Shown here piece after piece: positions 1-64,000 of a DNA stretch of 64,000 nucleotides (positions are counted from its first letter, which is position 1; each line of letters begins with the position of its first letter). The stretch lies in contig CAWGAA010000001.1 in the NCBI GenBank assembly GCA_963820525.1, forward strand, positions 64,001-128,000. The letters run 5' to 3'. Under the pieces are notes generated by a model, which was not told where the DNA came from, made no database searches, and saw nothing but the letters and a program-made list of their open reading frames with translations. The stretch comes from an uncultured Spirochaetota bacterium. Lineage in GTDB: Bacteria > Spirochaetota > Spirochaetia > SZUA-6 > Fen-1364. The translations under genes were made by a program, and so were the position numbers.

Positions 1-1
1 C

Positions 2-1039
2 ATCCAGCTCACCACGGCGGCGTACCTCCACGACGTTGGCATGATGAAGGTCTCCAAGGAGATACTGGCCAAGAAGGAGACGCTGAGCCCCGAAGAGCTC
101 AATCAGATCAGGACCCACCCCATCCATTCCTATCGGATGATCTCCAAGGAGTTGAAGTATCCGGAAGAGATCGGAATCATCGCGCTGCAGCATCACGAGA
201 GATGGGATGGGCAGGGATACCCCCGGCGTCTGCACGGCGAGGACATCAACATCTCCTCGCGGGTGGTGGCGGTCGCGGATGCCTACATCGCAATGATCAA
301 CGAGCGGCCATACAGGAACTCCATCATCGGCTACAGCGCCATGAAGTCGGTCCTCAACGACAACGGGAGGCACTTCGATCCGAGGATCCTCAAGGCTTTC
401 CTGGAGAGCATGGGCATCTATCCCATCGGCAGCATCGTCCAGCTCAACAACTCGGCCATCGGACGGGTGGTCGAGATCCACGCGGAGGCCCCCTTGCGGC
501 CCGTCATCGAGCTCATCGTCGACGAATACTCCAACAGCGTGAACGAGCGGGAAGCGATCGACCTGCTGACAAAGAAAAGCCTCTTCATCGTGAAGGCGGT
601 GGACCCCAAGGTGGTCGGCTACGGGTCGGGAGCTGCAATGAAGGATATCGGGGCCATGACGGGAAAGCCGGTTTCCAGCAGGGGCAGGGGTGAGGAAGGC
701 GAGAGGAGCGCGGCGCTCTACTTGAGCGGCCGCGGCTACAAGCTTCTCGCGACGAACTTCCGGTCCCGTTTCGGCGAGATCGATATCATCGCGGAGAAGG
801 ACGATACGGTCGCGTTCGTCGAGGTGAAGTCATGGAAGGCCCTCGGTGAGGCTGATCTGGAGTTCTCGATCGGGCGGACAAAACAGAGGCGGATCGTGGG
901 CACGGCGCGGCTGTTTCTTTCCCGGCAGCCCCAGTTGACGGGGAAGCGGCTGCGCTTCGACGTGATCTTTCTTGGAGGAAGGGACTCCCGCAGTGGAGTC
1001 AGGCATATCGAGAACGCTTTCGGTGGAGCGGTACAGTAG
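2..1039 (+). CDS. HD-GYP domain phosphodiesterase (5' truncated by window edge), read in frame into a YraN domain
   Basis: Frame open from position 2: AAYLHDVG...HPIHSY...[11 protein letters not shown]...VADAY..M...RPYR. No stop before the YraN part; TAG at 1037-1039. Confidence 0.85.
638..1039 (+). CDS. yraN: YraN family (UPF0102) PD-(D/E)xK-like nuclease-fold protein; probable own start inside the fused ORF
   Basis: [28 protein letters not shown]....VAFVEVK...RFDV motifs; GGGAG just upstream of ATG 638. Confidence 0.8.
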
Positions 1040-1176
1040 TGGTGCGCATAGCGAAGAAGACTGATCCGAAGAAAATCGCGGAGCTCAAGAAGAAGATCCA
1101 CGACGAAGAGTACCTCTTGCAGGCCATCCAGAAAATCGCTCAAGATCTCACCAGGAGCATCGAGCAGGGGGTGTAA
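1039..1176 (+). CDS. Small 45-aa basic/helical protein, absent from the ORF track
   Basis: GTG overlaps the previous stop (TAGTG); MVRIAKKTDPKKIAELKKKIHDEEYLLQAIQKIAQDLTRSIEQGV-TAA; fills the gap exactly, host-like codon use. Confidence 0.7.
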   Translation: MVRIAKKTDPKKIAELKKKIHDEEYLLQAIQKIAQDLTRSIEQGV

Positions 1177-1179
1177 GGG

Positions 1180-1554
1180 ATGAGTTCGCGAAACTTCAGG
1201 CGGAGGGGCCACAGGAGGAGGCACAAGCCCGACGGTGAGGCCCCGGCTCAAGTCGAGCAGCTTCAGAGCTTCCCGCAGTGCCCGGTCTGCAGCAAGCCGG
1301 TGCGGGATCTGCAATCCGCTCTTTCACACCAGTCCACCGGGACTCCCGCGCATTTCGACTGCGTGCTCAAGGAGCTTCGTGACATGAACGAGGTCCTTCC
1401 CCAGGAGAAGATCTGTTACCTGGGGGGCGGGACCTTCGGGATTCTGCAATTCCGCGCTTCGGGAAGCAACAAATTCACAATAAAAAAGAAAATCCCCTAC
1501 GAGGACAAGGAAACTCCCCACGAATGGAAGAGGGCGCTTCTCATTTCAAGCTGA
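1180..1554 (+). CDS. Hypothetical protein with putative Zn finger (CxxC...HxxC)
   Basis: CPVC...AHFDC; basic N-terminus; starts 3 nt after the previous stop. Confidence 0.75.
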   Translation: MSSRNFRRRGHRRRHKPDGEAPAQVEQLQSFPQCPVCSKPVRDLQSALSHQSTGTPAHFDCVLKELRDMNEVLPQEKICYLGGGTFGILQFRASGSNKFTIKKKIPYEDKETPHEWKRALLISS

Positions 1555-1576
1555 TCCGTTAATCGTAGAAAAACGC

Positions 1577-1660
1577 TTGCAACCTCCCTGCGCATAATAG
1601 TATAGTGACAATAATTTTATGAAAGACATACAATCCTGATTGTTTACAATAAAAGGAGAA
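1577..1660 (+). promoter_or_regulatory. AT-rich promoter/operator region of the PadR gene
   Basis: TTGCAA(1577)-N18-TATAGT(1601); inverted repeats ACAATC-CT-GATTGT (1630-1643) and ATTGT-TT-ACAAT (1639-1650); SD AAGGAG. Confidence 0.55.
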
Positions 1661-1664
1661 TAGT

Positions 1665-2195
1665 ATGTCACTGAAATATGCCCTGCTTGGGCTCCTGGCG
1701 GAAAGCCCGAAGTACGGGTATGAAATAAAAAGGCGTTTCGAAGGCGCGCTCGGCAATGTCTGGTCGGTTTCCTACGGGCAGCTCTATCCGACCCTGAGAC
1801 GTCTCTCCGAGCAGGGATGGGTAACCAAGAAGACAGAGCCGGGCAAGAAGGCGGCGGAAAAGAACATCTACTCCATCATGGAGAAGGGTCGCAAAAAGCT
1901 CGATGAATGGCTCTTGAAGCCACTGAGAAACACGTACAAGGTGAAGGACGAGTTCACGCTGCGGTTCCTCTTTTTCAGCAAGCTCCCCCGCGATACCGTG
2001 CTGGAATACCTGAAAGTTCAGCAGAAGAAAACGGTCCTCCAGCGGGAGAGCTACCAGCGAACCCTCATATCGCTGCGTGACGATCTCGATTACTACCTGC
2101 AGGCAATCATCCGCAAGGGCATCATCCACCTCGAGGCCGAGAACCAGTGGATGGAAGAGGTGATCAACGACATCAGAAGCGGCGAGGCAGGCTGA
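1665..2195 (+). CDS. PadR family transcriptional regulator (AphA/PadR-s1 type with C-terminal dimerisation helices)
   Basis: LKYALLGLL..P.YGYEIK......W.VSYGQLYPTLRRL...GW; KNIYSI..KGR..L.EWL. Confidence 0.93.
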   Translation: MSLKYALLGLLAESPKYGYEIKRRFEGALGNVWSVSYGQLYPTLRRLSEQGWVTKKTEPGKKAAEKNIYSIMEKGRKKLDEWLLKPLRNTYKVKDEFTLRFLFFSKLPRDTVLEYLKVQQKKTVLQRESYQRTLISLRDDLDYYLQAIIRKGIIHLEAENQWMEEVINDIRSGEAG

Positions 2196-2219
2196 AGCCC
2201 CCGAAATGCCGGGGCGCCG

Positions 2220-2942
2220 TCACTTGCCCTGCTGCTTCATCGTATCCAAGACCTGAAAGGCTTTTGCCTTCACAATTTTCAGGTAATTCCCCTGGGCGAT
2301 CTTGACCAGCGCACGGTACGCAGCCGGGTCCGTGACGCCCCCCGTCTTTTTGCCGATCTTTTCGAGGGCCAGGGAAACGGCCATCGCGAAATTATTGTCG
2401 GGCTGTGTCGGATCCTCGCGGTCGATGGCGAAGGCCAGGGCCTCCACGGCTTCGTTTTTTTCGTTCAACCCGATTGTCCCCAGACCGTACGCGGCCTCCG
2501 CCTTCACCATGGGTTCGCTGTCGCCCAGGAGCACCGTGATGAGGGCATTCACCGATTGTTGTCCTCCCAGGCGTCCCAGCATGCCCGCCGCCCTGCGCCG
2601 CACTTCGGGGAAGTTGTTGACCTGCCTGCGGTCTTCCTTGACGGTGCGCAGCGATCCTTCCATGGAAAGGTACTCCAGCACGAACTCGACCCGGGCCGTG
2701 TTGTCGCCCACCGTGCGGTCATTGATCATCTTCTCCAGATCGTCGAGTGCGCTCATCTTCACGTCGTAGTCTTCGGAGAAGGCCTTCTCACGGAGAATCT
2801 GGAACTGAACGCTCTTGAGAAAGAGCTCCTCGATCGTGAGCTCCTTCGAGCCCCCCTTGGCGTCCTGGCCGAAGGCGGCCGGGGAGGCGAGGAGGGCGAG
2901 CAGAACCACGATAACGGTTGCCAATACGTGCGCTTTTCTCAT
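2220..2942 (-). CDS. Secreted HEAT-repeat protein
   Basis: Signal peptide MRKAHVLATVIVVLLALLASPAAFG; repeats VRRRAAGMLGRLG, VKAEAAYGLGTIG; SD GGGAG before ATG 2942. Confidence 0.8.
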   Translation of the reverse strand: MRKAHVLATVIVVLLALLASPAAFGQDAKGGSKELTIEELFLKSVQFQILREKAFSEDYDVKMSALDDLEKMINDRTVGDNTARVEFVLEYLSMEGSLRTVKEDRRQVNNFPEVRRRAAGMLGRLGGQQSVNALITVLLGDSEPMVKAEAAYGLGTIGLNEKNEAVEALAFAIDREDPTQPDNNFAMAVSLALEKIGKKTGGVTDPAAYRALVKIAQGNYLKIVKAKAFQVLDTMKQQGK

Positions 2943-2976
2943 ACAACACTCCCATTCATGCATAGGATCGCTCGGA

Positions 2977-3492
2977 TCACCAGATTCCAATCATCCAATC
3001 GGCATCCACCCGAACCAGAAGGTAGAGGATGGCGGGATTGCCGTTTATAATGGTTATCGCCTTGACATGGGTCTCATCGATGAAGCTGATGTCGTGAAGG
3101 GTGGCCTGCACGCGGCTCGGCACGACAACGGCCAGGAAATAGTCCTTCAGGCTGGTGAGCGTGACGTGGTCCTTCTGGAGCATGGGGCTCATGGATGCCT
3201 CATGAAGAAACTCGGGGCTGCTCGTCTTGGCGATATAGTCGGGCGAGAGGTGGCGGACCCACTCATCGAAATCCTTCGCCTGGATGATTTCGTTGAGCAT
3301 GGTGACGAGCTCTTCGATTTCGGAAAACGTCTGCTTGTAGAGATCTTCCGTGACCACGAACTGAGGCGCGCCCTGATCTTCTTCAGCGGGCTGGGAAAAC
3401 CCCTTGTTCGTTCCGCGATCGGAAAGCGAGGCGCAGGAGAGCAGGATGGCCGCCGACAACAGGATGGAAGAATGCTTCCCGCTCACTCTCAT
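2977..3492 (-). CDS. Hypothetical lipoprotein
   Basis: Spirochete-type lipobox ILLSC; overlaps no other credible gene; consensus promoter directly upstream. Confidence 0.7.
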   Translation of the reverse strand: MRVSGKHSSILLSAAILLSCASLSDRGTNKGFSQPAEEDQGAPQFVVTEDLYKQTFSEIEELVTMLNEIIQAKDFDEWVRHLSPDYIAKTSSPEFLHEASMSPMLQKDHVTLTSLKDYFLAVVVPSRVQATLHDISFIDETHVKAITIINGNPAILYLLVRVDADWMIGIW

Positions 3493-3500
3493 TGATAACG

Positions 3501-3529
3501 ATTCTATCTCCCGCTCACCCCTTTGTCAA
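3501..3529 (-). promoter_or_regulatory. Sigma70 promoter, near-leaderless, for the lipoprotein/HEAT genes
   Basis: Minus strand TTGACA-N17-TAGAAT-N8-ATG. Confidence 0.75.
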
Positions 3530-3554
3530 AGACTTTTCAGGACGGGACGGGCCC

Positions 3555-3583
3555 TTGATGCTGCAAAGATCGATAGGTATTCT
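3555..3583 (+). promoter_or_regulatory. Sigma70 promoter, leaderless, for coaD
   Basis: TTGATG-N17-TATTCT-N7-ATG(3591); no SD. Confidence 0.6.
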
Positions 3584-3590
3584 TCCTTTC

Positions 3591-4109
3591 ATGTTCAAGG
3601 TGATTCTCCCCGGCACCTTTGATCCCCCCACCAACGGACATCTCAATATCCTCCACAGGGCATCGCGGCTGTTCGACGCCGTGGAGGTGGTGATCGCGGC
3701 CAACCCGGGCAAGGCGCAGCTCTTCAGCCCGGATGAGCGCTTTCAGATGATGAAAGCCCTCGCCCAGGGCCTGCCGAACATCCACGTGAGCATCTGGGAC
3801 GGCCTGATCGTCGATTTTGCCGACAGGGTGGGGGTCCACACAATCCTGCGCGGAGTCCGGGCACTGGCCGATTTCGATTACGAGTTCGAGCTTTCCCTCA
3901 TGAACAAGTCCCTGAACCCCAAAATAGAGACCATCTTCATGCCGACGGATCAGAAATATTCGATATTAAGGTCTTCCGTGATCAAGGATGTGGCACGTTT
4001 CGGAGGCGATGTGGCGGGAATGGTGCCGCCCGTCGTGGCCAGGGCGCTGCGGGTGAAGCTGGGAGCGCCCATTGCAGGGCAGGAAGGAACGGGAAGCGAA
4101 ACGCCTTGA
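3591..4109 (+). CDS. coaD: Pantetheine-phosphate adenylyltransferase
   Basis: PGTFDPPTNGH, ILRGVRA..DFDYE, LRSSVIK. Confidence 0.96.
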   Translation: MFKVILPGTFDPPTNGHLNILHRASRLFDAVEVVIAANPGKAQLFSPDERFQMMKALAQGLPNIHVSIWDGLIVDFADRVGVHTILRGVRALADFDYEFELSLMNKSLNPKIETIFMPTDQKYSILRSSVIKDVARFGGDVAGMVPPVVARALRVKLGAPIAGQEGTGSETP

Positions 4110-4134
4110 CATTCCGCCCTCTATAGTGTAGTTT
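4106..4134 (+). promoter_or_regulatory. Putative sigma70 promoter for rpmF-acpP-rnc
   Basis: TTGACA-N17-TAGTTT. Confidence 0.55.
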
Positions 4135-4176
4135 TGCCTGACTTTACCGATACAATCCACTTTGAGGTGATTTCGT

Positions 4177-4365
4177 ATGGCTTTGCCGAAAAGGAGAATC
4201 TCCCGTGCGAGAGGACGCCAGAGACGTGCCGTGAATATGCGGCTCGCCGTTCCAACGCTCGTGGAGTGCAGCAATTGCGGAAACCGCGTCATGCCCCACC
4301 GTGTGTGCCCGAAGTGCGGTTTCTACCGGGGCAAGCAGATCCTCAAGCCCGAGGAGATGCCCTGA
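4177..4365 (+). CDS. rpmF: 50S ribosomal protein L32
   Basis: MALPKRRISRAR...CSNCG...PHRVCPKCGFYRG; SD GAGGTG. Confidence 0.97.
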   Translation: MALPKRRISRARGRQRRAVNMRLAVPTLVECSNCGNRVMPHRVCPKCGFYRGKQILKPEEMP

Positions 4366-4436
4366 AGCGTAGTTTGGAATCGTCCGGATGAATTTCATTC
4401 ATCTTTTTTGAAACTATTTCCAGGAGGTTGAGCTGT

Positions 4437-4676
4437 ATGGACGAATTATTCGAAAAAATGAAGAAACTCATTGCCGACAGGCTCGAAATCGACGAATCAA
4501 AGATCACTCTCGATTCCTCGTTCCGGCAGGACCTCGGAGCCGACAGCCTCGACACCTACGAGCTCGTCTACGCCATCGAAGAGGAGCTGGGCATCAGCAT
4601 CCCCGACGAGAAGGCGAACGAGTTCGAGACGGTCAAGGACGCTCTCGAGTACATCCGCTCCCAGCTGAAGAAATAG
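4437..4676 (+). CDS. acpP: Acyl carrier protein
   Basis: DLGADSLD phosphopantetheine site; SD AGGAGG. Confidence 0.97.
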   Translation: MDELFEKMKKLIADRLEIDESKITLDSSFRQDLGADSLDTYELVYAIEEELGISIPDEKANEFETVKDALEYIRSQLKK

Positions 4677-4683
4677 GAAGGAT

Positions 4684-5454
4684 TTGTTCAAGAAACCGAA
4701 GCGCCTAACCCTGTCGCTTCCCCAGGAAAGAAAGAAAGAGCTCCAGCTCTTTGAGCGGCACGCCGGAATACGGTTCAGGGAGCTGGAGTCTCTCAATCAG
4801 GCATTCACGCACAGGTCCTACGCGAACGAGCTCTCGGATACTGCCGTGAACAACGAGCGGCTGGAGTTTCTCGGCGACTCCGTGCTGGGAATGGTGGTGA
4901 GCGAGTACCTCTACCAGACGCTCCCCGACCAGCCGGAGGGAGAGCTTGCGCGGATCAAGAGCTTCGTGGTGAGCGAGGCGAGCCTGTCCGAGATCTCCAA
5001 GCGTCTGCGCGTCGACAACTTCATCCTCATCGGCAAGGGCGAGGAATACTCGGGGGGAAGATCCAAGAAGGCCATCCTGGCGGACGCCCTGGAGGCCATC
5101 ATCGGGGCGTACTACCTGGATTCAGGATTTCTTCCTGCGCGCGCGTTCGTTCACCTGATCCTCATCCCCGAGATCAACAAGGTGCTGGAGAACCGCCACG
5201 CCAAGGACTACAAGACCCTCCTCCAAGAGCTCGTTCAAAAGCGGATGAGGACGTATCCCCGGTACAAGGTGGTTCAGAAAACGGGCCCCGACCACGATCG
5301 GACGTTCATGATCGAGGTCCACATCGCCGAGCGCTCCTACGGTCCCGGGCGGGGCAAGAACAAGAAGGAAGCGGAGCAGGACGCGGCGCGAATCGCCTAC
5401 CTCGCCCTCCAGGAGCGGGAGAAACCCCCCGCTTCAAAGGGACAATCCTCGTAA
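4684..5454 (+). CDS. rnc: Ribonuclease III
   Basis: NERLEFLGDSVL, ADALEAIIGA, dsRBD DYKTLLQE...G.G.NKKEAEQ.AA; TTG start. Confidence 0.97.
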   Translation: MFKKPKRLTLSLPQERKKELQLFERHAGIRFRELESLNQAFTHRSYANELSDTAVNNERLEFLGDSVLGMVVSEYLYQTLPDQPEGELARIKSFVVSEASLSEISKRLRVDNFILIGKGEEYSGGRSKKAILADALEAIIGAYYLDSGFLPARAFVHLILIPEINKVLENRHAKDYKTLLQELVQKRMRTYPRYKVVQKTGPDHDRTFMIEVHIAERSYGPGRGKNKKEAEQDAARIAYLALQEREKPPASKGQSS

Positions 5455-5479
5455 GCGTGCGGCCGGTAAATCGGCATTC

Positions 5480-6844
5480 TCAGGTTCCCGGAGACACCCT
5501 TTCCCTGTAGATCCTCTCGGCGATCTGGAGCAGCTTCTCCTTTTCGTTGAGGGCCGGGTCCTCCAGGACAGCCGCAAGCAGCTCGGAAAGCACGGTGCCG
5601 ACCGCGGGTCCCGCGGGGATGCCCAGCCGCTCCATGATGTCCCGCCCGTTAGCGGCGAGCTGCTTCACCGTGAAAGCCCGTTCACCCTCCATCACGGAGC
5701 GCACGCGCCCCGCGAAGATGGAGAGGCCCTCCGGAAACATCTCAGCGTTCTCCCTGCACATGCCGATCTGGTCGGCCCTGCGCAGCAGGATGAGATCGTC
5801 GACGTTCTCCTCGCCCACCCGGGCGACAAGCCTCCGCACCGCCGCGTCGCTCCATTCCTCCTGGTAGTTGAACATGTGGTGGAGGACGAGGTGCGAGACG
5901 GACTTGATCGTGAGGTTGGGGAACCTGAGCCTGCGAAGGATCTCCTCGGTCATCTCGCTTCCCAGCCGCTCGTGTGAATAGAAGACGATACGGCCGCTTT
6001 CATCCATGCGGCGGCACCTCGGCTTGCCGACGTCGTGGAGCAGCGCCGCCAGCCTGACTGAGGTGTTCCCCACCGGCGCGGCGTCACAGGTGTAGAGGGA
6101 GTGGGTCAGCACGTCATAACAGTGAAGGTCTCCCTGTGCCACCCCGGCCCCTTCGACAAGCTCGGGCAGGATCAGGGCGAGAAGGCCCGTTTCCAGCATG
6201 AGAAGGAACCCCACCGACGGGGTGGGCGACTCGAGGATCTTCACGATCTCGTCGCGCACCCTCTCCCGCGACACGCCGGCTGTCACGTCGAGGGCCTTGC
6301 CGATGGCCTGTCTGGTGGATTCATCGATCACGAAGGAGAATTGGGAGGCGAAGCGGCAGGCACGAAGGGGCCGAAGCCCATCCTCGCGGAAGCGATCCAG
6401 AGGATCGCCAATGGCGCGGATGATGCCCCGCTTGAGGTCGGCGCGGCCGTCGTGGGGATCGTGAATGAGCCCCGTATAAAGGTCGTAGGCGATCGCGTTG
6501 ATCGTGAAGTCCCTCCGGGAGAGATCTTCAAAGATCGAGGGAGCGAAAGTGACGCTGTCGGGTCTCCTTCCGTCGCTGTAGCCCGACTCGATGCGAAATG
6601 TGGTCACCTCGAAGCGCGTGTCCTGGTAGAGCACCGTGACGGTCCCGTGCTTGATGCCCGTGGGAATGACGCGGCGGAACATCGCCGTCACCTGGTCCGG
6701 CTTGGCGTCGGTAGCGATGTCCCAGTCCGCGTGAATCCTCCCCATGAGCAGGTCGCGCACGGCACCGCCTACCAGAAAGCACTGGAATCCATTGGACTTG
6801 AACATCGAAGCGAAGCTCTTTACGGATCGAGGAATGCGCAGCAC
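5480..6844 (-). CDS. cca: CCA tRNA nucleotidyltransferase / poly(A) polymerase family with HD domain
   Basis: LVGGAVRD...DWDIATDA, EVTTFR, DLSRRDFTINA, RFREDGLR.LR, ALLHDVGK. Start placed at GTG 6844, 7 nt after a TACTGT -10; start uncertain. Confidence 0.9.
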   Translation of the reverse strand: MLRIPRSVKSFASMFKSNGFQCFLVGGAVRDLLMGRIHADWDIATDAKPDQVTAMFRRVIPTGIKHGTVTVLYQDTRFEVTTFRIESGYSDGRRPDSVTFAPSIFEDLSRRDFTINAIAYDLYTGLIHDPHDGRADLKRGIIRAIGDPLDRFREDGLRPLRACRFASQFSFVIDESTRQAIGKALDVTAGVSRERVRDEIVKILESPTPSVGFLLMLETGLLALILPELVEGAGVAQGDLHCYDVLTHSLYTCDAAPVGNTSVRLAALLHDVGKPRCRRMDESGRIVFYSHERLGSEMTEEILRRLRFPNLTIKSVSHLVLHHMFNYQEEWSDAAVRRLVARVGEENVDDLILLRRADQIGMCRENAEMFPEGLSIFAGRVRSVMEGERAFTVKQLAANGRDIMERLGIPAGPAVGTVLSELLAAVLEDPALNEKEKLLQIAERIYRERVSPGT

Positions 6845-6960
6845 TGGAAACACAGTAAACAGGCACCCGCCGGCTTTATCAAGAGGGGCTCGCGTGCGGC
6901 GCAGCCGCTCGCGCAAGGGGCCCGGGGCGGCAGCGCGGCAGGGAGCGCCGACAGCCGGGA

Positions 6961-7833
6961 TTACCTGAAGAGCTGCAGGACCGACTGGGGCATCGTGTTC
7001 GCCTGGGCCAGCATGGCTGTGGCGGATTGGACCAGGATCTGGTCCTTCACGAATTCGACCATCCCCTCGGCCATATCCTCGTCTCTGATGAGGGATTCCG
7101 CGGCCTGGAGGTTTTCAGCGCCGACCGCGAGGCCTTTCATCGTGTACTCCAACCGGTTCTGATAGGCGCCGAGGTCGGCACGCTGCTTGTTCACGATCTT
7201 CAGAGCGCTGTCGATGAAGCCGATGGCGATGTTAGCCTTGTCGGGCGAGGAGATCGAGATGAAGGTCGCGGTGCTGGTGAGGCCGTTGGCGCTCTGGATC
7301 CCGAGGCCCTGGGCCGTCATCGTGCCGATGAAGACCCTCTCCCGCTGATCCATGTTGGCGCCGATCTGGAACCACATGCTGGCGGTAATGAGGTTCTCTC
7401 CCGTGGAGCGCGCGAACCGCCCCGTAAGCATGTTCATCCCATTGAATTGGGCATGGGAAGCGATGCGGTTGACCTCGTCCACGAGCTGCGAGATCTCCAC
7501 CTGGATCTGCATTCGATCCTCGGTTGAATAAACGCCGTTGGCCGCCTCGACGGCGAGCTCGCGCATGCGCTGGAGGATGTCCTCGCTCTCCTGGAGGTAG
7601 CCCTCCGTGGTCTGGATGAAGGAAATCCCGTTCTGGGCGTTGGTCTCCGCCATCTTCAACCCGCGGATCTGCGAGCGCATTTTCTCCGAAACGGCGAGAC
7701 CGGAGGCGTCGTCTCCGGCGCGGGTGATCCTCTGGCCCGAGGAGAGCTTGTCCATGGCCTTGTCCGCCTCGAGGTTGTTGAACTTCAGCTGCCGCTCCGC
7801 GAAAATCGCGCTCATATTGTGGTTGATGATCAT
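6961..7833 (-). CDS. flaB: Flagellin, periplasmic flagellar core protein FlaB type
   Basis: [58 protein letters not shown]. Confidence 0.97.
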
Positions 7834-8030
7834 TGAAACCTCCTCGACCGCAAGCCCTGGACTCCTCTCCCGGGACGGTGGCCGCCCTCCGGCGTGCACG
7901 GCGGGATGCTCGAAGCATCCCTTCCATAATCGTCGGACGATTTGAAAAGTCCTAAAGAGAAATCAGGATCCGCGCCGATCGCGCGCACGGCGCCGCGCTC
8001 CCCGCCTGCGCGATGCGCGGCGAAGGGCAG

Positions 8031-8059
8031 TTGCAAGAATGAGCCAAAGTCATTACTGT
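8031..8059 (+). promoter_or_regulatory. Putative sigma70 promoter for thiN operon
   Basis: TTGCAA-N17-TACTGT. Confidence 0.55.
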
Positions 8060-8077
8060 TTTGGCCACGGGAGGAGC

Positions 8078-8722
8078 ATGAGGCCCGTGAAGGGACTTCT
8101 CATCATCGGAGGCGAAGGCCCTGATGCAGGGCTCTTCGAGGAATGTCGCCAGGGGGCGAGTATCGTGGTGGCCGCGGATTCCGGCCTGGAGAGCGCGCTC
8201 GCGCTGGGTGTCGAGCCGGACCTCGTCGTCGGCGACATGGATTCGCTCCGTGACAGGACTCTCCTCTCCCGTTTTCCGCCGGAGCGCAGGATGATCTACT
8301 CCGTGGACAAGGACGAGACCGATACCGAGATAGGGCTTGGCGTTCTCCAGCAGAAGGGGTGCGACGAGGTGATCATCGCCGGCGGGGGCGGCGGCAGGAT
8401 CGATCATCTGCTGGGGATCCTCATGCTCTTCGAGCGGGCGAATCCTCCCCGCAGGTGGATTACGGAAAAGGAGGATATCCGCCTGGTGGAAGGGGTGGAG
8501 GAGCTCATCGGCTGCCGGGGCAGCATCGTCTCTCTCTTTCCCCTCGGAGAAAGCGCCACCGACATGGCCTCTGAAGGCTTGAAATGGCCGCTTCAGGGGC
8601 TTACTTTCCGCCGCGGCCGCGGGGGAATCAGCAATGTCGTCACGGCAGACGCGGCCTGGATCCGCATCGGGCGGGGGCGGCTTCTGCTGGTGAGATCAGA
8701 GAGCGAGGCCGGCGCATGCTAG
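8078..8722 (+). CDS. thiN: Thiamine diphosphokinase
   Basis: VAADSG, PDLVVGDMDS, KDETDTE, GGRIDH, GLKWPL, GISN. Confidence 0.92.
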   Translation: MRPVKGLLIIGGEGPDAGLFEECRQGASIVVAADSGLESALALGVEPDLVVGDMDSLRDRTLLSRFPPERRMIYSVDKDETDTEIGLGVLQQKGCDEVIIAGGGGGRIDHLLGILMLFERANPPRRWITEKEDIRLVEGVEELIGCRGSIVSLFPLGESATDMASEGLKWPLQGLTFRRGRGGISNVVTADAAWIRIGRGRLLLVRSESEAGAC

Positions 8723-10494
8723 AGAAGAGTCGACTCGAGGAGCTTTCCGCGGCCCTGCCGGAGAGCGAGAGAAAAGAGATGCTGGATCGGATCTCCAAAC
8801 GGATGGAGCGGGAGGAGACCGAAGAGACCGTCCCCGTGGAGCTGGCTGCCGACGAACGGGAGAAGATCATCTCCTATGAGATGAAGAGATCCGCATGGTG
8901 GGTCCGCTTCCTCATCTGGCTTCGGACCTTCTTCTCCGGCCGATCCAAGGTGGACGTATTCCTCGAGATCAAGCTCGGATTGCTCAAGGCGAAGATCAGG
9001 TCCGTAAACCCCGGCCTCACGGGTTTCGAAACACGCGACCTTACGCCCAAGTTCGCCCGCATCCTCTACGACATGTACGCGAAGGTTTTTCCTCTCATCG
9101 GAGCCTACCAGGCGCTCACCTCGGACAAAGCGCTGAAGGCCGGGGCCTATGGACACTACTTCGAGTCGCGCTACGAGAGGGCGAGGAAGAGCCTGGACGA
9201 GTTCATGAGCCCCGAGGAAATGGAGGAGGTCTATTCCCAGACCGGCGACACCGAGGAGATCAGGAAAAAGCTCGGCATACGGATGAACGACTATATCCGG
9301 GCCGCGCCGGAAAGCCTCTTTGCCCAATTGGAGGAGCAGGCGAAGCTCCACCTCTACCTGGGCAAGCTCGTGCTTTTCCCCTACGCCGGCCTGTTTCGCT
9401 ATTTCACGTACATGCTCACCGACTCCTTGCCGAGCGGCTATCCCGTATTCGAGCATGCCCCCGTCATGCTCACCCTCGACCTGCTGGAGAAGCTCTACGG
9501 CGCCGTGGAGCTTGTCCGGCGCTGCGCGCCGGAATATCTCTATGCCGAGGAGCCCCTGGCATACTATCTCACCGCATCGCGCGGCGTACGGCCGGAGAAG
9601 GAGCAGGATGCCACCCTGACGGAGGCGGAGCTCGCGCGGCTGCGCGCACAGATCCTCGATCTCACCAAGGAGGTGGAGGAGTTCGAGAAGGACGTGCCGC
9701 TCCTGGAGATCATCCGCTTCTTCCGAAAGGATTCCTATTACAACCTCATGTTCAACGCGCCGCGGCTCTATCTGAAGAGCCTCTACTTCTCCACCCTCAA
9801 GGGGCGGATCGGGGAAGAGCTGGAGGAGAAGCTGGCCACGATCAGGGAGCGGGTGATCTCCAAGAAGATCCAGGACATCCTCAAGAGCCAGAAGCTCATC
9901 GAGCTCTCCTACTACAGGGAGAGCCTGGGATTCGATTTCAGGAAGATCGGCCTTCCCGTCTTTTCCCACATCAGGAGCATCAACCTCACATACAACTACC
10001 TCATCTCCCAGTACAAGGGAACGATCCAGGAAGCGGTGCAGGTTGTTTCCGCTACGGCGCTCGCCAACAACCGCATCACCCAAAACAGGCTCATGCAGAA
10101 CGTCTCCGGCCTGGAGGACCTGGAAGCGAAGATCATCCTCTTCGACCGGTCCCTTTCCCCCGAGGAAGACGACGGAAAGCAGCTGGCGCGGTTCCGCTTC
10201 AACGTGAGCACCGACCTCATCCTCCAGAAGAGCTACAGGGCGTTCGTCGTGCAGAAGGACCGGGAGGCTCGAGACCACGTCGAAAAAGCCCGGGAAAGCC
10301 TGAGCGGGATAAAGAAGATTTTCGACGAGATCCGCACGAGCACCTTCGAGAACACCCGCTCCCTGCTGAAGACCCTCCACATGTACAAGGGCAAGAACCA
10401 GACCCTTGCCCAGATCCTCAACGCGCGTTCCGAGGGGATCGGAGCGCTCTTGAGCCTTCTCGATCAGCTCCTGGAAATCGAAAAAGGGGCCTGA
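8716..10494 (+). CDS. Large all-helical conserved spirochete hypothetical protein (DUF5312-like)
   Basis: 592-aa ORF with strong host codon bias overlapping the thiN stop; family name from recollection only. Confidence 0.75.
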   Translation: MLEKSRLEELSAALPESERKEMLDRISKRMEREETEETVPVELAADEREKIISYEMKRSAWWVRFLIWLRTFFSGRSKVDVFLEIKLGLLKAKIRSVNPGLTGFETRDLTPKFARILYDMYAKVFPLIGAYQALTSDKALKAGAYGHYFESRYERARKSLDEFMSPEEMEEVYSQTGDTEEIRKKLGIRMNDYIRAAPESLFAQLEEQAKLHLYLGKLVLFPYAGLFRYFTYMLTDSLPSGYPVFEHAPVMLTLDLLEKLYGAVELVRRCAPEYLYAEEPLAYYLTASRGVRPEKEQDATLTEAELARLRAQILDLTKEVEEFEKDVPLLEIIRFFRKDSYYNLMFNAPRLYLKSLYFSTLKGRIGEELEEKLATIRERVISKKIQDILKSQKLIELSYYRESLGFDFRKIGLPVFSHIRSINLTYNYLISQYKGTIQEAVQVVSATALANNRITQNRLMQNVSGLEDLEAKIILFDRSLSPEEDDGKQLARFRFNVSTDLILQKSYRAFVVQKDREARDHVEKARESLSGIKKIFDEIRTSTFENTRSLLKTLHMYKGKNQTLAQILNARSEGIGALLSLLDQLLEIEKGA

Positions 10495-10970
10495 GAGGCG
10501 AGATCGCGCAGGCGGTTCACCGTCTCCCTCGGATCTTCAACCAACACCCGTTTTCCCGCTATCAGATCCGCAATTCCGGTCTCCCGGGGGTAGCGGGGAA
10601 TGATGTGGAGGTGAAGGTGGTCGATCGAGGCGCCCGCCGGTCGTCCCATGTTGTACCCGATGTTGTATCCTTGCGGAGAATACGCGCGGTCGAGAAGCTC
10701 CAGGAGGTAGCGCAGCAGGCCGGTGAGCCTCTGCTCCTCTTCCGCGGTGAGCTCCCGGATGTCCTCGACGTGGCGCATCGGGTAGAGGAGGAGATGGCCG
10801 GGATTGTAGGGGTAGAGGTTCACGGACGCCATGAAGAGCGTGTCGCGGATGATGGAGAGGTCGACCACGCCGGGGTCCCGGTCCCTAACCAGGCAGAGGA
10901 TGCAGCCCTGCGGCTTTCTTCCCTTGACGTAGGACATCTTGTCGAAGTTGAAGAAGTATCCGTCGCTCAC
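10464..10970 (-). CDS. HIT family protein (Ap4A hydrolase/phosphorylase, Fhit-like)
   Basis: GCILC, NLYPYNPGHLL, GYNIGYNMG..AGASIDHLHLHIIPR; GTG start. Confidence 0.9.
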   Translation of the reverse strand: MSDGYFFNFDKMSYVKGRKPQGCILCLVRDRDPGVVDLSIIRDTLFMASVNLYPYNPGHLLLYPMRHVEDIRELTAEEEQRLTGLLRYLLELLDRAYSPQGYNIGYNMGRPAGASIDHLHLHIIPRYPRETGIADLIAGKRVLVEDPRETVNRLRDLASQAPFSISRS

Positions 10971-10975
10971 GACGA

Positions 10976-11869
10976 TTATTCCAGGCGGTTCAGCCTGTCC
11001 AGCAGGTCGAGGTTCTGCAGATCTTGCGGGGAAAAACTCTTTGCCGTGGTGAGAAAGAGGAACTTGATGAGCGCGGGGTGTTTGTCCAGGAGCTCCCCGT
11101 ACTTTCCCAGGATCGCGAGGTTGCGTTCCTGCCGCTCCTCGGCAGCCTTCTGCTGGACTTCCTGTACGGCGAGGCGTGCAGCTTCGTTTTTCATCGTGCT
11201 TTCGCGGGCGGCGGCCATGCCGAGGTAGGTATTTCGCAGTTGCGCGTACAGGGCGACGTCGGGAACGCGGACGACCGTCGCGGCGAGAGAGACGAACTCG
11301 AGATGGGGGAAAGAACGGGGGAGCTGGGCCGCTATCAATTCGGCTATACCGCCCGTGACGTCGGGCAGCCCGGTGCCTGAGGCAGCGGGTGCCGCGGCCA
11401 CCTCCGCGCCCAAGGCGATCTCCGTCGCTTTGCTCCGCATCTGCTCGCTCCACGTCGCGTAGAGATCTGAAAGACCGTCCGGCCTGAGACGGACGGTGTC
11501 GGTGAGCCCGGGAAGGGCTTCAGGCTTGAGGCGGTAGAGGCCCGAGAGATGGAGCTGGAAGGAGAAATCGGGATGCTCGGGAGTGAGGGCGGCGTAGACA
11601 TCCCCGGAGGGCAGAATCCCGGAGATGGAAAGGTTCATCGATTGAGCCGTGAGGGGAAATCGATACAGGGTGAGGGCTCCGGGGATGATCCTTTCCCAGC
11701 GCCAGGTTATTCCTTCGGGCCGCACGACGGATTTCTCCAGCCCGTGGGCTCTGGTGAATATCACCCCGTAGGTGTCCGGAGCGAGAAGGAGTTGAATCCA
11801 TCCTACGAAGAAGCCGGCAATCAGGAGCGCGATGAGCACGCCCGTGGGGACGATCCAGTAATGTCGCAT
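10976..11869 (-). CDS. Membrane-anchored protein, divergent SPFH/band-7-like
   Basis: N-terminal TM, YGVIFTR..G...V.PEG..W.WE..IP, C-terminal coiled coil. Confidence 0.65.
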   Translation of the reverse strand: MRHYWIVPTGVLIALLIAGFFVGWIQLLLAPDTYGVIFTRAHGLEKSVVRPEGITWRWERIIPGALTLYRFPLTAQSMNLSISGILPSGDVYAALTPEHPDFSFQLHLSGLYRLKPEALPGLTDTVRLRPDGLSDLYATWSEQMRSKATEIALGAEVAAAPAASGTGLPDVTGGIAELIAAQLPRSFPHLEFVSLAATVVRVPDVALYAQLRNTYLGMAAARESTMKNEAARLAVQEVQQKAAEERQERNLAILGKYGELLDKHPALIKFLFLTTAKSFSPQDLQNLDLLDRLNRLE

Positions 11870-11913
11870 AATACTTCCCTGTCGGTCCTCGAACGATTTA
11901 TAATGGGACGTCG

Positions 11914-12249
11914 ATGAAAACATATCCTTTTCTCCTGCGGGTGTCCAGCTTCACGGGGAGGGCCGTGGTGTTTTTCTTCATCTCCTCGCTCCTCGCCTTC
12001 TTCTTCTATCTCCTGGGAAACTATCAGGACTTTCTCGACTCGACCCAGCTCTTTCTCCTGGCCGTACTGCACGTCTCGCTCATCCTCCAGCTCGCGTGCA
12101 GCGTCTACCTCGCGGCGTTCCTCGTCCTGCGCTCGATCCGCGAGCATAAGGTGTTCCTCGCGCGCTTCATCATGCTCGCCCTTTCGATGGCGGTGTGCGG
12201 CGGACTTCTGGTGTCGATGCGATTCCTCCAGTCCTGGCTCCAGGCCTGA
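11914..12249 (+). CDS. Small 3-TM membrane protein
   Basis: Three hydrophobic segments; GNYQDFLDSTQ loop; TATAAT at 11899. Confidence 0.7.
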   Translation: MKTYPFLLRVSSFTGRAVVFFFISSLLAFFFYLLGNYQDFLDSTQLFLLAVLHVSLILQLACSVYLAAFLVLRSIREHKVFLARFIMLALSMAVCGGLLVSMRFLQSWLQA

Positions 12250-12271
12250 AATGCTGTTATAATCATCCTCG

Positions 12272-13408
12272 ATGGTCGCCTTCACCCTCGACATGCCCAG
12301 GAGAATCTCGTTCGGCCTCGGGATACTGGCAAAGCTCCCGGCAATTGCAAAGGCGCTGGGGAGGCGCATCCTCATTGTGGCCGGCTCGCGCTGGTTCGCC
12401 GGCTCGGGGTGGAAGAGGAGGGTGGAGGAGATGCTCGGCGGGCTCGTCTTCGAGCACCTCACGTGCGGGACCGGAGAGCCGACAACCGACTCATTGGCCG
12501 AAGCTCGCGGGCGGGCCCGTGCGTTCGGCCCCGATGGAATTCTCGCCATCGGTGGAGGCTCGATCCTGGACACGGCCAAGGCCCTTTCGGCTCTCCTCGC
12601 ATTGCCCGCCAGGGTCGAGGAGTACCTGGAAGGAGTCGAAGGAGCCAGGGAGATTCCGGGGCCGGGAGTGCCGTGGATCGCGATTCCCTCCACGGCGGGC
12701 ACCGGGGCGGAGGTCACCAAGAACGCTGTCATCAAGCACACGACTCTCAATGTGAAGCGCAGCATGCGCTCCCTGCATCTCCTGGCCCGCGAGGTGCTGG
12801 TGGATCCCGAGCTCACCATGGGGCTTCCCCTCTCCGTCACGGGGATCTCGGGGCTCGACGCCCTGACGCAGCTTGTCGAGGCATACGTGTCGCGGGGCTC
12901 GACTCCGCTCATCAGCGGGATGGTGCGAAACGCCTTCCCGCTGATGCTTGATGCGCTGCGCGGTCTTCCCGCAAACCCGTCCAGCCCGGAGCTGCGCTCA
13001 GATGCCTCCTATGGGGCTCTCGTCAGCGGGATCGCCCTCGCCAACGCGGGCCTCGGAGCCGCCCACGGATTCGCGGCAGCGATCGGCGGCGCCTACGAGA
13101 TCCAGCATGGGCTTCTCTGCGCGGTGATGCTCCCCCATGTGCTCGAGGCCAACGCGCCGGTGATAACGGAGCGAATCGCGGAGCTCGCATCGGGGGAAGC
13201 GGACGGACGGGACCCGGTCGAATGGCTTGCCGAAACGGTGCGCGAGCTCCTGCGTGCCTACGGCCTCCCTCTCGACCTGAAGAGCTTCGGCATTCCCAGA
13301 AGCATGCTGTCGGAGCTTGCCGAAAACTCGTCGGGCTCCAGCATGCGGGGAAATCCGCGGGAGCTGAGCAGGCAGGACAAGGAAAACCTGCTCTCCCGAG
13401 TCATCTGA
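12272..13408 (+). CDS. Iron-containing alcohol dehydrogenase
   Basis: GEPT, AIGGGSILDTAKA, IPSTAGTGAEVT, DALTQLVE, GLGAAHG, HGLLCA. Confidence 0.93.
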   Translation: MVAFTLDMPRRISFGLGILAKLPAIAKALGRRILIVAGSRWFAGSGWKRRVEEMLGGLVFEHLTCGTGEPTTDSLAEARGRARAFGPDGILAIGGGSILDTAKALSALLALPARVEEYLEGVEGAREIPGPGVPWIAIPSTAGTGAEVTKNAVIKHTTLNVKRSMRSLHLLAREVLVDPELTMGLPLSVTGISGLDALTQLVEAYVSRGSTPLISGMVRNAFPLMLDALRGLPANPSSPELRSDASYGALVSGIALANAGLGAAHGFAAAIGGAYEIQHGLLCAVMLPHVLEANAPVITERIAELASGEADGRDPVEWLAETVRELLRAYGLPLDLKSFGIPRSMLSELAENSSGSSMRGNPRELSRQDKENLLSRVI

Positions 13409-13430
13409 GCAAGGAAGGTGGAGCTCAAGA

Positions 13431-13805
13431 ATGGTTTTTGCCGTGAGGGGCGCAATCCAGGTTGGAGAGAATTCGGCGGTCGCGATCCAGGATGCCTCCG
13501 CCAGGCTCGTGCGGGAGATCTGCCGGAGGAACGGGCTTGAGGAGCAGGACGTGGTGAGCGTCATCTTCTCCTTGACAACGGACCTCTCCGCTGCCAATCC
13601 CGCGGCCGGGCTTCGACGCGGTGGATTCTCCGAGACGCCGCTTTTCTGCGTGCAGGAGGTGCGCGTGGAGGGGGGCATGCCTCGGATCATCAGGGTGCTT
13701 CTCACGGCGGAGATCGACAGGCGGCGCAGAGACGGCGGCGGGCGGCGGGCGGTGCACGTGTATCTCGACGGCGCGGAAGCGCTGCGTCCCGATCTGGTCG
13801 GATGA
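13431..13805 (+). CDS. aroH: Chorismate mutase, AroH class
   Basis: AVRGA, VIFSLT.DL....PA, CVQE..V.G...R.IRVL, HVYL..A..LRPDL. Confidence 0.93.
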   Translation: MVFAVRGAIQVGENSAVAIQDASARLVREICRRNGLEEQDVVSVIFSLTTDLSAANPAAGLRRGGFSETPLFCVQEVRVEGGMPRIIRVLLTAEIDRRRRDGGGRRAVHVYLDGAEALRPDLVG

Positions 13806-15385
13806 CCGGTATGCCGCCATTTTCAGTCTGGCATGTCACGCGGGAGTACTCGGGGATTGCCGAGGCGGGAGGAGTGAAGGACGCGGTCCACGGCCTCTCT
13901 CTGGCATTGGCGCGCGCGGGCGTCAACACCTCGGTAGTCATCCCCTACTACGGGTTTCTCCGGGGAAAGCTTCCCCAGGGAGAGAGCGTCGCCTCCTTTT
14001 CGCTTTCCATCCCGGACCAGGACAAGGGCTTTCGGGTTCGCGAGGAGCAGGTGCAGGTATTCTCCCGCAGCGCCGACGGAGTGAGGCTCCTGCTGGTCGA
14101 TTCGCCCCGGTTCGCCGACAAGAGGGACGTGTACACCTACACCGCGGAAGACGAGGCCGAGAACCCGCACAAGAAAAAAGGGACGGGACACTGGGATGCC
14201 CACCAGATGAACCTGATTCTGCAAAGGGCGGCGCTCGAGGCCGCCCTCACTAGAGAAGAGGAGATGCCTCGGATCTTTCACTGCCACGACGGGCATTCGG
14301 CGTTTCTCCCCGCGGTCATGCGGGAGAGCCCGCGCTTCGCGGCCCGCTTTTCGGCGGCGCGCGCCATGGTCACCATCCACAACGCCGGGATGGGCTACCA
14401 CCAGGAGATCTGGAGCATCGAGTTCGCCCGGTTGGTGACCGGCCTTGCGGAGGCTGTCCTCCGCCGCGGGCTTCTCAACGAAACGGTGGATCCCCTCGCG
14501 CTCGCCTCCGCGTACGCGCCCCTCTCGACAGTTTCGGAGAACTACGCGCGCGAGCTTCTGCTTGAGGAGGCGGCGGAGCTCGCAGGCGGGCTGGGACGCT
14601 TTCTCCGGGAGCGCGGGATTCCCCTTCGCGGAATTACTAACGGAATCGAGCCGGAAGCCTACGATCCGCGGAACCCGGCGGCTTGCGGGCTCCCCTACCG
14701 CTTCGATCCCAGCCAGGGGGATTGGGAAGGAAAGAGGAAGTGCCGGGCGAAGCTTTTCGAGCATCTCTCCCTGGCGAAGCCGGACGAAGGGGTTCCCCTG
14801 TTCGGCTTCATAGGACGGCTCACGCCGCAAAAGGGCATCGACGTTCTCCTGGGGGCAATCTCAAACCACCTGAGCGAGGGGAGCCGCCTGAGGTTCATTG
14901 TTCTCGGCCAGGGGGAAGGTAGGGCTGAAGAGCGATTCCTGACGCTGGCCGCGAAGAAGCCCGGGGATGGCGGGCTTCTCTTCCTTGCGCGATTCGACCC
15001 GGCTCTGGCAAAGCTGGTCTATGCCTCGAGTGATTTCCTCCTCATTCCCTCCGCCTATGAGCCATGCGGCCTCACGGATTTTCATGCCCAGCTCCTGGGA
15101 GCGATTCCCGTTGTGCATCGCGTGGGAGGGTTGGTGAAGGTCAGGGACGGGGAAACGGGCTTCTCCTACGCCGAGCACAGCGTCTCCGCACTCTCCGAGG
15201 CGATTGGCAGGTGCGCGCATCTGCTCCGCGAGGCCCCCGACTTTATCGAAGAGATACGACGGCGCGCCTTTCAGGAGATCTTCGAAAAGCATACATGGGA
15301 CAAGGTGGCCCGCGACGGCTATATCCCTTTCTATGAATCGATGCTTGAGGGACGGAGCGCGGAGGGGACGTGGAGAGGGAAATAA
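13802..15385 (+). CDS. glgA: Glycogen/starch synthase family GT5 glycosyltransferase
   Basis: HCHDGH, TIHN..Y, GITNGI, IGRLTPQKG, PSAYEPCGL, VGGL; N-terminal motif reads EAGG rather than KxGG. Confidence 0.85.
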   Translation: MTGMPPFSVWHVTREYSGIAEAGGVKDAVHGLSLALARAGVNTSVVIPYYGFLRGKLPQGESVASFSLSIPDQDKGFRVREEQVQVFSRSADGVRLLLVDSPRFADKRDVYTYTAEDEAENPHKKKGTGHWDAHQMNLILQRAALEAALTREEEMPRIFHCHDGHSAFLPAVMRESPRFAARFSAARAMVTIHNAGMGYHQEIWSIEFARLVTGLAEAVLRRGLLNETVDPLALASAYAPLSTVSENYARELLLEEAAELAGGLGRFLRERGIPLRGITNGIEPEAYDPRNPAACGLPYRFDPSQGDWEGKRKCRAKLFEHLSLAKPDEGVPLFGFIGRLTPQKGIDVLLGAISNHLSEGSRLRFIVLGQGEGRAEERFLTLAAKKPGDGGLLFLARFDPALAKLVYASSDFLLIPSAYEPCGLTDFHAQLLGAIPVVHRVGGLVKVRDGETGFSYAEHSVSALSEAIGRCAHLLREAPDFIEEIRRRAFQEIFEKHTWDKVARDGYIPFYESMLEGRSAEGTWRGK

Positions 15386-16167
15386 GCCTCAAGACTTCCC
15401 TGGACGTAGCCCACATCCGTCGGGCATGCCGTGTCGTCGAAAAATGTCTTCGCTATCTCAAGGAATACGTCAAGCCCGGTGTTTCCACGGCTGAGCTGGA
15501 CAGGATTGCCGAGAGATTCCTCAAAGAAAACGGGGCCACTCCCGCTCTGCGCGGCTACCGGGGTTTTCCCGGCAGCATCTGTACGTCCGTGAATAACGTC
15601 GCGGCCCACGGCATCCCTTCGAGCCAGGTTCTCGAGGACGGCGATGTAATCTCCATCGACATTACGGTGAGCATCGCGGGGTGGCACGGCGATGCGGCAT
15701 GGACATATATCGTTGGCGCCGGCTCGTCTGACGCGCGGCGCCTGATACGGGCGGCATGGAGCGCGAGCCTCGCCGGCGTGCGGGCGTCCCGCGCGGGAGG
15801 ACGCATCGGGGATGTGGGCAGCGCCATTCAGGAAGCGGCCCGGAGGTTCGGCTGCTCCGTGATCGAGGACTACGTGGGCCATGGAATCGGCCGCGCGATG
15901 CACGAGGATCCCATGGTGCTCAACTTCGGCGAGCAGGATACGGGCATCAGGATCGTGCCCGGCATGGTTTTCACGGTGGAGCCCATCCTGAACCTCGGCG
16001 GGTTGGATGTCCATGTATCCAACGACGGATGGACCCTGGCCACCGCGGACGGAAGCCTCTCCGCCCAATTCGAGCACACCATCGCGGTTTTCCGGGACAC
16101 GACGGAAGTGCTCACCTATTCCCAGGGCGATATCTTCGAGCATATTGACTTTCCACCCTTCTTTTAA
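15370..16167 (+). CDS. map: Methionine aminopeptidase type I
   Basis: GYRGFP.SICTSVN...HGIP, GD.ISID, GHGIG..MHEDP, FTVEP, AQFEHT. Confidence 0.96.
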   Translation: MEREISLKTSLDVAHIRRACRVVEKCLRYLKEYVKPGVSTAELDRIAERFLKENGATPALRGYRGFPGSICTSVNNVAAHGIPSSQVLEDGDVISIDITVSIAGWHGDAAWTYIVGAGSSDARRLIRAAWSASLAGVRASRAGGRIGDVGSAIQEAARRFGCSVIEDYVGHGIGRAMHEDPMVLNFGEQDTGIRIVPGMVFTVEPILNLGGLDVHVSNDGWTLATADGSLSAQFEHTIAVFRDTTEVLTYSQGDIFEHIDFPPFF

Positions 16168-16188
16168 TAGGGTTTTTTCGAACTCAGC

Positions 16189-16261
16189 GCCACCTTAGCT
16201 CAACTGGCAGAGCACGTGATTTGTAATCTCGAGGTTCTCGGTTCAAGTCCGAGAGGTGGCT
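16189..16261 (+). tRNA. tRNA-Thr(UGU), CCA not encoded
   Basis: GCCACCT/AGGTGGC acceptor stem, D arm GCTC/GAGC, loop TT-TGT-AA, T loop GTTCAAGTC. Confidence 0.93.
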
Positions 16262-16265
16262 GGCC

Positions 16266-16286
16266 CAGCGCGGCGAAGCCGCGCTG
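16266..16286. repeat. Perfect GC hairpin between the tRNAs
   Basis: CAGCGCGGC-GAA-GCCGCGCTG. Confidence 0.7.
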
Positions 16287-16322
16287 AAGGGGCCCCGATC
16301 CAGCAAGGTGAGCGGGCACGCC

Positions 16323-16351
16323 TTGACAGAGGGGGCGATTTCCTGTACATC
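16323..16351 (+). promoter_or_regulatory. Putative promoter for tRNA-Tyr
   Basis: TTGACA-N17-TACATC (weak -10). Confidence 0.45.
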
Positions 16352-16369
16352 TCGCCCGTTCATGGGCTT

Positions 16370-16451
16370 GGGGAGATTCCCGAGTGGTCAAAGGGGGCAG
16401 ACTGTAAATCTGTTGGCTCAGCCTTCGAAGGTTCGAATCCTTCTCTCCCCA
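16370..16451 (+). tRNA. tRNA-Tyr(GUA), CCA not encoded
   Basis: GGGGAGA/TCTCCCC acceptor, GCAGA-CTGTAAA-TCTGT anticodon arm, long variable arm, GTTCGAATC. Confidence 0.96.
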
Positions 16452-16453
16452 AT

Positions 16454-16484
16454 AGCCTTCTGCCGCTGGGCTGGAAGGCTTTTT
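16454..16484 (+). terminator. Intrinsic terminator after tRNA-Tyr
   Basis: AGCCTTC...GAAGGCT followed by TTTT. Confidence 0.7.
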
Positions 16485-16533
16485 CATTTCTCGATGAGAC
16501 CTATCCGCACTCGCAGTGGGAAAGGCACGTAGG

Positions 16534-16974
16534 ATGCCCGACGCTCCTTTCTACGACGACGGCCTGCGTTTCCAGTGCACGCGCTGCTCCCGCTGCTGCC
16601 GCCATACGCCCGGCTACGTCTTTGTCTCGGAGAACGACATCGCGAGGCTCTCCCGGTTTCTGGGGTTGGCGCGCGGGGAGATCATCCGCAGATACTGCCG
16701 GCAGGTTTCGTTCGGAATCGTGAAGAGAATCAGCTTCACCGAGAAGCAGAACCTCGACTGCGTGTTCTGGGAGAACGATGGATGCTCGGTCTACGAGGCT
16801 CGACCCCTGCAGTGCCAGAGCTTTCCTTTCTGGAGCTCCAACGTGGCCTCCCGCGCCGAGTGGGAGGGATGGATCTCCCAGTGCCCCGGCATCGGCCAGG
16901 GGCGGATTCACTCGAAGGGGGAGATCGAGCGCTGGCTTCGACGGCGAGTCGAAGAGGGGTTCATCGAAAGGTGA
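16534..16974 (+). CDS. YkgJ family cysteine-cluster (Zn/Fe-chelating) protein
   Basis: GLRFQCTRCSRCC, CVFW...GCSVYEARPLQC.SFPFW, CPGIG. Confidence 0.9.
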   Translation: MPDAPFYDDGLRFQCTRCSRCCRHTPGYVFVSENDIARLSRFLGLARGEIIRRYCRQVSFGIVKRISFTEKQNLDCVFWENDGCSVYEARPLQCQSFPFWSSNVASRAEWEGWISQCPGIGQGRIHSKGEIERWLRRRVEEGFIER

Positions 16975-17017
16975 GAGGGGTGAACGCTCGGCCCATGACA
17001 TATGAAAGGTCGCCGAA

Positions 17018-17959
17018 ATGAAAGTGAAGTTCTGGGGCGTGCGTGGATCTCTGCCAACGCCGCTTGCCCCGCACGAAGTGCGGAGCAAGATCTCTACGGT
17101 GGTTCAGAGGATCAGGCCGCAAGACCTCGAAAGCCCCCGCACCCGAGAGCTGTTCCTGGCGTCGCTTCCCGGCTATCTCTTCGGCACAATAGGCGGCAAT
17201 ACCACCTGCGTTGAGGTGCGCACCGACGATGGCCGGATCATCATCCTTGACGGCGGCTCAGGTCTGCGGGAGCTGGGATTGTCCCTGGAGAGAAGCCACG
17301 ACCCGACCTGGGAGTTTCCCATCCTCTTCACGCATTTTCATTGGGACCACCTCCAGGGGATCCCCTTTTTCGGCCCCGCATGGGTGAAGCGGAACCGGAT
17401 CATCTTCGCAAGCCCCACGCAGGGCATCGAGAAGGTCCTTCGGGAGCAGATGAGACCGCCGTACTTTCCCGTAACGATGGACGCGATGGGCGCCGAGCTT
17501 GCATTCGTCTGGCTCGTCGGAGAAAAGCTTACCCTGGGAGACGCGGACGTCTTCTGGAAGGAGATGAACCATCCCGGCTCCTCCTTCGCCTACAAGATCG
17601 TCCAGAACGGCAAGAGCGTGATATTCGCCACGGACTGCGAGGTGACCGACAGCGAGTTCCGGCAGCGCGAGGAGAACCGCAAGTTCTTCCAATCCGCGGA
17701 CCTCCTCATCCTGGATTCCCAGTACACGCTGGAGGAATCCTTCTCCAAGTTCGATTTCGGCCATACCTCGTACACGATGGCCGTGAACCTCGCCGTGGAA
17801 TGGCAGGTGAAGACCCTTGTGCTCTTCCACCACGAGCCGCGCTATGACGACAAGAAGATCTTCGGGATGCAGCGCAAGGCCCACTGGCATCTGGATCAGC
17901 TCGGCTCCTCGGGGCTCGCAATCCGCACGGCGCAGGAAGGCCTCGAGCTCGAGGTATGA
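17018..17959 (+). CDS. MBL-fold metallo-hydrolase (RNase Z / phosphodiesterase-like)
   Basis: FWGVRGS.PTP, GGNTTC, THFHWDHLQG, HPG, FGH, LFHHEP. Confidence 0.9.
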   Translation: MKVKFWGVRGSLPTPLAPHEVRSKISTVVQRIRPQDLESPRTRELFLASLPGYLFGTIGGNTTCVEVRTDDGRIIILDGGSGLRELGLSLERSHDPTWEFPILFTHFHWDHLQGIPFFGPAWVKRNRIIFASPTQGIEKVLREQMRPPYFPVTMDAMGAELAFVWLVGEKLTLGDADVFWKEMNHPGSSFAYKIVQNGKSVIFATDCEVTDSEFRQREENRKFFQSADLLILDSQYTLEESFSKFDFGHTSYTMAVNLAVEWQVKTLVLFHHEPRYDDKKIFGMQRKAHWHLDQLGSSGLAIRTAQEGLELEV

Positions 17960-18138
17960 GCGCTGTAGAGCTTTCCGAAGGCGAGGTAGAGCAGCTCTAT
18001 GCCCTCCTGAAGAGCAGGGAAGATATCTTGCCCAGGGAGCTTCTCCAGCTTCTGGCGAGGGTCGAAAAGTCCCTCTATGGCCGGCTGACGGTTGAAGAGC
18101 TGGAGCGGCTCTCTCGTCTCTTTTCAAAGGGCGTTTGA
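17956..18138 (+). CDS. Small 60-aa helical hypothetical protein
   Basis: ATGA overlap with the upstream gene, SD GAGG; amphipathic Leu/Glu pattern. Confidence 0.65.
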   Translation: MSAVELSEGEVEQLYALLKSREDILPRELLQLLARVEKSLYGRLTVEELERLSRLFSKGV

Positions 18139-18164
18139 TTTCCTTGGCTCTTCGGTGATACTCT
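18135..18164 (+). promoter_or_regulatory. Putative promoter for the giant OmpA-domain gene
   Basis: TTGATT-N18-TACTCT with TGn extension; SD GGAGG before ATG 18188. Confidence 0.5.
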
Positions 18165-18187
18165 ATGGAGAAGCGGGGAGGTTTGAA

Positions 18188-21100
18188 ATGAGATTTTTCG
18201 TACGTTTCGCTTTTATTGCAATAGTCCTGATTGTTGTTCTCGCGCCGGCCGCTTTCTCCGACAGCGGTTTTCTCGATCTGTTCTCCCCGCAGTTCCTGGC
18301 GGGTGGAGGCGGAACAGCGACAATCAACTCACCGCAGGGCACCGTGCTCAACCCCGCCGCAAGCGGCGGCACACAGCGGGTCACGCTGGACCTCAGCTAC
18401 ATTCCGCTTATAGGTCTCGGATCTGAGACGGGGTGGGGCAACTTCGTGAACGCCGGGGTCACGCTTCCCTCGCGTGTGGGCGTCTTCAGCTTCACGGGCC
18501 GCTACGCCAGCGCTGCGTTTCCCAGCCTGGGTTGGGGGACCATGGGAGGGCTCACATTCTCCTTTGCCAAGGACCTCTTTCCCGACTTCTACGTGGGAGC
18601 GGGGCTCGGATTCGAGTATGGAAACGATTGGGGCCTGGGCCTCGATCTGGGGTTCATCCATCTGCCCGGCAATCTGGGAATCCTGAAGGATTTCCGCTGG
18701 GGCATCGCCATGCGCAACATGGGCAAGGCGTACACATATTCAACGTCGCCCGGCTCCTTGGGCTGGCCTCCCGCATTCACGCCCTCGATAGGCGCCCATT
18801 TCGCCCTGGTAAAGACCGACCTGCTCTCCCTTTCCTTCGATCCCGACATGTCGTTCCCCACGTTCCAGGACGCGCGTTTCAACATCGGAGGCGAGTTCTC
18901 CGTCGCCGACGTTTTTTTCATCGATGCCGCGTATACGCTGGATCTTCGCCAAACCCTGGGGACCGAGCCGACACGCTCGATCCCCGTATCCTTCGGCGTT
19001 TCGCTGAAGCTGAAGACGGACATCCTGAAAACGGATAACAAGGAAAATGCCTCCTTGGCCCAAAACGAGATCACGACTACCGTGGCGGCCATTCCTTTTG
19101 CGAGCGGGATATGGGGATTCGGCCTTGGCGCAAACATGCCTCTGGGCGTCGTCGACAGGAACCCCCCCGTCATCTCCATCGATACGCAGGGAGAGAAATA
19201 CATCTCGCCCAACTTCGACGGCGTGAAGGACGACCTCGTTCTTCCCCTCTCGATCACCGACGAGAGGTTCGTGAAGGGCTTCCGCTTCATCGTGCAGGAT
19301 TCCGGGGGAAAGGACGTGCGCGTCATCCTGAACAAGGAGGACAGGCCGGAAAACCGCGATGTGGGAGGCCTCATCTCCCGCCTTTTCTATGTGAAAAGCG
19401 GAATTGCGATCCCGGAATCGATCCGCTGGGACGGGAAATCCGACGCGGGGGCCGTTGTGCCCGACGGAGCATACAGCTACTTCGTCGAGGCATGGGATGA
19501 CAACAACAACACGGGAAAGAGCGCGGTGGGGACGGTTGTGGTCGACAACACTCCTCCAACCGTCAGCGTGACCGCTCCCTATCTCATCTTCTCGCCGGAT
19601 GGGGACGGCAACAAGGACACGCTGCCGCTCCAGCAGACCGGCTCCAAGGAAGACTCGTGGGTCGGCTCCGTCCGGACTGTGACGGGTGAAGATGTGGCCT
19701 CCTTCTCGTGGCAGGACGCCGCGCCGCCCGCCTTCGCGTGGGACGGAAAAACCAAGCAGGGAGTGCTCGCGCCGGACGGAGTCTACAGCTACCACGTCAC
19801 GGCGACAGACCGCGCGGGAAACTCCGCCTCGGCGGACCTTGCCAACATCATCATCGATACCCAGAAGAAGCCGGTCCAGCTCTCCATAGATCTGTCCTAT
19901 TTCTCTCCGAATGGAGATGGTGTGAAGGACGCGGTGACATTCGGGCTTCAGGTTCCCGTGACCACGGGGATCGAAAAGTGGAGCCTCGCCATCTCCGACT
20001 CGTCGGGCTCGGCAAAGAAGACCTTCGAAGGCACGGTCACGATTCCGGGCTCGATTCTGTGGGATGGAAAGGACGACGCGGGAAAGGTCGTGCAGGAGGG
20101 CGGCTACAAGGCGAAGCTCTCCATTCTGTACGTCAACGGAAGCAATCCGACCGCGGAGTCGCCGCTCATCACGATAGACCTGACAACTCCTGCGGCGGCG
20201 ACGAAGGCGGACCTCGCCGTCTTCTCTCCCAACGGGGACGGCAACAAGGACACCGTGACGGTGTTCCAGGACACCTCGGATGAGCTTTTCTGGACCGGGA
20301 CCTTCAAGAACGCCGCGGGCAAGGACGTGAAGACGGTGGTATGGAGGGGAAAGGCGGACTCGAAGTTCGTCTGGGACGGCAGGGGAGATGACGGGAGCCT
20401 GCTCCCGGACGGGGCCTACACCTATGTCCTCGCTTCGACGGACAGGGCGGGCAATGTGGGGGCTTCGGCGCCTGTGACGATCAAGATCGACACAGAGGAG
20501 ACCCCCGTGCGCGTCTCCACGGACCTCACGTACTTCTCTCCGAACGCGGACAGCGTCAAGGACAAGGTGCGGATCATCCCCTCGCTGCGCATTGCAGCGG
20601 GGGTGGACTCGTTCACCGTCCGCATCAAGAACGCGAAGGGTGATGTCGTTCGCACCTTCACGGGCAAGAACAGGGCTCCGGAGGACATATCGTGGGACGG
20701 CATCGACGATACCGGCAGGCGCGCCGCCGACGGGCAGTACAGCGCGGCCCTCGAGGTCGTCTACGTGAACGGCAACCGGTCCAAGGCCGACAGCAACGCC
20801 TTCTTCGTGGACACCCGCTATCCCCAGATCGACGTGACGGCGGACGTGATGCTCTTCTCTCCCGACGGTGATGGGAGGCTCGACTCCATCACGGTCAAGC
20901 AGAGCTCAAGCGATGAGGACCTGTGGGAAGGGGAGCTGCGCAATGCCAAGGGCGACAAGGTCCGGGGCTGGTTCTGGAAGGGTAAGGCGGCGAACTTCAC
21001 CTGGGATGGAAAGGACGAGAACGGCAACACGGTGCCCGATGGAAGCTATACCTACGTCGTGAAATCCCAGAGCAAGGCGGGCAATACCACCGTGAAGGAG

Positions 21101-22186
21101 CTGCGCGGGATCCAGATTGACACGCGGCCGACCTCCGCCTACATCACGGCGTCTTCAAGCGGATTCTCCCCCAACGGCGACGGCTTCATGGATTCCATAA
21201 ACTTCTCCCCGATCGTCGGCATGAAGGACGGGATCAAGTCCTGGAAGATCAGCATGGCCAGCGCTGCGTCGGGCGTCCAGAAGGAGTTCTCAGGGCCGGC
21301 CCCCGTGCCCGCCAGCGTCACCTGGGACGGCAAGGAAACGTCGGGGTCCCGGCTCGCTGCCGAGGGCGCCTATACGGCAATTCTCCAGGTCGAGTACTAC
21401 AAGGGCAACCTCGCCGAGGCAAAGACCGCGTCGTTCCTCATGGAGGCGACTCCGCCCAAGGTCGACATCAGTCTCGGCCCCCTGCCGTTCTCTCCCGACA
21501 ACGACGGGATGAACGACGAGCTCACCATCGGCATCAAGGTGGACGGGCCGGCGCCCATCGACAGCTGGGGCATCCAGATCCTCGACCCCGCCGAGCACCC
21601 CTTCGCGTCCTTCTCCGGCAAGGGCGCTCCGGCCGAGAAGATCATCTGGAACGGGACGTCCAACACGGGAGAGCTTGTCGAGTCCGCGGAGGACTACCCG
21701 CTGGTCTTCACGATCAAGGACGCGCTGGGCAATGTCGGCACCCTGCGCAAGCTCATTCCCGTGGACATCCTGGTGATCAGGGACGGCGAGAACCTGAAGG
21801 TGAGGATCGCGAGCATCACCTTCTCCGCCAACACGGCAGACTACGTGAACGTGGAGCCGGACAAGGCGGAGAAGAACGCCAGGACCATCTCGCGGCTGGC
21901 CGAGATCTTCAAGAAATACAGCCGCTACAAGATCACGATCCAGGGCCACGCGAACCTGGTAAACTTCGACAATCCCGCCAAGGCCAAACAGGAGCAGGAA
22001 CAGGAGCTCCTGCCCCTGTCCAAGGCGCGGGCAGATTCCATCAAGGATGCCCTCGTTCGGGAAGGAATCGAGGTGCGCAGGATCTCCACCATCGGGGTGG
22101 GAGCATCGCAGCCCGTCGTGCCGTTCAGCGACCTGGACAACCGCTGGAAGAACAGGCGCGTCGAGTTCATCCTCGTACGCGAGTAG
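18188..22186 (+). CDS. Giant envelope protein: signal peptide, putative beta-barrel, 8 FlgD-Ig/CHU_C-like repeats, C-terminal OmpA domain
   Basis: Eight SPxxDxxxD...W(D/N)G...Y units; OmpA motifs ITF, IQGHAN, LSKARA..IK..L...GI, NRRVEF. Confidence 0.88.
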   Translation: MRFFVRFAFIAIVLIVVLAPAAFSDSGFLDLFSPQFLAGGGGTATINSPQGTVLNPAASGGTQRVTLDLSYIPLIGLGSETGWGNFVNAGVTLPSRVGVFSFTGRYASAAFPSLGWGTMGGLTFSFAKDLFPDFYVGAGLGFEYGNDWGLGLDLGFIHLPGNLGILKDFRWGIAMRNMGKAYTYSTSPGSLGWPPAFTPSIGAHFALVKTDLLSLSFDPDMSFPTFQDARFNIGGEFSVADVFFIDAAYTLDLRQTLGTEPTRSIPVSFGVSLKLKTDILKTDNKENASLAQNEITTTVAAIPFASGIWGFGLGANMPLGVVDRNPPVISIDTQGEKYISPNFDGVKDDLVLPLSITDERFVKGFRFIVQDSGGKDVRVILNKEDRPENRDVGGLISRLFYVKSGIAIPESIRWDGKSDAGAVVPDGAYSYFVEAWDDNNNTGKSAVGTVVVDNTPPTVSVTAPYLIFSPDGDGNKDTLPLQQTGSKEDSWVGSVRTVTGEDVASFSWQDAAPPAFAWDGKTKQGVLAPDGVYSYHVTATDRAGNSASADLANIIIDTQKKPVQLSIDLSYFSPNGDGVKDAVTFGLQVPVTTGIEKWSLAISDSSGSAKKTFEGTVTIPGSILWDGKDDAGKVVQEGGYKAKLSILYVNGSNPTAESPLITIDLTTPAAATKADLAVFSPNGDGNKDTVTVFQDTSDELFWTGTFKNAAGKDVKTVVWRGKADSKFVWDGRGDDGSLLPDGAYTYVLASTDRAGNVGASAPVTIKIDTEETPVRVSTDLTYFSPNADSVKDKVRIIPSLRIAAGVDSFTVRIKNAKGDVVRTFTGKNRAPEDISWDGIDDTGRRAADGQYSAALEVVYVNGNRSKADSNAFFVDTRYPQIDVTADVMLFSPDGDGRLDSITVKQSSSDEDLWEGELRNAKGDKVRGWFWKGKAANFTWDGKDENGNTVPDGSYTYVVKSQSKAGNTTVKELRGIQIDTRPTSAYITASSSGFSPNGDGFMDSINFSPIVGMKDGIKSWKISMASAASGVQKEFSGPAPVPASVTWDGKETSGSRLAAEGAYTAILQVEYYKGNLAEAKTASFLMEATPPKVDISLGPLPFSPDNDGMNDELTIGIKVDGPAPIDSWGIQILDPAEHPFASFSGKGAPAEKIIWNGTSNTGELVESAEDYPLVFTIKDALGNVGTLRKLIPVDILVIRDGENLKVRIASITFSANTADYVNVEPDKAEKNARTISRLAEIFKKYSRYKITIQGHANLVNFDNPAKAKQEQEQELLPLSKARADSIKDALVREGIEVRRISTIGVGASQPVVPFSDLDNRWKNRRVEFILVRE

Positions 22187-22187
22187 C

Positions 22188-23198
22188 GTGAGGGTCCCCG
22201 TCCGCCTCGTCGCGGCGGCGCTCGGAGCGATCCTGGGCGCCGTCGCGATTTTTCTCTATCTCGACTCCAGCCCTGTGCAAAGGTCCTCGGGCGAGCGGGT
22301 GTTCTCGATTTCGAAGGGAGAGAACCTCACCAGGATCGCGGACCGTCTCCAGAGGGAGGGGCTGATACGGTTCGCCCCCCTTTTGCGCCTGGTCTCCAGA
22401 GCGAGAGGAACGGAAGGCGCGTTCAAGGCAGGATACTACCGCGTGCCCGCCGGCTCGACCACCACGGCAATCCACCGCCTCCTGGTCTCCGGGGCCGAAA
22501 CCCTGGAGAAGATCACGATCCCCGAGGGATGGACCTCCCGAAAGATAGCTCTCCTTCTGGAGTCCCGGGGCATCTGCTCCGCCGTGGATTTCATGGCCGC
22601 GGCCAGGTCGCCCGAGCTGGCGGCCCGGCTGGGAGTGCCGGCCCAGAGCCTCGAGGGCTACCTCTTCCCCGACACGTATTTTCTCCCCGAGGGTTTTCCC
22701 GCGGATGCCCTGGCCGAGCTCATGGTGAAGAATTTCTTCGAAAACCTCTCGGCCATCGCGCCTCAGTGGACGGCCCTGAGCCCCCGGAAGCTCGCCGACA
22801 CGGTCATCCTGGCGTCCATCGTGGAGCGGGAGTACCGCATCGACGCGGAGGCGCCTCTTATCACGTCCGTGTTCGAGAACCGCCTGGCGGCGAACATGGG
22901 GCTTGAATCGTGTGCCACTCTTGAATATATTATTACGGAGATCCAGCTAAAGGCACACCCGGAGTACATATCCCTTGAGGATGAGCGCCTTGATTCTCCC
23001 TACAACACGTATAAGTGGGCGGGATTGCCTCCCGGTCCCATTTCGGAGCCGGGGAGAATCGCGCTGGAGGCGGCATTCCATCCGGCGCATACCGATTACA
23101 TGTACTTCGTGCTGCGAGATCCGGATTCGGGACGCCACTACTTCTCCAGGGACCTTCGAGAGCACATCCAGGCGAAGTTTCTCTACCTGAAGAAATAG
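22188..23198 (+). CDS. mltG: Endolytic transglycosylase MltG
   Basis: TIPEGW, LEGYLFPDTY, LASIVERE, SPYNTY...GLPPGPI, YFV. Confidence 0.95.
   Translation: MRVPVRLVAAALGAILGAVAIFLYLDSSPVQRSSGERVFSISKGENLTRIADRLQREGLIRFAPLLRLVSRARGTEGAFKAGYYRVPAGSTTTAIHRLLVSGAETLEKITIPEGWTSRKIALLLESRGICSAVDFMAAARSPELAARLGVPAQSLEGYLFPDTYFLPEGFPADALAELMVKNFFENLSAIAPQWTALSPRKLADTVILASIVEREYRIDAEAPLITSVFENRLAANMGLESCATLEYIITEIQLKAHPEYISLEDERLDSPYNTYKWAGLPPGPISEPGRIALEAAFHPAHTDYMYFVLRDPDSGRHYFSRDLREHIQAKFLYLKK
22903..22931 (+). promoter_or_regulatory. Putative promoter internal to mltG, upstream of dnaG-rpoD
   Basis: TTGAAT-N17-TATATT in a locally AT-rich codon patch. Confidence 0.55.
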
Positions 23199-23204
23199 GA
23201 GAGC

Positions 23205-25013
23205 ATGAGGATACCGCAGGCCACGCTCTCGGAGATCCAGAACCGTCTCGACCTGGCGGAGGTGGTGGGAGAGTACGTTGCCCTCCAGAAGAGGGGAAAC
23301 CGCTACTGGGGCAGGTGTCCTTTCCACGAGGAGAAGACCCCCTCGTTCAGCGTGACCCCCGACAAGGGCGTGTTCTATTGCTTCGGCTGCCACAAGGGGG
23401 GCGGGCTGTACCAGTTCGTGATGGAGCTGGAGAAGGTGTCGTTCATCGACGCGGTCGAGATGCTGGCAAAGAAAGCCGGTGTCGAGATTCAACGGGAGGA
23501 AGGGGAGAAGGGCGGCGTCAAGAGGGAAACATTCCTGGAGCTGAACAGGCGGCTCGCGGGGAGCTTCCACTGGCTGCTCACGGAAAGTCCCCGCGGGGAG
23601 GCTGCTCGTGCTTATCTGGAGGGCAGGGGAGTGCCCCGGGAAACGATCGAGGCTTTCCAGCTGGGCTATGCCCCCCCGGACAGGGAATGGCTGGAAAGAT
23701 TCCTCACGGGGAAGAATTATTCGGAAGACTTCCTTGCCAAAACGGGGCTTTTTTCGGAATCGGCCCGGGGGAGGACGGCGCTCTTCGCCAACCGGATCAT
23801 CTTCCCCATCGCGAACCTCCGCGGCGAGATCATTGCTTTCGGGGGACGCGCGCTTGGAGAAGGGGTTCCGAAGTACTTGAACTCCCCGGAGACCTCCTTT
23901 TTCAGAAAAGGAGAGAACCTTTTCGGAATCGACAAGGCGCTCCCCGCGATAAAGAAGGGGGACGCGGCGATCGTCGTGGAAGGTTACATGGATGTGCTCG
24001 CCATGCACCAGGCGGGGATCACCAACTGCGTTGCGCCCCTGGGGACGGCGCTCACCGAAACCCAGGTGAAGGTCCTGAAGCGGGCCGCGTCTCGGTGTAT
24101 CCTTGTCTTCGACGGAGACGAGGCGGGCGAGAAGGCGACCCTCAGGGCGGTGGAAATGCTGGAAAGACAGGAGCTCGCCGCCCACGTGGTTGCGCTTCCC
24201 GATGGGCAGGACCCGGCCGATATCGTGCAACGCGAGGGGCGCAGGGGGATCGAGAGGTGCCTGGAGGCGGCGCAGCCGTGCTTCGCGTTCCTCCTGGAAA
24301 AGGTCATGGGCCGCCATGACCGCTCCACGCCGGAAGGAAAGGAGAGGATCCGCGATTTTCTCCTCCCCTTCATTGCCGCGGCCGGCTCCCGTGTGCGCGC
24401 CGACGACTACATGCGGAGGCTTGCCGAGGCGATTACTGTCGACGAAGGCGCCGTCCGCGCTGATTTTGCCTCCTGGAAGCGCGGGCTGCGCCAGGGTCAC
24501 GCTTCGAAAGGCGAGGGGGAGGAAGGGAGAGGCTCTTCGACGGACCTGTTCCTCATGCTTGCCCTGGCGATTCACCAGGAGCTGTTCCCCCGGGTGCGTT
24601 CGAGCGGCATCGCGCTTTCCGACCTGGAGGATCCGCGGGCCCGGGAGCTGTTCGTCGCGCTGGAAGAGGCGTTCCGGGCCGAAGAGATGTCCTTCGATGC
24701 CCTGCTTGCCCGCGTGGAGGATGAGACGCTGAAGGAGACGTTGGTGCGCAGCGTCTCAAGCGGAGAGTTCGACGTGAACCAGGAAAAGGCCGTCGAAGAC
24801 GGCGTGAAGAGGATCAAGCAGAGGACCTTGAAGAGGAAGAGCGACGAGCTGGCCGCCCAGATGAGGCGGATGGAGAGCGAGAAAACGGACCCGGCGCAGA
24901 TGCGGCAGATGCTTGCGGAGAAGATGCATCTGGACGACGAGCTGGCGAAGCTCCGCGCGAAATCTTCGACGGATCCCAAAACTTCGAGAGGAGAGCAGGA
25001 CACCGGCATATGA
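23205..25013 (+). CDS. dnaG: DNA primase
   Basis: [11 protein letters not shown]...[40 protein letters not shown]. Confidence 0.97.
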
Positions 25014-26746
25014 AGGTGACGATTGACATCCAGAACGACCCCGCCATCAAGAAGCTGCTGGAATTTGCCAAGGGCAAGAAGAGCATCAGCTACGACGAGG
25101 TGAATGATTTCCTCCCCAACTCGATCGTCAACTCGGATCGCATCGAGGAGGTCATCGCCCTGCTCGAGAAGAACAGCATCAAGCTGGAGGACGAGGAGAT
25201 CAACCTCGAGCTGGAAGAGGACAAGACGGCCAAGGACAGGAAGAAGCTGATCTACAGCGACAAGGAGTCCTCGGTCGACGACCCGATCCGCCTCTACCTG
25301 CGGGAGATCGGAAAGGAAAACCTCCTCACCGCGGAACAGGAGGTGGAGCTCTCCAAGAGGATGGAGGAGGGCGAGGCCATCATCAAGAACGTGCTGAAAG
25401 CTTCAGGAGTGATCAACCGCGAGTACTTCAAGATCGCGCTGCGACCCCCCGTTGGAAGGGATCTGCGGGACGCGGCCTCCTTTCGACGCGAGGCGGCGCA
25501 GCTCATGGCGGACGCCCGCCGCTCCGGCTCCTATGCCAAGGAAACGGGGAGGGAAAGCCTTCCCTCCGCCAAGCGCTACATGGACGCCAGGAGGCAGCCG
25601 GAGAGCGAGGGGGGCGACATCCTCGACGATGAGCTTCTGGAAAGAAGCACGGACTCCTCCGACTCGCGCAAGCTGATGGACCTCCGCCCCGAGGAGATCG
25701 GTGCGATCGCGGAGAAATTCGTGAGCGGGGCCCGGAAGATCCGCTCCATCCAGAAGGAGCAGGCCCGCGTGGAGAAGCGCCTGAAGGCGGGCAGCCCCAA
25801 GGACCTCAAGACGCTGGCCAAGAAGATCCTCTCCGTCTCCGCGGCGGATCGGGAGAAGATCGAAAAGAGCGCGGGGCTGGGCATCGAGCGCGTGCGGGAG
25901 CTCATGCGCATCTATCAGACCAACGAGAAGAAGCTCTCGCGCTACGAGGCGCTGTTCAGCTCGAACCTCCCCAGCATCCTCACCATGGCGGACGAGATCG
26001 ACCGCGGCCGCGTGCTGTTGAAGGAGGCCAAGGACAGGCTGATCAAGGCCAACCTCCGCCTCGTCGTGAGCATCGCCAAGAAGTACACCAACCGCGGCCT
26101 GCACTTCTTCGACCTCGTGCAGGAGGGGAACATCGGGCTCATCAAGGCGGTGGAGAAGTTCGAGTACAGGAAGGGCTACAAGTTCTCCACCTATGCCACC
26201 TGGTGGATCCGCCAGGCCATCACCCGCTCGATCTCGGACCAGGCGCGAACGATCCGCGTGCCCGTTCACATGATCGAGCAGATCAACAAGGTGATGCGCG
26301 AGAGCCGACAGCTCATGCAGATCCTCGGGAGGGAGCCCACAGATGACGAGGTCGCCGAGAAGCTGGGCTGGGCCACGGGACGGGTGAAGGCCGTAAAGAG
26401 CGTCGCGCGCGAGCCCATCTCCCTCGAGACCCCCATCGGCGAGGAGGAGGACTCGCTCCTGGGCGATTTCATCGAGGACAAGGAGGTGGAAAGCCCCTCC
26501 AATATGACAGCCTTCCGTCTCCTGCAGGAGCAGCTGGAGACCGTCCTCGCCACTCTGCCGCCGCGGGAGCAGGAGGTGCTGAAGATGCGCTTCGGCCTCG
26601 AAGACGGCTACTCCTTGACTCTTGAGGAGGTGGGACTCTATTTTAACGTGACCCGCGAGCGGATACGGCAGATCGAGGCCAAGGCCCTTCGAAGGCTCAG
26701 GCATCCGACAAGAAGCCGAAGGCTCAAGGACTATCTCGAACATTAA
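25010..26746 (+). CDS. rpoD: Primary sigma factor RpoD
   Basis: [58 protein letters not shown]. Confidence 0.98.
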
Positions 26747-26760
26747 AGGGGAATGGAAAA

Positions 26761-27582
26761 ATGGCACGAACCGTATACGACAAGCTCCGGGCTCTCCAGG
26801 ATGTCCTTTCGCGCAAGTTCGAAGTCGAGAAGGAGATCCTCGAGATCCCCAAGTCCCTGGCAACCAAGACGGAGCTTCTCAACAGGGTGAAGAAATCCTC
26901 CATGGACAAGGCCGCCAGCCACCAGGGCGCCCTGACGCGGATAGAGGAGCTCACGCAGAAGCTCACCGATGCGGAGCAGGCCCGCGAGAAGTACGAGGGC
27001 CAGATGGATCTCATCAAGACCCAGAGAGAGTACGAGGCGCTGGACAAGGAGATCAAGGAAGCCACGGAGAAGGAGCAGACCCTGCGCAAGGAGCTCCAGC
27101 GCGAGCAGGGCATGGCTGAAGAGCTCAAAGGGTCGCTTGAAAAAGAAGAGATGATGATCAAGAAGCAGGAGGAGGACGTCAAGGAGGAGCAGTCCAAAAT
27201 CAAGCTCAAGATCAAGGAAAAGAACCAGGAGCTGAAGAAGCTCCTGAACGAGGAAAAGAAAATCACTCCGGGTCTCGACGAAGAGATCCTTTTCAAGTTC
27301 GAGCGGATCATCAAGAGCAAGGCCGGCGTCGGCATCGTCTCCCTCGCCAAAGGCGTCTGCATGGGATGCTACATGATCCTGCCCCCCCAATTCGTGAACA
27401 CGGTTCGCCTTGGCGAGAAGGTGGAGTTCTGCCCCTACTGCAGCAGGATCCTCTTCTACTCCGATGAGGAGGAAGAGGAAAGCCTGGAGACCGCCATCTT
27501 GGAGGAAGAGGCCGAGGAAGAGGAGGAAGAGGAGGAGGAGCAGGAGGAAGAAGCGCCGGAAGACGAAGAAGAGGAGATCTGA
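26761..27582 (+). CDS. Coiled-coil C4 zinc-ribbon protein (DUF164 / CT398-HP0958 family) with poly-Glu tail
   Basis: Long coiled coil, REYEALDKEI, CMGC...CPYCSRILF, acidic tail. Confidence 0.9.
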   Translation: MARTVYDKLRALQDVLSRKFEVEKEILEIPKSLATKTELLNRVKKSSMDKAASHQGALTRIEELTQKLTDAEQAREKYEGQMDLIKTQREYEALDKEIKEATEKEQTLRKELQREQGMAEELKGSLEKEEMMIKKQEEDVKEEQSKIKLKIKEKNQELKKLLNEEKKITPGLDEEILFKFERIIKSKAGVGIVSLAKGVCMGCYMILPPQFVNTVRLGEKVEFCPYCSRILFYSDEEEEESLETAILEEEAEEEEEEEEEQEEEAPEDEEEEI

Positions 27583-27729
27583 AGCCGCTCACGATTCCGC
27601 TCCCTTCCGCTGTATCGCTCACCGGACGCTGTTGCACCTCGCGCCTCCGCCGCCCCGCTTCGCTGCGGCGCCCTCCCGGCGTTTCTTACGAAGCGCCTGA
27701 CGGGTTGGATCTGCCGCAGAAATTACCGC

Positions 27730-27760
27730 TTGCGTATTTTCGCCCTTTGGGCGAAAATAT
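27730..27760 (+). promoter_or_regulatory. Putative rnpB promoter overlapped by an 11-bp inverted repeat
   Basis: TTGCGT-N17-GAAAAT, 6 nt before the rnpB 5' end; TATTTTCGCCC-TTT-GGGCGAAAATA. Confidence 0.5.
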
Positions 27761-27764
27761 TATA

Positions 27765-28165
27765 GGCAGATCAGGTCACCGCCTTCGGCGGGGAGTATGC
27801 CCCGTCAGGGAGGAAAGTCCGGGCTCCAGAGAGCAGAATGCCGGGTAACACCCGGGCCGAGCGTTTTCGAGCTTTGCTTAGAAAACGCAAGGACAGAGAG
27901 TGCCACAGAAAACATACCGGTCTTTACGGTTCCGAAAGGGACGCGGGAAGACCAAGGGTGAAAAGGCGAGGCAAGAGCTCACCGCCCGACCGGCGACGGC
28001 CGGGGCACGGAAAACCTCATTCGGAGCAAAGCCAAGCAGCAGGGGGTTGCTCGCCCGCCGGGGGTGAAATCCCGGCAACCTGCGGGTAGGCTGCTAGAGG
28101 GAGCGGGCAACCGCGGCCCCCAGAGAGATGGTGACCCACGACAGAACCCGGCTTATCGATCTGCC
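27765..28165 (+). ncRNA. rnpB: RNase P RNA (type A)
   Basis: GAGGAAAGTCCGGGCTC, AGTGCCACAGAAA, GGGTGAAAAGG, ACAGAACCCGGCTTA; P1 GGCAGATC/GATCTGCC, followed by a T8 tract. Confidence 0.97.
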
Positions 28166-28193
28166 GTTTTTTTTAGATTAAGGCACGGAAGGC

Positions 28194-29132
28194 ATGATCC
28201 TCAGCTACGATCACTATCATTCGGGACGGGGAAGGAGAGCGCGACGGAGGCTCATTCCCATCGCCGCGGTCCTCGTGCTCGCCGCCGTGGCTGTTGTCTT
28301 CATCCTGCGGATCCCCCAGAGGCTTCTCCCCGCCTCGGGGGCCCATGCCGGAGCGGGAAAGCTCGCAGAGCTCTGGAAGAACGAGCGCTACGACGAAGTC
28401 ATCTCGATCGCGGACGCCGTGCTCAAGAGCGACCCCCTCAACGCCAACGCCCTCGCCTACCGCGGGTTCGCCTCTTTCTACAAGGCGGTCTCCGCGTCGA
28501 CCCCCGAGGACAAGCTCCCGTTCCTCGACGATGCCATTGTCTGCCTGAGGCGGGCGAAGCTCGCCGGGACGTCGATGGCGGGCGAGACCGACTACGTGCT
28601 CGCCAAGGCATATTTCCACAAGGGGAAATTCACGTATGATCTCGCCGTCACGTACATGGAGAGCGCGCTCGCCCGCGGTTTCGTGCAGAAGGACAGCTAC
28701 GAATACCTCGGGCTTTCCTATACCCAGTTGGGAGACTTCGAGAAGGGGATCACCAACTTCCTCAAGGCGCTTCAGGAGGAGCAGAGCGATCTCCTGCTCT
28801 TGACAATCGGGCAAAGTTACTACCAGATGAAGCGTACCGCCGAAGCGGTCGACTATCTTCTGCGAGCCCTCAACAAGACGGAGGACAAGGCGATCGAGAA
28901 GAGGGCGCGCTTCCTGCTCGGTGAGATCTACCTTGACAGGAACGAGCTCTTCAAGGCTGAAGAGCAGTACAGTGCGATCACGCAGCTCGATTCCCAGTCG
29001 GCGGACGCGCACTTCTTCCTCGGAGAGGTGTACGCCAAGCTGAACGACCGCGTGAAGGCGCGGGCCGAGTGGAGGGCCGCCTTCCAAATCGACCCGTCAC
29101 ACTACGGAGCCAAGCTCCGCTTGTTCAAGTAG
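28194..29132 (+). CDS. Membrane-anchored tetratricopeptide-repeat protein
   Basis: N-terminal TM; TPR units YLGLSYTQLGDFEKGI, FLLGEIY, AHFFLGEVY..L. Confidence 0.88.
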   Translation: MILSYDHYHSGRGRRARRRLIPIAAVLVLAAVAVVFILRIPQRLLPASGAHAGAGKLAELWKNERYDEVISIADAVLKSDPLNANALAYRGFASFYKAVSASTPEDKLPFLDDAIVCLRRAKLAGTSMAGETDYVLAKAYFHKGKFTYDLAVTYMESALARGFVQKDSYEYLGLSYTQLGDFEKGITNFLKALQEEQSDLLLLTIGQSYYQMKRTAEAVDYLLRALNKTEDKAIEKRARFLLGEIYLDRNELFKAEEQYSAITQLDSQSADAHFFLGEVYAKLNDRVKARAEWRAAFQIDPSHYGAKLRLFK

Positions 29133-29170
29133 CAAAGGGGTCCGGCCGGCCGCCCTGAGGAGGATGTCTG

Positions 29171-30208
29171 ATGGCATGGGAAGGATTGTACGAGGCGTTT
29201 TCTACAGACCTCGGGATTGACCTGGGAACGTGCAGCACGATTGTCCATGTGAGGGGAAAGGGGATCGTGCTGTGCGAGCCTTCGGTCGTGGCCATGGAGC
29301 GCGGAACCAAAAAGGTTGTAGCCGTCGGCACCGAGGCGAAAAAAATGCTGTGGAAGACCCCCGGCGACATCATGGCCATCAGGCCGCTTCGCGACGGCGT
29401 CATCGCGGACTTCGAGGCAACCGAGAAGATGATCCGCTACTTCATCGAGAAGGTCATCTCACGCCGCTGGTTCGTCAAGCCGCGGATGGTGATCGGGGTT
29501 CCCACGTGCATCACGGAAGTGGAGAAGCGCGCCGTTCGTGACTCCGCCGAGCAGGCGGGCGCCCGGGAGGTCTACCTCATCCAGGAATCCATGGCGGCGG
29601 CGATCGGCGCAAACATCCCCATCCTCGAGCCCGCGGGCCACATGATCTGCGACATCGGCGGCGGGACCACCGAGATTTCGGTGATCTCCCTCGGCGGCAT
29701 GGTCGTGACCAACGCCATCCGCGTCGGCGGAGACGAGTTCGACGAGGCGATCATCAAGCACGTTCGAAACGTGCACAACCTCATCGTGGGCGAAGCCACG
29801 GCGGAGAACGTGAAGATCACCATCGGAAACGCCTCCCCTGACAAGAAGATCGAAAAGATGGAGATCAAGGGCACCGACGCCATCACGGGCCTCCCCCGCA
29901 AGCTCGAGATGGACTCGGTGGAAGTCCGGGAGGCTCTCCAGGAGCCGATCAACACGGTCATCGAGGAGATCAAGAAGACGCTGGGGCAGACCCCGCCGGA
30001 ACTTGCCGCGGACATCGTGGAGCGGGGAATCGTGATGACGGGCGGAGGCTCCCTGTTGAAGGGCTTCCCGAAGTTCATCTCCAAGGAGACCGGGGTGCCC
30101 GTCATCCTCGCGGAGAATCCCCTTCTCTGCGTCGCCCTGGGGGCGGGGAAGTTCCTGGAAAGCCTTGTGAAGGACAAGAACGCGAAGTACTTCAACGTGA
30201 AGACCTGA
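29171..30208 (+). CDS. mreB: Rod shape-determining protein MreB
   Basis: [38 protein letters not shown]. Confidence 0.97.
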
Positions 30209-30220
30209 AGGCTCTAGTCT

Positions 30221-31255
30221 ATGCCCGGTCTTTTCGAAGGTTTTTTCGCCCGGCATAGGAGGGGCGTCACTCTCTCGATCCTCGTCCTGCTCTCCCTCTT
30301 CAGCCTGCTGATCTCCAACAGGACCCTCGTCGTGCAGCCGAAGCAGGTCGGCTTCTCCGTGGTTTCATTTTTCCAGAAAGGCTTTACAGGATTCTTCCGG
30401 TGGTTCGGCGACACGGCGGGCTCCATCTCGCAGCTCCGCCAGGCGCGGGAAGAGCTGGCTTCGGCCCGGCAGAGGCTCCAGGAGCTCGACCAGACCAACC
30501 GCGAAATCGTGGAGCTTCGCCGCGAAAACCAGCTCCTGAGAGATCAGCTCGGCTTCATCCAGTCTCTCCCCGCCGACAGGATCGCGGCTGAGGTCATCGC
30601 CAAGGATCACGACAACCTCTTTTCCACGATCACGGTGAACAAGGGCTCCCGGCACGGCGTGAAGCGCAACATGCCCGTCGTCGCTTTCCACGGGGACATG
30701 GAGGGGCTGGTGGGGAAAGTCGTAGCCGTGGGCCTCGGCTCCTCCCAGATTCTTCCCCTCTACGATCCCCAGTGCCAGATTTCAGCGCGGCTGGAGCGCT
30801 CACGCTTCGAAGGCCTGGTCAGCGGGCAGGGCAAGGACAGGGAGAACGTGATCATGCGCTACGTGAAGAAAATCGCCAAGGATTCGATAGAGTACGGAGA
30901 CCTCGCCGTCACGGCGGGCCTCGGCGGCCTGTATCCCAAGGGAATCAACATCGGCAGGATCAGGGACATCAGGGCACGCAGCTACGAGACGTCCCTGGAG
31001 CTCGAAGTGGAGCCCATCATCGACTTCAGCAGGCTGGAGTACGTGTTCATCTTGAACACGGAAGAAGGCTCCGGCGATACCCCGGCTGAGGCCGTGGATG
31101 CGGCGCCGGCGGCGGCTGCGGGATCACCATCGGGCGCGGCTCCCGAGGCGGCAAGCTCGGGCGCAGCGGGTGGGGAAACCGGCGCGGGAGCGGCGGATCC
31201 AAATGCAGGCGCGGCGTCGCCGGACGATGCGGCCCCGACTCCAGGCGGGAACTGA
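30221..31255 (+). CDS. mreC: Rod shape-determining protein MreC with Ala/Pro/Gly-rich tail
   Basis: ELRRENQLLR, TVNKGS..GV...MPV, GLVGKV, TAGLGGLYPKGI.IG. Confidence 0.95.
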   Translation: MPGLFEGFFARHRRGVTLSILVLLSLFSLLISNRTLVVQPKQVGFSVVSFFQKGFTGFFRWFGDTAGSISQLRQAREELASARQRLQELDQTNREIVELRRENQLLRDQLGFIQSLPADRIAAEVIAKDHDNLFSTITVNKGSRHGVKRNMPVVAFHGDMEGLVGKVVAVGLGSSQILPLYDPQCQISARLERSRFEGLVSGQGKDRENVIMRYVKKIAKDSIEYGDLAVTAGLGGLYPKGINIGRIRDIRARSYETSLELEVEPIIDFSRLEYVFILNTEEGSGDTPAEAVDAAPAAAAGSPSGAAPEAASSGAAGGETGAGAADPNAGAASPDDAAPTPGGN

Positions 31256-31774
31256 ATGGGCAAGGATCTTCGCATCACCCTCGTCACCCTCCTGTTCCTG
31301 ACCGTTGCTGTTCTGCTTCAGTCCACCGTGCTGGGCAGCATCGCCATAGCCAGCGTGAGACCCGACCTGGCGCTGATAATCCTGGTTTTCGTCTCCCTCA
31401 GGCGCGGCTCCATGGTGGGCCAGGTTTCCGGGTTCTTTTCCGGGATTCTCGAGGATTTCATGAGCGTCTCGCCGCTGGGGTTTCATCCGCTCATGCGCGC
31501 CGTGATCGGATACCTCTACGGCCTTTTCTCCGGCGCCGTGTTCGTGGATCCCTTCCTCATGCCGATGGTCCTTACAGTGATCGCGACACTCCTCAAGGGC
31601 GTGCTCTCGGGCCTCGTGTCGACCGTATTCGGCCTGTCATCTTCCGGCTTCCTCTACTTCACGGGGAGACTGTGGATAGAGGTGGGTTACAACGCGGTCC
31701 TCTCCCCGTTCCTCTTTGCCCTGCTCAACCTGTTCAAAGTCTTCAAGCAGGCGGAGAAGAAAGAAGGCGCCTGA
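31256..31774 (+). CDS. mreD: Rod shape-determining protein MreD
   Basis: Polytopic membrane protein, RPDLALI, GF..G..ED; position between mreC and mrdA. Confidence 0.92.
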   Translation: MGKDLRITLVTLLFLTVAVLLQSTVLGSIAIASVRPDLALIILVFVSLRRGSMVGQVSGFFSGILEDFMSVSPLGFHPLMRAVIGYLYGLFSGAVFVDPFLMPMVLTVIATLLKGVLSGLVSTVFGLSSSGFLYFTGRLWIEVGYNAVLSPFLFALLNLFKVFKQAEKKEGA

Positions 31775-33622
31775 TGGACGGGGAACGCCTGCTCAGACGG
31801 CGGTTCTTCATCCTCACCGCCATTTTTGCAGGAACGATCGGGTTCCTGGCGATCTACCTCTTCTACCTCCAGATCATCAGAGGCGTCGAGTACCGCCAAA
31901 GGGCGAAGGATGTCTCCCAGCGTGAAGTACCCATCCCGGCCCAGCGAGGTGAGATCTTCGACAGGAGCGTCGACGTCCCCCTGGTCTTCAACGTGGATTC
32001 CTTCGCCGTCGACGTGGTTCCCGGCGATGTGAAGCCTTCCGAGCTCCCCGGGCTCTTTGCGCGCCTGTCCAAGGTGCTTTCCATCCCCGAATCGGAGATC
32101 GGAAAGCGCATTCCACCGAAGAACTATTCGCTCTTCCAGCCGATCGAGGTGAAGGGGGGCGTGTCTCTCCAGATCATCTCGTTCCTCGCCGAGCACATCG
32201 ACGAGTTCCACGGCGTGAGCTGGCACAACAAGCCGATTCGCAACTACCAGGAGGGAAGTACCCTGGCACACGTCATCGGCTACGTCGGGGACATAACCAA
32301 GGAGGAGCTTCAGGTCCTGTACAATGAGGGTTATGCCCCGGACTCGGTGCTCGGCAAATCGGGAATCGAGAAGCAGTACGACCGGCTCCTTCGGGGGCAG
32401 GACGGAACGAGGTACCGCGTCGTCGACGTGAGGGAGCGGAGGCTCGTCGGAGAAGAGGAGGAGGTCATCCCTCCCACCCCGGGCAAGGACGTGGTTCTCA
32501 CCATAGACCGGCGGGTGCAGAAGCTCGCCGAGGAGGCTTTGGGGCAGAGGCGCGGGTCCGTCGTGGTGATGAAGCCCGCCACCGGCGAGATCCTGGCCCT
32601 GGTCTCGTACCCATCATTCGACCCCAACAGGTTTTTCGCCTCCGACGCGGGGGACTACTTCTCGCAGCTTTCCGTTGACCCCTCGTCCCCGTTCCTCGAC
32701 AGGGCCATCCAGTCGGTGTACCCTCCCGCGTCGGCCTTCAAGATCCTCATGACCACCGCGGTCATCGACGACGCGACGATCCCGACGGCGCGCGCCATCC
32801 TGTGCACGGGGAAGCTGGAGTTCGGGGACCGTGTCTTCAACTGCTGGGTGAAGACGGGGCACGGATACGAGGACCTCTTCGGGGGCCTTGCTCAGTCCTG
32901 TGACGTTTACTTTTTCACGGTGGGCAATGGAGCTCGGAGTGGAGAAGATCGATTCCTACGGCAGAGACTTCGGGCTGGGCGCCTTGACCGGAATCGACCT
33001 GCCCGAGGAGAGGAGCGGGCTCCTGCCCACTCCCGAATGGAAAGAGAAGACCCAGCACATGAAGTGGGTCGGCGGGGACACCCTCAACTTTTCGATCGGG
33101 CAGGGATTCGTCACCCTCTCGCCCCTGCAGATGGGGGACATGGTGGCCCTCATCGCAAACCAGGGCGTCATCTACAAGCCCCACCTCCTCAAGGAGACCC
33201 GGGACCCCACCACGGGCAAGATCATCTTCGAAAGCCGGCCCGAGATCCTCCATACATCGCACATTTCAAAGGAGACCTTCCAGATGGTCCAGGACGCCAT
33301 GCGGGGCGTGATCACGAAAGGAACCGCGGCGCCGGTCATCGACACCAAGGCGGTGGAGGTAGCGGGCAAGACGGGAACGAGCGAGGTGGGGATTGAGGGT
33401 CAATGGCATTCGTGGTTCGCCGCCTTCGCCCCGTACAAGACGGACCATCCCGAGGACAGGATCGTCGTGGTGGTCATGGTGGAGGCGTCGGAGAACTGGG
33501 AATGGTGGGCGCCCAAGGCGGCGAATCTCATTCTCCAGGGCTATTTCGCGGGCCAGACCTTCGATCAAGCGGTGGCGACTCTCAAGCCATGGTACATCAA
33601 GGTCAAGGGGAGGCAGGAGTGA
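31774..33622 (+). pseudogene. mrdA: Penicillin-binding protein 2, split by one extra base near 32926-32930 (true frameshift or sequence error)
   Basis: Frame 1 carries RGEIFDR, GK.GIEKQYD, SAFK (SxxK) and SCD; frame 2 continues ELGVEKI...SIGQG...AGKTGT. Removing one base from GGCAATGGAG joins them. Confidence 0.88.
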
Positions 33623-34926
33623 GACGCGTCTCGGCATTCTCTTTCGACCTCGTGCTCTTCGCCGCGGTGATGGCCCTGGTGATCATCGGAGTGCTGTTCA
33701 TCTACTCCAGCGGGGTAAACGCGAGCGGAGCGCTCGTGTCCTCCGAGTTCATCAAGCAGATGGTCTGGGCGATCACCGGCGTGGCCCTCCTGTTATTTTT
33801 CGCCTTCTTCAGCTATTCGGTGCTTCGCACCTATTCCCTGTACATCTATGCCGCCTCCCTCCTCCTTCTCCTTCTCACCCTTGTGATCGGGCGGGAAGTG
33901 AACGGGGCCCACTCGTGGATCGGCGTGTGGGAGCTGGGGATCCAGCCCTCCGAGTTCGCCAAGATTACGACCATCATGTTTCTCGCCATGTACTTCACCG
34001 GCATCGGAAACGGGATCCGCGAGCTGCCGCGGTTCCTTCTGGGGCTGCTTATCGTTCTCATCCCCGTCCTCCTCATCCTCCTTCAACCCGACATGGGCAC
34101 CGCGCTGGTTTTCTTTCCCATATTCCTCGTCATAGCCTATATCGCCGGGGCTCAGGTCAAGCACCTGATGTTCATCCTCTTGACGGGAGCTCTCATGGTG
34201 GCGTTCGCCGCGATGCCCAGCCTTTCGCGGCATTCCACGTCGGGAGCCAGGCTCCTCTCCCTGCTCTCCGACCCCGATTTCCTGAAGTACCTGCTGATCG
34301 CCATCCTCGCCGTCGTGGGCCTCTCCTATTTCGGGCTGCGCTCCTTCAAGCAGCGCTCCTTCTACTGGATACTCTACGCATCCTGCATTCTCCTGTTGTC
34401 CCTCTGCGCATCGCTTGCCCTGCGGATCGTGCTGAAGGACTACCAGATCATGCGGATGGTCATCTTTCTCAATCCCCAGCTGGATCCCCAGGGGGCGGGG
34501 TGGAACATCCTGCAGTCGATCACGGCGATCGGCTCCGGCGGTTTCTGGGGAAAGGGTTTTCTCCAGGGGACGCAGAGCCACTACCGCTTCCTCCCGCAGC
34601 AGAGCACCGATTTCATCTTCTCGATCCTGGCAGAGGAATGGGGGTTTTTGGGCGGGATTTTCATTTTCGCGCTCTTCCTGGCCATCCTCCTGCGCGGCAT
34701 GAGCATCATCTGGAGCTCGCATGACGACTACGCGATCCTGGTGGGAAGCGGAATCCTGTCCATGCTTTTCTTCCACGTCGTCGTAAACGCGGGGATGGCC
34801 ATGGGGATCATGCCCGTCACGGGCATTCCCCTCATGCTCCTGTCCTACGGCGGATCCTCCCTGTGGACTGCGATGAGCGGGGTCGGCATCCTCATGAACA
34901 TCTCCCAGCGGAGGATGCGGTACTGA
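33619..34926 (+). CDS. rodA: Rod shape-determining protein RodA (SEDS)
   Basis: GAHSW, IQPSEFAK, LQPDMGT, AIGSGG..GKG, TDFIFS.LAEEWG, PVTGIPL.L.SYGGSS; GTGA overlap. Confidence 0.96.
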   Translation: MRRVSAFSFDLVLFAAVMALVIIGVLFIYSSGVNASGALVSSEFIKQMVWAITGVALLLFFAFFSYSVLRTYSLYIYAASLLLLLLTLVIGREVNGAHSWIGVWELGIQPSEFAKITTIMFLAMYFTGIGNGIRELPRFLLGLLIVLIPVLLILLQPDMGTALVFFPIFLVIAYIAGAQVKHLMFILLTGALMVAFAAMPSLSRHSTSGARLLSLLSDPDFLKYLLIAILAVVGLSYFGLRSFKQRSFYWILYASCILLLSLCASLALRIVLKDYQIMRMVIFLNPQLDPQGAGWNILQSITAIGSGGFWGKGFLQGTQSHYRFLPQQSTDFIFSILAEEWGFLGGIFIFALFLAILLRGMSIIWSSHDDYAILVGSGILSMLFFHVVVNAGMAMGIMPVTGIPLMLLSYGGSSLWTAMSGVGILMNISQRRMRY

Positions 34927-34928
34927 CG

Positions 34929-37268
34929 ATGCGCCGCATCGACCCTGGGAAAGACCTCACCGACGTGCTCCGCCGCGTGGAACGGCCGGCTCGCTACGTC
35001 GGAGGGGAATACGGCTCCGTCGCCAAGGAAGGCTCCGGGCTTTTGCGAGTGGCAATCTCGTACCCCGATCTCTACGAGATCGGCATGTCCAACGCGGCAA
35101 TCAGGGTCCTCTACGGTATTTTGAACGGCATCGAAGGGGTTTCCTGCGAAAGGGTTTTCGCCGCCGCGCCCGATTTCGAGGCGGCCCTCCGGCAGCGTTC
35201 CGTCCCCCTGTATTCGCTTGAGACCGGGCGGGAGCTTCGCGGCTTCGATATCGTAGGTTTCTCACTCGGCTACGAGCTTACCCTCACCAATCTGCTGGCC
35301 ATCCTGGACCTCGGCGGTGTGACGCTGGAAGCCGCCCAGCGCGGCGAAGACGAGCCCATCGTGATTGCCGGCGGCCCCGCCTCCACCAATCCGGCACCCT
35401 GCGGCCTTTTCGTCGACTGCGTTTTCGTGGGAGAAGCGGAGGGCTGGGCGGAGGAGACCTTCGCGCGCCTCGCGTCGATGAAGCGCCGGGGGGCGGGCAG
35501 GGGAGACCTCCTGGCGCATCTGCGCTCCCTTCCATCGATCTGGTTCGCGGGAAAGCGGGAAACCACGCGGCGCGCCCTGTGGCGGGGCTTTTCAACCTCC
35601 GCGGCCCGATCCGGGTTTCCCGTGCCCAGCATGCGCACGGTGCAGGATCATGGGACGGTGGAGATCATGCGGGGCTGCCCCAATGCCTGCAGGTTCTGCC
35701 ACGCCACGTGCTTCTACAGGCCGGCGCGCCACAAGCTTGCCGAGGTGGTGGCGGAGGAGACGCGGGAGCTCGTCATCGGCTGCGGGTACAGGGAAATCAC
35801 TCTTTCTTCGCTTTCTTCCGGAGAGTTCCAGGACATCCGGGGCCTGGTGAGCAGGCTCAACTCCCTCTACGCCGAGGATCGCGTCTCCTTCTCCCTGCCG
35901 TCGCTGCACGTGGATTCCCTGGGTCTCGCGCTGCTCAAGGAGATATCGCAGGTGAGAAAGAGCGGGCTCACGTTCGCGGTAGAGACGCCGCGGCCGGAGT
36001 GGCAGGATGCGATAGGAAAGTCGGTGCCCCTGGATAAAACCGTCGAGATCCTCAGGGAAGCGAAGAGCCTGGGATGGAAGAGCGCCAAGTTCTACTTCAT
36101 GGTCGGGCTTCCCGCCTCCCTTCAGCTTGACGAATCCACGCCGATCGTGGAGTTCCTCCGCCAGGTGAGGGCCGCCACGGGAATGACGATCCACGCGAAC
36201 GTGGCCGCGTTCATCCCCAAGCCCCATACACCGTTGGAGCTCTCGCCCCAGCTCGGAGAGGAGCCGGCCCTCCAGCGGATCATGGCCGTGAAAAAAGGCC
36301 TCGCGGGAGACGGATTCAAGATCGGCTACCACGCCCCCTTTCTCTCGCTTCTGGAGGGGATCGTATCCCGGGGGGATGAACGGGCGGGGAGGCTCGTCCT
36401 GGATGCGTACGCGAGCGGAGCTCGCCTCGACGCATGGGAAGAGCACATCCGCGTCGATCTCTGGAGATCCGTCATCGCCAAGGCGGGATGGGATGTCGAA
36501 GGAGAGACGTGCAGGCCCCGCTCCGCTCAGGAAGCCTTGCCGTGGAGCTCCATCGCCCTGGGCGTCTCCCAGGCCGTCGTCTTCGACGCGCCGACGTCCA
36601 CGAGGGCGGCCCTCCCTCCAAGCGAACGGCGGGCCGGGGGCGTTCAGACTGCGGCGCGGATCCTCTTCAGCTTCGCCAAAACTGGCACGGCCGCTTTCAC
36701 CTCCCATCTGGATCTCCTGAATGTCTTCGAGAGGGCTTTCGCCAGGGCGGGCTACCGTGCTGTCTTTACCGAAGGGTTCAATCCCAAGCCACGCCTCGAG
36801 TTCGCCAGCCCCCTTGGACTGGGCATCGAGAGCGAAGAGGAGATCGCCAGCGCAGAGCTTTCGGATTTCGATTCGGAGCAGGAGCTCAAGAGAAGGCTCT
36901 CCGGAGCTCTTCCCGCGGGCCTCTTGGTCACCCGGGCGGCTCCAATGGCCAGGACACCGACGGGGAAGAAACCCTCCCTCATGGCCGCATACTGGGGGTC
37001 GGAGTACGCCCTCCATGTCGCCGGCCAGGAGCCCGGACCCGACGTCGCGGCTCGGGTGGAGGCGGCGGCCGCTGCCGGGATTGCGGTTTCTCCGCGCGAG
37101 GACGGCTGGGCGCTCCAGGTTCCCACCGGCGCCGCCGCAAAGGCGGCGCTCGCGGCGCTGCGCTCGACGTCGGGTGTCACGATCCGGCGGCTTCGCACAC
37201 TCGCCGGCGCCGAAGGCGGCGCGCCCGTCTCCTACTTCGACGCCTTCCGCTCTTCAGCCTTTATCTGA
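34929..37268 (+). CDS. TIGR03960-type radical SAM protein fused to TIGR03936/DUF2344-type radical SAM-linked domain
   Basis: VERPARYVGGE, YPDLYEIGMSN, EIMRGCPNACRFC (CxxxCxxC), FIPKPHTP; C-terminal SHLDL...ERA..RAG....TEGFNPKPR. Confidence 0.9.
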   Translation: MRRIDPGKDLTDVLRRVERPARYVGGEYGSVAKEGSGLLRVAISYPDLYEIGMSNAAIRVLYGILNGIEGVSCERVFAAAPDFEAALRQRSVPLYSLETGRELRGFDIVGFSLGYELTLTNLLAILDLGGVTLEAAQRGEDEPIVIAGGPASTNPAPCGLFVDCVFVGEAEGWAEETFARLASMKRRGAGRGDLLAHLRSLPSIWFAGKRETTRRALWRGFSTSAARSGFPVPSMRTVQDHGTVEIMRGCPNACRFCHATCFYRPARHKLAEVVAEETRELVIGCGYREITLSSLSSGEFQDIRGLVSRLNSLYAEDRVSFSLPSLHVDSLGLALLKEISQVRKSGLTFAVETPRPEWQDAIGKSVPLDKTVEILREAKSLGWKSAKFYFMVGLPASLQLDESTPIVEFLRQVRAATGMTIHANVAAFIPKPHTPLELSPQLGEEPALQRIMAVKKGLAGDGFKIGYHAPFLSLLEGIVSRGDERAGRLVLDAYASGARLDAWEEHIRVDLWRSVIAKAGWDVEGETCRPRSAQEALPWSSIALGVSQAVVFDAPTSTRAALPPSERRAGGVQTAARILFSFAKTGTAAFTSHLDLLNVFERAFARAGYRAVFTEGFNPKPRLEFASPLGLGIESEEEIASAELSDFDSEQELKRRLSGALPAGLLVTRAAPMARTPTGKKPSLMAAYWGSEYALHVAGQEPGPDVAARVEAAAAAGIAVSPREDGWALQVPTGAAAKAALAALRSTSGVTIRRLRTLAGAEGGAPVSYFDAFRSSAFI

Positions 37269-38035
37269 TTCCAGATCTCGTCCATCAGCTGGAGCCCCGC
37301 TTGCGAGGGCGTCGTTCCTTGCTCGTTGAGGCGCCTCTCCACCTCCCGGAACCTTGTGATGAACTTGTCGTTGGTGCCGTGGAGAGCGAGGCCGGGATCC
37401 ACGCCGAGGAGCCGGGAGAGGTTCACCACGGTGAAGAGGATGTCTCCGATCTCCTCCTCGATGCGGCGCGCATCTCCCGTGGAGCTTGCGTCCATGAGCT
37501 CGCCGATCTCCTCGCGAAGTTTCTCCCACACCGGCTCGGGGCTCTTCCAATCGAAGCCGACCTTGGAGACCTTCTGCTGGATCTGGTGAGCCCTCTCCAG
37601 GGGCGGCAGGGACTTGGGAAGGCTCTCCACCGTGGAGGGCTGTCCCCGGCCCTTTTTTTCTTCTGCCTTGATCTCGTCCCAACGGCTCACGATCTCCTCC
37701 ACGCTTTCGGTCTTACTATCGCCGAAGACGTGGGGATGCCTGCGGACGAGCTTTTCGCTGATGGTTTCCATCACCTGCTCCACGGAGAAGACGCCGTCCT
37801 GCTCCTTCATCCAGGAGATCATTGTCACCAGCATGTACAGATCTCCCAGTTCTTCGCGGAGGTTGTCGTCATCTGCGGCGCTCACGGCGCTCACGCACTC
37901 GTACGCCTCTTCGATGAGATTCTCGCGCAGGCTCTCCGGGGTCTGTTTTCTGTCCCACGCGCAGCCATCCGGCGCGCGGAGCCTCTTGATAATCGATAGA
38001 AGTCGGCCGAAAGCTGCCTCTGCGCTGTCCTTCAT
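37232..38035 (-). CDS. mazG: Nucleoside triphosphate pyrophosphohydrolase MazG
   Basis: LRAPDGCAWDRKQT, EEAYE, EELGD, KLVRRHPHVF, EEEIGD, KF..RF. Confidence 0.96.
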   Translation of the reverse strand: MKDSAEAAFGRLLSIIKRLRAPDGCAWDRKQTPESLRENLIEEAYECVSAVSAADDDNLREELGDLYMLVTMISWMKEQDGVFSVEQVMETISEKLVRRHPHVFGDSKTESVEEIVSRWDEIKAEEKKGRGQPSTVESLPKSLPPLERAHQIQQKVSKVGFDWKSPEPVWEKLREEIGELMDASSTGDARRIEEEIGDILFTVVNLSRLLGVDPGLALHGTNDKFITRFREVERRLNEQGTTPSQAGLQLMDEIWNQIKAEERKASK

Positions 38036-38043
38036 GGGTTAGC

Positions 38044-38085
38044 AGTTAATAATGGGTGCCGTCCCCTGTCAATAAGTGGTATACT
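38044..38085. promoter_or_regulatory. Divergent promoters for mazG and the hypothetical gene
   Basis: Minus TTGACA-N17-TTAACT-N8-ATG; plus extended -10 TGGTATACT at 38077-38085. Confidence 0.5.
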
Positions 38086-38105
38086 GGAACTAGCCGGGCC
38101 GCAGG

Positions 38106-38924
38106 ATGGGGCTCGGCTCATGGTGGAAACTCAAGCGGATGCAGGAAAGACCGCGCACGTATATTTTCCATATTTTTCGTGCCGATGGGAAATCGCTCGT
38201 TCTCCATCCCTTCCGCACCCCCGAGAAGCTGACGGCGGCCCTGGAGCAGACCGAGGTAGCCGGTAGGTACGGCGGAGATCCGCACGTGGATGAGCTGCAT
38301 CGGTTGCGAGCGGAGCTCTACGGCCTGATAGACTCCGCCGTGAAGCGACGGCTCGCCGATGTCCGCTTCATCCCGAAGTTCCTCATTTCCTCCGCCGTTT
38401 TTCTGGTTTCCTACTTTTTCTTTTCCTTTGTCGTTCAGGATCCGGTTCCCGTGGTGGATGAGCTCGTGATCTCCATCGCGCTCGCCGTGCTCGCCTATAT
38501 CATCCTGGGCAGGAGGGATGCGCGCTCGGAGGGGGCCGCTCACAGGCGCCTGGGACTCGTCGCGATCGTGGACGGCATTCTGTTCACGGAAAGCGAGTTC
38601 GTGAAGAGGGCGGAGGCCACTCTTCACGTGAACGAATCCCGTGGGATCGGCGAGATGCTGCGGGAGATCATCACCCCCTCCCTGCAGGAGCTGGGCGAGG
38701 AGGAGAGGGAAGAGGCCGTACAGTTCCTGGCGCTCCTGGAGGGAAGGTTCGATTCGCGGAGGCTCAAGCGCGAGGAGAGGCTGTTGAAGAGGCTCGCCGC
38801 AACGCCGGAGGCGCTTCCCGCCGGAGAGAAGCTCGCCAGCCGCGTGAAGCCGCGGGATTTCGATTTTCCCCTCTACGCGGTGTACAAGAGCCTCAAGCGC
38901 AGCGTCATGGACCGGAAATCTTAA
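38106..38924 (+). CDS. Hypothetical membrane protein (2 TM)
   Basis: Two hydrophobic helices flanking QDPVPVVDE. Confidence 0.72.
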   Translation: MGLGSWWKLKRMQERPRTYIFHIFRADGKSLVLHPFRTPEKLTAALEQTEVAGRYGGDPHVDELHRLRAELYGLIDSAVKRRLADVRFIPKFLISSAVFLVSYFFFSFVVQDPVPVVDELVISIALAVLAYIILGRRDARSEGAAHRRLGLVAIVDGILFTESEFVKRAEATLHVNESRGIGEMLREIITPSLQELGEEEREEAVQFLALLEGRFDSRRLKREERLLKRLAATPEALPAGEKLASRVKPRDFDFPLYAVYKSLKRSVMDRKS

Positions 38925-40044
38925 GCGCGGAGCCCGCGAGACTTTTCAGGCGATCCGCGAGGGATTCCGGCGTGGCGGATGAGAGGGGCTGGTCGTTGAT
39001 GGTCACGTTCGGTGCCTGGGAGCACAATCCCATGCACGGGACGATCTCCAGCGAAAAAAGCCCGTCTGCCGTCGTCTCGCCGGGGCAGAGCTTGAGCACG
39101 CGCGAGATGGTCTCCAGCAGCTCCGCCGACCTTTTCTTTCCGCAGTTCTCGCCCGAGCAGACCTTGATGCGGAAGCGCGCCGGCGGTTCCAGGCGGAACA
39201 CGGGATAGAACGCGATGACCTCCGAGACATGATCTGGCGATACGCCGAGAAAATCGGCGATGTGCTCGATGGCGTCCCGGGGAATATAGCCGAAGCCGGC
39301 TTGAGTCTGCTCGAGGATGGGCACGAGGAGCTCCCGCTTGGGCGGGAAACGGTTGAAGACGTCAATAAGCTCTTGGGGAGGGCTCTTGGCTACGGCGGCG
39401 CCCCGCTCCTTTTCTTCGTGCTTCTGCTTCTTCACGTAATGGGAGAGTATGGCGAGCCCCATTGCGATGTTCTCGTTTCGCACCACCACTTCGGATGGCA
39501 CGGCGAGCTGCGTCGGAGAGAAGTTCCAGATCGCCGTGATGCCCAGGGACACGACCCGGCTCGCCACCTGCTGGGCCGCCTCCTTGGGGACGCAGAGGAT
39601 CGCGATTCCCACGTCGAAGCTGCGTACCACCCGCTGGAGGGATTCCATGGGAAGGATTGTGAAAGCCCCCAGGATGCTCCCCACCTTGGCCGGATCGTTG
39701 TCGAAGACGGCCACCAGGCGCAGGCCGTATTGAGCGAGGCCGGGGTACTGGCTGAGAGCCGAGCCGAGATGGCCCGCGCCGATCAGGATGGCGGTGTTTT
39801 CATAGTTGATGCCGAGGAACTCCTCGATGGCCTTCTTCAGGCCGAGGATCGAGTAGCCCGACTTCGGCTTGCCCTTATAGCCGATGAGAGAGACGTCCTT
39901 GCGCACCTGGGTGTCGTCGATCTGGAAGAATCGCGCCAGCTGCTTCGAGGAGACGTTGGATTCGCCGCGGGCCTGCATCTCGGCGAGGATCTGGTGGTAG
40001 AGGGGGATCCTTCGAAGCGTCTGCTCGGGGATCTGGTGCTCCAT
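38905..40044 (-). CDS. rex: Redox-sensing repressor Rex fused to a NuoE/HydC-like thioredoxin-fold [2Fe-2S] domain
   Basis: IPEQTLRRIPLY, VSS..LA......QVRKD, GY, LIGAGHLG.AL, FDND..KVG, IWNFSP; then LVPILEQ.Q..FGYIP...FYP.F...C-x4-C-x35-C-x3-C..AP. Confidence 0.92.
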   Translation of the reverse strand: MEHQIPEQTLRRIPLYHQILAEMQARGESNVSSKQLARFFQIDDTQVRKDVSLIGYKGKPKSGYSILGLKKAIEEFLGINYENTAILIGAGHLGSALSQYPGLAQYGLRLVAVFDNDPAKVGSILGAFTILPMESLQRVVRSFDVGIAILCVPKEAAQQVASRVVSLGITAIWNFSPTQLAVPSEVVVRNENIAMGLAILSHYVKKQKHEEKERGAAVAKSPPQELIDVFNRFPPKRELLVPILEQTQAGFGYIPRDAIEHIADFLGVSPDHVSEVIAFYPVFRLEPPARFRIKVCSGENCGKKRSAELLETISRVLKLCPGETTADGLFSLEIVPCMGLCSQAPNVTINDQPLSSATPESLADRLKSLAGSALKISGP

Positions 40045-40078
40045 CTCACTGGACTTTTTGGATCGATCCGTTGTGCGC

Positions 40079-41317
40079 TTACTGGCTTCCACGGGATTCC
40101 ATCTCGCGCTGGAGGTCTATCGCCTGCTGCACCATGTCGATGCTCTCCCGTGCGGGTGTGTACTTGGGATCTAACGCCAGTACCTGCTTCCAGTATTCAA
40201 TGGCCTTTTCGTAGTGGCCCTGTGCGTATTCCTTCACGCCGGTCCGGTACAGCTCATCTGCCTGGTCCTGGGTTGCCTTCCTGCCGAAGTCTCCGAGGTC
40301 GAATTGGGCCTGCACGCTGAACTTGTCGACGGGGTTGAGCTCTCCGCTCAAGTCCAGATTGTAGTTGACGACGATGCTCATCGTGCCGAACTCCAGGGTG
40401 GTGCCCAGGGCGAGGCGGGGATTGTCCGCCTTGAGCAATATCCCGCTCTGGATGGAGAGGAAACTGGTGACATTGACGTTGGTGCCCACGGCCACATTCC
40501 ACTTCTCGGCGGGAGCGTTCACGGGATCGAAGCTGAAGGGATAGTTGAAGTCGCAGGCAAGCGTCCAGGGGCGCAGGGGGGAATAGGCGAGTCCCGCCGT
40601 GGCCATGAGGGGAAGCTGCTCTCCGGCCAGGCTGGACAGCCCGAGGTTCTTCAGCGTGGCTCCGAGACGGAAGTTGCCATCCAGGGAATGGTAGAACTTC
40701 AGAAAGGGGATGTTGAAGCTGGTCATGAGCCCCAGGTCGGTCATGAACGCCAGAGAGGACTGGTTGGCGGAGAAGACGGCGGGGATGCTCCGGTAGGCCA
40801 CCTTGAGATTTGTCCCCGCGGCCAGCCCGAAGAAATAATAGCTATGGAAGAAGTTATAGGAGATGTTCATGGTGGCGATCGATTCGGTTATATAGCCCTT
40901 CGCTCCCCGTTCGCCCCAGTCGTTGTACGCCGTGAAGGGAACATAGAGGAACTTGCCGCCGAATCCTATGCCCAGGTCATTGAAGCGGACCGTGTAGACG
41001 ACGCCTTCGAGGTTCGAGTCCGCGATCCAGTTGTGGTGGTAGAAAGCGAGCTCGGTCTGGCTCAGCAGAGAGCTGGCCGAGGGGTTGCTCTCGATGAACC
41101 CGCTGTCCAGCGCCATGGCCGTGTACGCGGTTCCCATCCCTTCGTACCTGCCGCCCATGGGGATGAGAAGGGTGGGGAAGATCGTCAGCCCGGTGTTTGG
41201 ATCGGCGAACTGGGAAAAGGCGCCCGACCAGCCCGAATACAGGTCATTATTGTCGGCCCAGACGGGGCCGCAGCCGATGAGAAGACAGAGCGCGATAAGA
41301 AACGCCTTGCCCTTCAT
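40079..41317 (-). CDS. UPF0164 family putative outer-membrane beta-barrel (FadL/PorV-like) with C-terminal TPR
   Basis: Signal peptide, DPNTG.T.FPTL.IP.GGR.EGMG.AYTA...D.....NP, alternating beta strands, TPR YRTGVKEYAQG.YEKAI.YW..VL.LDP. Confidence 0.85.
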   Translation of the reverse strand: MKGKAFLIALCLLIGCGPVWADNNDLYSGWSGAFSQFADPNTGLTIFPTLLIPMGGRYEGMGTAYTAMALDSGFIESNPSASSLLSQTELAFYHHNWIADSNLEGVVYTVRFNDLGIGFGGKFLYVPFTAYNDWGERGAKGYITESIATMNISYNFFHSYYFFGLAAGTNLKVAYRSIPAVFSANQSSLAFMTDLGLMTSFNIPFLKFYHSLDGNFRLGATLKNLGLSSLAGEQLPLMATAGLAYSPLRPWTLACDFNYPFSFDPVNAPAEKWNVAVGTNVNVTSFLSIQSGILLKADNPRLALGTTLEFGTMSIVVNYNLDLSGELNPVDKFSVQAQFDLGDFGRKATQDQADELYRTGVKEYAQGHYEKAIEYWKQVLALDPKYTPARESIDMVQQAIDLQREMESRGSQ

Positions 41318-41427
41318 ACTACGCATATTATACAACCTTTTATCGGTTTATTCCATGGTATGCGCCGGGGCGCCGGTGACCAAACTCCACTTTTCGTCGA
41401 TAATAGAAGATGTGGGAGCACGCGACC

Positions 41428-44400
41428 ATGCGGCCGCTTAAGGGGGCCATAACCGCGCTCGTACTCTGTCTCGGCCTCATCGGGGCGGCGCCCTCCTTCG
41501 CTTCTGGAGCGCAGGAGAACCGGCTGGGAGAAGCCCGCCGCCTGATCCAGGAGAAGAGCTACGACGAGGCCCTGCTGCTCCTCGCCAATATCGAGGCGGC
41601 AAATCCCGATCTGCGGGACGAGACCCGTGCCCTCATTTTCCAGATCATGGACATACGGCGGCGGTACAACGCGGAGTACGAGAAGCTGATCGATGTGTTG
41701 AACCAGATGGACCTGGAAAAGGGCCTGGCGATCATCAATGAGCTGGAGGCTCTCGATCCCCATCCCAACCCCGCCATGATGAGCTCCATCGAACAGGCAA
41801 AGAGGGGCGCCGAAAACGTGTTCAATGCGATCCATTTCCGCGACATCATGGACTCGGCGTACAAGCTGATCGCGCAGAAGAAATACGCGGAAGCGCTCGC
41901 CGCCTACCTCCAGCCTATAGAGAACTTCAACACCATCGGCTTCAATCTGCACCGCGACACCTTCCTCGCGGCGGGCTATGGAGACATCACCGTGAAGAAC
42001 GTGCTCAATACGGTGGGAAGGATCTCCGAGCTTGCCCAGGGCGCCCGCGCGGCGGCGCAGGACGTCGTTTCGGCGGCCGCGGCCGCGGAGGCCCTGGCCG
42101 GGTCGAAGAGCGTCAGCGGGGACGAGGTGCCGCGATTCGAGGGCTCCCTCGCGGTGCTCCAGAACATGGTGGACCGGGAAGCGGGACTTCGAAGCGCGGT
42201 TTCCGCCCTGGACACGGCAGGAACGGCGATCCAGCAGAAATCCGCCGACAACCGCGGGGACCTCTACATCCAGTACATGATGCGGCTGAACGAAGGGCGC
42301 AAGGACAGGGAAGAGGGCATCGTGTACGCCGTTCACGCCATCTGGTACGATGCCGCGCAGAGCCTGGCCCGCGCAACGGCCGCGGATCTCTCCGCCGCAT
42401 TCGAAGGAGCCGCGAAGCTCCTGGACGGGGGCCAGTACGCCTTGGCCGTGACCGCCCTGGACGACATCCCCAACCGCAGCCTCCTGGCCGTGAAAGCGGC
42501 CTCGCTTCAGTCCGCCGCGCTTCGGCCGCAGGCGGGATGGCGGTTCACCCTCCAGGATGGAGCGACGCTCAAGGAGCTTGCCGGCGAGGCGGCTTCATTC
42601 CAGATGATGGCCGCTGAAAGCAGGGCGATGCAGATCCTCGCCCGGTATCGCATCGAGCTCGCGACGATTCCTCCCGCCGACGGCCTTTCCTACCGTCAGC
42701 TCCTCGATTTCCGCGCCGTCCTGAAGGCCCGATTCGAGGCCGCGGACTCTCTGCGCAGGGAGTGGCAGGCAGCCGGACAGAGCTATGGGCAGCAGGCCAG
42801 GTTCATCCTCTCTCTGGGCAGGCTCGTGAGCTCCGCACAGGACATGGCTGACCGATTCGCCTCATTTCTGAAAGACCTCCAGGGATTGGATCTGGGCTAT
42901 GCAGTGCGGATTGCACAACAGGACTCGGCAGGCTACCCCGCCAGGCTGGCCATGGCGAAAAACCTCCGCGTCCAGGCCTCGGATGACATGGAAGGCACGA
43001 AGAACGGCCTGCCCACGGGAGCGGAGATCATTTACAAGTATCCCTCCAAGGCCCTTCAGGTGCTTGACGCCGCGGACGGGTATCTGCGGCAGCTCACCGG
43101 GGACATTGACCAGTACCAGACGAGCTGGAAATCGGAGCAGCCGTATGTTTCGACGAGCCCCCGCGTCACCTCCCTCCTGGCGGCTGCGGCGGAGGTTTCC
43201 AAGCAGGCGGGGCAGGAGCGTGAGCTCGTCGCCGCCCTCGCCCGCAAGGCCCAGGACCAGCACACGAGGGCTCTGGAACAGAAGAAGCTCGGAGACCAGT
43301 CCTTCGCGAATGCCGTCTCCCTGAGCAAGACCGACCCGGAAAGAGCCGTGGATCTCCTCACCAAGGCGATAGACGCGTACGGCACATCGCTTCAGTTCGA
43401 GGAGGACGAGGCGATCAGAAAGCGCATCGAGACGAACGGAGAGATCGCCCGGCTGCAGACCCAGATCTCTCTCTCCCTCAACACCCGAATCGTCACCGAT
43501 GTGGAGCAGCTCATCACGGATGGGATCAAGCTTATCAGCTCCGGCGATTACCTGCGCGCGAACCAGAAGTTCACCCAGGCCGACGAGAGATGGAAGGAGA
43601 AACACCCGGGGGAAATGTACTCCAGCGTCTTAAGCTATTACCTCGACCTTTCCCGCTCGGCCCTCACCGTGAGCGGGAGCCGGGAAATCCTGCCTACGGA
43701 CCCGAGTTATGACGTGGTGAGCTCCTACATCAACCTGGCAAACCAGAGCTATTTGAGCGCCGCAGCCCTTCTGGCGGCGGGGCGGAAGGCGGACGCCGGC
43801 CAGGCGCTTGCCAATGCGAAACGCAATGTGGACGCGGTACTTTCCCTGTTCCCCAACTATCGCGTGGCGCGAATCCTTGCGCTGAAGATCCTCAATCGGA
43901 GCGACGAGAAAGCGTTCCCCGTTCAGCTTCAGGCCCAAATCGCGCAGTATACCCAGGAGATGAAGTCGGGAAAGATCAGTAAGCGCGAAGCATACCTCGG
44001 CTTGAAAGACATCCAGGAGTTCCGCCCCGACGACAGGGCGCTGGCAGCCACCCTCTCCCAGCTCGAGATCGATATCGGCCTCAGGGCCAAACCCATTTCC
44101 CCGGAGCAGATCCGGGAGTCCAACCAGGCCTATCAGCAGGCCGTGGACATGTACAGGGCCAACCAGCCGGAAACCTACCAGCCCGCCCTTCAGCTCCTTG
44201 ACAAGGCGCTGGATGCCAATCCCAATAACGAAAACGCGAGGAAGCAGCGCACGGCGATCCTCCTGCGCTCGGGCAGCCCCGTCCAGGGAGCCATTTCCAG
44301 CACGGCCCTGGCCGAATACCTGAAGGCAAAGGAGCTGCTCAACTCGGGATCCGTCGCCGAAGCGAAGGTCATCGTGGACCGCCTCAGGCAGGACCCGCGA

Positions 44401-44463
44401 AACGCGAACTATCCGCCCCTCGTGGACCTCGTGATAAAGATCAACAGGGCGCTGGGGATATGA
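41428..44463 (+). CDS. Large secreted alpha-helical/TPR-like protein (TP0855-like)
   Basis: Signal peptide, about 1010 aa of helical repeats with TPR-like units; SD GGGAG; ATGA-coupled to the next gene. Confidence 0.8.
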   Translation: MRPLKGAITALVLCLGLIGAAPSFASGAQENRLGEARRLIQEKSYDEALLLLANIEAANPDLRDETRALIFQIMDIRRRYNAEYEKLIDVLNQMDLEKGLAIINELEALDPHPNPAMMSSIEQAKRGAENVFNAIHFRDIMDSAYKLIAQKKYAEALAAYLQPIENFNTIGFNLHRDTFLAAGYGDITVKNVLNTVGRISELAQGARAAAQDVVSAAAAAEALAGSKSVSGDEVPRFEGSLAVLQNMVDREAGLRSAVSALDTAGTAIQQKSADNRGDLYIQYMMRLNEGRKDREEGIVYAVHAIWYDAAQSLARATAADLSAAFEGAAKLLDGGQYALAVTALDDIPNRSLLAVKAASLQSAALRPQAGWRFTLQDGATLKELAGEAASFQMMAAESRAMQILARYRIELATIPPADGLSYRQLLDFRAVLKARFEAADSLRREWQAAGQSYGQQARFILSLGRLVSSAQDMADRFASFLKDLQGLDLGYAVRIAQQDSAGYPARLAMAKNLRVQASDDMEGTKNGLPTGAEIIYKYPSKALQVLDAADGYLRQLTGDIDQYQTSWKSEQPYVSTSPRVTSLLAAAAEVSKQAGQERELVAALARKAQDQHTRALEQKKLGDQSFANAVSLSKTDPERAVDLLTKAIDAYGTSLQFEEDEAIRKRIETNGEIARLQTQISLSLNTRIVTDVEQLITDGIKLISSGDYLRANQKFTQADERWKEKHPGEMYSSVLSYYLDLSRSALTVSGSREILPTDPSYDVVSSYINLANQSYLSAAALLAAGRKADAGQALANAKRNVDAVLSLFPNYRVARILALKILNRSDEKAFPVQLQAQIAQYTQEMKSGKISKREAYLGLKDIQEFRPDDRALAATLSQLEIDIGLRAKPISPEQIRESNQAYQQAVDMYRANQPETYQPALQLLDKALDANPNNENARKQRTAILLRSGSPVQGAISSTALAEYLKAKELLNSGSVAEAKVIVDRLRQDPRNANYPPLVDLVIKINRALGI

Positions 44464-47400
44464 TGGGGAGAAATACGGGACGATTCCTTCTGCTGATGCT
44501 CATCACCGCCGCCGGCGCGGCGTACACCCAGGAGCTCTATTGGGAGAACCCGGAGGTGATCATGGCCCAGGGAGTGCGCTTCTCCCAGTCGGCAACGGGG
44601 GGAGGGCTGATCGTGGTGAGCTGGCAGGAGCTCGTCACCCGGGCCAATGGCCAGGGTGACATCTTCCTGTCGCTGGCAGTTTCCAGCGACGGCCAGAACT
44701 GGACCAGGCACGAACGGTTCTACGGCCCGGTTCCCTACAGCGAGCCGGATCCCACTCTCCACCCGCCGGTCTACTCCATGATCGTGGATTCCAAAAGACG
44801 GATCTCCATGGCGGTGGCGGTCGCGGAGAGGGTCACGGCGATCATTGTCTCCGATGACGACGGAAAGAGCTTCCGCGAGGTGGCGCGGCTGGAGTCCCAG
44901 TTTCCCACTGTCACTCCCGGCATCTTCGCCTCCGCGCGAGGCGGATACCTGCTCTTCGTCACCCAATCCCGGGCAAACCCGCAGGGGGCGGGGACCGCCG
45001 GAGAATACCTCTCCATCTACTCCAGCGTCTCGCGCGACGGGGAGAGCTGGTCCGCCTTCTCCCCCTTCATCTCGGAAGAGGAGCTTCGATACAACTTCTC
45101 CCCCCAGCATTCCGCCTTCCATGGAAAGGACTTCGTCGTCTTTCAGTCCCGAAGCGAAAAGGACACCTTCCAGCTCTACCTGAAGGTCAGCTCCGACGGG
45201 GGCAGGACCTGGGGAGCTGCCCGGACGGTCACGCGCCTGCCCGTCTTTGCCGAGCCGCAGGCGGGAAAAGCGCGGGATGCGGTGGAGTACACCAATCAGA
45301 GGCCGAGCCTGTATCCCGTGGGAGCCAGCCTGGGCCTGGTGTGGGAGCGAAACCTCCCGGGCTCCCGCGCCCAGCTCTACTACTGCGAGCTTGCAGACTC
45401 GGGCGACATCGCCCTTCCCCCGCAGAAGGTCGCCTCGACACCGGAGAGCATATACGGTCAGATACTGACCTACCGGGGCGCGCTGTACGTGCTGTACTCG
45501 GACGTCTCCCTGGCCGCTTCGCGCATCACCCTCGCGCACAAGGGGGCCATCTGGGACACGCAGCTGTTGAGCAGGGGCGTCACCGGCGCCTCCAGCAATC
45601 CCCATGCCGTGACGTTCGGCGACAAGATGCTGGTGTTCTGGGAAACCATCGGCGCTACCGGTTCCTCCCTCCTGGAGGTCCGCCCTGTCACCCATGTGGA
45701 TCCGCCGAAGCTCATTGCCGTGGACTTCGTCCCGGGAAAGAGGCTGAACCGCTCCGCCGTCTCGGTGAGGTGGGACGATCCCCCCGATCCCGCCGGCATC
45801 AAGACATACCACTATACATGGAGCGTCGACGGCGTGCCGAAGGTGCAGCAGGATGTGGCGCTGTCCAGACCGTTGGTGGCGCTGCCTTCCGCGATCGACG
45901 GCGCATGGGAGCTTTCGGTCACCGCGGAGGATTTCGCGGGAAACGTCTCACCAATGGCCAAAATCGGGTACGTGCGGGATACAACCCCGCCGGAGCCCGT
46001 TGCCATCGACCCTCCGGCCACCGATGCGAACGGGTTTCTCGCATCCAATACCTTCTCCCTTTCCTGGCGGCCTCCGGCAAAAGAGGAAATCACGGGCTAC
46101 CGCTACGGGATATCCTTCATCGGGGAGATCCCCCGGGAGGCGGCCGGAGAGCTGCCGTCCGCGCCCTCTGTCGTCCAGGGAAAGGAAACGGCGGCCCCCA
46201 CGGCGTCTTTCGACGATATCGACGACGGGGCCTGGGCCTTTTCAGTCTCCGCCGTGGACTCCGCGGGAAACATCGGCAAGCCCGCCACGGTCTTGCTCAA
46301 GCTGGACAAATTCGTTCCCTACACCGCTGTATACACGGTGGCAAAAAAGACCGACGAGTTCGGCAATGTCACCCTCTCCATCAGCGGGAGAGGCTTCGAC
46401 ACCGGGGGGACGGTCGAAAAGATCTTCCTCAGCGAGGACGGCAAGCCGCCCTACGAATACGAGTTCCTCCGCTCGCGCGGCGACTTCACCGTGATGAGCG
46501 ACAGGCTGATCACGGGGCCGCGGCTGACCTCCGAGACGAAGTCGGGCAACTACGTCCTGGCGCTTTTCCATCCCGTGCGGTTGACCACGGTCTGGAAGGG
46601 CGGCCTCATCAGCTTCGAGGCCCCCGGCACCATCAAGATCGGGAACTTCAGCATCCGCTACCTGCCGGGCTGGGTGGCGGACAGGGTGCCTCTCTACACG
46701 ATCCCCGCCAGCCAGGTGGTGGTGGTGGTCGTCGTTCTGTTCATCGCCGTGCTTATCGTGCTGTCCGCCCGCAAAATGGTCGTGCTCCTGGGCGAGGGGG
46801 CGATGCTGCGCGAAGAGGTCACGGCTCTCATCGAAGGAAGGCCCTCCTCCAGGTGGGAGGAAAGGAACCGGAAAATGCATGAATTGCAGAGACGGGGAGC
46901 GGGTCTGCGCCTCAAGTACACCCTCCTCATGATCGTGCTCGTCATCCTCATCGTCCTCATCGTGTCGGTGCCTCTGAGCTTCCAGATGATCGGGCAGCAG
47001 AGGACCACCCTCGCCAACGGCCTCCGGCAGCGTTCCGAGATCCTCGTCGGGAGCCTCGCCTCCAGCGCGGAGAACCTCCTGCGTCTGGCAACGCCAGCCT
47101 ACGAGGACATGCGCCTGGTTCCGAACAACACGAGGGCCATGGCGGATGCGCTCTGGGCAACGGTCACCGGCCCGGGAGATACTGACAAGGCATTCAAGGA
47201 CTACGTGTGGGCTACAAACGACCCCCAGTGGATCAAGACCCATCCCGGCTACAACCCCGCAACGGAGAAGGCTTCCGACGACATCGGCGGCATCATCCCT
47301 GCGATCGTGGAGAGCCTCGAGGCGGACGGCCGACGCCAGATCGAGCCCCTTATCAAGGCAAACGACGCGTTCCTCCTTCGCTATAACGATCTTTCACAGA

Positions 47401-49124
47401 AGACGGACAAGAAATCCGCGGAAGATGCGCTGGCCGCCTTGAACGTGTACACCAGGGGACAGAGGGAGATCGACACCCAGTTTAAAACGAACGAGTCCTT
47501 CGCATGGGTTCACTCGAGCCCCGATTTCAGGACGGAGTCCCTCCCGCCCACCTTCGTCTTCTACAAGCCCATCGTGTACTTCAGCCGGGCCAAGGACGCC
47601 CAGGGCAAGTTCCTCAAGGACGATACGGGCAGCTATATCTACTCCTACTTCCAGGGAATGGTGCGCCTGGCGGTTTCCACCAAGCTCATCAACCTCCAGA
47701 TCCTGGAGGCACGCAACACCCTCATCCGGATCACGGGATTGATCTCGCTGCTCGCCATTGCCCTGGGAGTGCTCGGCGCGATCCTCCTGGCGAGCATCAC
47801 GGTCACTCCGATAAAGAAGCTGGCCGCAGGAGTGGCGATCATCAGGGACACGGAGGACAAGGAGGAGCTGAAGAGCCACACCATCGAGGTGCGCACGAGA
47901 GACGAGATCGGCATGCTCGCCGACACGGTGAACGACATGACCAAGGGTCTCGTGAAAGCGGCCATCGCGAACAAGGAGCTGATGGTGGGCAAGGACGTCC
48001 AGAAGATGTTCCTTCCCCTGGAGAAGGACAGCACGACGGGAGGCGAGGAGACGGCGCTCCTGGAAATCTATGGGTATTACGAGGGGCAAAAGGGGGTTTC
48101 AGGGGATTATTTCGACTTTAAGAAGCTCGACGATACACACTACGCCATCATCAAGTGCGACGTAGCAGGGCATGGAGTCCCGGCAGCCCTCATCATGGTG
48201 GAGGTCGCCACGCTGTTCATAAGCTATTTCCGCGACTGGGTGAAGAGGAAGGACGCCCTCGCCCACGTGAAGGATCCCACCGAACGCCTGAGGCTGCAAA
48301 AGGAGTTGGAGAGGGTCGACACACTGGTGTACACGATCAACGATATGATCGAGGAGCGGGGCTTCAAAGGGCGGTTCGCCGCGCTTACGATCTGCCTTTT
48401 CAACGCCGAGACGGGCGCCGCCACTGTCTGCAATGCGGGTGACCGCCTCATGCACATTTACGACGCCGACCAGCGCAAGATGGTCAATATAGAGCTCCCC
48501 GACGCTCCCGCCGCCGGTGTCTTCCCCTCGATGCTGTTCGATATGAAAAGAGGTTTCCGGCAGATCACCCAGAAGCTCGATCCTGGGGACGTGATTTTCC
48601 TGTACACCGACGGTTTCGATGAGGCAAAGCGCTTTTTCAGAAACGAAAGCTACGAGATCGTGAGCTGCGACGAGCCGGGCTTGAAGGAGGGAGAAATTCA
48701 CCTTGGGACGCACTCCAAGGGACAGAACAGTGAGGAGTTCGGCAGTCCACGAATGGAAAGCGTGATCGATGCAGTTTTCAACAGCGGCCGCTACAGCCTC
48801 GTCAGGCATCATTCGCCTACGCCGAGCGAAGAGCTCGTCTTCGACTTCTCAACCTGCCAGGGCACGGTGAAAGAGGCCGTGCTGGCTCTGGTGGCCGTGG
48901 AAAGGGTCTTCCGCGCGTATCGAGATCCCGCGGCCGATGCCAACAGCAGGATAATCGTCGATTCGAATGTGGATGCTTTCCTCAAGGACCACTTCCTCCA
49001 GTATTCCGCGTACTTTACCCACCGTCTGGATGGACAGGGGGTTGGAAGCGCGATCACGTTCACTCACCTGCACGAGGACGAGCAGTCCGACGATCTCACG
49101 ATGCTGGTGCTCAGGAAGAAGTGA
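44460..49124 (+). CDS. Membrane sensor phosphatase: BNR/sialidase-like propeller, FN3-like domains, TMs, HAMP, SpoIIE/PP2C (TP0854-like)
   Basis: Asp-box motifs SSDGQNW, SDDDGKSF, SRDGESW, SSDGGRTW; D.AGN Ig/FN3 ends; HAMP PIKKLA...DEIGMLA..VNDM; PP2C SGDYFD, DVAGHG, YTDG, DDLT. Confidence 0.9.
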   Translation: MMGRNTGRFLLLMLITAAGAAYTQELYWENPEVIMAQGVRFSQSATGGGLIVVSWQELVTRANGQGDIFLSLAVSSDGQNWTRHERFYGPVPYSEPDPTLHPPVYSMIVDSKRRISMAVAVAERVTAIIVSDDDGKSFREVARLESQFPTVTPGIFASARGGYLLFVTQSRANPQGAGTAGEYLSIYSSVSRDGESWSAFSPFISEEELRYNFSPQHSAFHGKDFVVFQSRSEKDTFQLYLKVSSDGGRTWGAARTVTRLPVFAEPQAGKARDAVEYTNQRPSLYPVGASLGLVWERNLPGSRAQLYYCELADSGDIALPPQKVASTPESIYGQILTYRGALYVLYSDVSLAASRITLAHKGAIWDTQLLSRGVTGASSNPHAVTFGDKMLVFWETIGATGSSLLEVRPVTHVDPPKLIAVDFVPGKRLNRSAVSVRWDDPPDPAGIKTYHYTWSVDGVPKVQQDVALSRPLVALPSAIDGAWELSVTAEDFAGNVSPMAKIGYVRDTTPPEPVAIDPPATDANGFLASNTFSLSWRPPAKEEITGYRYGISFIGEIPREAAGELPSAPSVVQGKETAAPTASFDDIDDGAWAFSVSAVDSAGNIGKPATVLLKLDKFVPYTAVYTVAKKTDEFGNVTLSISGRGFDTGGTVEKIFLSEDGKPPYEYEFLRSRGDFTVMSDRLITGPRLTSETKSGNYVLALFHPVRLTTVWKGGLISFEAPGTIKIGNFSIRYLPGWVADRVPLYTIPASQVVVVVVVLFIAVLIVLSARKMVVLLGEGAMLREEVTALIEGRPSSRWEERNRKMHELQRRGAGLRLKYTLLMIVLVILIVLIVSVPLSFQMIGQQRTTLANGLRQRSEILVGSLASSAENLLRLATPAYEDMRLVPNNTRAMADALWATVTGPGDTDKAFKDYVWATNDPQWIKTHPGYNPATEKASDDIGGIIPAIVESLEADGRRQIEPLIKANDAFLLRYNDLSQKTDKKSAEDALAALNVYTRGQREIDTQFKTNESFAWVHSSPDFRTESLPPTFVFYKPIVYFSRAKDAQGKFLKDDTGSYIYSYFQGMVRLAVSTKLINLQILEARNTLIRITGLISLLAIALGVLGAILLASITVTPIKKLAAGVAIIRDTEDKEELKSHTIEVRTRDEIGMLADTVNDMTKGLVKAAIANKELMVGKDVQKMFLPLEKDSTTGGEETALLEIYGYYEGQKGVSGDYFDFKKLDDTHYAIIKCDVAGHGVPAALIMVEVATLFISYFRDWVKRKDALAHVKDPTERLRLQKELERVDTLVYTINDMIEERGFKGRFAALTICLFNAETGAATVCNAGDRLMHIYDADQRKMVNIELPDAPAAGVFPSMLFDMKRGFRQITQKLDPGDVIFLYTDGFDEAKRFFRNESYEIVSCDEPGLKEGEIHLGTHSKGQNSEEFGSPRMESVIDAVFNSGRYSLVRHHSPTPSEELVFDFSTCQGTVKEAVLALVAVERVFRAYRDPAADANSRIIVDSNVDAFLKDHFLQYSAYFTHRLDGQGVGSAITFTHLHEDEQSDDLTMLVLRKK

Positions 49125-49164
49125 GGCCGTGGGAATTATATGCCGAGGTGTCGATATACGAAGT

Positions 49165-50268
49165 ATGAGAAGAATGCTGCCGATTGTCGCCGCGCTCCTC
49201 CTGGCCGGAAACGCTTTCGGCCAGAACACCGCGGTGACGCTCCAGAACCAGGAGAGCTCCTGGTTCTATTTCGTCCTCGATCCGGCGGAGCTCGCGGGGC
49301 TCACCCCCTCCAGCCCCCTCCTGGCGGCGAAGCTCACCACGTACTTCTCCAGGGAGACCGAGGATTTTCCTTTCACGGCCCTCAAGCCCCGCACGGGGAT
49401 CACCCTCGAAGGGCTCCCCGAGGGCAGCCACCTCCTGATCGGATTCTTCGTCATTGAAGAGGAGAGGGAGTTTCCCGTACGCGTGATATCGCTCCTCGTA
49501 GACAGGAGGCTCGGCCAGCGGCTCTATGAGATCTACAGCGACCCCGCGCTCCTCACCCTCGCGCGGGGCGTGGGCAAGCTGGCGCGCTTTGGAGGGGTTC
49601 CCCAGGTCGCCGCGACTTCCCAGCCTCCGGCTGCCCAGACGCCTCCCGCCACGACGGCGCAGGCGCAAAAGCCTCCGGTTGCTCAGCCGGCCCCAAAGAC
49701 GGTGTCCCCGGCGGCCCCTGCGGGCGGCGTTACCCTGGCGAGCTTCGGCTCCTCCTTCAGCCCGGTTGTATTCACCCGCGAGACCGAGGGGGACTTCTCG
49801 GTCCACCCGATGGCCGAATCACTTTTCTGGAACCGCGACGGCACCAGGATCGTGTCGGTTTCAGCAAGCCGGGCGGACTCGTCGCTTACCCTCGATATCG
49901 CTTCGGCCTCCGGCTTCTCACGGGACGTTTCCTACTACTTCTATTTGTTCTCCGCCCGGAGGCTCGGGCAGGAAAACTCGTTTACAGTTGAGGTCAAGCC
50001 GGTCGTGGCCGGCCAGACGGCGGGGCTCGCCATTCTCTGGGAGAGGGGAAGGCAGCTCCCCCTCCCCGTAGGCACGGTGAATGTCCAGGGGAACACCTGC
50101 CGCGTCACGGCGCGGCTGGCGGACCTTCCCCCGGAGGCGGTTTCCGGGCTCGGGGGAGACCCGTCGGCGGATCTCACGGCGTGCTATTTCGACGCGGCTT
50201 CGGCAACCTACGAGGAGTTCTACTATACGACCCTGACTTTGGCCGAGCTTCCCGCCTCTACACGTTGA
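49165..50268 (+). CDS. Secreted two-domain hypothetical protein with Pro/Ala/Gln linker
   Basis: Signal peptide MRRMLPIVAALLLAGNAFG; linker ATSQPPAAQTPPATTAQAQKPP. Confidence 0.72.
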   Translation: MRRMLPIVAALLLAGNAFGQNTAVTLQNQESSWFYFVLDPAELAGLTPSSPLLAAKLTTYFSRETEDFPFTALKPRTGITLEGLPEGSHLLIGFFVIEEEREFPVRVISLLVDRRLGQRLYEIYSDPALLTLARGVGKLARFGGVPQVAATSQPPAAQTPPATTAQAQKPPVAQPAPKTVSPAAPAGGVTLASFGSSFSPVVFTRETEGDFSVHPMAESLFWNRDGTRIVSVSASRADSSLTLDIASASGFSRDVSYYFYLFSARRLGQENSFTVEVKPVVAGQTAGLAILWERGRQLPLPVGTVNVQGNTCRVTARLADLPPEAVSGLGGDPSADLTACYFDAASATYEEFYYTTLTLAELPASTR

Positions 50269-51310
50269 AGCGGATCAGAAGGCAGTCGCCGTCCCTGACC
50301 ACGTAATCCTTTCCCTCGAGGCGCGCCTTTCCCAGCTTTTTCGCTTCCTGCGAGCCACCGCTTTCCAGGAGGTCGGCCCAGGGGATCACCTCCGCGCGGA
50401 TGAAGCCCTTCTCCAGATCAGTGTGGATTACTCCCGCCGCCTTCAAAGCGGTGGTGCCCTCACGGATGCTCCAGGCTCTCACCTCGTTCTCTCCGGTCGT
50501 GAAGAAGCTCTCCAGGTGCAGAGTCGCGTACACCGTGCGGAGGAACCTGTTCTTCGCCGGCTCCTCGATTCCCAGGTCCGCCAGGAATCCTTTCTGGTCA
50601 TACGGGGCAAGCTGGGCGATCTCCATCTCCATGTCTCCCCTGATGGGGAACACGGACAGCCCTTTCTCTCGGGTCTCCTTCTCCATCTGCGTTGAATCCG
50701 CCGACCTGTCTCCCGTATTCGCGACAACGAACAGGGGCTTCGTCGTCAGGAAGTCGAACCCGGCGAACGTCCTTGCATCCTCCGCGCCGAGGAAATCGAC
50801 GCCGAGGAGCAGGCCCGAGCCGAGGCGCTCCGCGATCTTGGAGAGAACGTGGTACTCCCGCCCGTCCCGCTTTCCTTCCTTGTCCAGCCGCGCGATGCGC
50901 TTTTCAGCCACCTCGTAATCCGCGAATATCAGGGCGTCGAGGATGCGTCTCATGTCGCGAAGGGGATCGAGGGAGATGAGGGGATGGGGCACCACCTCGC
51001 TTTCGAACCCGCGAACCACCAGGGCAATGGCGTCCGCCCTCCTGACTTCGGAGAGGCTTGCCGGGGAGATCGAGGCATCCTGGCCGTACTCGAGGGGCTG
51101 ATCCCGGAAAAGCACCGAGGCGTAGGTGGTCTTTTTGGGCTTGAAAAGGGCGGAAAGCTTGTCTATTCGCGGATCCGGAACCGCGACGTCCGCCAGGTGG
51201 GGCTGTTTCTTGCCGGCGGAGAAGTCTCCCGTCGGCAGTGCCTGTCCGGTGAGCGCATTGAATATCGTCGTCTTGCCCGAAGAGGCAAGGCCGATGATCA
51301 CGGTTTCCAT
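50258..51310 (-). CDS. ychF: Obg-like ATPase YchF
   Basis: GLASSGKTTIFNALT, VPDPRID.L, FFTTG..EVRAW, AAGVIHTDLEKGFIRAEV, EGKDYVV.DGD; SD AAGGAG. Confidence 0.93.
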   Translation of the reverse strand: METVIIGLASSGKTTIFNALTGQALPTGDFSAGKKQPHLADVAVPDPRIDKLSALFKPKKTTYASVLFRDQPLEYGQDASISPASLSEVRRADAIALVVRGFESEVVPHPLISLDPLRDMRRILDALIFADYEVAEKRIARLDKEGKRDGREYHVLSKIAERLGSGLLLGVDFLGAEDARTFAGFDFLTTKPLFVVANTGDRSADSTQMEKETREKGLSVFPIRGDMEMEIAQLAPYDQKGFLADLGIEEPAKNRFLRTVYATLHLESFFTTGENEVRAWSIREGTTALKAAGVIHTDLEKGFIRAEVIPWADLLESGGSQEAKKLGKARLEGKDYVVRDGDCLLIRFNV

Positions 51311-51341
51311 GGAAGCTCCTTGCTTAAGTGATGTCCGTCGC

Positions 51342-51371
51342 AGTATAAACAAGGACCGTGGGGCAGTGCAA
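51342..51371 (-). promoter_or_regulatory. Putative sigma70 promoter for ychF
   Basis: Minus TTGCAC-N18-TATACT. Confidence 0.6.
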
Positions 51372-51375
51372 TCCA

Positions 51376-51447
51376 GCGGCGGCTTCATTGCGCGAAGCGT
51401 GCGGAAACGCCGCTGCGGCGGCTTCATTGCGCGAAGCGTGCGGAAAC
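51376..51447. repeat. Two exact 33-bp direct repeats (period 39) in intergenic DNA
   Basis: GCGGCGGCTTCATTGCGCGAAGCGTGCGGAAAC at 51376-51408 and 51415-51447. Confidence 0.92.
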
Positions 51448-51470
51448 TGCGCCGCGCCGGCGGGCAAGGC

Positions 51471-51806
51471 GTGAAAGCGCATTTTTACTGCGCGAACTGC
51501 GGCACCGAGGTCGCACCCAAGGCCGAGCGCTGCCCCGCATGCGGCAAGTTCTTCACGGCCGTCACCTGCCCGGCATGCGGCTTCGAGGCTGACGTGGACT
51601 CGTTTCTCAAGGGCTGCCCCGCGTGCGGCTACCTGGTGGATACGGCGAAGGAAAAGGCGCGCCGGGTCGGGCGCCGTGAGCGATCGGGCGGCTTCCGCTC
51701 GCGAAAATCGGGCTCGCTTCCCCCTCTTTTCTATCGGATTGTCGGGATCGCGCTCGGCGCAGCCCTCGTGGCCCTCCTGGTGATCCTGCTCCTCCTCAGT
51801 AGATGA
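51471..51806 (+). CDS. Double zinc-ribbon protein with C-terminal TM helix
   Basis: CANC, CPAC, CPAC, CPAC; hydrophobic C-terminus; GTG start. Confidence 0.8.
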   Translation: MKAHFYCANCGTEVAPKAERCPACGKFFTAVTCPACGFEADVDSFLKGCPACGYLVDTAKEKARRVGRRERSGGFRSRKSGSLPPLFYRIVGIALGAALVALLVILLLLSR

Positions 51807-53448
51807 CTCCCAGCCCGCCGCCACCCATGATGTAAAAGTTGGCAGCGTCCTCGAATTCGCCGAGAACGGCTGCCGAAACGACGATGTGGGTTCCCGGGAT
51901 CAGCCAATGGGCCTCGGCCCCGGCCTGGAAGGGAAGGCCGATCGAAAAGACGCCGTCGGTGAGGGGCTGGGTCCGCGCGGCAATGGAGATTCCGCCGCTG
52001 AGCTCGCCAAGATCCAGGAGTATGCCTCCCCGCAGGTACAGCCACGATGCGAACCCGAGTGACGGGGGGACTCCATCGTCGTAGGGGCGCCACAGGGTGG
52101 CGAGGATCTCCGTGTCGGCGAGCAGGCTCACGGGGCCCAGCACAAGCTGCAGGGGAACGCCCAGCGAGATTCCCGTGAAGTCGGAGAAGGTGTCGGTCGT
52201 CAGGACTCCGACCGCGGGGCTGTACTGGAATGAAGCCTTTCCCTGGAGCGAAACGCCGAACCCCACGGGCGGCGCGGGGTGGAGGAAGGGGTAGCGCACC
52301 GCCACGCTCCCGCCGAACGGAGCGGCAACGGTGGAGAAGATCGCGGCCGCCTGTCCGTCGATTTCCAGAAAGCCGCCGATCCCGATTCGCGCCGAAAGCC
52401 CCAGGGGAGCGCGCACCAGCGAGCCGGAGGCGCTCGCGGCGCCGAGGAAGGAGAGCTGGAACCCTCCGTCGGGCAGGATATCGGTGCTGGGAGCGTAGAG
52501 GAGACCCGAAGCGCCGCTCCATCCGCTTCGCACAGCTTCCCGGACGCTCCTGTCGATCGTTACCGTGATCTCCCTGCTGTCGCCGGACCCCTCGTCCTTT
52601 CCAATCCCCTCGAGGATGAAGCGGTAGTCGCCGTCAGGCAGCTCCTTTCCCGATGAGTCGCGAAGCCGCCAGGTGTAGGTGTAGTCCCACGTGGTGAACT
52701 CGGGGAGGGTGTCGTGGAAAACCGTCTGGGACTGGCCGTCGAAAACGGTGACCTCTCCCGTGCCCGGCCCCGAAACCTCGAAGGAGATGAAGAGCATGCC
52801 CAGGACGCCGGGGTTCTCGGGATTGAGGACCTTCTTGGCGGGCACGGCGGAGAGGAAGCTGAATGGAGCGGGAGAGAGGCTGACGTCGACGCTCGTTACC
52901 TCTTTTTCCGAGATGACGATCGACTGGCGGAAATCAGCGTAGCCGAAGGACCGGACCACGAGCTGGAAGGTTCCCACGGGAAGCTCGACAAGCCCGGGAG
53001 CGACCGCGTCTCCCCCGACCGTCGCCGTGCTGTCCTGGGGCGACACGGTGAGGCGGAGAAATCCCGTGATTCGGGCAAGGTCGGTCTGGAAAAGCATGTA
53101 GTCGCCGGAGAAATTGACCAGCGTTGTGATGGCGTAATAGCCGTCCTTGCGAAGCTCCAGGCGATAGCTGCCCTGGCCGAGGTTGCCGACCACGAGGGGA
53201 GTCCGCCCCTGGTAGACTCCGTTGATGTAGACCTCGGCGCCATCGGGATTCGTGATGATGGAGAGGCCCTTGGTGACGGGGATTCCCGTAGGCTGGTAGC
53301 TCTGTCCCGACTGCTCCGTCGGTCCCTTTCCGCCGCTTTCGATGGAGGCGGCCTTTGAAAGGGTGCCTCCGGAGGTCGTGGCGCACGAGGTGACGATGAC
53401 GGCGAGAAGGAATGCCGGCGCGGCGCGGCGCACACGTTTATCGCTCAT
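51796..53448 (-). CDS. PEGA-domain lipoprotein with FlgD-Ig-like domain and beta-rich C-terminus
   Basis: Lipobox IVTSC; PEGA LSIITNPDGAEVYING.Y.G.TPL...G.Y.LEL.K.GY; W..RD..G..LPDG.Y. Confidence 0.82.
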   Translation of the reverse strand: MSDKRVRRAAPAFLLAVIVTSCATTSGGTLSKAASIESGGKGPTEQSGQSYQPTGIPVTKGLSIITNPDGAEVYINGVYQGRTPLVVGNLGQGSYRLELRKDGYYAITTLVNFSGDYMLFQTDLARITGFLRLTVSPQDSTATVGGDAVAPGLVELPVGTFQLVVRSFGYADFRQSIVISEKEVTSVDVSLSPAPFSFLSAVPAKKVLNPENPGVLGMLFISFEVSGPGTGEVTVFDGQSQTVFHDTLPEFTTWDYTYTWRLRDSSGKELPDGDYRFILEGIGKDEGSGDSREITVTIDRSVREAVRSGWSGASGLLYAPSTDILPDGGFQLSFLGAASASGSLVRAPLGLSARIGIGGFLEIDGQAAAIFSTVAAPFGGSVAVRYPFLHPAPPVGFGVSLQGKASFQYSPAVGVLTTDTFSDFTGISLGVPLQLVLGPVSLLADTEILATLWRPYDDGVPPSLGFASWLYLRGGILLDLGELSGGISIAARTQPLTDGVFSIGLPFQAGAEAHWLIPGTHIVVSAAVLGEFEDAANFYIMGGGGLGVIY

Positions 53449-53455
53449 GCATCCG

Positions 53456-53485
53456 ATTCTACTCCCCCCTGGAGAGGGATTTCAA
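53456..53485 (-). promoter_or_regulatory. Sigma70 promoter, leaderless, for the PEGA gene
   Basis: Minus TTGAAA-N18-TAGAAT-N7-ATG. Confidence 0.65.
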
Positions 53486-53570
53486 GTTTCGCCGCTGCGC
53501 TCCGCTTTCCTCAGGCGCTCCCCCCTTTTCCAAGTCGCCGGGATGGCCGATACTAAAGATCAGGAAAGCC

Positions 53571-54812
53571 ATGAGAAGCTCCGTTTCGGAAGGGAAATCC
53601 TCGGGGAGGGTGCGTTCGGCGCTGGCGGCATTCGCGCGCGGCGTCGGCGTGCTGTATGGGGATCTGAAGCGGGAAAACCTCTTTCGAATAATCTTCGGGA
53701 TCGTCCTGCTGCTCCTGACGAGCGCGCTGCTCGTGTTCCTGGTCGAGTCGCGGAACAACAGGGCGATGTATGGCGCGTTTTTCGACGCGATATGGTGGGC
53801 GGTCGTCACATGGGCGACCGTCGGCTATGGGGACAAGTTCCCCCTGAGCGTCATCGGCAAGGTATTCGGGATCGTCCTCATCTTCTCGAGCGTGGCGGTT
53901 TCCTCCATCCTCTCCGGGACGATCGCGAGCATCTTTGTGGACAGGAAAATCCGGGAGGGCAAGGGCTTGCAGGAAGTCACGTTCAAGAACCACATCGTGA
54001 TTTGCGGATGGAACGCGAACACGGAAAAGATCGTCGCGGGCCTCGCCCGGATCTTCTCGCGGAAAAAGGCCAAGGTGGCCCTGGTCAACGAGATGGATCC
54101 GGAAGCCTTCCAGAGCCTGGCGGCCCGCTTCAAGGGAATGGAGATCCGCTTCGTGCGCGGAGACTTCACCCGTGAGGAGGTCATCCGGCGCGCCTCGATG
54201 CGCAGCGCCGTGGCAGCCATCATCGTTTCCGACATATCGGGCTCCAACACGCTGGAAAAGGCGGACGAAAGGACGATTCTGGCGACACTCGCCATCAAGC
54301 ACATCAACCCCGGCATCATGACGAGCGCCGAGATCCTCAACCCCGAGAATGAAGGCCACCTGCGCCGCGCGGAGGTGGACGATATCATCGTCAATGGCGA
54401 GTTCAACGGCTTCCTCCTGGCCAGCTCCACCATGGCTTCCGGCATCCCCCGTGTGGCCAAGGAGATTCTCTCCTTCGAGGGAAAGAACATCGTGAAGCAG
54501 GTCGAGGTTCCCCCCGCTTTCGCCGGAAAGCGCTTCGCCGAGCTTTCCGATCATTTCATGAAAAGCGGCGCGGGGGTCCTCATCGGCGTGCTCTCCGAAG
54601 AGAAGAAGATGTCGCTGGACGACATCCTGGCGGGGGATTCTTCGGCCATCGACGATTTCATCAAGCGGAAGTTCGCCGAAGCGGACGTCGATTACCTGGA
54701 ACAGGAGAAAAAGGCGGAAAACGTCAGGCTCAATCCCGGGCCCGACTACACGATCAAGGGCTCCGACAAGGCATTCCTGATCGGGCAGCCCCAAGGGGAG
54801 AGGGAAGCCTGA
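53571..54812 (+). CDS. Potassium channel (2TM pore plus RCK/TrkA-N domain)
   Basis: DAIWWAVVTWATVGYGD selectivity filter; NHIVICGWN, FVRGD, A.A.I. Confidence 0.92.
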   Translation: MRSSVSEGKSSGRVRSALAAFARGVGVLYGDLKRENLFRIIFGIVLLLLTSALLVFLVESRNNRAMYGAFFDAIWWAVVTWATVGYGDKFPLSVIGKVFGIVLIFSSVAVSSILSGTIASIFVDRKIREGKGLQEVTFKNHIVICGWNANTEKIVAGLARIFSRKKAKVALVNEMDPEAFQSLAARFKGMEIRFVRGDFTREEVIRRASMRSAVAAIIVSDISGSNTLEKADERTILATLAIKHINPGIMTSAEILNPENEGHLRRAEVDDIIVNGEFNGFLLASSTMASGIPRVAKEILSFEGKNIVKQVEVPPAFAGKRFAELSDHFMKSGAGVLIGVLSEEKKMSLDDILAGDSSAIDDFIKRKFAEADVDYLEQEKKAENVRLNPGPDYTIKGSDKAFLIGQPQGEREA

Positions 54813-55324
54813 TGGCACGAGCGAGAGAGAAGGATTTTCTCAAGAGCGTCGGCATCCTCTCGGATCTCACCGCCGAAGAACAGGACCGCCTCTGGCAGAT
54901 CGTCAAGCGCGTCAACGTCCCCAAGGGCGTCGTCATCATGCGGGAGGGAGAGCTGGGGGACACGATGTACCTGCTGGCGGATGGAGAGGTTGAGGTCACG
55001 CAGAAGCTCACTCTCAAGCTGGGCCGGCAGGGCTTCGGGCAAGCCGAGAAATCGGTCGTCAAGCTCAACGCGCGCACCGTTTCCTTCTTCGGCGACATGG
55101 CCCTGTTCGAGAACGAGCCCCGGAGCGCGACCATCACCGCCTCCACGGACTGTCTCCTGTACGAGATCTCACGCGACGGCTTCGAGAAGCTGAGCGAGAG
55201 CTACCCCAAGCTCGGATGCAAGATCATCAGAAGGATTGCCACGGTGCTCTGCCAGAGGGTCAGGCGGGGAAACCAGGACGTCCTCAAGCTCACGACGGCC
55301 TTGAGCCTGGCGCTTTCAAAGTGA
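54812..55324 (+). CDS. Stand-alone cyclic nucleotide-binding domain protein
   Basis: IMREGE.GD.MY....GEVEV, FFGDMAL....PRSATITA; no HTH; TGATG coupling to the channel gene. Confidence 0.9.
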   Translation: MARAREKDFLKSVGILSDLTAEEQDRLWQIVKRVNVPKGVVIMREGELGDTMYLLADGEVEVTQKLTLKLGRQGFGQAEKSVVKLNARTVSFFGDMALFENEPRSATITASTDCLLYEISRDGFEKLSESYPKLGCKIIRRIATVLCQRVRRGNQDVLKLTTALSLALSK

Positions 55325-55331
55325 GGATTTC

Positions 55332-55886
55332 GTGCGCGTTTCAGAGCTGAAGCTCGTCGCATGTCTGGGAATCCTCTTATCGATCGCGTTCCCGATCTCC
55401 TCGCAGACCGCGGACGTGGGCTCGCGGCAGCCCACCAGCTTCCACGGAATTTCGCTGGGAATGGACATCGCCGTTGTAAAGGAGAAGCTCTCCTCCGACC
55501 CGCTTTTCGCCTACCGCGGCGAGCCCGACGTGAGCCTCGTGCCCCAGACGGATCAGACCCTCATCGAGTGCGCGGGCACCACGTTCATCAGGCGCGCGTA
55601 CTTCCAGTTCGAGCAGGGGAGCCTCCTCATCATGATCCTCACCCTCGACACGGAAAGGCTCGACTACTACGGGATGTTCACGGCCCTTTCCCGAAAATAC
55701 GGAGATCCGGCGAGCCTCAATCCGAACGAGAGCGTATGGCTCTTCGATTCCGTGCGCTTCTCCCTCGAGCGTCCCCTGACGGTAAAGTACGTGGAAAGAA
55801 AGACCTTCGAAGCCCTGCTCAAGAAGGGCTCCGCTCAGGCGGACCTGGAACAGCTCTCGCGGGAAAAGTTCATTGAGCAGTTCTAG
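55332..55886 (+). CDS. Secreted hypothetical protein
   Basis: Signal-like N-terminus, FHGISLGM...YRGEPDVS, L..KYGDP; GTG start. Confidence 0.72.
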   Translation: MRVSELKLVACLGILLSIAFPISSQTADVGSRQPTSFHGISLGMDIAVVKEKLSSDPLFAYRGEPDVSLVPQTDQTLIECAGTTFIRRAYFQFEQGSLLIMILTLDTERLDYYGMFTALSRKYGDPASLNPNESVWLFDSVRFSLERPLTVKYVERKTFEALLKKGSAQADLEQLSREKFIEQF

Positions 55887-57063
55887 CGCGACACGCGCAG
55901 CGGTAACGCTCAAGCACGGGAGGGAAGCGACCCTTCGACGCCGCCACCATCCCTGGATTTACAGCCAGGCGGTGGAGAAAGTGCTCGGAGAGCCGGGGGA
56001 TGGGGAGCTCCTGCCCATCGTCTGCTTTGACGGGAGCCCCCTCGGTTGGGGTTACTACTCTCCCCGGAGCCTCATTGCCGTGCGTTTGGTCGGATTCGGG
56101 AGCGAGCCGCCCGGCGAAAAATGGATCGAGGACAGGATGGCTGCGGCGCTCTCCATGCGGCGGGGACTCCCCCTCGACTCGGATGCGTTTCGCATGGTGA
56201 ACGCTGAGGGCGATTTCATTCCCGGGCTCATCGTCGACGTTTACGGCGACACGGCCGTTGTTTCCATTCACATCCGGGGAATAGAGGTGCTCATGGACAG
56301 GATAGCGGCGTGCCTCGCCGCGCTCCTTCCGGGAACGCGAGTTTTCCTCAAGCGCGATGAGCACTATGCCCGGGTGGAGAACCTGAGCCTCGCCTCCGGA
56401 TATCTCTCCGGACAGGGGGACGGAACGAGCGTCATCCGGGAGGGAAAACTCCAGATCCTCGTCGATATCGCCCATGGGCAGAAGACCGGCTTCTACCTCG
56501 ATCAGAGGGAGAACAGGTACCTGGTCGGCGCTTACTCCATGGGGAAGAGCCTCCTCAATCTCTTTTCCTACACCGGGGCGTTTTCCCTGCACGCCGTGGC
56601 GGCAGGGGCGGTGAGGGCCGTCTCCGTTGAAAGCTCGCGGCTGGCGATCGCCATTTCTCAGCGGAACGTGGAGCTGAACCCCGCACTTGATGCGTCGGCG
56701 TTCGAATGGCGGCAGGAGGATGTCTTCTCGTTCCTCGAGCAGGATGGGAAATACGACATCATTGTCGTGGATCCGCCGCCGTTCGCGCGCAGGCGGACGG
56801 AGGTGGAGGGCGCCATCAGGGGCTACCTCAGCCTGAACCAGCAGGCGGTGAAGAAGCTTTCCCCCGGCGGCTATGCCTTCACCTTTTCCTGTTCGGGGGC
56901 GGTGGATCGGGATACCTTCCGGCAGGTGGTCGTCGAGGCTGCCATGCGTTCGGGAAGGACGGTCCGTCTGCTGCGGGAGCTGCACGCGGGAGCGGACCAT
57001 CCCGTGTCCGCGGCGCATCCAGAAGGAGAATACCTCAAGGGGTGGCTGATCCATGCTCAGTAG
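55873..57063 (+). CDS. rlmI: Class I SAM-dependent rRNA m5C methyltransferase (RlmI-like)
   Basis: HPWIY PUA domain, EGD.IPGL.VD, GQKTGFYLDQREN, LNLFSYTG.F, DPPPFA, SCS, DHP.....PEGEYLK. Confidence 0.88.
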   Translation: MSSSSATRAAVTLKHGREATLRRRHHPWIYSQAVEKVLGEPGDGELLPIVCFDGSPLGWGYYSPRSLIAVRLVGFGSEPPGEKWIEDRMAAALSMRRGLPLDSDAFRMVNAEGDFIPGLIVDVYGDTAVVSIHIRGIEVLMDRIAACLAALLPGTRVFLKRDEHYARVENLSLASGYLSGQGDGTSVIREGKLQILVDIAHGQKTGFYLDQRENRYLVGAYSMGKSLLNLFSYTGAFSLHAVAAGAVRAVSVESSRLAIAISQRNVELNPALDASAFEWRQEDVFSFLEQDGKYDIIVVDPPPFARRRTEVEGAIRGYLSLNQQAVKKLSPGGYAFTFSCSGAVDRDTFRQVVVEAAMRSGRTVRLLRELHAGADHPVSAAHPEGEYLKGWLIHAQ

Positions 57064-57481
57064 GGTTTGCGGGGCCGCGGCGCTCCTTGTCGTGCTGACG
57101 TCGTGCACGCCCGGGCTTCCGAGGATCGGGCTCTCGATAAAGGGAGTCGCGTTCTCCGTGGAAGTCGCGCGCTCGGAGGCCGAGCGTGAGAGGGGCCTGA
57201 TGTTTCGAAAAACGATTTCAAAGCGGGAGGGGATGCTGTTCGTCTTCGACGCCGATCAGCATCTCGACTTCTGGATGAAGGACACGCCGGTCCCCCTCTC
57301 CATCGGATTCATCTCCGCGGACGGCAGGATCCTCGAGATCGAAGACATGCAGCCGTTCTCGCTTGCGACGATCCGCTCCCGCTCCTCCTGCCGCTACGCC
57401 CTGGAGCTTGCCCAGGGAACGTTCCGCGATATCGGGGCGGCGGAAGGGGACAGCGTGGTTTTCCCTCCCGGCTTCAAATAA
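57053..57481 (+). CDS. DUF192 domain protein
   Basis: VEVA.....R.RGLMFR....EGMLFVF......FWMK.T..PL.I.F, YALEL. Confidence 0.9.
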   Translation: MLSRVCGAAALLVVLTSCTPGLPRIGLSIKGVAFSVEVARSEAERERGLMFRKTISKREGMLFVFDADQHLDFWMKDTPVPLSIGFISADGRILEIEDMQPFSLATIRSRSSCRYALELAQGTFRDIGAAEGDSVVFPPGFK

Positions 57482-57502
57482 CGCGCGGGGGCGAGCCCGC
57501 CG

Positions 57503-57754
57503 CTATTCCTTGTCCTCCTCGGAGAGCTCCGGGAACAGGGAGAGGGCAGGCTCGCCCTCGGCGGATTCGGGCTCGCGGGTGAGTATCTCCACCCTGCGCT
57601 CCACGCGGCTCAAATCCTTCTCCAGAGACTTGGAAAGCTTCACGCCCTCCTCGAATACCGAGACGGCCTCCTCCAGAGGGAGCTTGCCCTCCTTGAGCTT
57701 CTGGGCAAGCTCCTCCAATCTCTTCAGCCTTTCCTCAAAGTTTTTCCCCGGCAT
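57503..57754 (-). CDS. xseB: Exodeoxyribonuclease VII small subunit
   Basis: FEERLKRLEEL...L..G.LPLEEA...FEEGVKL. Confidence 0.93.
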   Translation of the reverse strand: MPGKNFEERLKRLEELAQKLKEGKLPLEEAVSVFEEGVKLSKSLEKDLSRVERRVEILTREPESAEGEPALSLFPELSEEDKE

Positions 57755-58958
57755 ACGTCTCCTTCACGGCGGCCCGAAGACCTCCGCGTGCCAGCCGCAC
57801 GCGAACGAAATCCTCTGTTTTGACCATTTCAGATGAGAGGAGCACGGCCCCCGACTTCTCGTCGCTGACCACCGCGTAGCCCCGCCGCAGGATGTCCAGG
57901 GGAGAGCAGGATGCCAGCTCCCGGGAAGCGAGGTCGAGCCTGTGGCGAAGGCCGGTCAGGGTCCGGCCAAACTCGTCGAAGAGTGATTGCTTGGCATCAT
58001 CGAAACGCAGGGTGACGGGACCGGAGAAGATGCGGAAACTGCGCAGCAGGGTGTCCGGCTCGAACCGCGCCATGAGCAGCCGGACCCTTTCCAGTCTCTG
58101 GCGCAGGAGGCTCTCCATTGACGCGGAGAGCTGGACGACACGGTGGAGCAGCTCGACCCGGGAAGCGGATACCATCTCGGCGGCAGCCGACGGGGTGGGC
58201 GCGCGGATGTCGGCCGCCAGGTCGGAGAGGGTGAAGTCGGTCTCGTGTCCGACGGCTGAGATGACGGGGATTCGTGAGGCCGCGATGGCGCGCACGACAA
58301 CCTCGGAAGAGAAGGGGAGAAGGCCCTCCAGCGACCCTCCTCCGCGGCCCACGATGACAACCTCCCCGAGGGAATAGGCGTTGGCGATCTCGATCTGGCG
58401 GGCTATCCGCTCGTCGGCGCCCTCGCCCTGAACCGGAGTGGGAAGGATGACGACATCGATTCCCGCGCTCCTGCGCTTGAGGATCCTCAATATATCGCGG
58501 ATGGCAGCCCCGGTCGGGGATGTGACCACGGCAATGCGGGAGGGGAAAAGCGGCAGGGGCTTCTTTCGGGATTGATCGAAGAGCCCTTCGGCCGCCAGCT
58601 TTCGCTTGCGTTCCTCCAGGAGCGCAAGGATGTCGCCTTCCCCCGCGCGCTTGAGGCTCTCGCATATCAGCTGGTAGCTCCCCCTCCGCGGGTAGACCGA
58701 GATCCCCCCCCGGGCCCTCACCAGCATGCCGTCGGCGGGCTGGAAGCGGAGCGTCTCGATCCTGTTCCTGAACATGACGATGGAGATGATTGCATCCAGG
58801 TCTTTGAGGCTAAAGTAGTAGTGGCCCGTGCTGGAGGGGCGGAAGTTCGAGATCTCCCCCTGGACCGTCACATCGGGAAACCCGTCCTCAAGGGTGCCTT
58901 TGATGAGCTGGGTGATCTCCGATACGGTAAACGGCCGCGCTTCGGGGGCTTCGCTCAT
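57735..58958 (-). CDS. xseA: Exodeoxyribonuclease VII large subunit
   Basis: GEISN...S.GHYYFSLKD, VTSPTGAAIRD, GRGGGSLE, SAVGHETD, RAPTPSAAAE. Confidence 0.96.
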   Translation of the reverse strand: MSEAPEARPFTVSEITQLIKGTLEDGFPDVTVQGEISNFRPSSTGHYYFSLKDLDAIISIVMFRNRIETLRFQPADGMLVRARGGISVYPRRGSYQLICESLKRAGEGDILALLEERKRKLAAEGLFDQSRKKPLPLFPSRIAVVTSPTGAAIRDILRILKRRSAGIDVVILPTPVQGEGADERIARQIEIANAYSLGEVVIVGRGGGSLEGLLPFSSEVVVRAIAASRIPVISAVGHETDFTLSDLAADIRAPTPSAAAEMVSASRVELLHRVVQLSASMESLLRQRLERVRLLMARFEPDTLLRSFRIFSGPVTLRFDDAKQSLFDEFGRTLTGLRHRLDLASRELASCSPLDILRRGYAVVSDEKSGAVLLSSEMVKTEDFVRVRLARGGLRAAVKETYAGEKL

Positions 58959-58965
58959 TGAGGGG

Positions 58966-58994
58966 AGGGTACATCTTTGCACGGCGAATGGCAA
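58966..58994 (-). promoter_or_regulatory. Sigma70 promoter, leaderless, for xseAB
   Basis: Minus TTGCCA-N17-TACCCT-N7-ATG. Confidence 0.55.
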
Positions 58995-59062
58995 TTGGAG
59001 AACGTTCTCACCGAGGCGGTGAATTGCATTGAGGGCTATTTGTCGATAATCTGTTGGGAACA

Positions 59063-60550
59063 ATGAAGAACATCGCGATCATCAACGCCATTGCCTCAAG
59101 CGATGTGGCCCTGCGCCCCATTTTCGGAGATCGCTCGTCCCTGGAGCGGGCGATCTCCGCCGGCCGCGTCATGCCCGACGTGGAGGAAGTAATTGTCCTT
59201 TGCTCACGGCCGCCCGCGGGGGTTTCCGGGGTGAGACTGGAAGAGCGGGACACATGGTCCGTGGGCGACCTCATCGCCTCTCTGATGAAGCATGGGCGCG
59301 GGCACTCCGACATATTCTATTTCTTCGCGGACTGCCCCCTGGTGGATGCATCGATCACGGCGCGGATGCACGAAAATCACCGGAAGTACTACGCCGACTA
59401 TACCTTCGCGGACGGCTACCCCTACGGTCTCACGCCCGAAATCATGCGCGTGGAAACCGCCTCCCGGCTGCCGGCATTTTCGGAGCGGGGCCCCTTGCTG
59501 GGCCGCGAGACCGTCTTCGAGCTGATCAAGCAGGACATCAACTCCTTCGATATCGAGACCGAGCTGGCCCCGAAGGACCAGCGTCTCCTCCGCGTCTCTC
59601 TCACCGCGGACACGGAAAGGAACTTCCTCCTTCTCTCGCGGCTGGCCGCTTTGGGCGCTTCCGACGCCTCTTCCGTAACCCGTGTTCTCGACGAGCACCC
59701 CGAGATCGCCAGGACGCTTCCCGTCTTTTTCCCCATCCAAATCGTGGAAAGGTGCCCCCAGGCATGCACGTACTGCCCCTACCCGCGCTTCGGCGGCGAC
59801 ATCCTGAAAAAGAACGGGGCCATGGAAGTGGAGGATTTCAGATCTCTGGTCGGAAAGATCGTGCGCTTCTGCGGGGACGCCGTGATCGATGTCTCCCTCT
59901 GGGGAGATCCCAGCATGCATCCGCGGTTTTTCGACATCGCAAAGGCCGCCCTGGAGCGCCCGGGGATCGATCTGGTGATCGAGACGTCGGGAGTCGGCTG
60001 GGACGCTTCGACGCTCAGGAAGCTCGCCTCTGAGCTTCCCCGCCGGCCAACCTGGATCGTCTCCCTGGACGCCGCCTCCCAGAATGTCTACGCGAGCCTG
60101 CGGGGTCCCGGATTCGAGGAGTCGCGTGCCACGGCGCAGCTTCTCTTCGAGCTTTTCCCGCAATCCGTCTACGCCCAGGCCGTCAGGATGAAAGAAAATG
60201 AAGAGGACCTGGAAACCTTCTTCAAGGAATGGAAAGGAAAAACTGAAAAGCTCATCATCCAGAAATACGATCATTTCTGCGGTTTTCTCCCCGAGAGGAA
60301 GGTGGCGGACCTCTCTCCGCTGAAGCGCTTCCCCTGCTGGCACATCAAGCGCGATCTCGCGGTTCTCATCGATGGGACGGTCTGCCTGTGCCGCGAAGAC
60401 CTCGGCCGCGCGCACGTGCTGGGAAACGCCTCAAGCGAGGAGCTGTCGGCCGTCTGGGCCAGAGGGGAGGCTTTCCACGGCAGGCATGTCTCGGGGGATT
60501 ACCCCAGCCTCTGCACCTCCTGCGATGAGTGGTATACCTATAACTTCTAA
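59063..60550 (+). CDS. Spiro-SPASM protein (cytidylyltransferase-like N-terminus, radical SAM, SPASM)
   Basis: ADCPL, FADGYPYGL.PE, FDIETE, CPQACTYC, R.PCWH..RD.....DG.V.LC, C..C.EW. Confidence 0.88.
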   Translation: MKNIAIINAIASSDVALRPIFGDRSSLERAISAGRVMPDVEEVIVLCSRPPAGVSGVRLEERDTWSVGDLIASLMKHGRGHSDIFYFFADCPLVDASITARMHENHRKYYADYTFADGYPYGLTPEIMRVETASRLPAFSERGPLLGRETVFELIKQDINSFDIETELAPKDQRLLRVSLTADTERNFLLLSRLAALGASDASSVTRVLDEHPEIARTLPVFFPIQIVERCPQACTYCPYPRFGGDILKKNGAMEVEDFRSLVGKIVRFCGDAVIDVSLWGDPSMHPRFFDIAKAALERPGIDLVIETSGVGWDASTLRKLASELPRRPTWIVSLDAASQNVYASLRGPGFEESRATAQLLFELFPQSVYAQAVRMKENEEDLETFFKEWKGKTEKLIIQKYDHFCGFLPERKVADLSPLKRFPCWHIKRDLAVLIDGTVCLCREDLGRAHVLGNASSEELSAVWARGEAFHGRHVSGDYPSLCTSCDEWYTYNF

Positions 60551-61481
60551 GCCGACGATGGTCCCCTATACCGTGATGGGCGGCGTCCGCCGTGACTGGA
60601 TGCGAAAGTATCCTTACCGGCTCACCATCCTCGTCATGAGCAGGGGCGACAGGCTGTTCCGCTCGGAGCTCCTGGGGCAGCTGGAAGCCTTCGCGCTCGG
60701 CGAGATCATCTGGGTGGAGGGGCCCGCGGTCTCGTTCGATATCGAAACCCTCTCGCGCGATTTTCCCGGGGTCCGTTTTCTCCTCATCAAGGAAGACGTG
60801 TCGATCGGTCAGATGATCGACATCGGCATATCTGAATCCCGGGCACCGTACGTGCTGTGCATGTGGAGCGACGCGCGGATTGCCAGCCTCTCCCCATCCC
60901 TGCTCGATTCGATCGAGAAGGCGCATTCCGTCTGCGTCATCCCCCTGATCAGGAACGCCCGCTCAGAGGTCGTGCCGTCCTTCCAGGCCCCCGTGTGGAG
61001 GAAAGGCACCCTCTCCCTTCAGTTTCGAACGCCGAGCAGGGATGGAGAGAAGGTCCTTTTTCCATTCGATTACTGCGGGATCTACGATTCGAGGAGATTC
61101 GCGCAGAGCGGCGGCTACGACCCGGCGATCTCCAACCCCTACTGGCAGAAGCTCGACTTCGGCTTTCGCTGTCACCTCTGGGGTGAAAAGATCAGCGGCA
61201 CGACGGCGATCACGCTCGCCTACGCGAGCCCGCCGCCGTCGGAAGACTCCACCCCTGACGAAAGCTACAAGGCCTTCTATTTGAAGAACCTGGCGGTTCG
61301 CTTCAAGAGGGAGATGGGGGTCCTTCCGCCGTGGAGGATGCTGGAGTACATCCTGCGCTCGAACACGGGGCCATTCCTCGCGGCGCGGGAGTTCCGCCGC
61401 ATGCGAGCGTGGGTCTCTCTCCACCGATCCCGCTTCCGACGGGATCCGCGGGAGCTCATGGAGAAATGGGGGAGCCAGTAG
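60525..61481 (+). CDS. Hypothetical protein, GT-A/GT2-like fold
   Basis: FP.VRFL, IDIGI.ES..PYV...WSD, GGYD..I...YW..LDFG.R..L.G resemble GT2 patterns. Confidence 0.65.
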   Translation: MSGIPITSKPTMVPYTVMGGVRRDWMRKYPYRLTILVMSRGDRLFRSELLGQLEAFALGEIIWVEGPAVSFDIETLSRDFPGVRFLLIKEDVSIGQMIDIGISESRAPYVLCMWSDARIASLSPSLLDSIEKAHSVCVIPLIRNARSEVVPSFQAPVWRKGTLSLQFRTPSRDGEKVLFPFDYCGIYDSRRFAQSGGYDPAISNPYWQKLDFGFRCHLWGEKISGTTAITLAYASPPPSEDSTPDESYKAFYLKNLAVRFKREMGVLPPWRMLEYILRSNTGPFLAAREFRRMRAWVSLHRSRFRRDPRELMEKWGSQ

Positions 61482-61482
61482 G

Positions 61483-62169
61483 GTGCGCACGGGCGTCTTT
61501 ATCCAGGTGCGGCTGGGCTCCACGAGGCTGCCGGCAAAGGCCGTTCTTCCCATTGACGGGGTGAGCCTGATCCGCCACGCGATGCGCGCCCTGCGCGGAG
61601 TCCCCGCAGAAGTTCACGCGCTGCTCTCGGACCACCCGAGCGCGGCGCGGCTGGCCGAGGAGGCGGCGGCCGAAGGGTTCGAGCTTTTCGTCGGTCCGGA
61701 TCTTGATGTCCTGGCCCGTTTCTGCCAGGCATGCAGGAAGTTCTCCGTTTCCCGGCTTATCAGGGCCACGGGTGACAATCCCCTGGTGTCGGCTGCCCTG
61801 GCGAGATCGATCATGGAAATCCACGGCGAGAGAGGGGCGGATCTGAGCCATTACCTCGGCTGCCCGTGGGGCTCGGGAGTCGAGCTGGTGGAGGCGCGGG
61901 CCTTGTTCGCCGCGGAGAAGGAGGCGGAGGACTCCGTCGAGCGTGAACATATCACCACGTTCCTCTACCGCCATCCCGAGCGCTTCATCATCCTGGAGCC
62001 GCAGGCGCCGGACGGCATGAACGATCCGGATGCACGGGTGACGGTGGATACGCCCGAGGACTTCGCGCGCGTGCAGAGCATATTCCACGACCTCTATCGG
62101 GGTGCTCCCATCGAAGCTGACGAGATCGTTTCCTGGTTCAGGCGTTCGAGAGGCGGAAGCGATGCATGA
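61483..62169 (+). CDS. SpsF/NeuA-like cytidylyltransferase
   Basis: IQVRLGSTRLPAK, G...DVLARF, RATGDNP, REHIT, RVTVDT.ED. Confidence 0.88.
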   Translation: MRTGVFIQVRLGSTRLPAKAVLPIDGVSLIRHAMRALRGVPAEVHALLSDHPSAARLAEEAAAEGFELFVGPDLDVLARFCQACRKFSVSRLIRATGDNPLVSAALARSIMEIHGERGADLSHYLGCPWGSGVELVEARALFAAEKEAEDSVEREHITTFLYRHPERFIILEPQAPDGMNDPDARVTVDTPEDFARVQSIFHDLYRGAPIEADEIVSWFRRSRGGSDA

Positions 62170-63940
62170 AGGGCGCAAGAGCTTCCTCCTCGTCCCCGCG
62201 GGAGGCAACGGAGAGGGCGTCGGCCACCTGATGCGCTGTCTTTCTCTGGCGGAGAAGCTTTCCGGCAATTGCACGCTTCTCACCGCTTCGCTGTCGGAGG
62301 ATGCGCGGGCAATTCTGCGAAACCGGGAGGTCTCGGGGGGATACATTCCTCCCCGCGTCGATGCGCTTTCGGACGGGGATCGATTCGATATCGTGCTTCT
62401 GGACAAGAGGCGCACCACATCCGGTGAAGAGGCCTTTTTCTCCCGGTTCGGGACCGTGGTCTGCCTCGATGAGGGAGGTGAAGCGAGGCGTCGCGCTTCG
62501 TATCTCATCGCGGCTCTTCCCGCTCCCCCGGCAGCGGTGAGCGACAACATCGCCTCCCTCGCCTTCCTCGATCTTCCCCCGCGGAGGCGAAAAGTCGAGC
62601 TGCCCATCCGCCGCATCCTCGTGAGCTTCGGGGGCGAGGACTCAAGCGATCTCAGCGGCGCCTTCCTGGACGCCGTTCTCTCCCGAGGGATTTTCCCCGC
62701 GGAGGCGATCACGGTGGTGGAAGGGCCCTTGTTCGGGAGAAAGATCTGGCCGCAGGGCGTGAAGGTGGTCCAGGGCGCCTGGCGGCTGACCGATCTTTTG
62801 TGCGAGCACGATCTTGTTGTAACGCACTTCGGGATGACGGCGCTGGAGGCTCTGGCGCTCGGCGTCCCCGTGGCCCTGCTCAGCCCCACCAGGTACCACG
62901 GCTCGCTTTCCTCGGTCATCCAGGCGCCCACCATCGGCGTGGGCAAGCCCGACATGGGGGCGATGCGCAGCCTGCTCGGCCGTCAACGGACCCTGGTGGA
63001 AGCTGTCGAGCGTTTCCAGCTCAGGCTCCAGGCGGAGCGGGGAACAAGCCTCGCGGGATACCTGTCGCGGCTTTCCGCCGGAAGCGGCCGCCGTTGTCCC
63101 GTCTGCCGCTCGGATGGAAATAACGTCATCGCCCGGTTCGCCGAGCGCACGTATCGAGCCTGCCCCGCCTGCCGCCTGACATATCTGGAGAGCTTTGCCG
63201 CAGAATCGCCGCGCTATGACGGAGAGTACTTCGGCGAGGAGTACCGCCGCCGCTACGGCAGGACGTATCTCGAGGATTTTCCTTCCATCAAGGAGACGGG
63301 AAAAGCGCGGATGAGAGTTCTTCGCCGGCTCCTTGGTGGGGATGCCTTGGGCACGCTGCTCGACATCGGCTGTGCATTCGGTCCCTTTCTGGATGCGGCC
63401 CGGGAATCGGGTTTTTCCCCCTTCGGCGTGGATGTATCCGAGGAAGCGGTCGCTTATGTGCGCCAGCGGCTGGGCATTCCCGCTCTCTGCGGCAGCTTCG
63501 AAGAGCTCCGAATGGATGACCTCCCTCCCGGGCCGATCCGAGCCGTCACTCTCTGGTACGTGATCGAGCACTTTCAAGACCTTGGCGGCTGCCTGAAAAA
63601 GGCCGCCTCTCTTCTTCAGCCGGGCGGAGTGCTCGCGTTCTCTACCCCCAACGGCCGCGGAATCTCGGCGCGTAAGGACATGCGCGAATTCCTCCTGAAA
63701 AGCCCCGCGGATCACTACTCCATTCTTTCGCCTCGCGGCCTCTCCCGCATTCTTGCCCGCTTCGGCTTCGACCTTGCCTTTGTCCGGGTAACGGGGCACC
63801 ATCCCGAGAGGTTTCCCTCCCCGCTCGGAGGCCTCGCGACGAGAGGCGGCGCCTTGGCCGGCGTGCTCGCCGCTGTGAGCGGGATTCTGGGCCTCGGGGA
63901 TACCTTCGAAGCATACGCGGTCAAAAGGAACGCGGCGTGA
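62162..63940 (+). CDS. PseG/SpsG-like GT-B domain fused to zinc ribbon and class I methyltransferase
   Basis: G.GVGHLMRCL.LA, ILVSFGG.D, G.T..EA..LG.P; CPVC...CPAC; LLDIGCAFG.FL, V.EH, L.PGG....STPN. Confidence 0.82.
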   Translation: MHEGRKSFLLVPAGGNGEGVGHLMRCLSLAEKLSGNCTLLTASLSEDARAILRNREVSGGYIPPRVDALSDGDRFDIVLLDKRRTTSGEEAFFSRFGTVVCLDEGGEARRRASYLIAALPAPPAAVSDNIASLAFLDLPPRRRKVELPIRRILVSFGGEDSSDLSGAFLDAVLSRGIFPAEAITVVEGPLFGRKIWPQGVKVVQGAWRLTDLLCEHDLVVTHFGMTALEALALGVPVALLSPTRYHGSLSSVIQAPTIGVGKPDMGAMRSLLGRQRTLVEAVERFQLRLQAERGTSLAGYLSRLSAGSGRRCPVCRSDGNNVIARFAERTYRACPACRLTYLESFAAESPRYDGEYFGEEYRRRYGRTYLEDFPSIKETGKARMRVLRRLLGGDALGTLLDIGCAFGPFLDAARESGFSPFGVDVSEEAVAYVRQRLGIPALCGSFEELRMDDLPPGPIRAVTLWYVIEHFQDLGGCLKKAASLLQPGGVLAFSTPNGRGISARKDMREFLLKSPADHYSILSPRGLSRILARFGFDLAFVRVTGHHPERFPSPLGGLATRGGALAGVLAAVSGILGLGDTFEAYAVKRNAA

Positions 63941-64000
63941 AAACAGTGCTCATTCTGGGCGGCGGAATCATGCAGGTTCCGGCTGTGCGGATAGCCAGGC
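63937..64000 (+). CDS. Start of probable ATP-grasp or Rossmann-fold protein (truncated by window edge)
   Basis: GTGA overlap; MKTVLILGGGIMQVPAVRIAR. Confidence 0.6.
   Translation, partial: MKTVLILGGGIMQVPAVRIAR

Follow-up and report, generated by a model that had tools for sequence, protein, structure and literature searches.

Rex is the textbook sensor of the NADH/NAD+ ratio in anaerobic and fermentative bacteria. To our knowledge, all characterised Rex proteins respond to a single input and comprise about 210 residues. Structures have been solved for T-Rex from T. aquaticus/T. thermophilus (1xcb, 2dt5, 3ikt) and for the Rex proteins of Thermoanaerobacter (3wg9), T. maritima (5zz5) and B. 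subtilis (2vt2). These proteins are 207-224 residues long and stop after their last helix. In another group of regulators, SoxR, RsrR, IscR, NsrR and FNR, an Fe-S cluster held in a MerR, Rrf2 or CRP scaffold provides the signal input on the DNA-binding protein; we know of no additional dinucleotide sensing by any of them. Thioredoxin-like [2Fe-2S] proteins of the HydC/NuoE/NfnC/HoxE type (9n5u_C, 8a6t_C, 6hl2_A, 2fug_2, 7p5h_C) are separate enzyme subunits with an N-terminal helical part and the ligand pattern C-x4-C-x35-C-x3-C. In solved complexes, the helical part of NuoE contacts NuoF. Electron-confurcating hydrogenases use NADH and reduced ferredoxin together. Rex and HydC are also linked genetically: in four loci from Clostridia, Bacillota, Bacteroidota and Armatimonadota, rex is located directly upstream of hydC-hydB-hydA. 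This adjacency across phyla indicates a long shared history of both proteins.

The window analysed here, a stretch of 64,000 nucleotides from an uncultured spirochaete, encodes one protein that unites the two families (Table 1). A preliminary description of this DNA knew of no characterised example of such a fusion, and the literature searched contains no description of a Rex joined to an Fe-S domain either. SoxR and the other cluster-bearing regulators might serve as a functional analogy; they are not homologous to the fusion.

Table 1. Features of the rex-nuoE locus (positions in the window; residues of the fusion protein).
Feature	Position	Strand	Remarks
rex-nuoE fusion CDS	38905..40044	-	379 aa + stop, ATG at 40044
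Rex winged-helix DNA-binding domain	39889..40035	-	residues 4-52, includes QVRKD recognition helix; Pfam PF06971 (Put_DNA-bind_N), 2.1e-16
Rex Rossmann NAD(H)-binding domain with GAGHLG	39514..39801	-	residues 82-177; Pfam PF02629 (CoA_binding), 3.1e-15
C-terminal Rex helix	39406..39468	-	residues 193-213; helix in AF2 model; 1xcb alignment extends to residue 212
Charged, variable linker KKQKHEEKERGAAVAKSPP	39361..39405	-	residues 214-228; no stop codon; model confidence low at 214-219
HydC/NuoE-type thioredoxin-like [2Fe-2S] domain	38938..39360	-	residues 229-369, N-terminal helical part included; Pfam PF01257 (2Fe-2S_thioredx), 2.7e-38
First cysteine pair, C296 + C301 (C-x4-C)	39142..39159	-	Cys codons read on DNA
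Second cysteine pair, C337 + C341 (C-x3-C)	39022..39036	-	Cys codons read on DNA
UPF0164 + TPR gene, upstream of the fusion	40079..41335	-	Pfam PF03687, 3.5e-42
Convergent 272-aa gene, without Pfam family	38106..38924	+	overlaps 3' end of the fusion by 20 nt

The N-terminal 212 residues of the fusion align end to end with the solved Rex proteins (E 4e-35 to 8e-31) and possess the QVRKD recognition helix, the GxGxxG motif and the C-terminal helix. QVRKD is aligned at the same place as QVRKD of T-Rex 1xcb, and GAGHLG and IWNF are present as well. PF06971 scores 60.2 bits (Pfam cut-off 27), and the NCBIfam equivalog for Rex, NF003994, scores 245.1 bits over residues 3-211 (cut-off 130). G89, G91, G94, Y100, F114 and D115 are invariant in an alignment of 34 sequences. 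Helix 193-213 is the counterpart of the helix that is domain-swapped in solved Rex dimers. Whereas the solved proteins end here, the fusion goes on with an Fe-S domain of 160 residues. A GTG at position 40092 is an alternative start; it would yield 395 aa and overlap the stop of the upstream gene.

The Fe-S part is a full-length member of its fold family. PF01257 matches it with 131.5 bits (cut-off 24.8) at profile positions 4-144 of 145, its four putative ligands follow the pattern C296-x4-C301-x35-C337-x3-C341, and it matches the PDB sequences of NfnC (9n5u_C), HydC (8a6t_C) and NuoE (6hl2_A) with E between 1e-25 and 1e-27. It differs from the stand-alone HydC/NuoE proteins in several respects: it is not a separate subunit, has no NuoF or HydB gene next to it, misses the cut-off of TIGR01958 (nuoE_fam; 108.6 vs 142.4 bits), remains below the cut-offs of all NuoE, HoxE and FdsG equivalogs in NCBIfam, and forms a long-branch clade of its own. 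In the AF2 model, both domains are predicted confidently, with pLDDT values of 82-95 per 10-residue block for residues 221-370, and disorder is confined to residues 214-219 between them. Pfam, NCBIfam and the motifs read on the DNA thus bear out what the preliminary description had seen, a single 379-aa ORF composed of a full Rex and a complete NuoE-like unit, with no stop codon in the linker. The linker itself is variable (mean column identity of 0.65 in the alignment of fusion proteins). The AAGGAG noticed in it is present in the source genome, but is not a conserved relic: among six family sequences compared, only that of the source genome contains it. Its interpretation as a relic ribosome-binding site was therefore dropped.

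Fused proteins are not confined to this genome. All 120 database relatives listed, which are 69-81% identical to the fusion, contain PF02629 and PF01257 within one protein, and 119 of them PF06971 as well. A total of 116 full-length fused homologues could be aligned. This means, rex and nuoE are by no means always separate in homologues. Among the 60 relatives examined, full-length fusions were found in 15 genomes of family f1 and four of family f63. A tree of the Rex domain groups the fused proteins into a single clade (SH-aLRT 92), and one unfused copy is nested among them. The fused domains also stay together in a tree of the NuoE domain, as a clade with SH-aLRT 96 and a long stem. This clade adjoins the HydC proteins of the same order whose genes are preceded by a Rex box, although this join is weak (SH-aLRT 82). 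Two families within one spirochaete order inherited the fusion from their common ancestor, where it had formed a single time at the 3' end of rex; one secondary loss followed. The Fe-S part is best explained as a descendant of HydC from a bifurcating-type hydrogenase. Close stand-alone counterparts were not encountered: among 1.84 billion representatives, the best is 41% identical, and in an exhaustive search only three of 6555 matches reached E<=1e-30, all three fusions or fragments of fusions. Rex proteins with an Fe-S domain are widespread in spirochaetes of wetlands, sediments and soils.

The canonical Rex operator has the consensus TTGTGAA-N4-TTCACAA, as given in PMC6391272. The relatives have kept such operators. 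In family f1, a Rex box with at most three mismatches is located 31-102 nt upstream of hydC in all 21 loci for which upstream sequence is available (six perfect, nine with one mismatch), and 19 of these 21 have TTGACA no more than 45 nt upstream. The box of this promoter is TTGTGAATTAGTTCACAA; the operon behind it is hydC-hydB and includes a separate hydC of its own. Upstream of a class V aminotransferase gene, 16 of 19 f1 loci have a second box, TTGAGAA-N4-TTCACGA, whose half-sites are invariant and whose spacer varies. Counting the source genome, 17 of the 19 upstream regions carry a conserved box. In the source genome, it is a diverged variant with one change, TCGAGAATATTTTCACGA (G000 C2:199334), and this is the genome's sole footprinted operator. 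The hydC operon of the relatives has no match in it at E<=1e-55, and the canonical sites anticipated earlier did not materialise, with 0 matches to TTGTGAA-N4-TTCACAA at one mismatch or less. Taken together, the lack of a near-canonical box and of the hydC operon means that the regulon in the source genome rests on one footprinted site.

Several other candidate sites were rejected. At two mismatches, seven Rex-box sites were detected compared to three in a reversed-sequence control; six are intragenic and one is located in an AT-rich, mobile-looking stretch, so that none is usable. TGTGA-N6-TCACA yielded 0 exact matches in the source genome, and de novo palindrome enrichment returned only repeat families and no regulon motif. 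ATGGCAA-N4-TTGCCAT, a perfect palindrome 85 nt upstream of the source genome's hydC-like operon B, was discarded as a Rex site. It is present in 25 of 61 relatives irrespective of Rex type (31 sites vs 13 control sites), its only shared context is with an NrpR-like gene, and it is read as the site of another regulator. The relaxed family consensus has a second perfect match within the first suf gene, at codons 2-8 (C2:145918); since it lacks conservation across 16 relatives, it was dismissed as a chance match.

The reading we favour, with a probability of roughly 0.55, is that of a working Rex that has acquired and kept a C-terminal, HydC-derived [2Fe-2S] domain as a putative second input. PF06971 has only one match in the source genome, which is 96.7% complete, so that the fusion is the sole Rex there. 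The fusion probably binds its operators as a Rex dimer and, by analogy to other Rex proteins, would be released from them by NADH. The Fe-S domain appears to be tethered by a short linker, about 10 residues in length, straight after the last Rex helix. In this position, it would sit beside the DNA-binding and hinge region, where a second input could act. The likeliest second input would be the reduction state or integrity of the cluster, which could report on O2, on iron or on the pool of low-potential electrons. NADH/NAD+ and the second signal would then jointly determine repression. The earlier proposal that an enzyme subunit has been re-used in a regulator is borne out in part, by the inheritance of the fusion outside hydrogenase and complex-I operons, by purifying selection, by the retention of the ligands and by the status as sole Rex. 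Judged from sequence, these observations fit the re-use of the subunit as accessory module within a regulator.

A more specific version would be a two-input gate, in which hydCBA and further genes of fermentation are derepressed only when NADH and reduced ferredoxin both accumulate. Here, the HydC-derived cluster would be reduced by the low-potential pool, either directly or via a HydB-type partner. We consider this version unlikely. If it were true, the fusion would be the first transcription factor that reads NADH/NAD+ and the redox poise of ferredoxin (or H2) in one polypeptide. A domain sensing ferredoxin or H2 poise would explain how fermenters adjust the expression of hydrogenase to both electron carriers. 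The unfused orthologues within one order and the one secondary loss provide a ready-made comparison set for the wiring of a second redox signal into a dinucleotide sensor, and native operators are now identified as candidate Rex targets in the source genome and at the hydC promoter of its relatives.

Among the alternatives, a docking module survives best and has a modest chance, well below even. According to this reading, the HydC-like domain would bind a flavoprotein of the NuoF/HydB type, whereby Rex is recruited or sequestered and reads the state of the enzyme rather than its own cluster. With HydB as partner, the regulator would physically read its own target enzyme. Such a role is consistent with the preservation of the whole N-terminal helical part beside the thioredoxin-like part, visible in the full-length Pfam match and in the model as helices at residues 224-279. 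It would also agree with the position of the HydC subunits of the Rex-controlled operon in sister genomes as nearest relatives, and with the rex-hydC-hydB-hydA loci of other phyla. Potential partners exist, since the source genome encodes four NuoF-type proteins. However, each of their genes has its own NuoE, either stand-alone or fused, and an orphan NuoF that could serve the fusion as dedicated partner is missing: both PF01512 matches without a NuoE neighbour proved to be RnfC-like. The fused domain shares only 28-37% identity with the NuoE paralogues of the source genome and no more than the above-mentioned 41% with any stand-alone protein. It is not a spare enzyme subunit of this genome. 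Furthermore, it is intact there, although the cognate hydC-hydB operon of the relatives was not found.

A neutral or decaying appendage, i.e. a captured hydC copy without function or only a tail that stabilises folding or the dimer, is quite improbable. The NuoE part evolves about fivefold faster than the Rex part and has a long stem branch, which could reflect relaxed rather than new constraint, and it falls below the curated nuoE_fam cut-off. In addition, it has been dropped once: the family member G303 has kept Rex without the Fe-S domain, so at least one lineage can do without it. Against decay, dN/dS of the NuoE part is about 0.19 and thus far below 1, compared to 0.036 for Rex and 0.31 for the linker; with dS saturated (about 1.1-1.4), these ratios are rough. 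As far as such ratios tell, both the Rex and the Fe-S part are under purifying selection. The four putative cluster ligands are hardly ever replaced: in the 116 fusion proteins, C296 and C301 are conserved to 100%, C337 to 97% and C341 to 96%. The domain has been retained across two families that diverge by about 40% within it, and frameshifted copies are limited to three assemblies of low completeness with few contigs.

A bifunctional protein, a repressor that also continues to serve a hydrogenase as HydC subunit, is very improbable. In its favour, the NuoE part of another Rex-NuoE fusion, P0229 (386 aa, 35% identical over the full length), groups within the HydC clade with ordinary operon HydC proteins. 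The locus of the fused gene argues otherwise. In line with the earlier observation that nuoF, hydB and hydA do not flank the ORF, hydB or hydA adjoins the fused gene in 0 of 19 intact fused loci (the window, L027-L040 and L121-L124), and neither a NuoF nor a HydB gene is present at the window locus or in 32 loci of relatives. The gap between the stop of the UPF0164 + TPR gene and the ATG of rex is only 34 nt, which makes co-transcription of both genes likely. This neighbour is kept beside fused and unfused rex in 29 of the 32 relatives' loci. The 272-aa gene, beyond which mazG follows in the window, also adjoins the fused rex of family f63 and the unfused rex of family f61. This UPF0164/272-aa/mazG locus is the same as in relatives with unfused rex and differs from the rex-hydC-hydB-hydA loci of other phyla. 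There, rex adjoins the enzyme genes, whereas here the relatives' Rex-controlled enzyme operon has a separate hydC, the enzymes of the source genome each have their own NuoE, and the fused domain is strongly diverged.

An assembly or sequencing artefact that joined two genes can practically be dismissed: apart from the fact that the source genome was assembled into four contigs and shows a homopolymer frameshift in at least one other place, nothing speaks for it, and it is refuted by contigs bridging the junction and by the 116 full-length fused proteins, which stem from many independent assemblies. The rex-nuoE fusion is real. The linker junction (39350-39440) is intact and free of indels, since contigs of four metagenome runs, each from a different study and one possibly the sample behind the window's own assembly, cross it with 0 gaps (X1, 38800-39832; X2, 38800-39840; X3, 39122-39832; X5, 39279-39558).

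The rex-nuoE fusion encodes a Rex repressor with a C-terminal HydC/NuoE-type [2Fe-2S] domain. An alternative GTG start at 40092 would give a longer fused frame that overlaps the stop of the upstream gene. The protein scores 245 bits with the NCBIfam Rex equivalog NF003994 (cut-off 130), and NuoE-family NCBIfam models match it at 100-109 bits, under their cut-offs. Among the sequences of solved structures, T-Rex (1xcb) can be aligned end to end with residues 4-212 (E 4e-35), and chains of NfnC, HydC and NuoE with residues ~220-371 (E 1e-25 to 1e-27). An AlphaFold2 model based on 34 family sequences has a mean pLDDT of 84.9. Both modules are modelled confidently, and values <50 are confined to residues 214-219 between them. 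The motifs named in the preliminary description, QVRKD, GAGHLG, IWNF and a charged linker, were all found in DNA and translation, and its C-x4-C-x35-C-x3-C pattern corresponds to C296, C301, C337 and C341.

Features of the fused gene, its product and its neighbours (nucleotide positions in the window)
Feature	Position	Strand	Remarks
rex-nuoE fusion CDS	38905-40044	-	379 aa, single open frame (ORF listing and translation)
Rex DNA-binding N-terminus	residues 4-52		Pfam
CoA-binding/Rossmann domain	residues 82-177		Pfam
Thioredoxin-like [2Fe-2S] ferredoxin domain	residues 229-369		Pfam, profile positions 4-144 of 145
UPF0164+TPR gene	34 nt upstream of fused gene	same as fused gene	
272-aa gene	20-nt end overlap, 38905-38924, including the stop of the fused gene	convergent with fused gene	no Pfam family
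mazG			other neighbour
radical-SAM gene			other neighbour

The fusion is genuine. Rossmann and 2Fe-2S domains are present in all of the 120 best database relatives (69-81% identity, 331-411 aa, labelled just 'Rex' in their sources), 119 of which also carry the Rex DNA-binding domain. This shared architecture is more telling than the contigs of four metagenome runs, which cover the linker without inserted or missing letters: The runs originate from wetland and freshwater sediment in four studies, and one may be the source sample. Among the papers covered by a full-text literature search, none describes a Rex joined to NuoE/HydC or to a thioredoxin-like 2Fe-2S domain. The fused protein is an uncharacterised but widespread two-module Rex.

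In 300 genomes spread evenly over the phylum, no match besides the window's own covers both parts among the best 150 listed; the best of these (E 1.7e-55) comprises residues 5-216 only. Among 60 closer relatives, the full fusion occurs in two families, f1, to which the genome of the window belongs, and f63. Three families of the same order (f61, f58, f59) have a close unfused Rex with 57-71% identity in open frames of 216-316 aa. Five f1 copies were omitted from the trees, two cut by contig ends and three frameshifted (G301, G317, G324; low-completeness assemblies with few contigs). In the Rex-domain tree (40 rows), all 19 fused proteins form one clade (SH-aLRT 92), and the unfused Rex of G303 is nested within f1. 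In this genome (locus L134), rex ends after a linker-like tail directly followed by mazG. The Fe-S domain is gone, a natural truncation. The pattern fits a single gain followed by a single loss. The order UPF0164 -> rex <- 272-aa gene is found in f61 (unfused) as well as in f63 and the genome of the window (fused), and UPF0164 -> rex-nuoE -> mazG is found in the remaining f1 genomes. The convergent gene is a conserved neighbour of rex in three families. In none of 32 relatives' loci does hydB or hydA adjoin rex. As the locus is alike with fused or unfused rex, the ~500-nt Fe-S segment was added in place at the rex 3' end and does not descend from a rex-hydCBA operon that once stood here.

Where did the domain come from? 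In loci of Clostridia, Bacillota, Bacteroidota and Armatimonadota, rex is a separate gene immediately upstream of hydC-hydB-hydA. An exhaustive HMMER search with residues 215-379 against 1.84 billion representatives yielded 6555 matches. Just three reached E<=1e-30, all fusions or fusion fragments; the next best are stand-alone proteins with 39-41% identity. A tree built from 39 NuoE-type sequences unites the fused domains in a single clade (SH-aLRT 96), whose stem measures ~1.1 changes per site. With weak support (SH-aLRT 82), this clade groups with HydC proteins from an operon of the same order that is preceded by a Rex box. This HydC lineage is therefore the likeliest source, with fast divergence afterwards. 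The protein P0229 is a distant Rex+NuoE fusion (35% identity over full length). Furthermore, in two metagenomic proteins a NuoE-type domain is fused to a response-regulator receiver domain (P0261, 292 aa, 4 cluster members) or to a domain with weak AsnC-like ligand-binding character (P0205), so that the joining of this module to signalling proteins recurs.

The Rex operator consensus is TTGTGAANNNNTTCACAA according to an excerpt of PMC6391272. Across f1, 234 Rex-box sites with <=2 mismatches were counted vs 52 in the reversed control. Of 24 f1 genomes, 22 have a hydC orthologue (>=71% identity). One locus, at a contig start, was dropped; in all 21 with upstream sequence, hydC is preceded at a distance of 31-102 nt by a Rex box with <=3 mismatches (6 perfect, 9 with one mismatch, 2 with two, 4 with three, one of the latter doubtful). 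In 19 of these loci, TTGACA is located <=45 nt upstream. In the genome of the window, this operon was not found at E<=1e-55, and no TTGTGAANNNNTTCACAA site with <=1 mismatch exists. Seven two-mismatch sites were considered; none is usable as an operator. A second box, TTGAGAA-N4-TTCACGA, precedes a class V aminotransferase gene by 70-123 nt in 16 of 19 f1 loci; its half-sites are invariant, and its spacer varies. In the genome of the window it reads TCGAGAATATTTTCACGA (contig C2:199334), so that at least one footprinted candidate Rex site is kept there. The box is absent in G304, unfused G303 (6 mismatches), f63 (3 loci) and f60 (4 loci), and weak in 2 of 4 f61 loci. PMC6391272 also names a class V aminotransferase as Rex target in C. 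bescii. The fusion family thus retains the usual Rex operator and a regulon centred on hydrogenase.

How might the fusion work? The analysis establishes the architecture, how it is inherited, the selection acting on it and the operators. By analogy to other Rex proteins, the protein would repress in an NADH-responsive manner. The Fe-S domain would be tethered by about ten flexible residues directly after the last Rex helix, which corresponds to the helix domain-swapped beside the winged helix of the partner in Rex dimers. From this position, it could add a second input. The best reading, with a probability of roughly 0.55, is a putative autonomous sensing of the low-potential pool, O2 or iron by cluster state.

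Alternatively, the domain might dock on a HydB/NuoF-type flavoprotein, which is conceivable but clearly less probable. The genome of the window (5.05 Mb, 4 contigs, 96.7% complete), in which the fused gene is the single match for the Rex DNA-binding domain, has five further NuoE-type and seven Complex1_51K matches. They belong to a complex I operon, a Hox-type NiFe hydrogenase with fused HoxE-F, a HydCBA-like operon behind an NrpR-like gene, a fourth operon (NuoE-NuoF-large-subunit) and two RnfC-like genes. Against an obligatory HydB partner, the domain is retained here although the cognate hydCBA operon is missing. Moreover, each NuoF-type protein has its own NuoE, so that no orphan partner exists. 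The Fe-S part shares only 28-37% identity with these NuoE paralogues.

Less probable still is a neutral appendage. The loss in one lineage counts against any essential role of the domain. All of 116 full-length fusion proteins have C296 and C301; C337 is retained in 97% of them and C341 in 96%. The Rex part has a mean column identity of 0.94, the linker of 0.65 and the Fe-S part of 0.74. Median pairwise Nei-Gojobori dN/dS values for 19 coding sequences (0.036, 0.31 and 0.19, respectively) are rough due to dS saturated near 1.1-1.4, yet clearly <1. A still working enzyme subunit is highly improbable. An artefact can be practically dismissed in view of the architecture shared by the relatives.

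Several other elements were observed in the same genome. The NuoF-type gene of the fourth operon (C3:776,850 region, outside the window) is split within the conserved LEGDPH stretch, where a run of G carries a 1-nt frameshift. Either the homopolymer was misread in sequencing or the gene is a pseudogene. In the window, 44460-49121 (+) encodes a 1554-aa protein that has HAMP and a SpoIIE/PP2C phosphatase domain and weakly matches the BNR repeat. The gene before it, transcribed divergently from the UPF0164-rex unit, encodes a 1017-aa protein that matches no Pfam family. The perfect palindrome ATGGCAATGGTTTGCCAT (C1:1748057-1748074, outside the window) closely follows an NrpR-like gene and precedes a hydC-hydB operon by 85 nt. 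With <=1 mismatch, it occurs in 25 of 61 relatives whatever their Rex type (31 sites vs 13 in the control) and is probably the operator of another regulator. TATAAnTTGACnnnnCTGACTAAnT, strongly conserved in 17 of 17 aligned genomes (C2:145,950-146,000 and 16 relatives, L210-L225), sits in the promoter region from which the suf operon and a flavodoxin-like gene diverge and is a candidate operator of some regulator. Finally, dozens of repeated, AT-rich palindromic elements lie within ~135 kb of C1 (~685,000-820,000, outside the window) in this genome of 60% GC. TTTGAATTATTCAAA is found there 15 times with identical flanks (one unrelated match at C1:671997), ATTATTAATT(C/A)AATAAT 18 times and ATTCATGTATGAAT 9 times. 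This region resembles an extensive array of mobile units or repeated cassettes.
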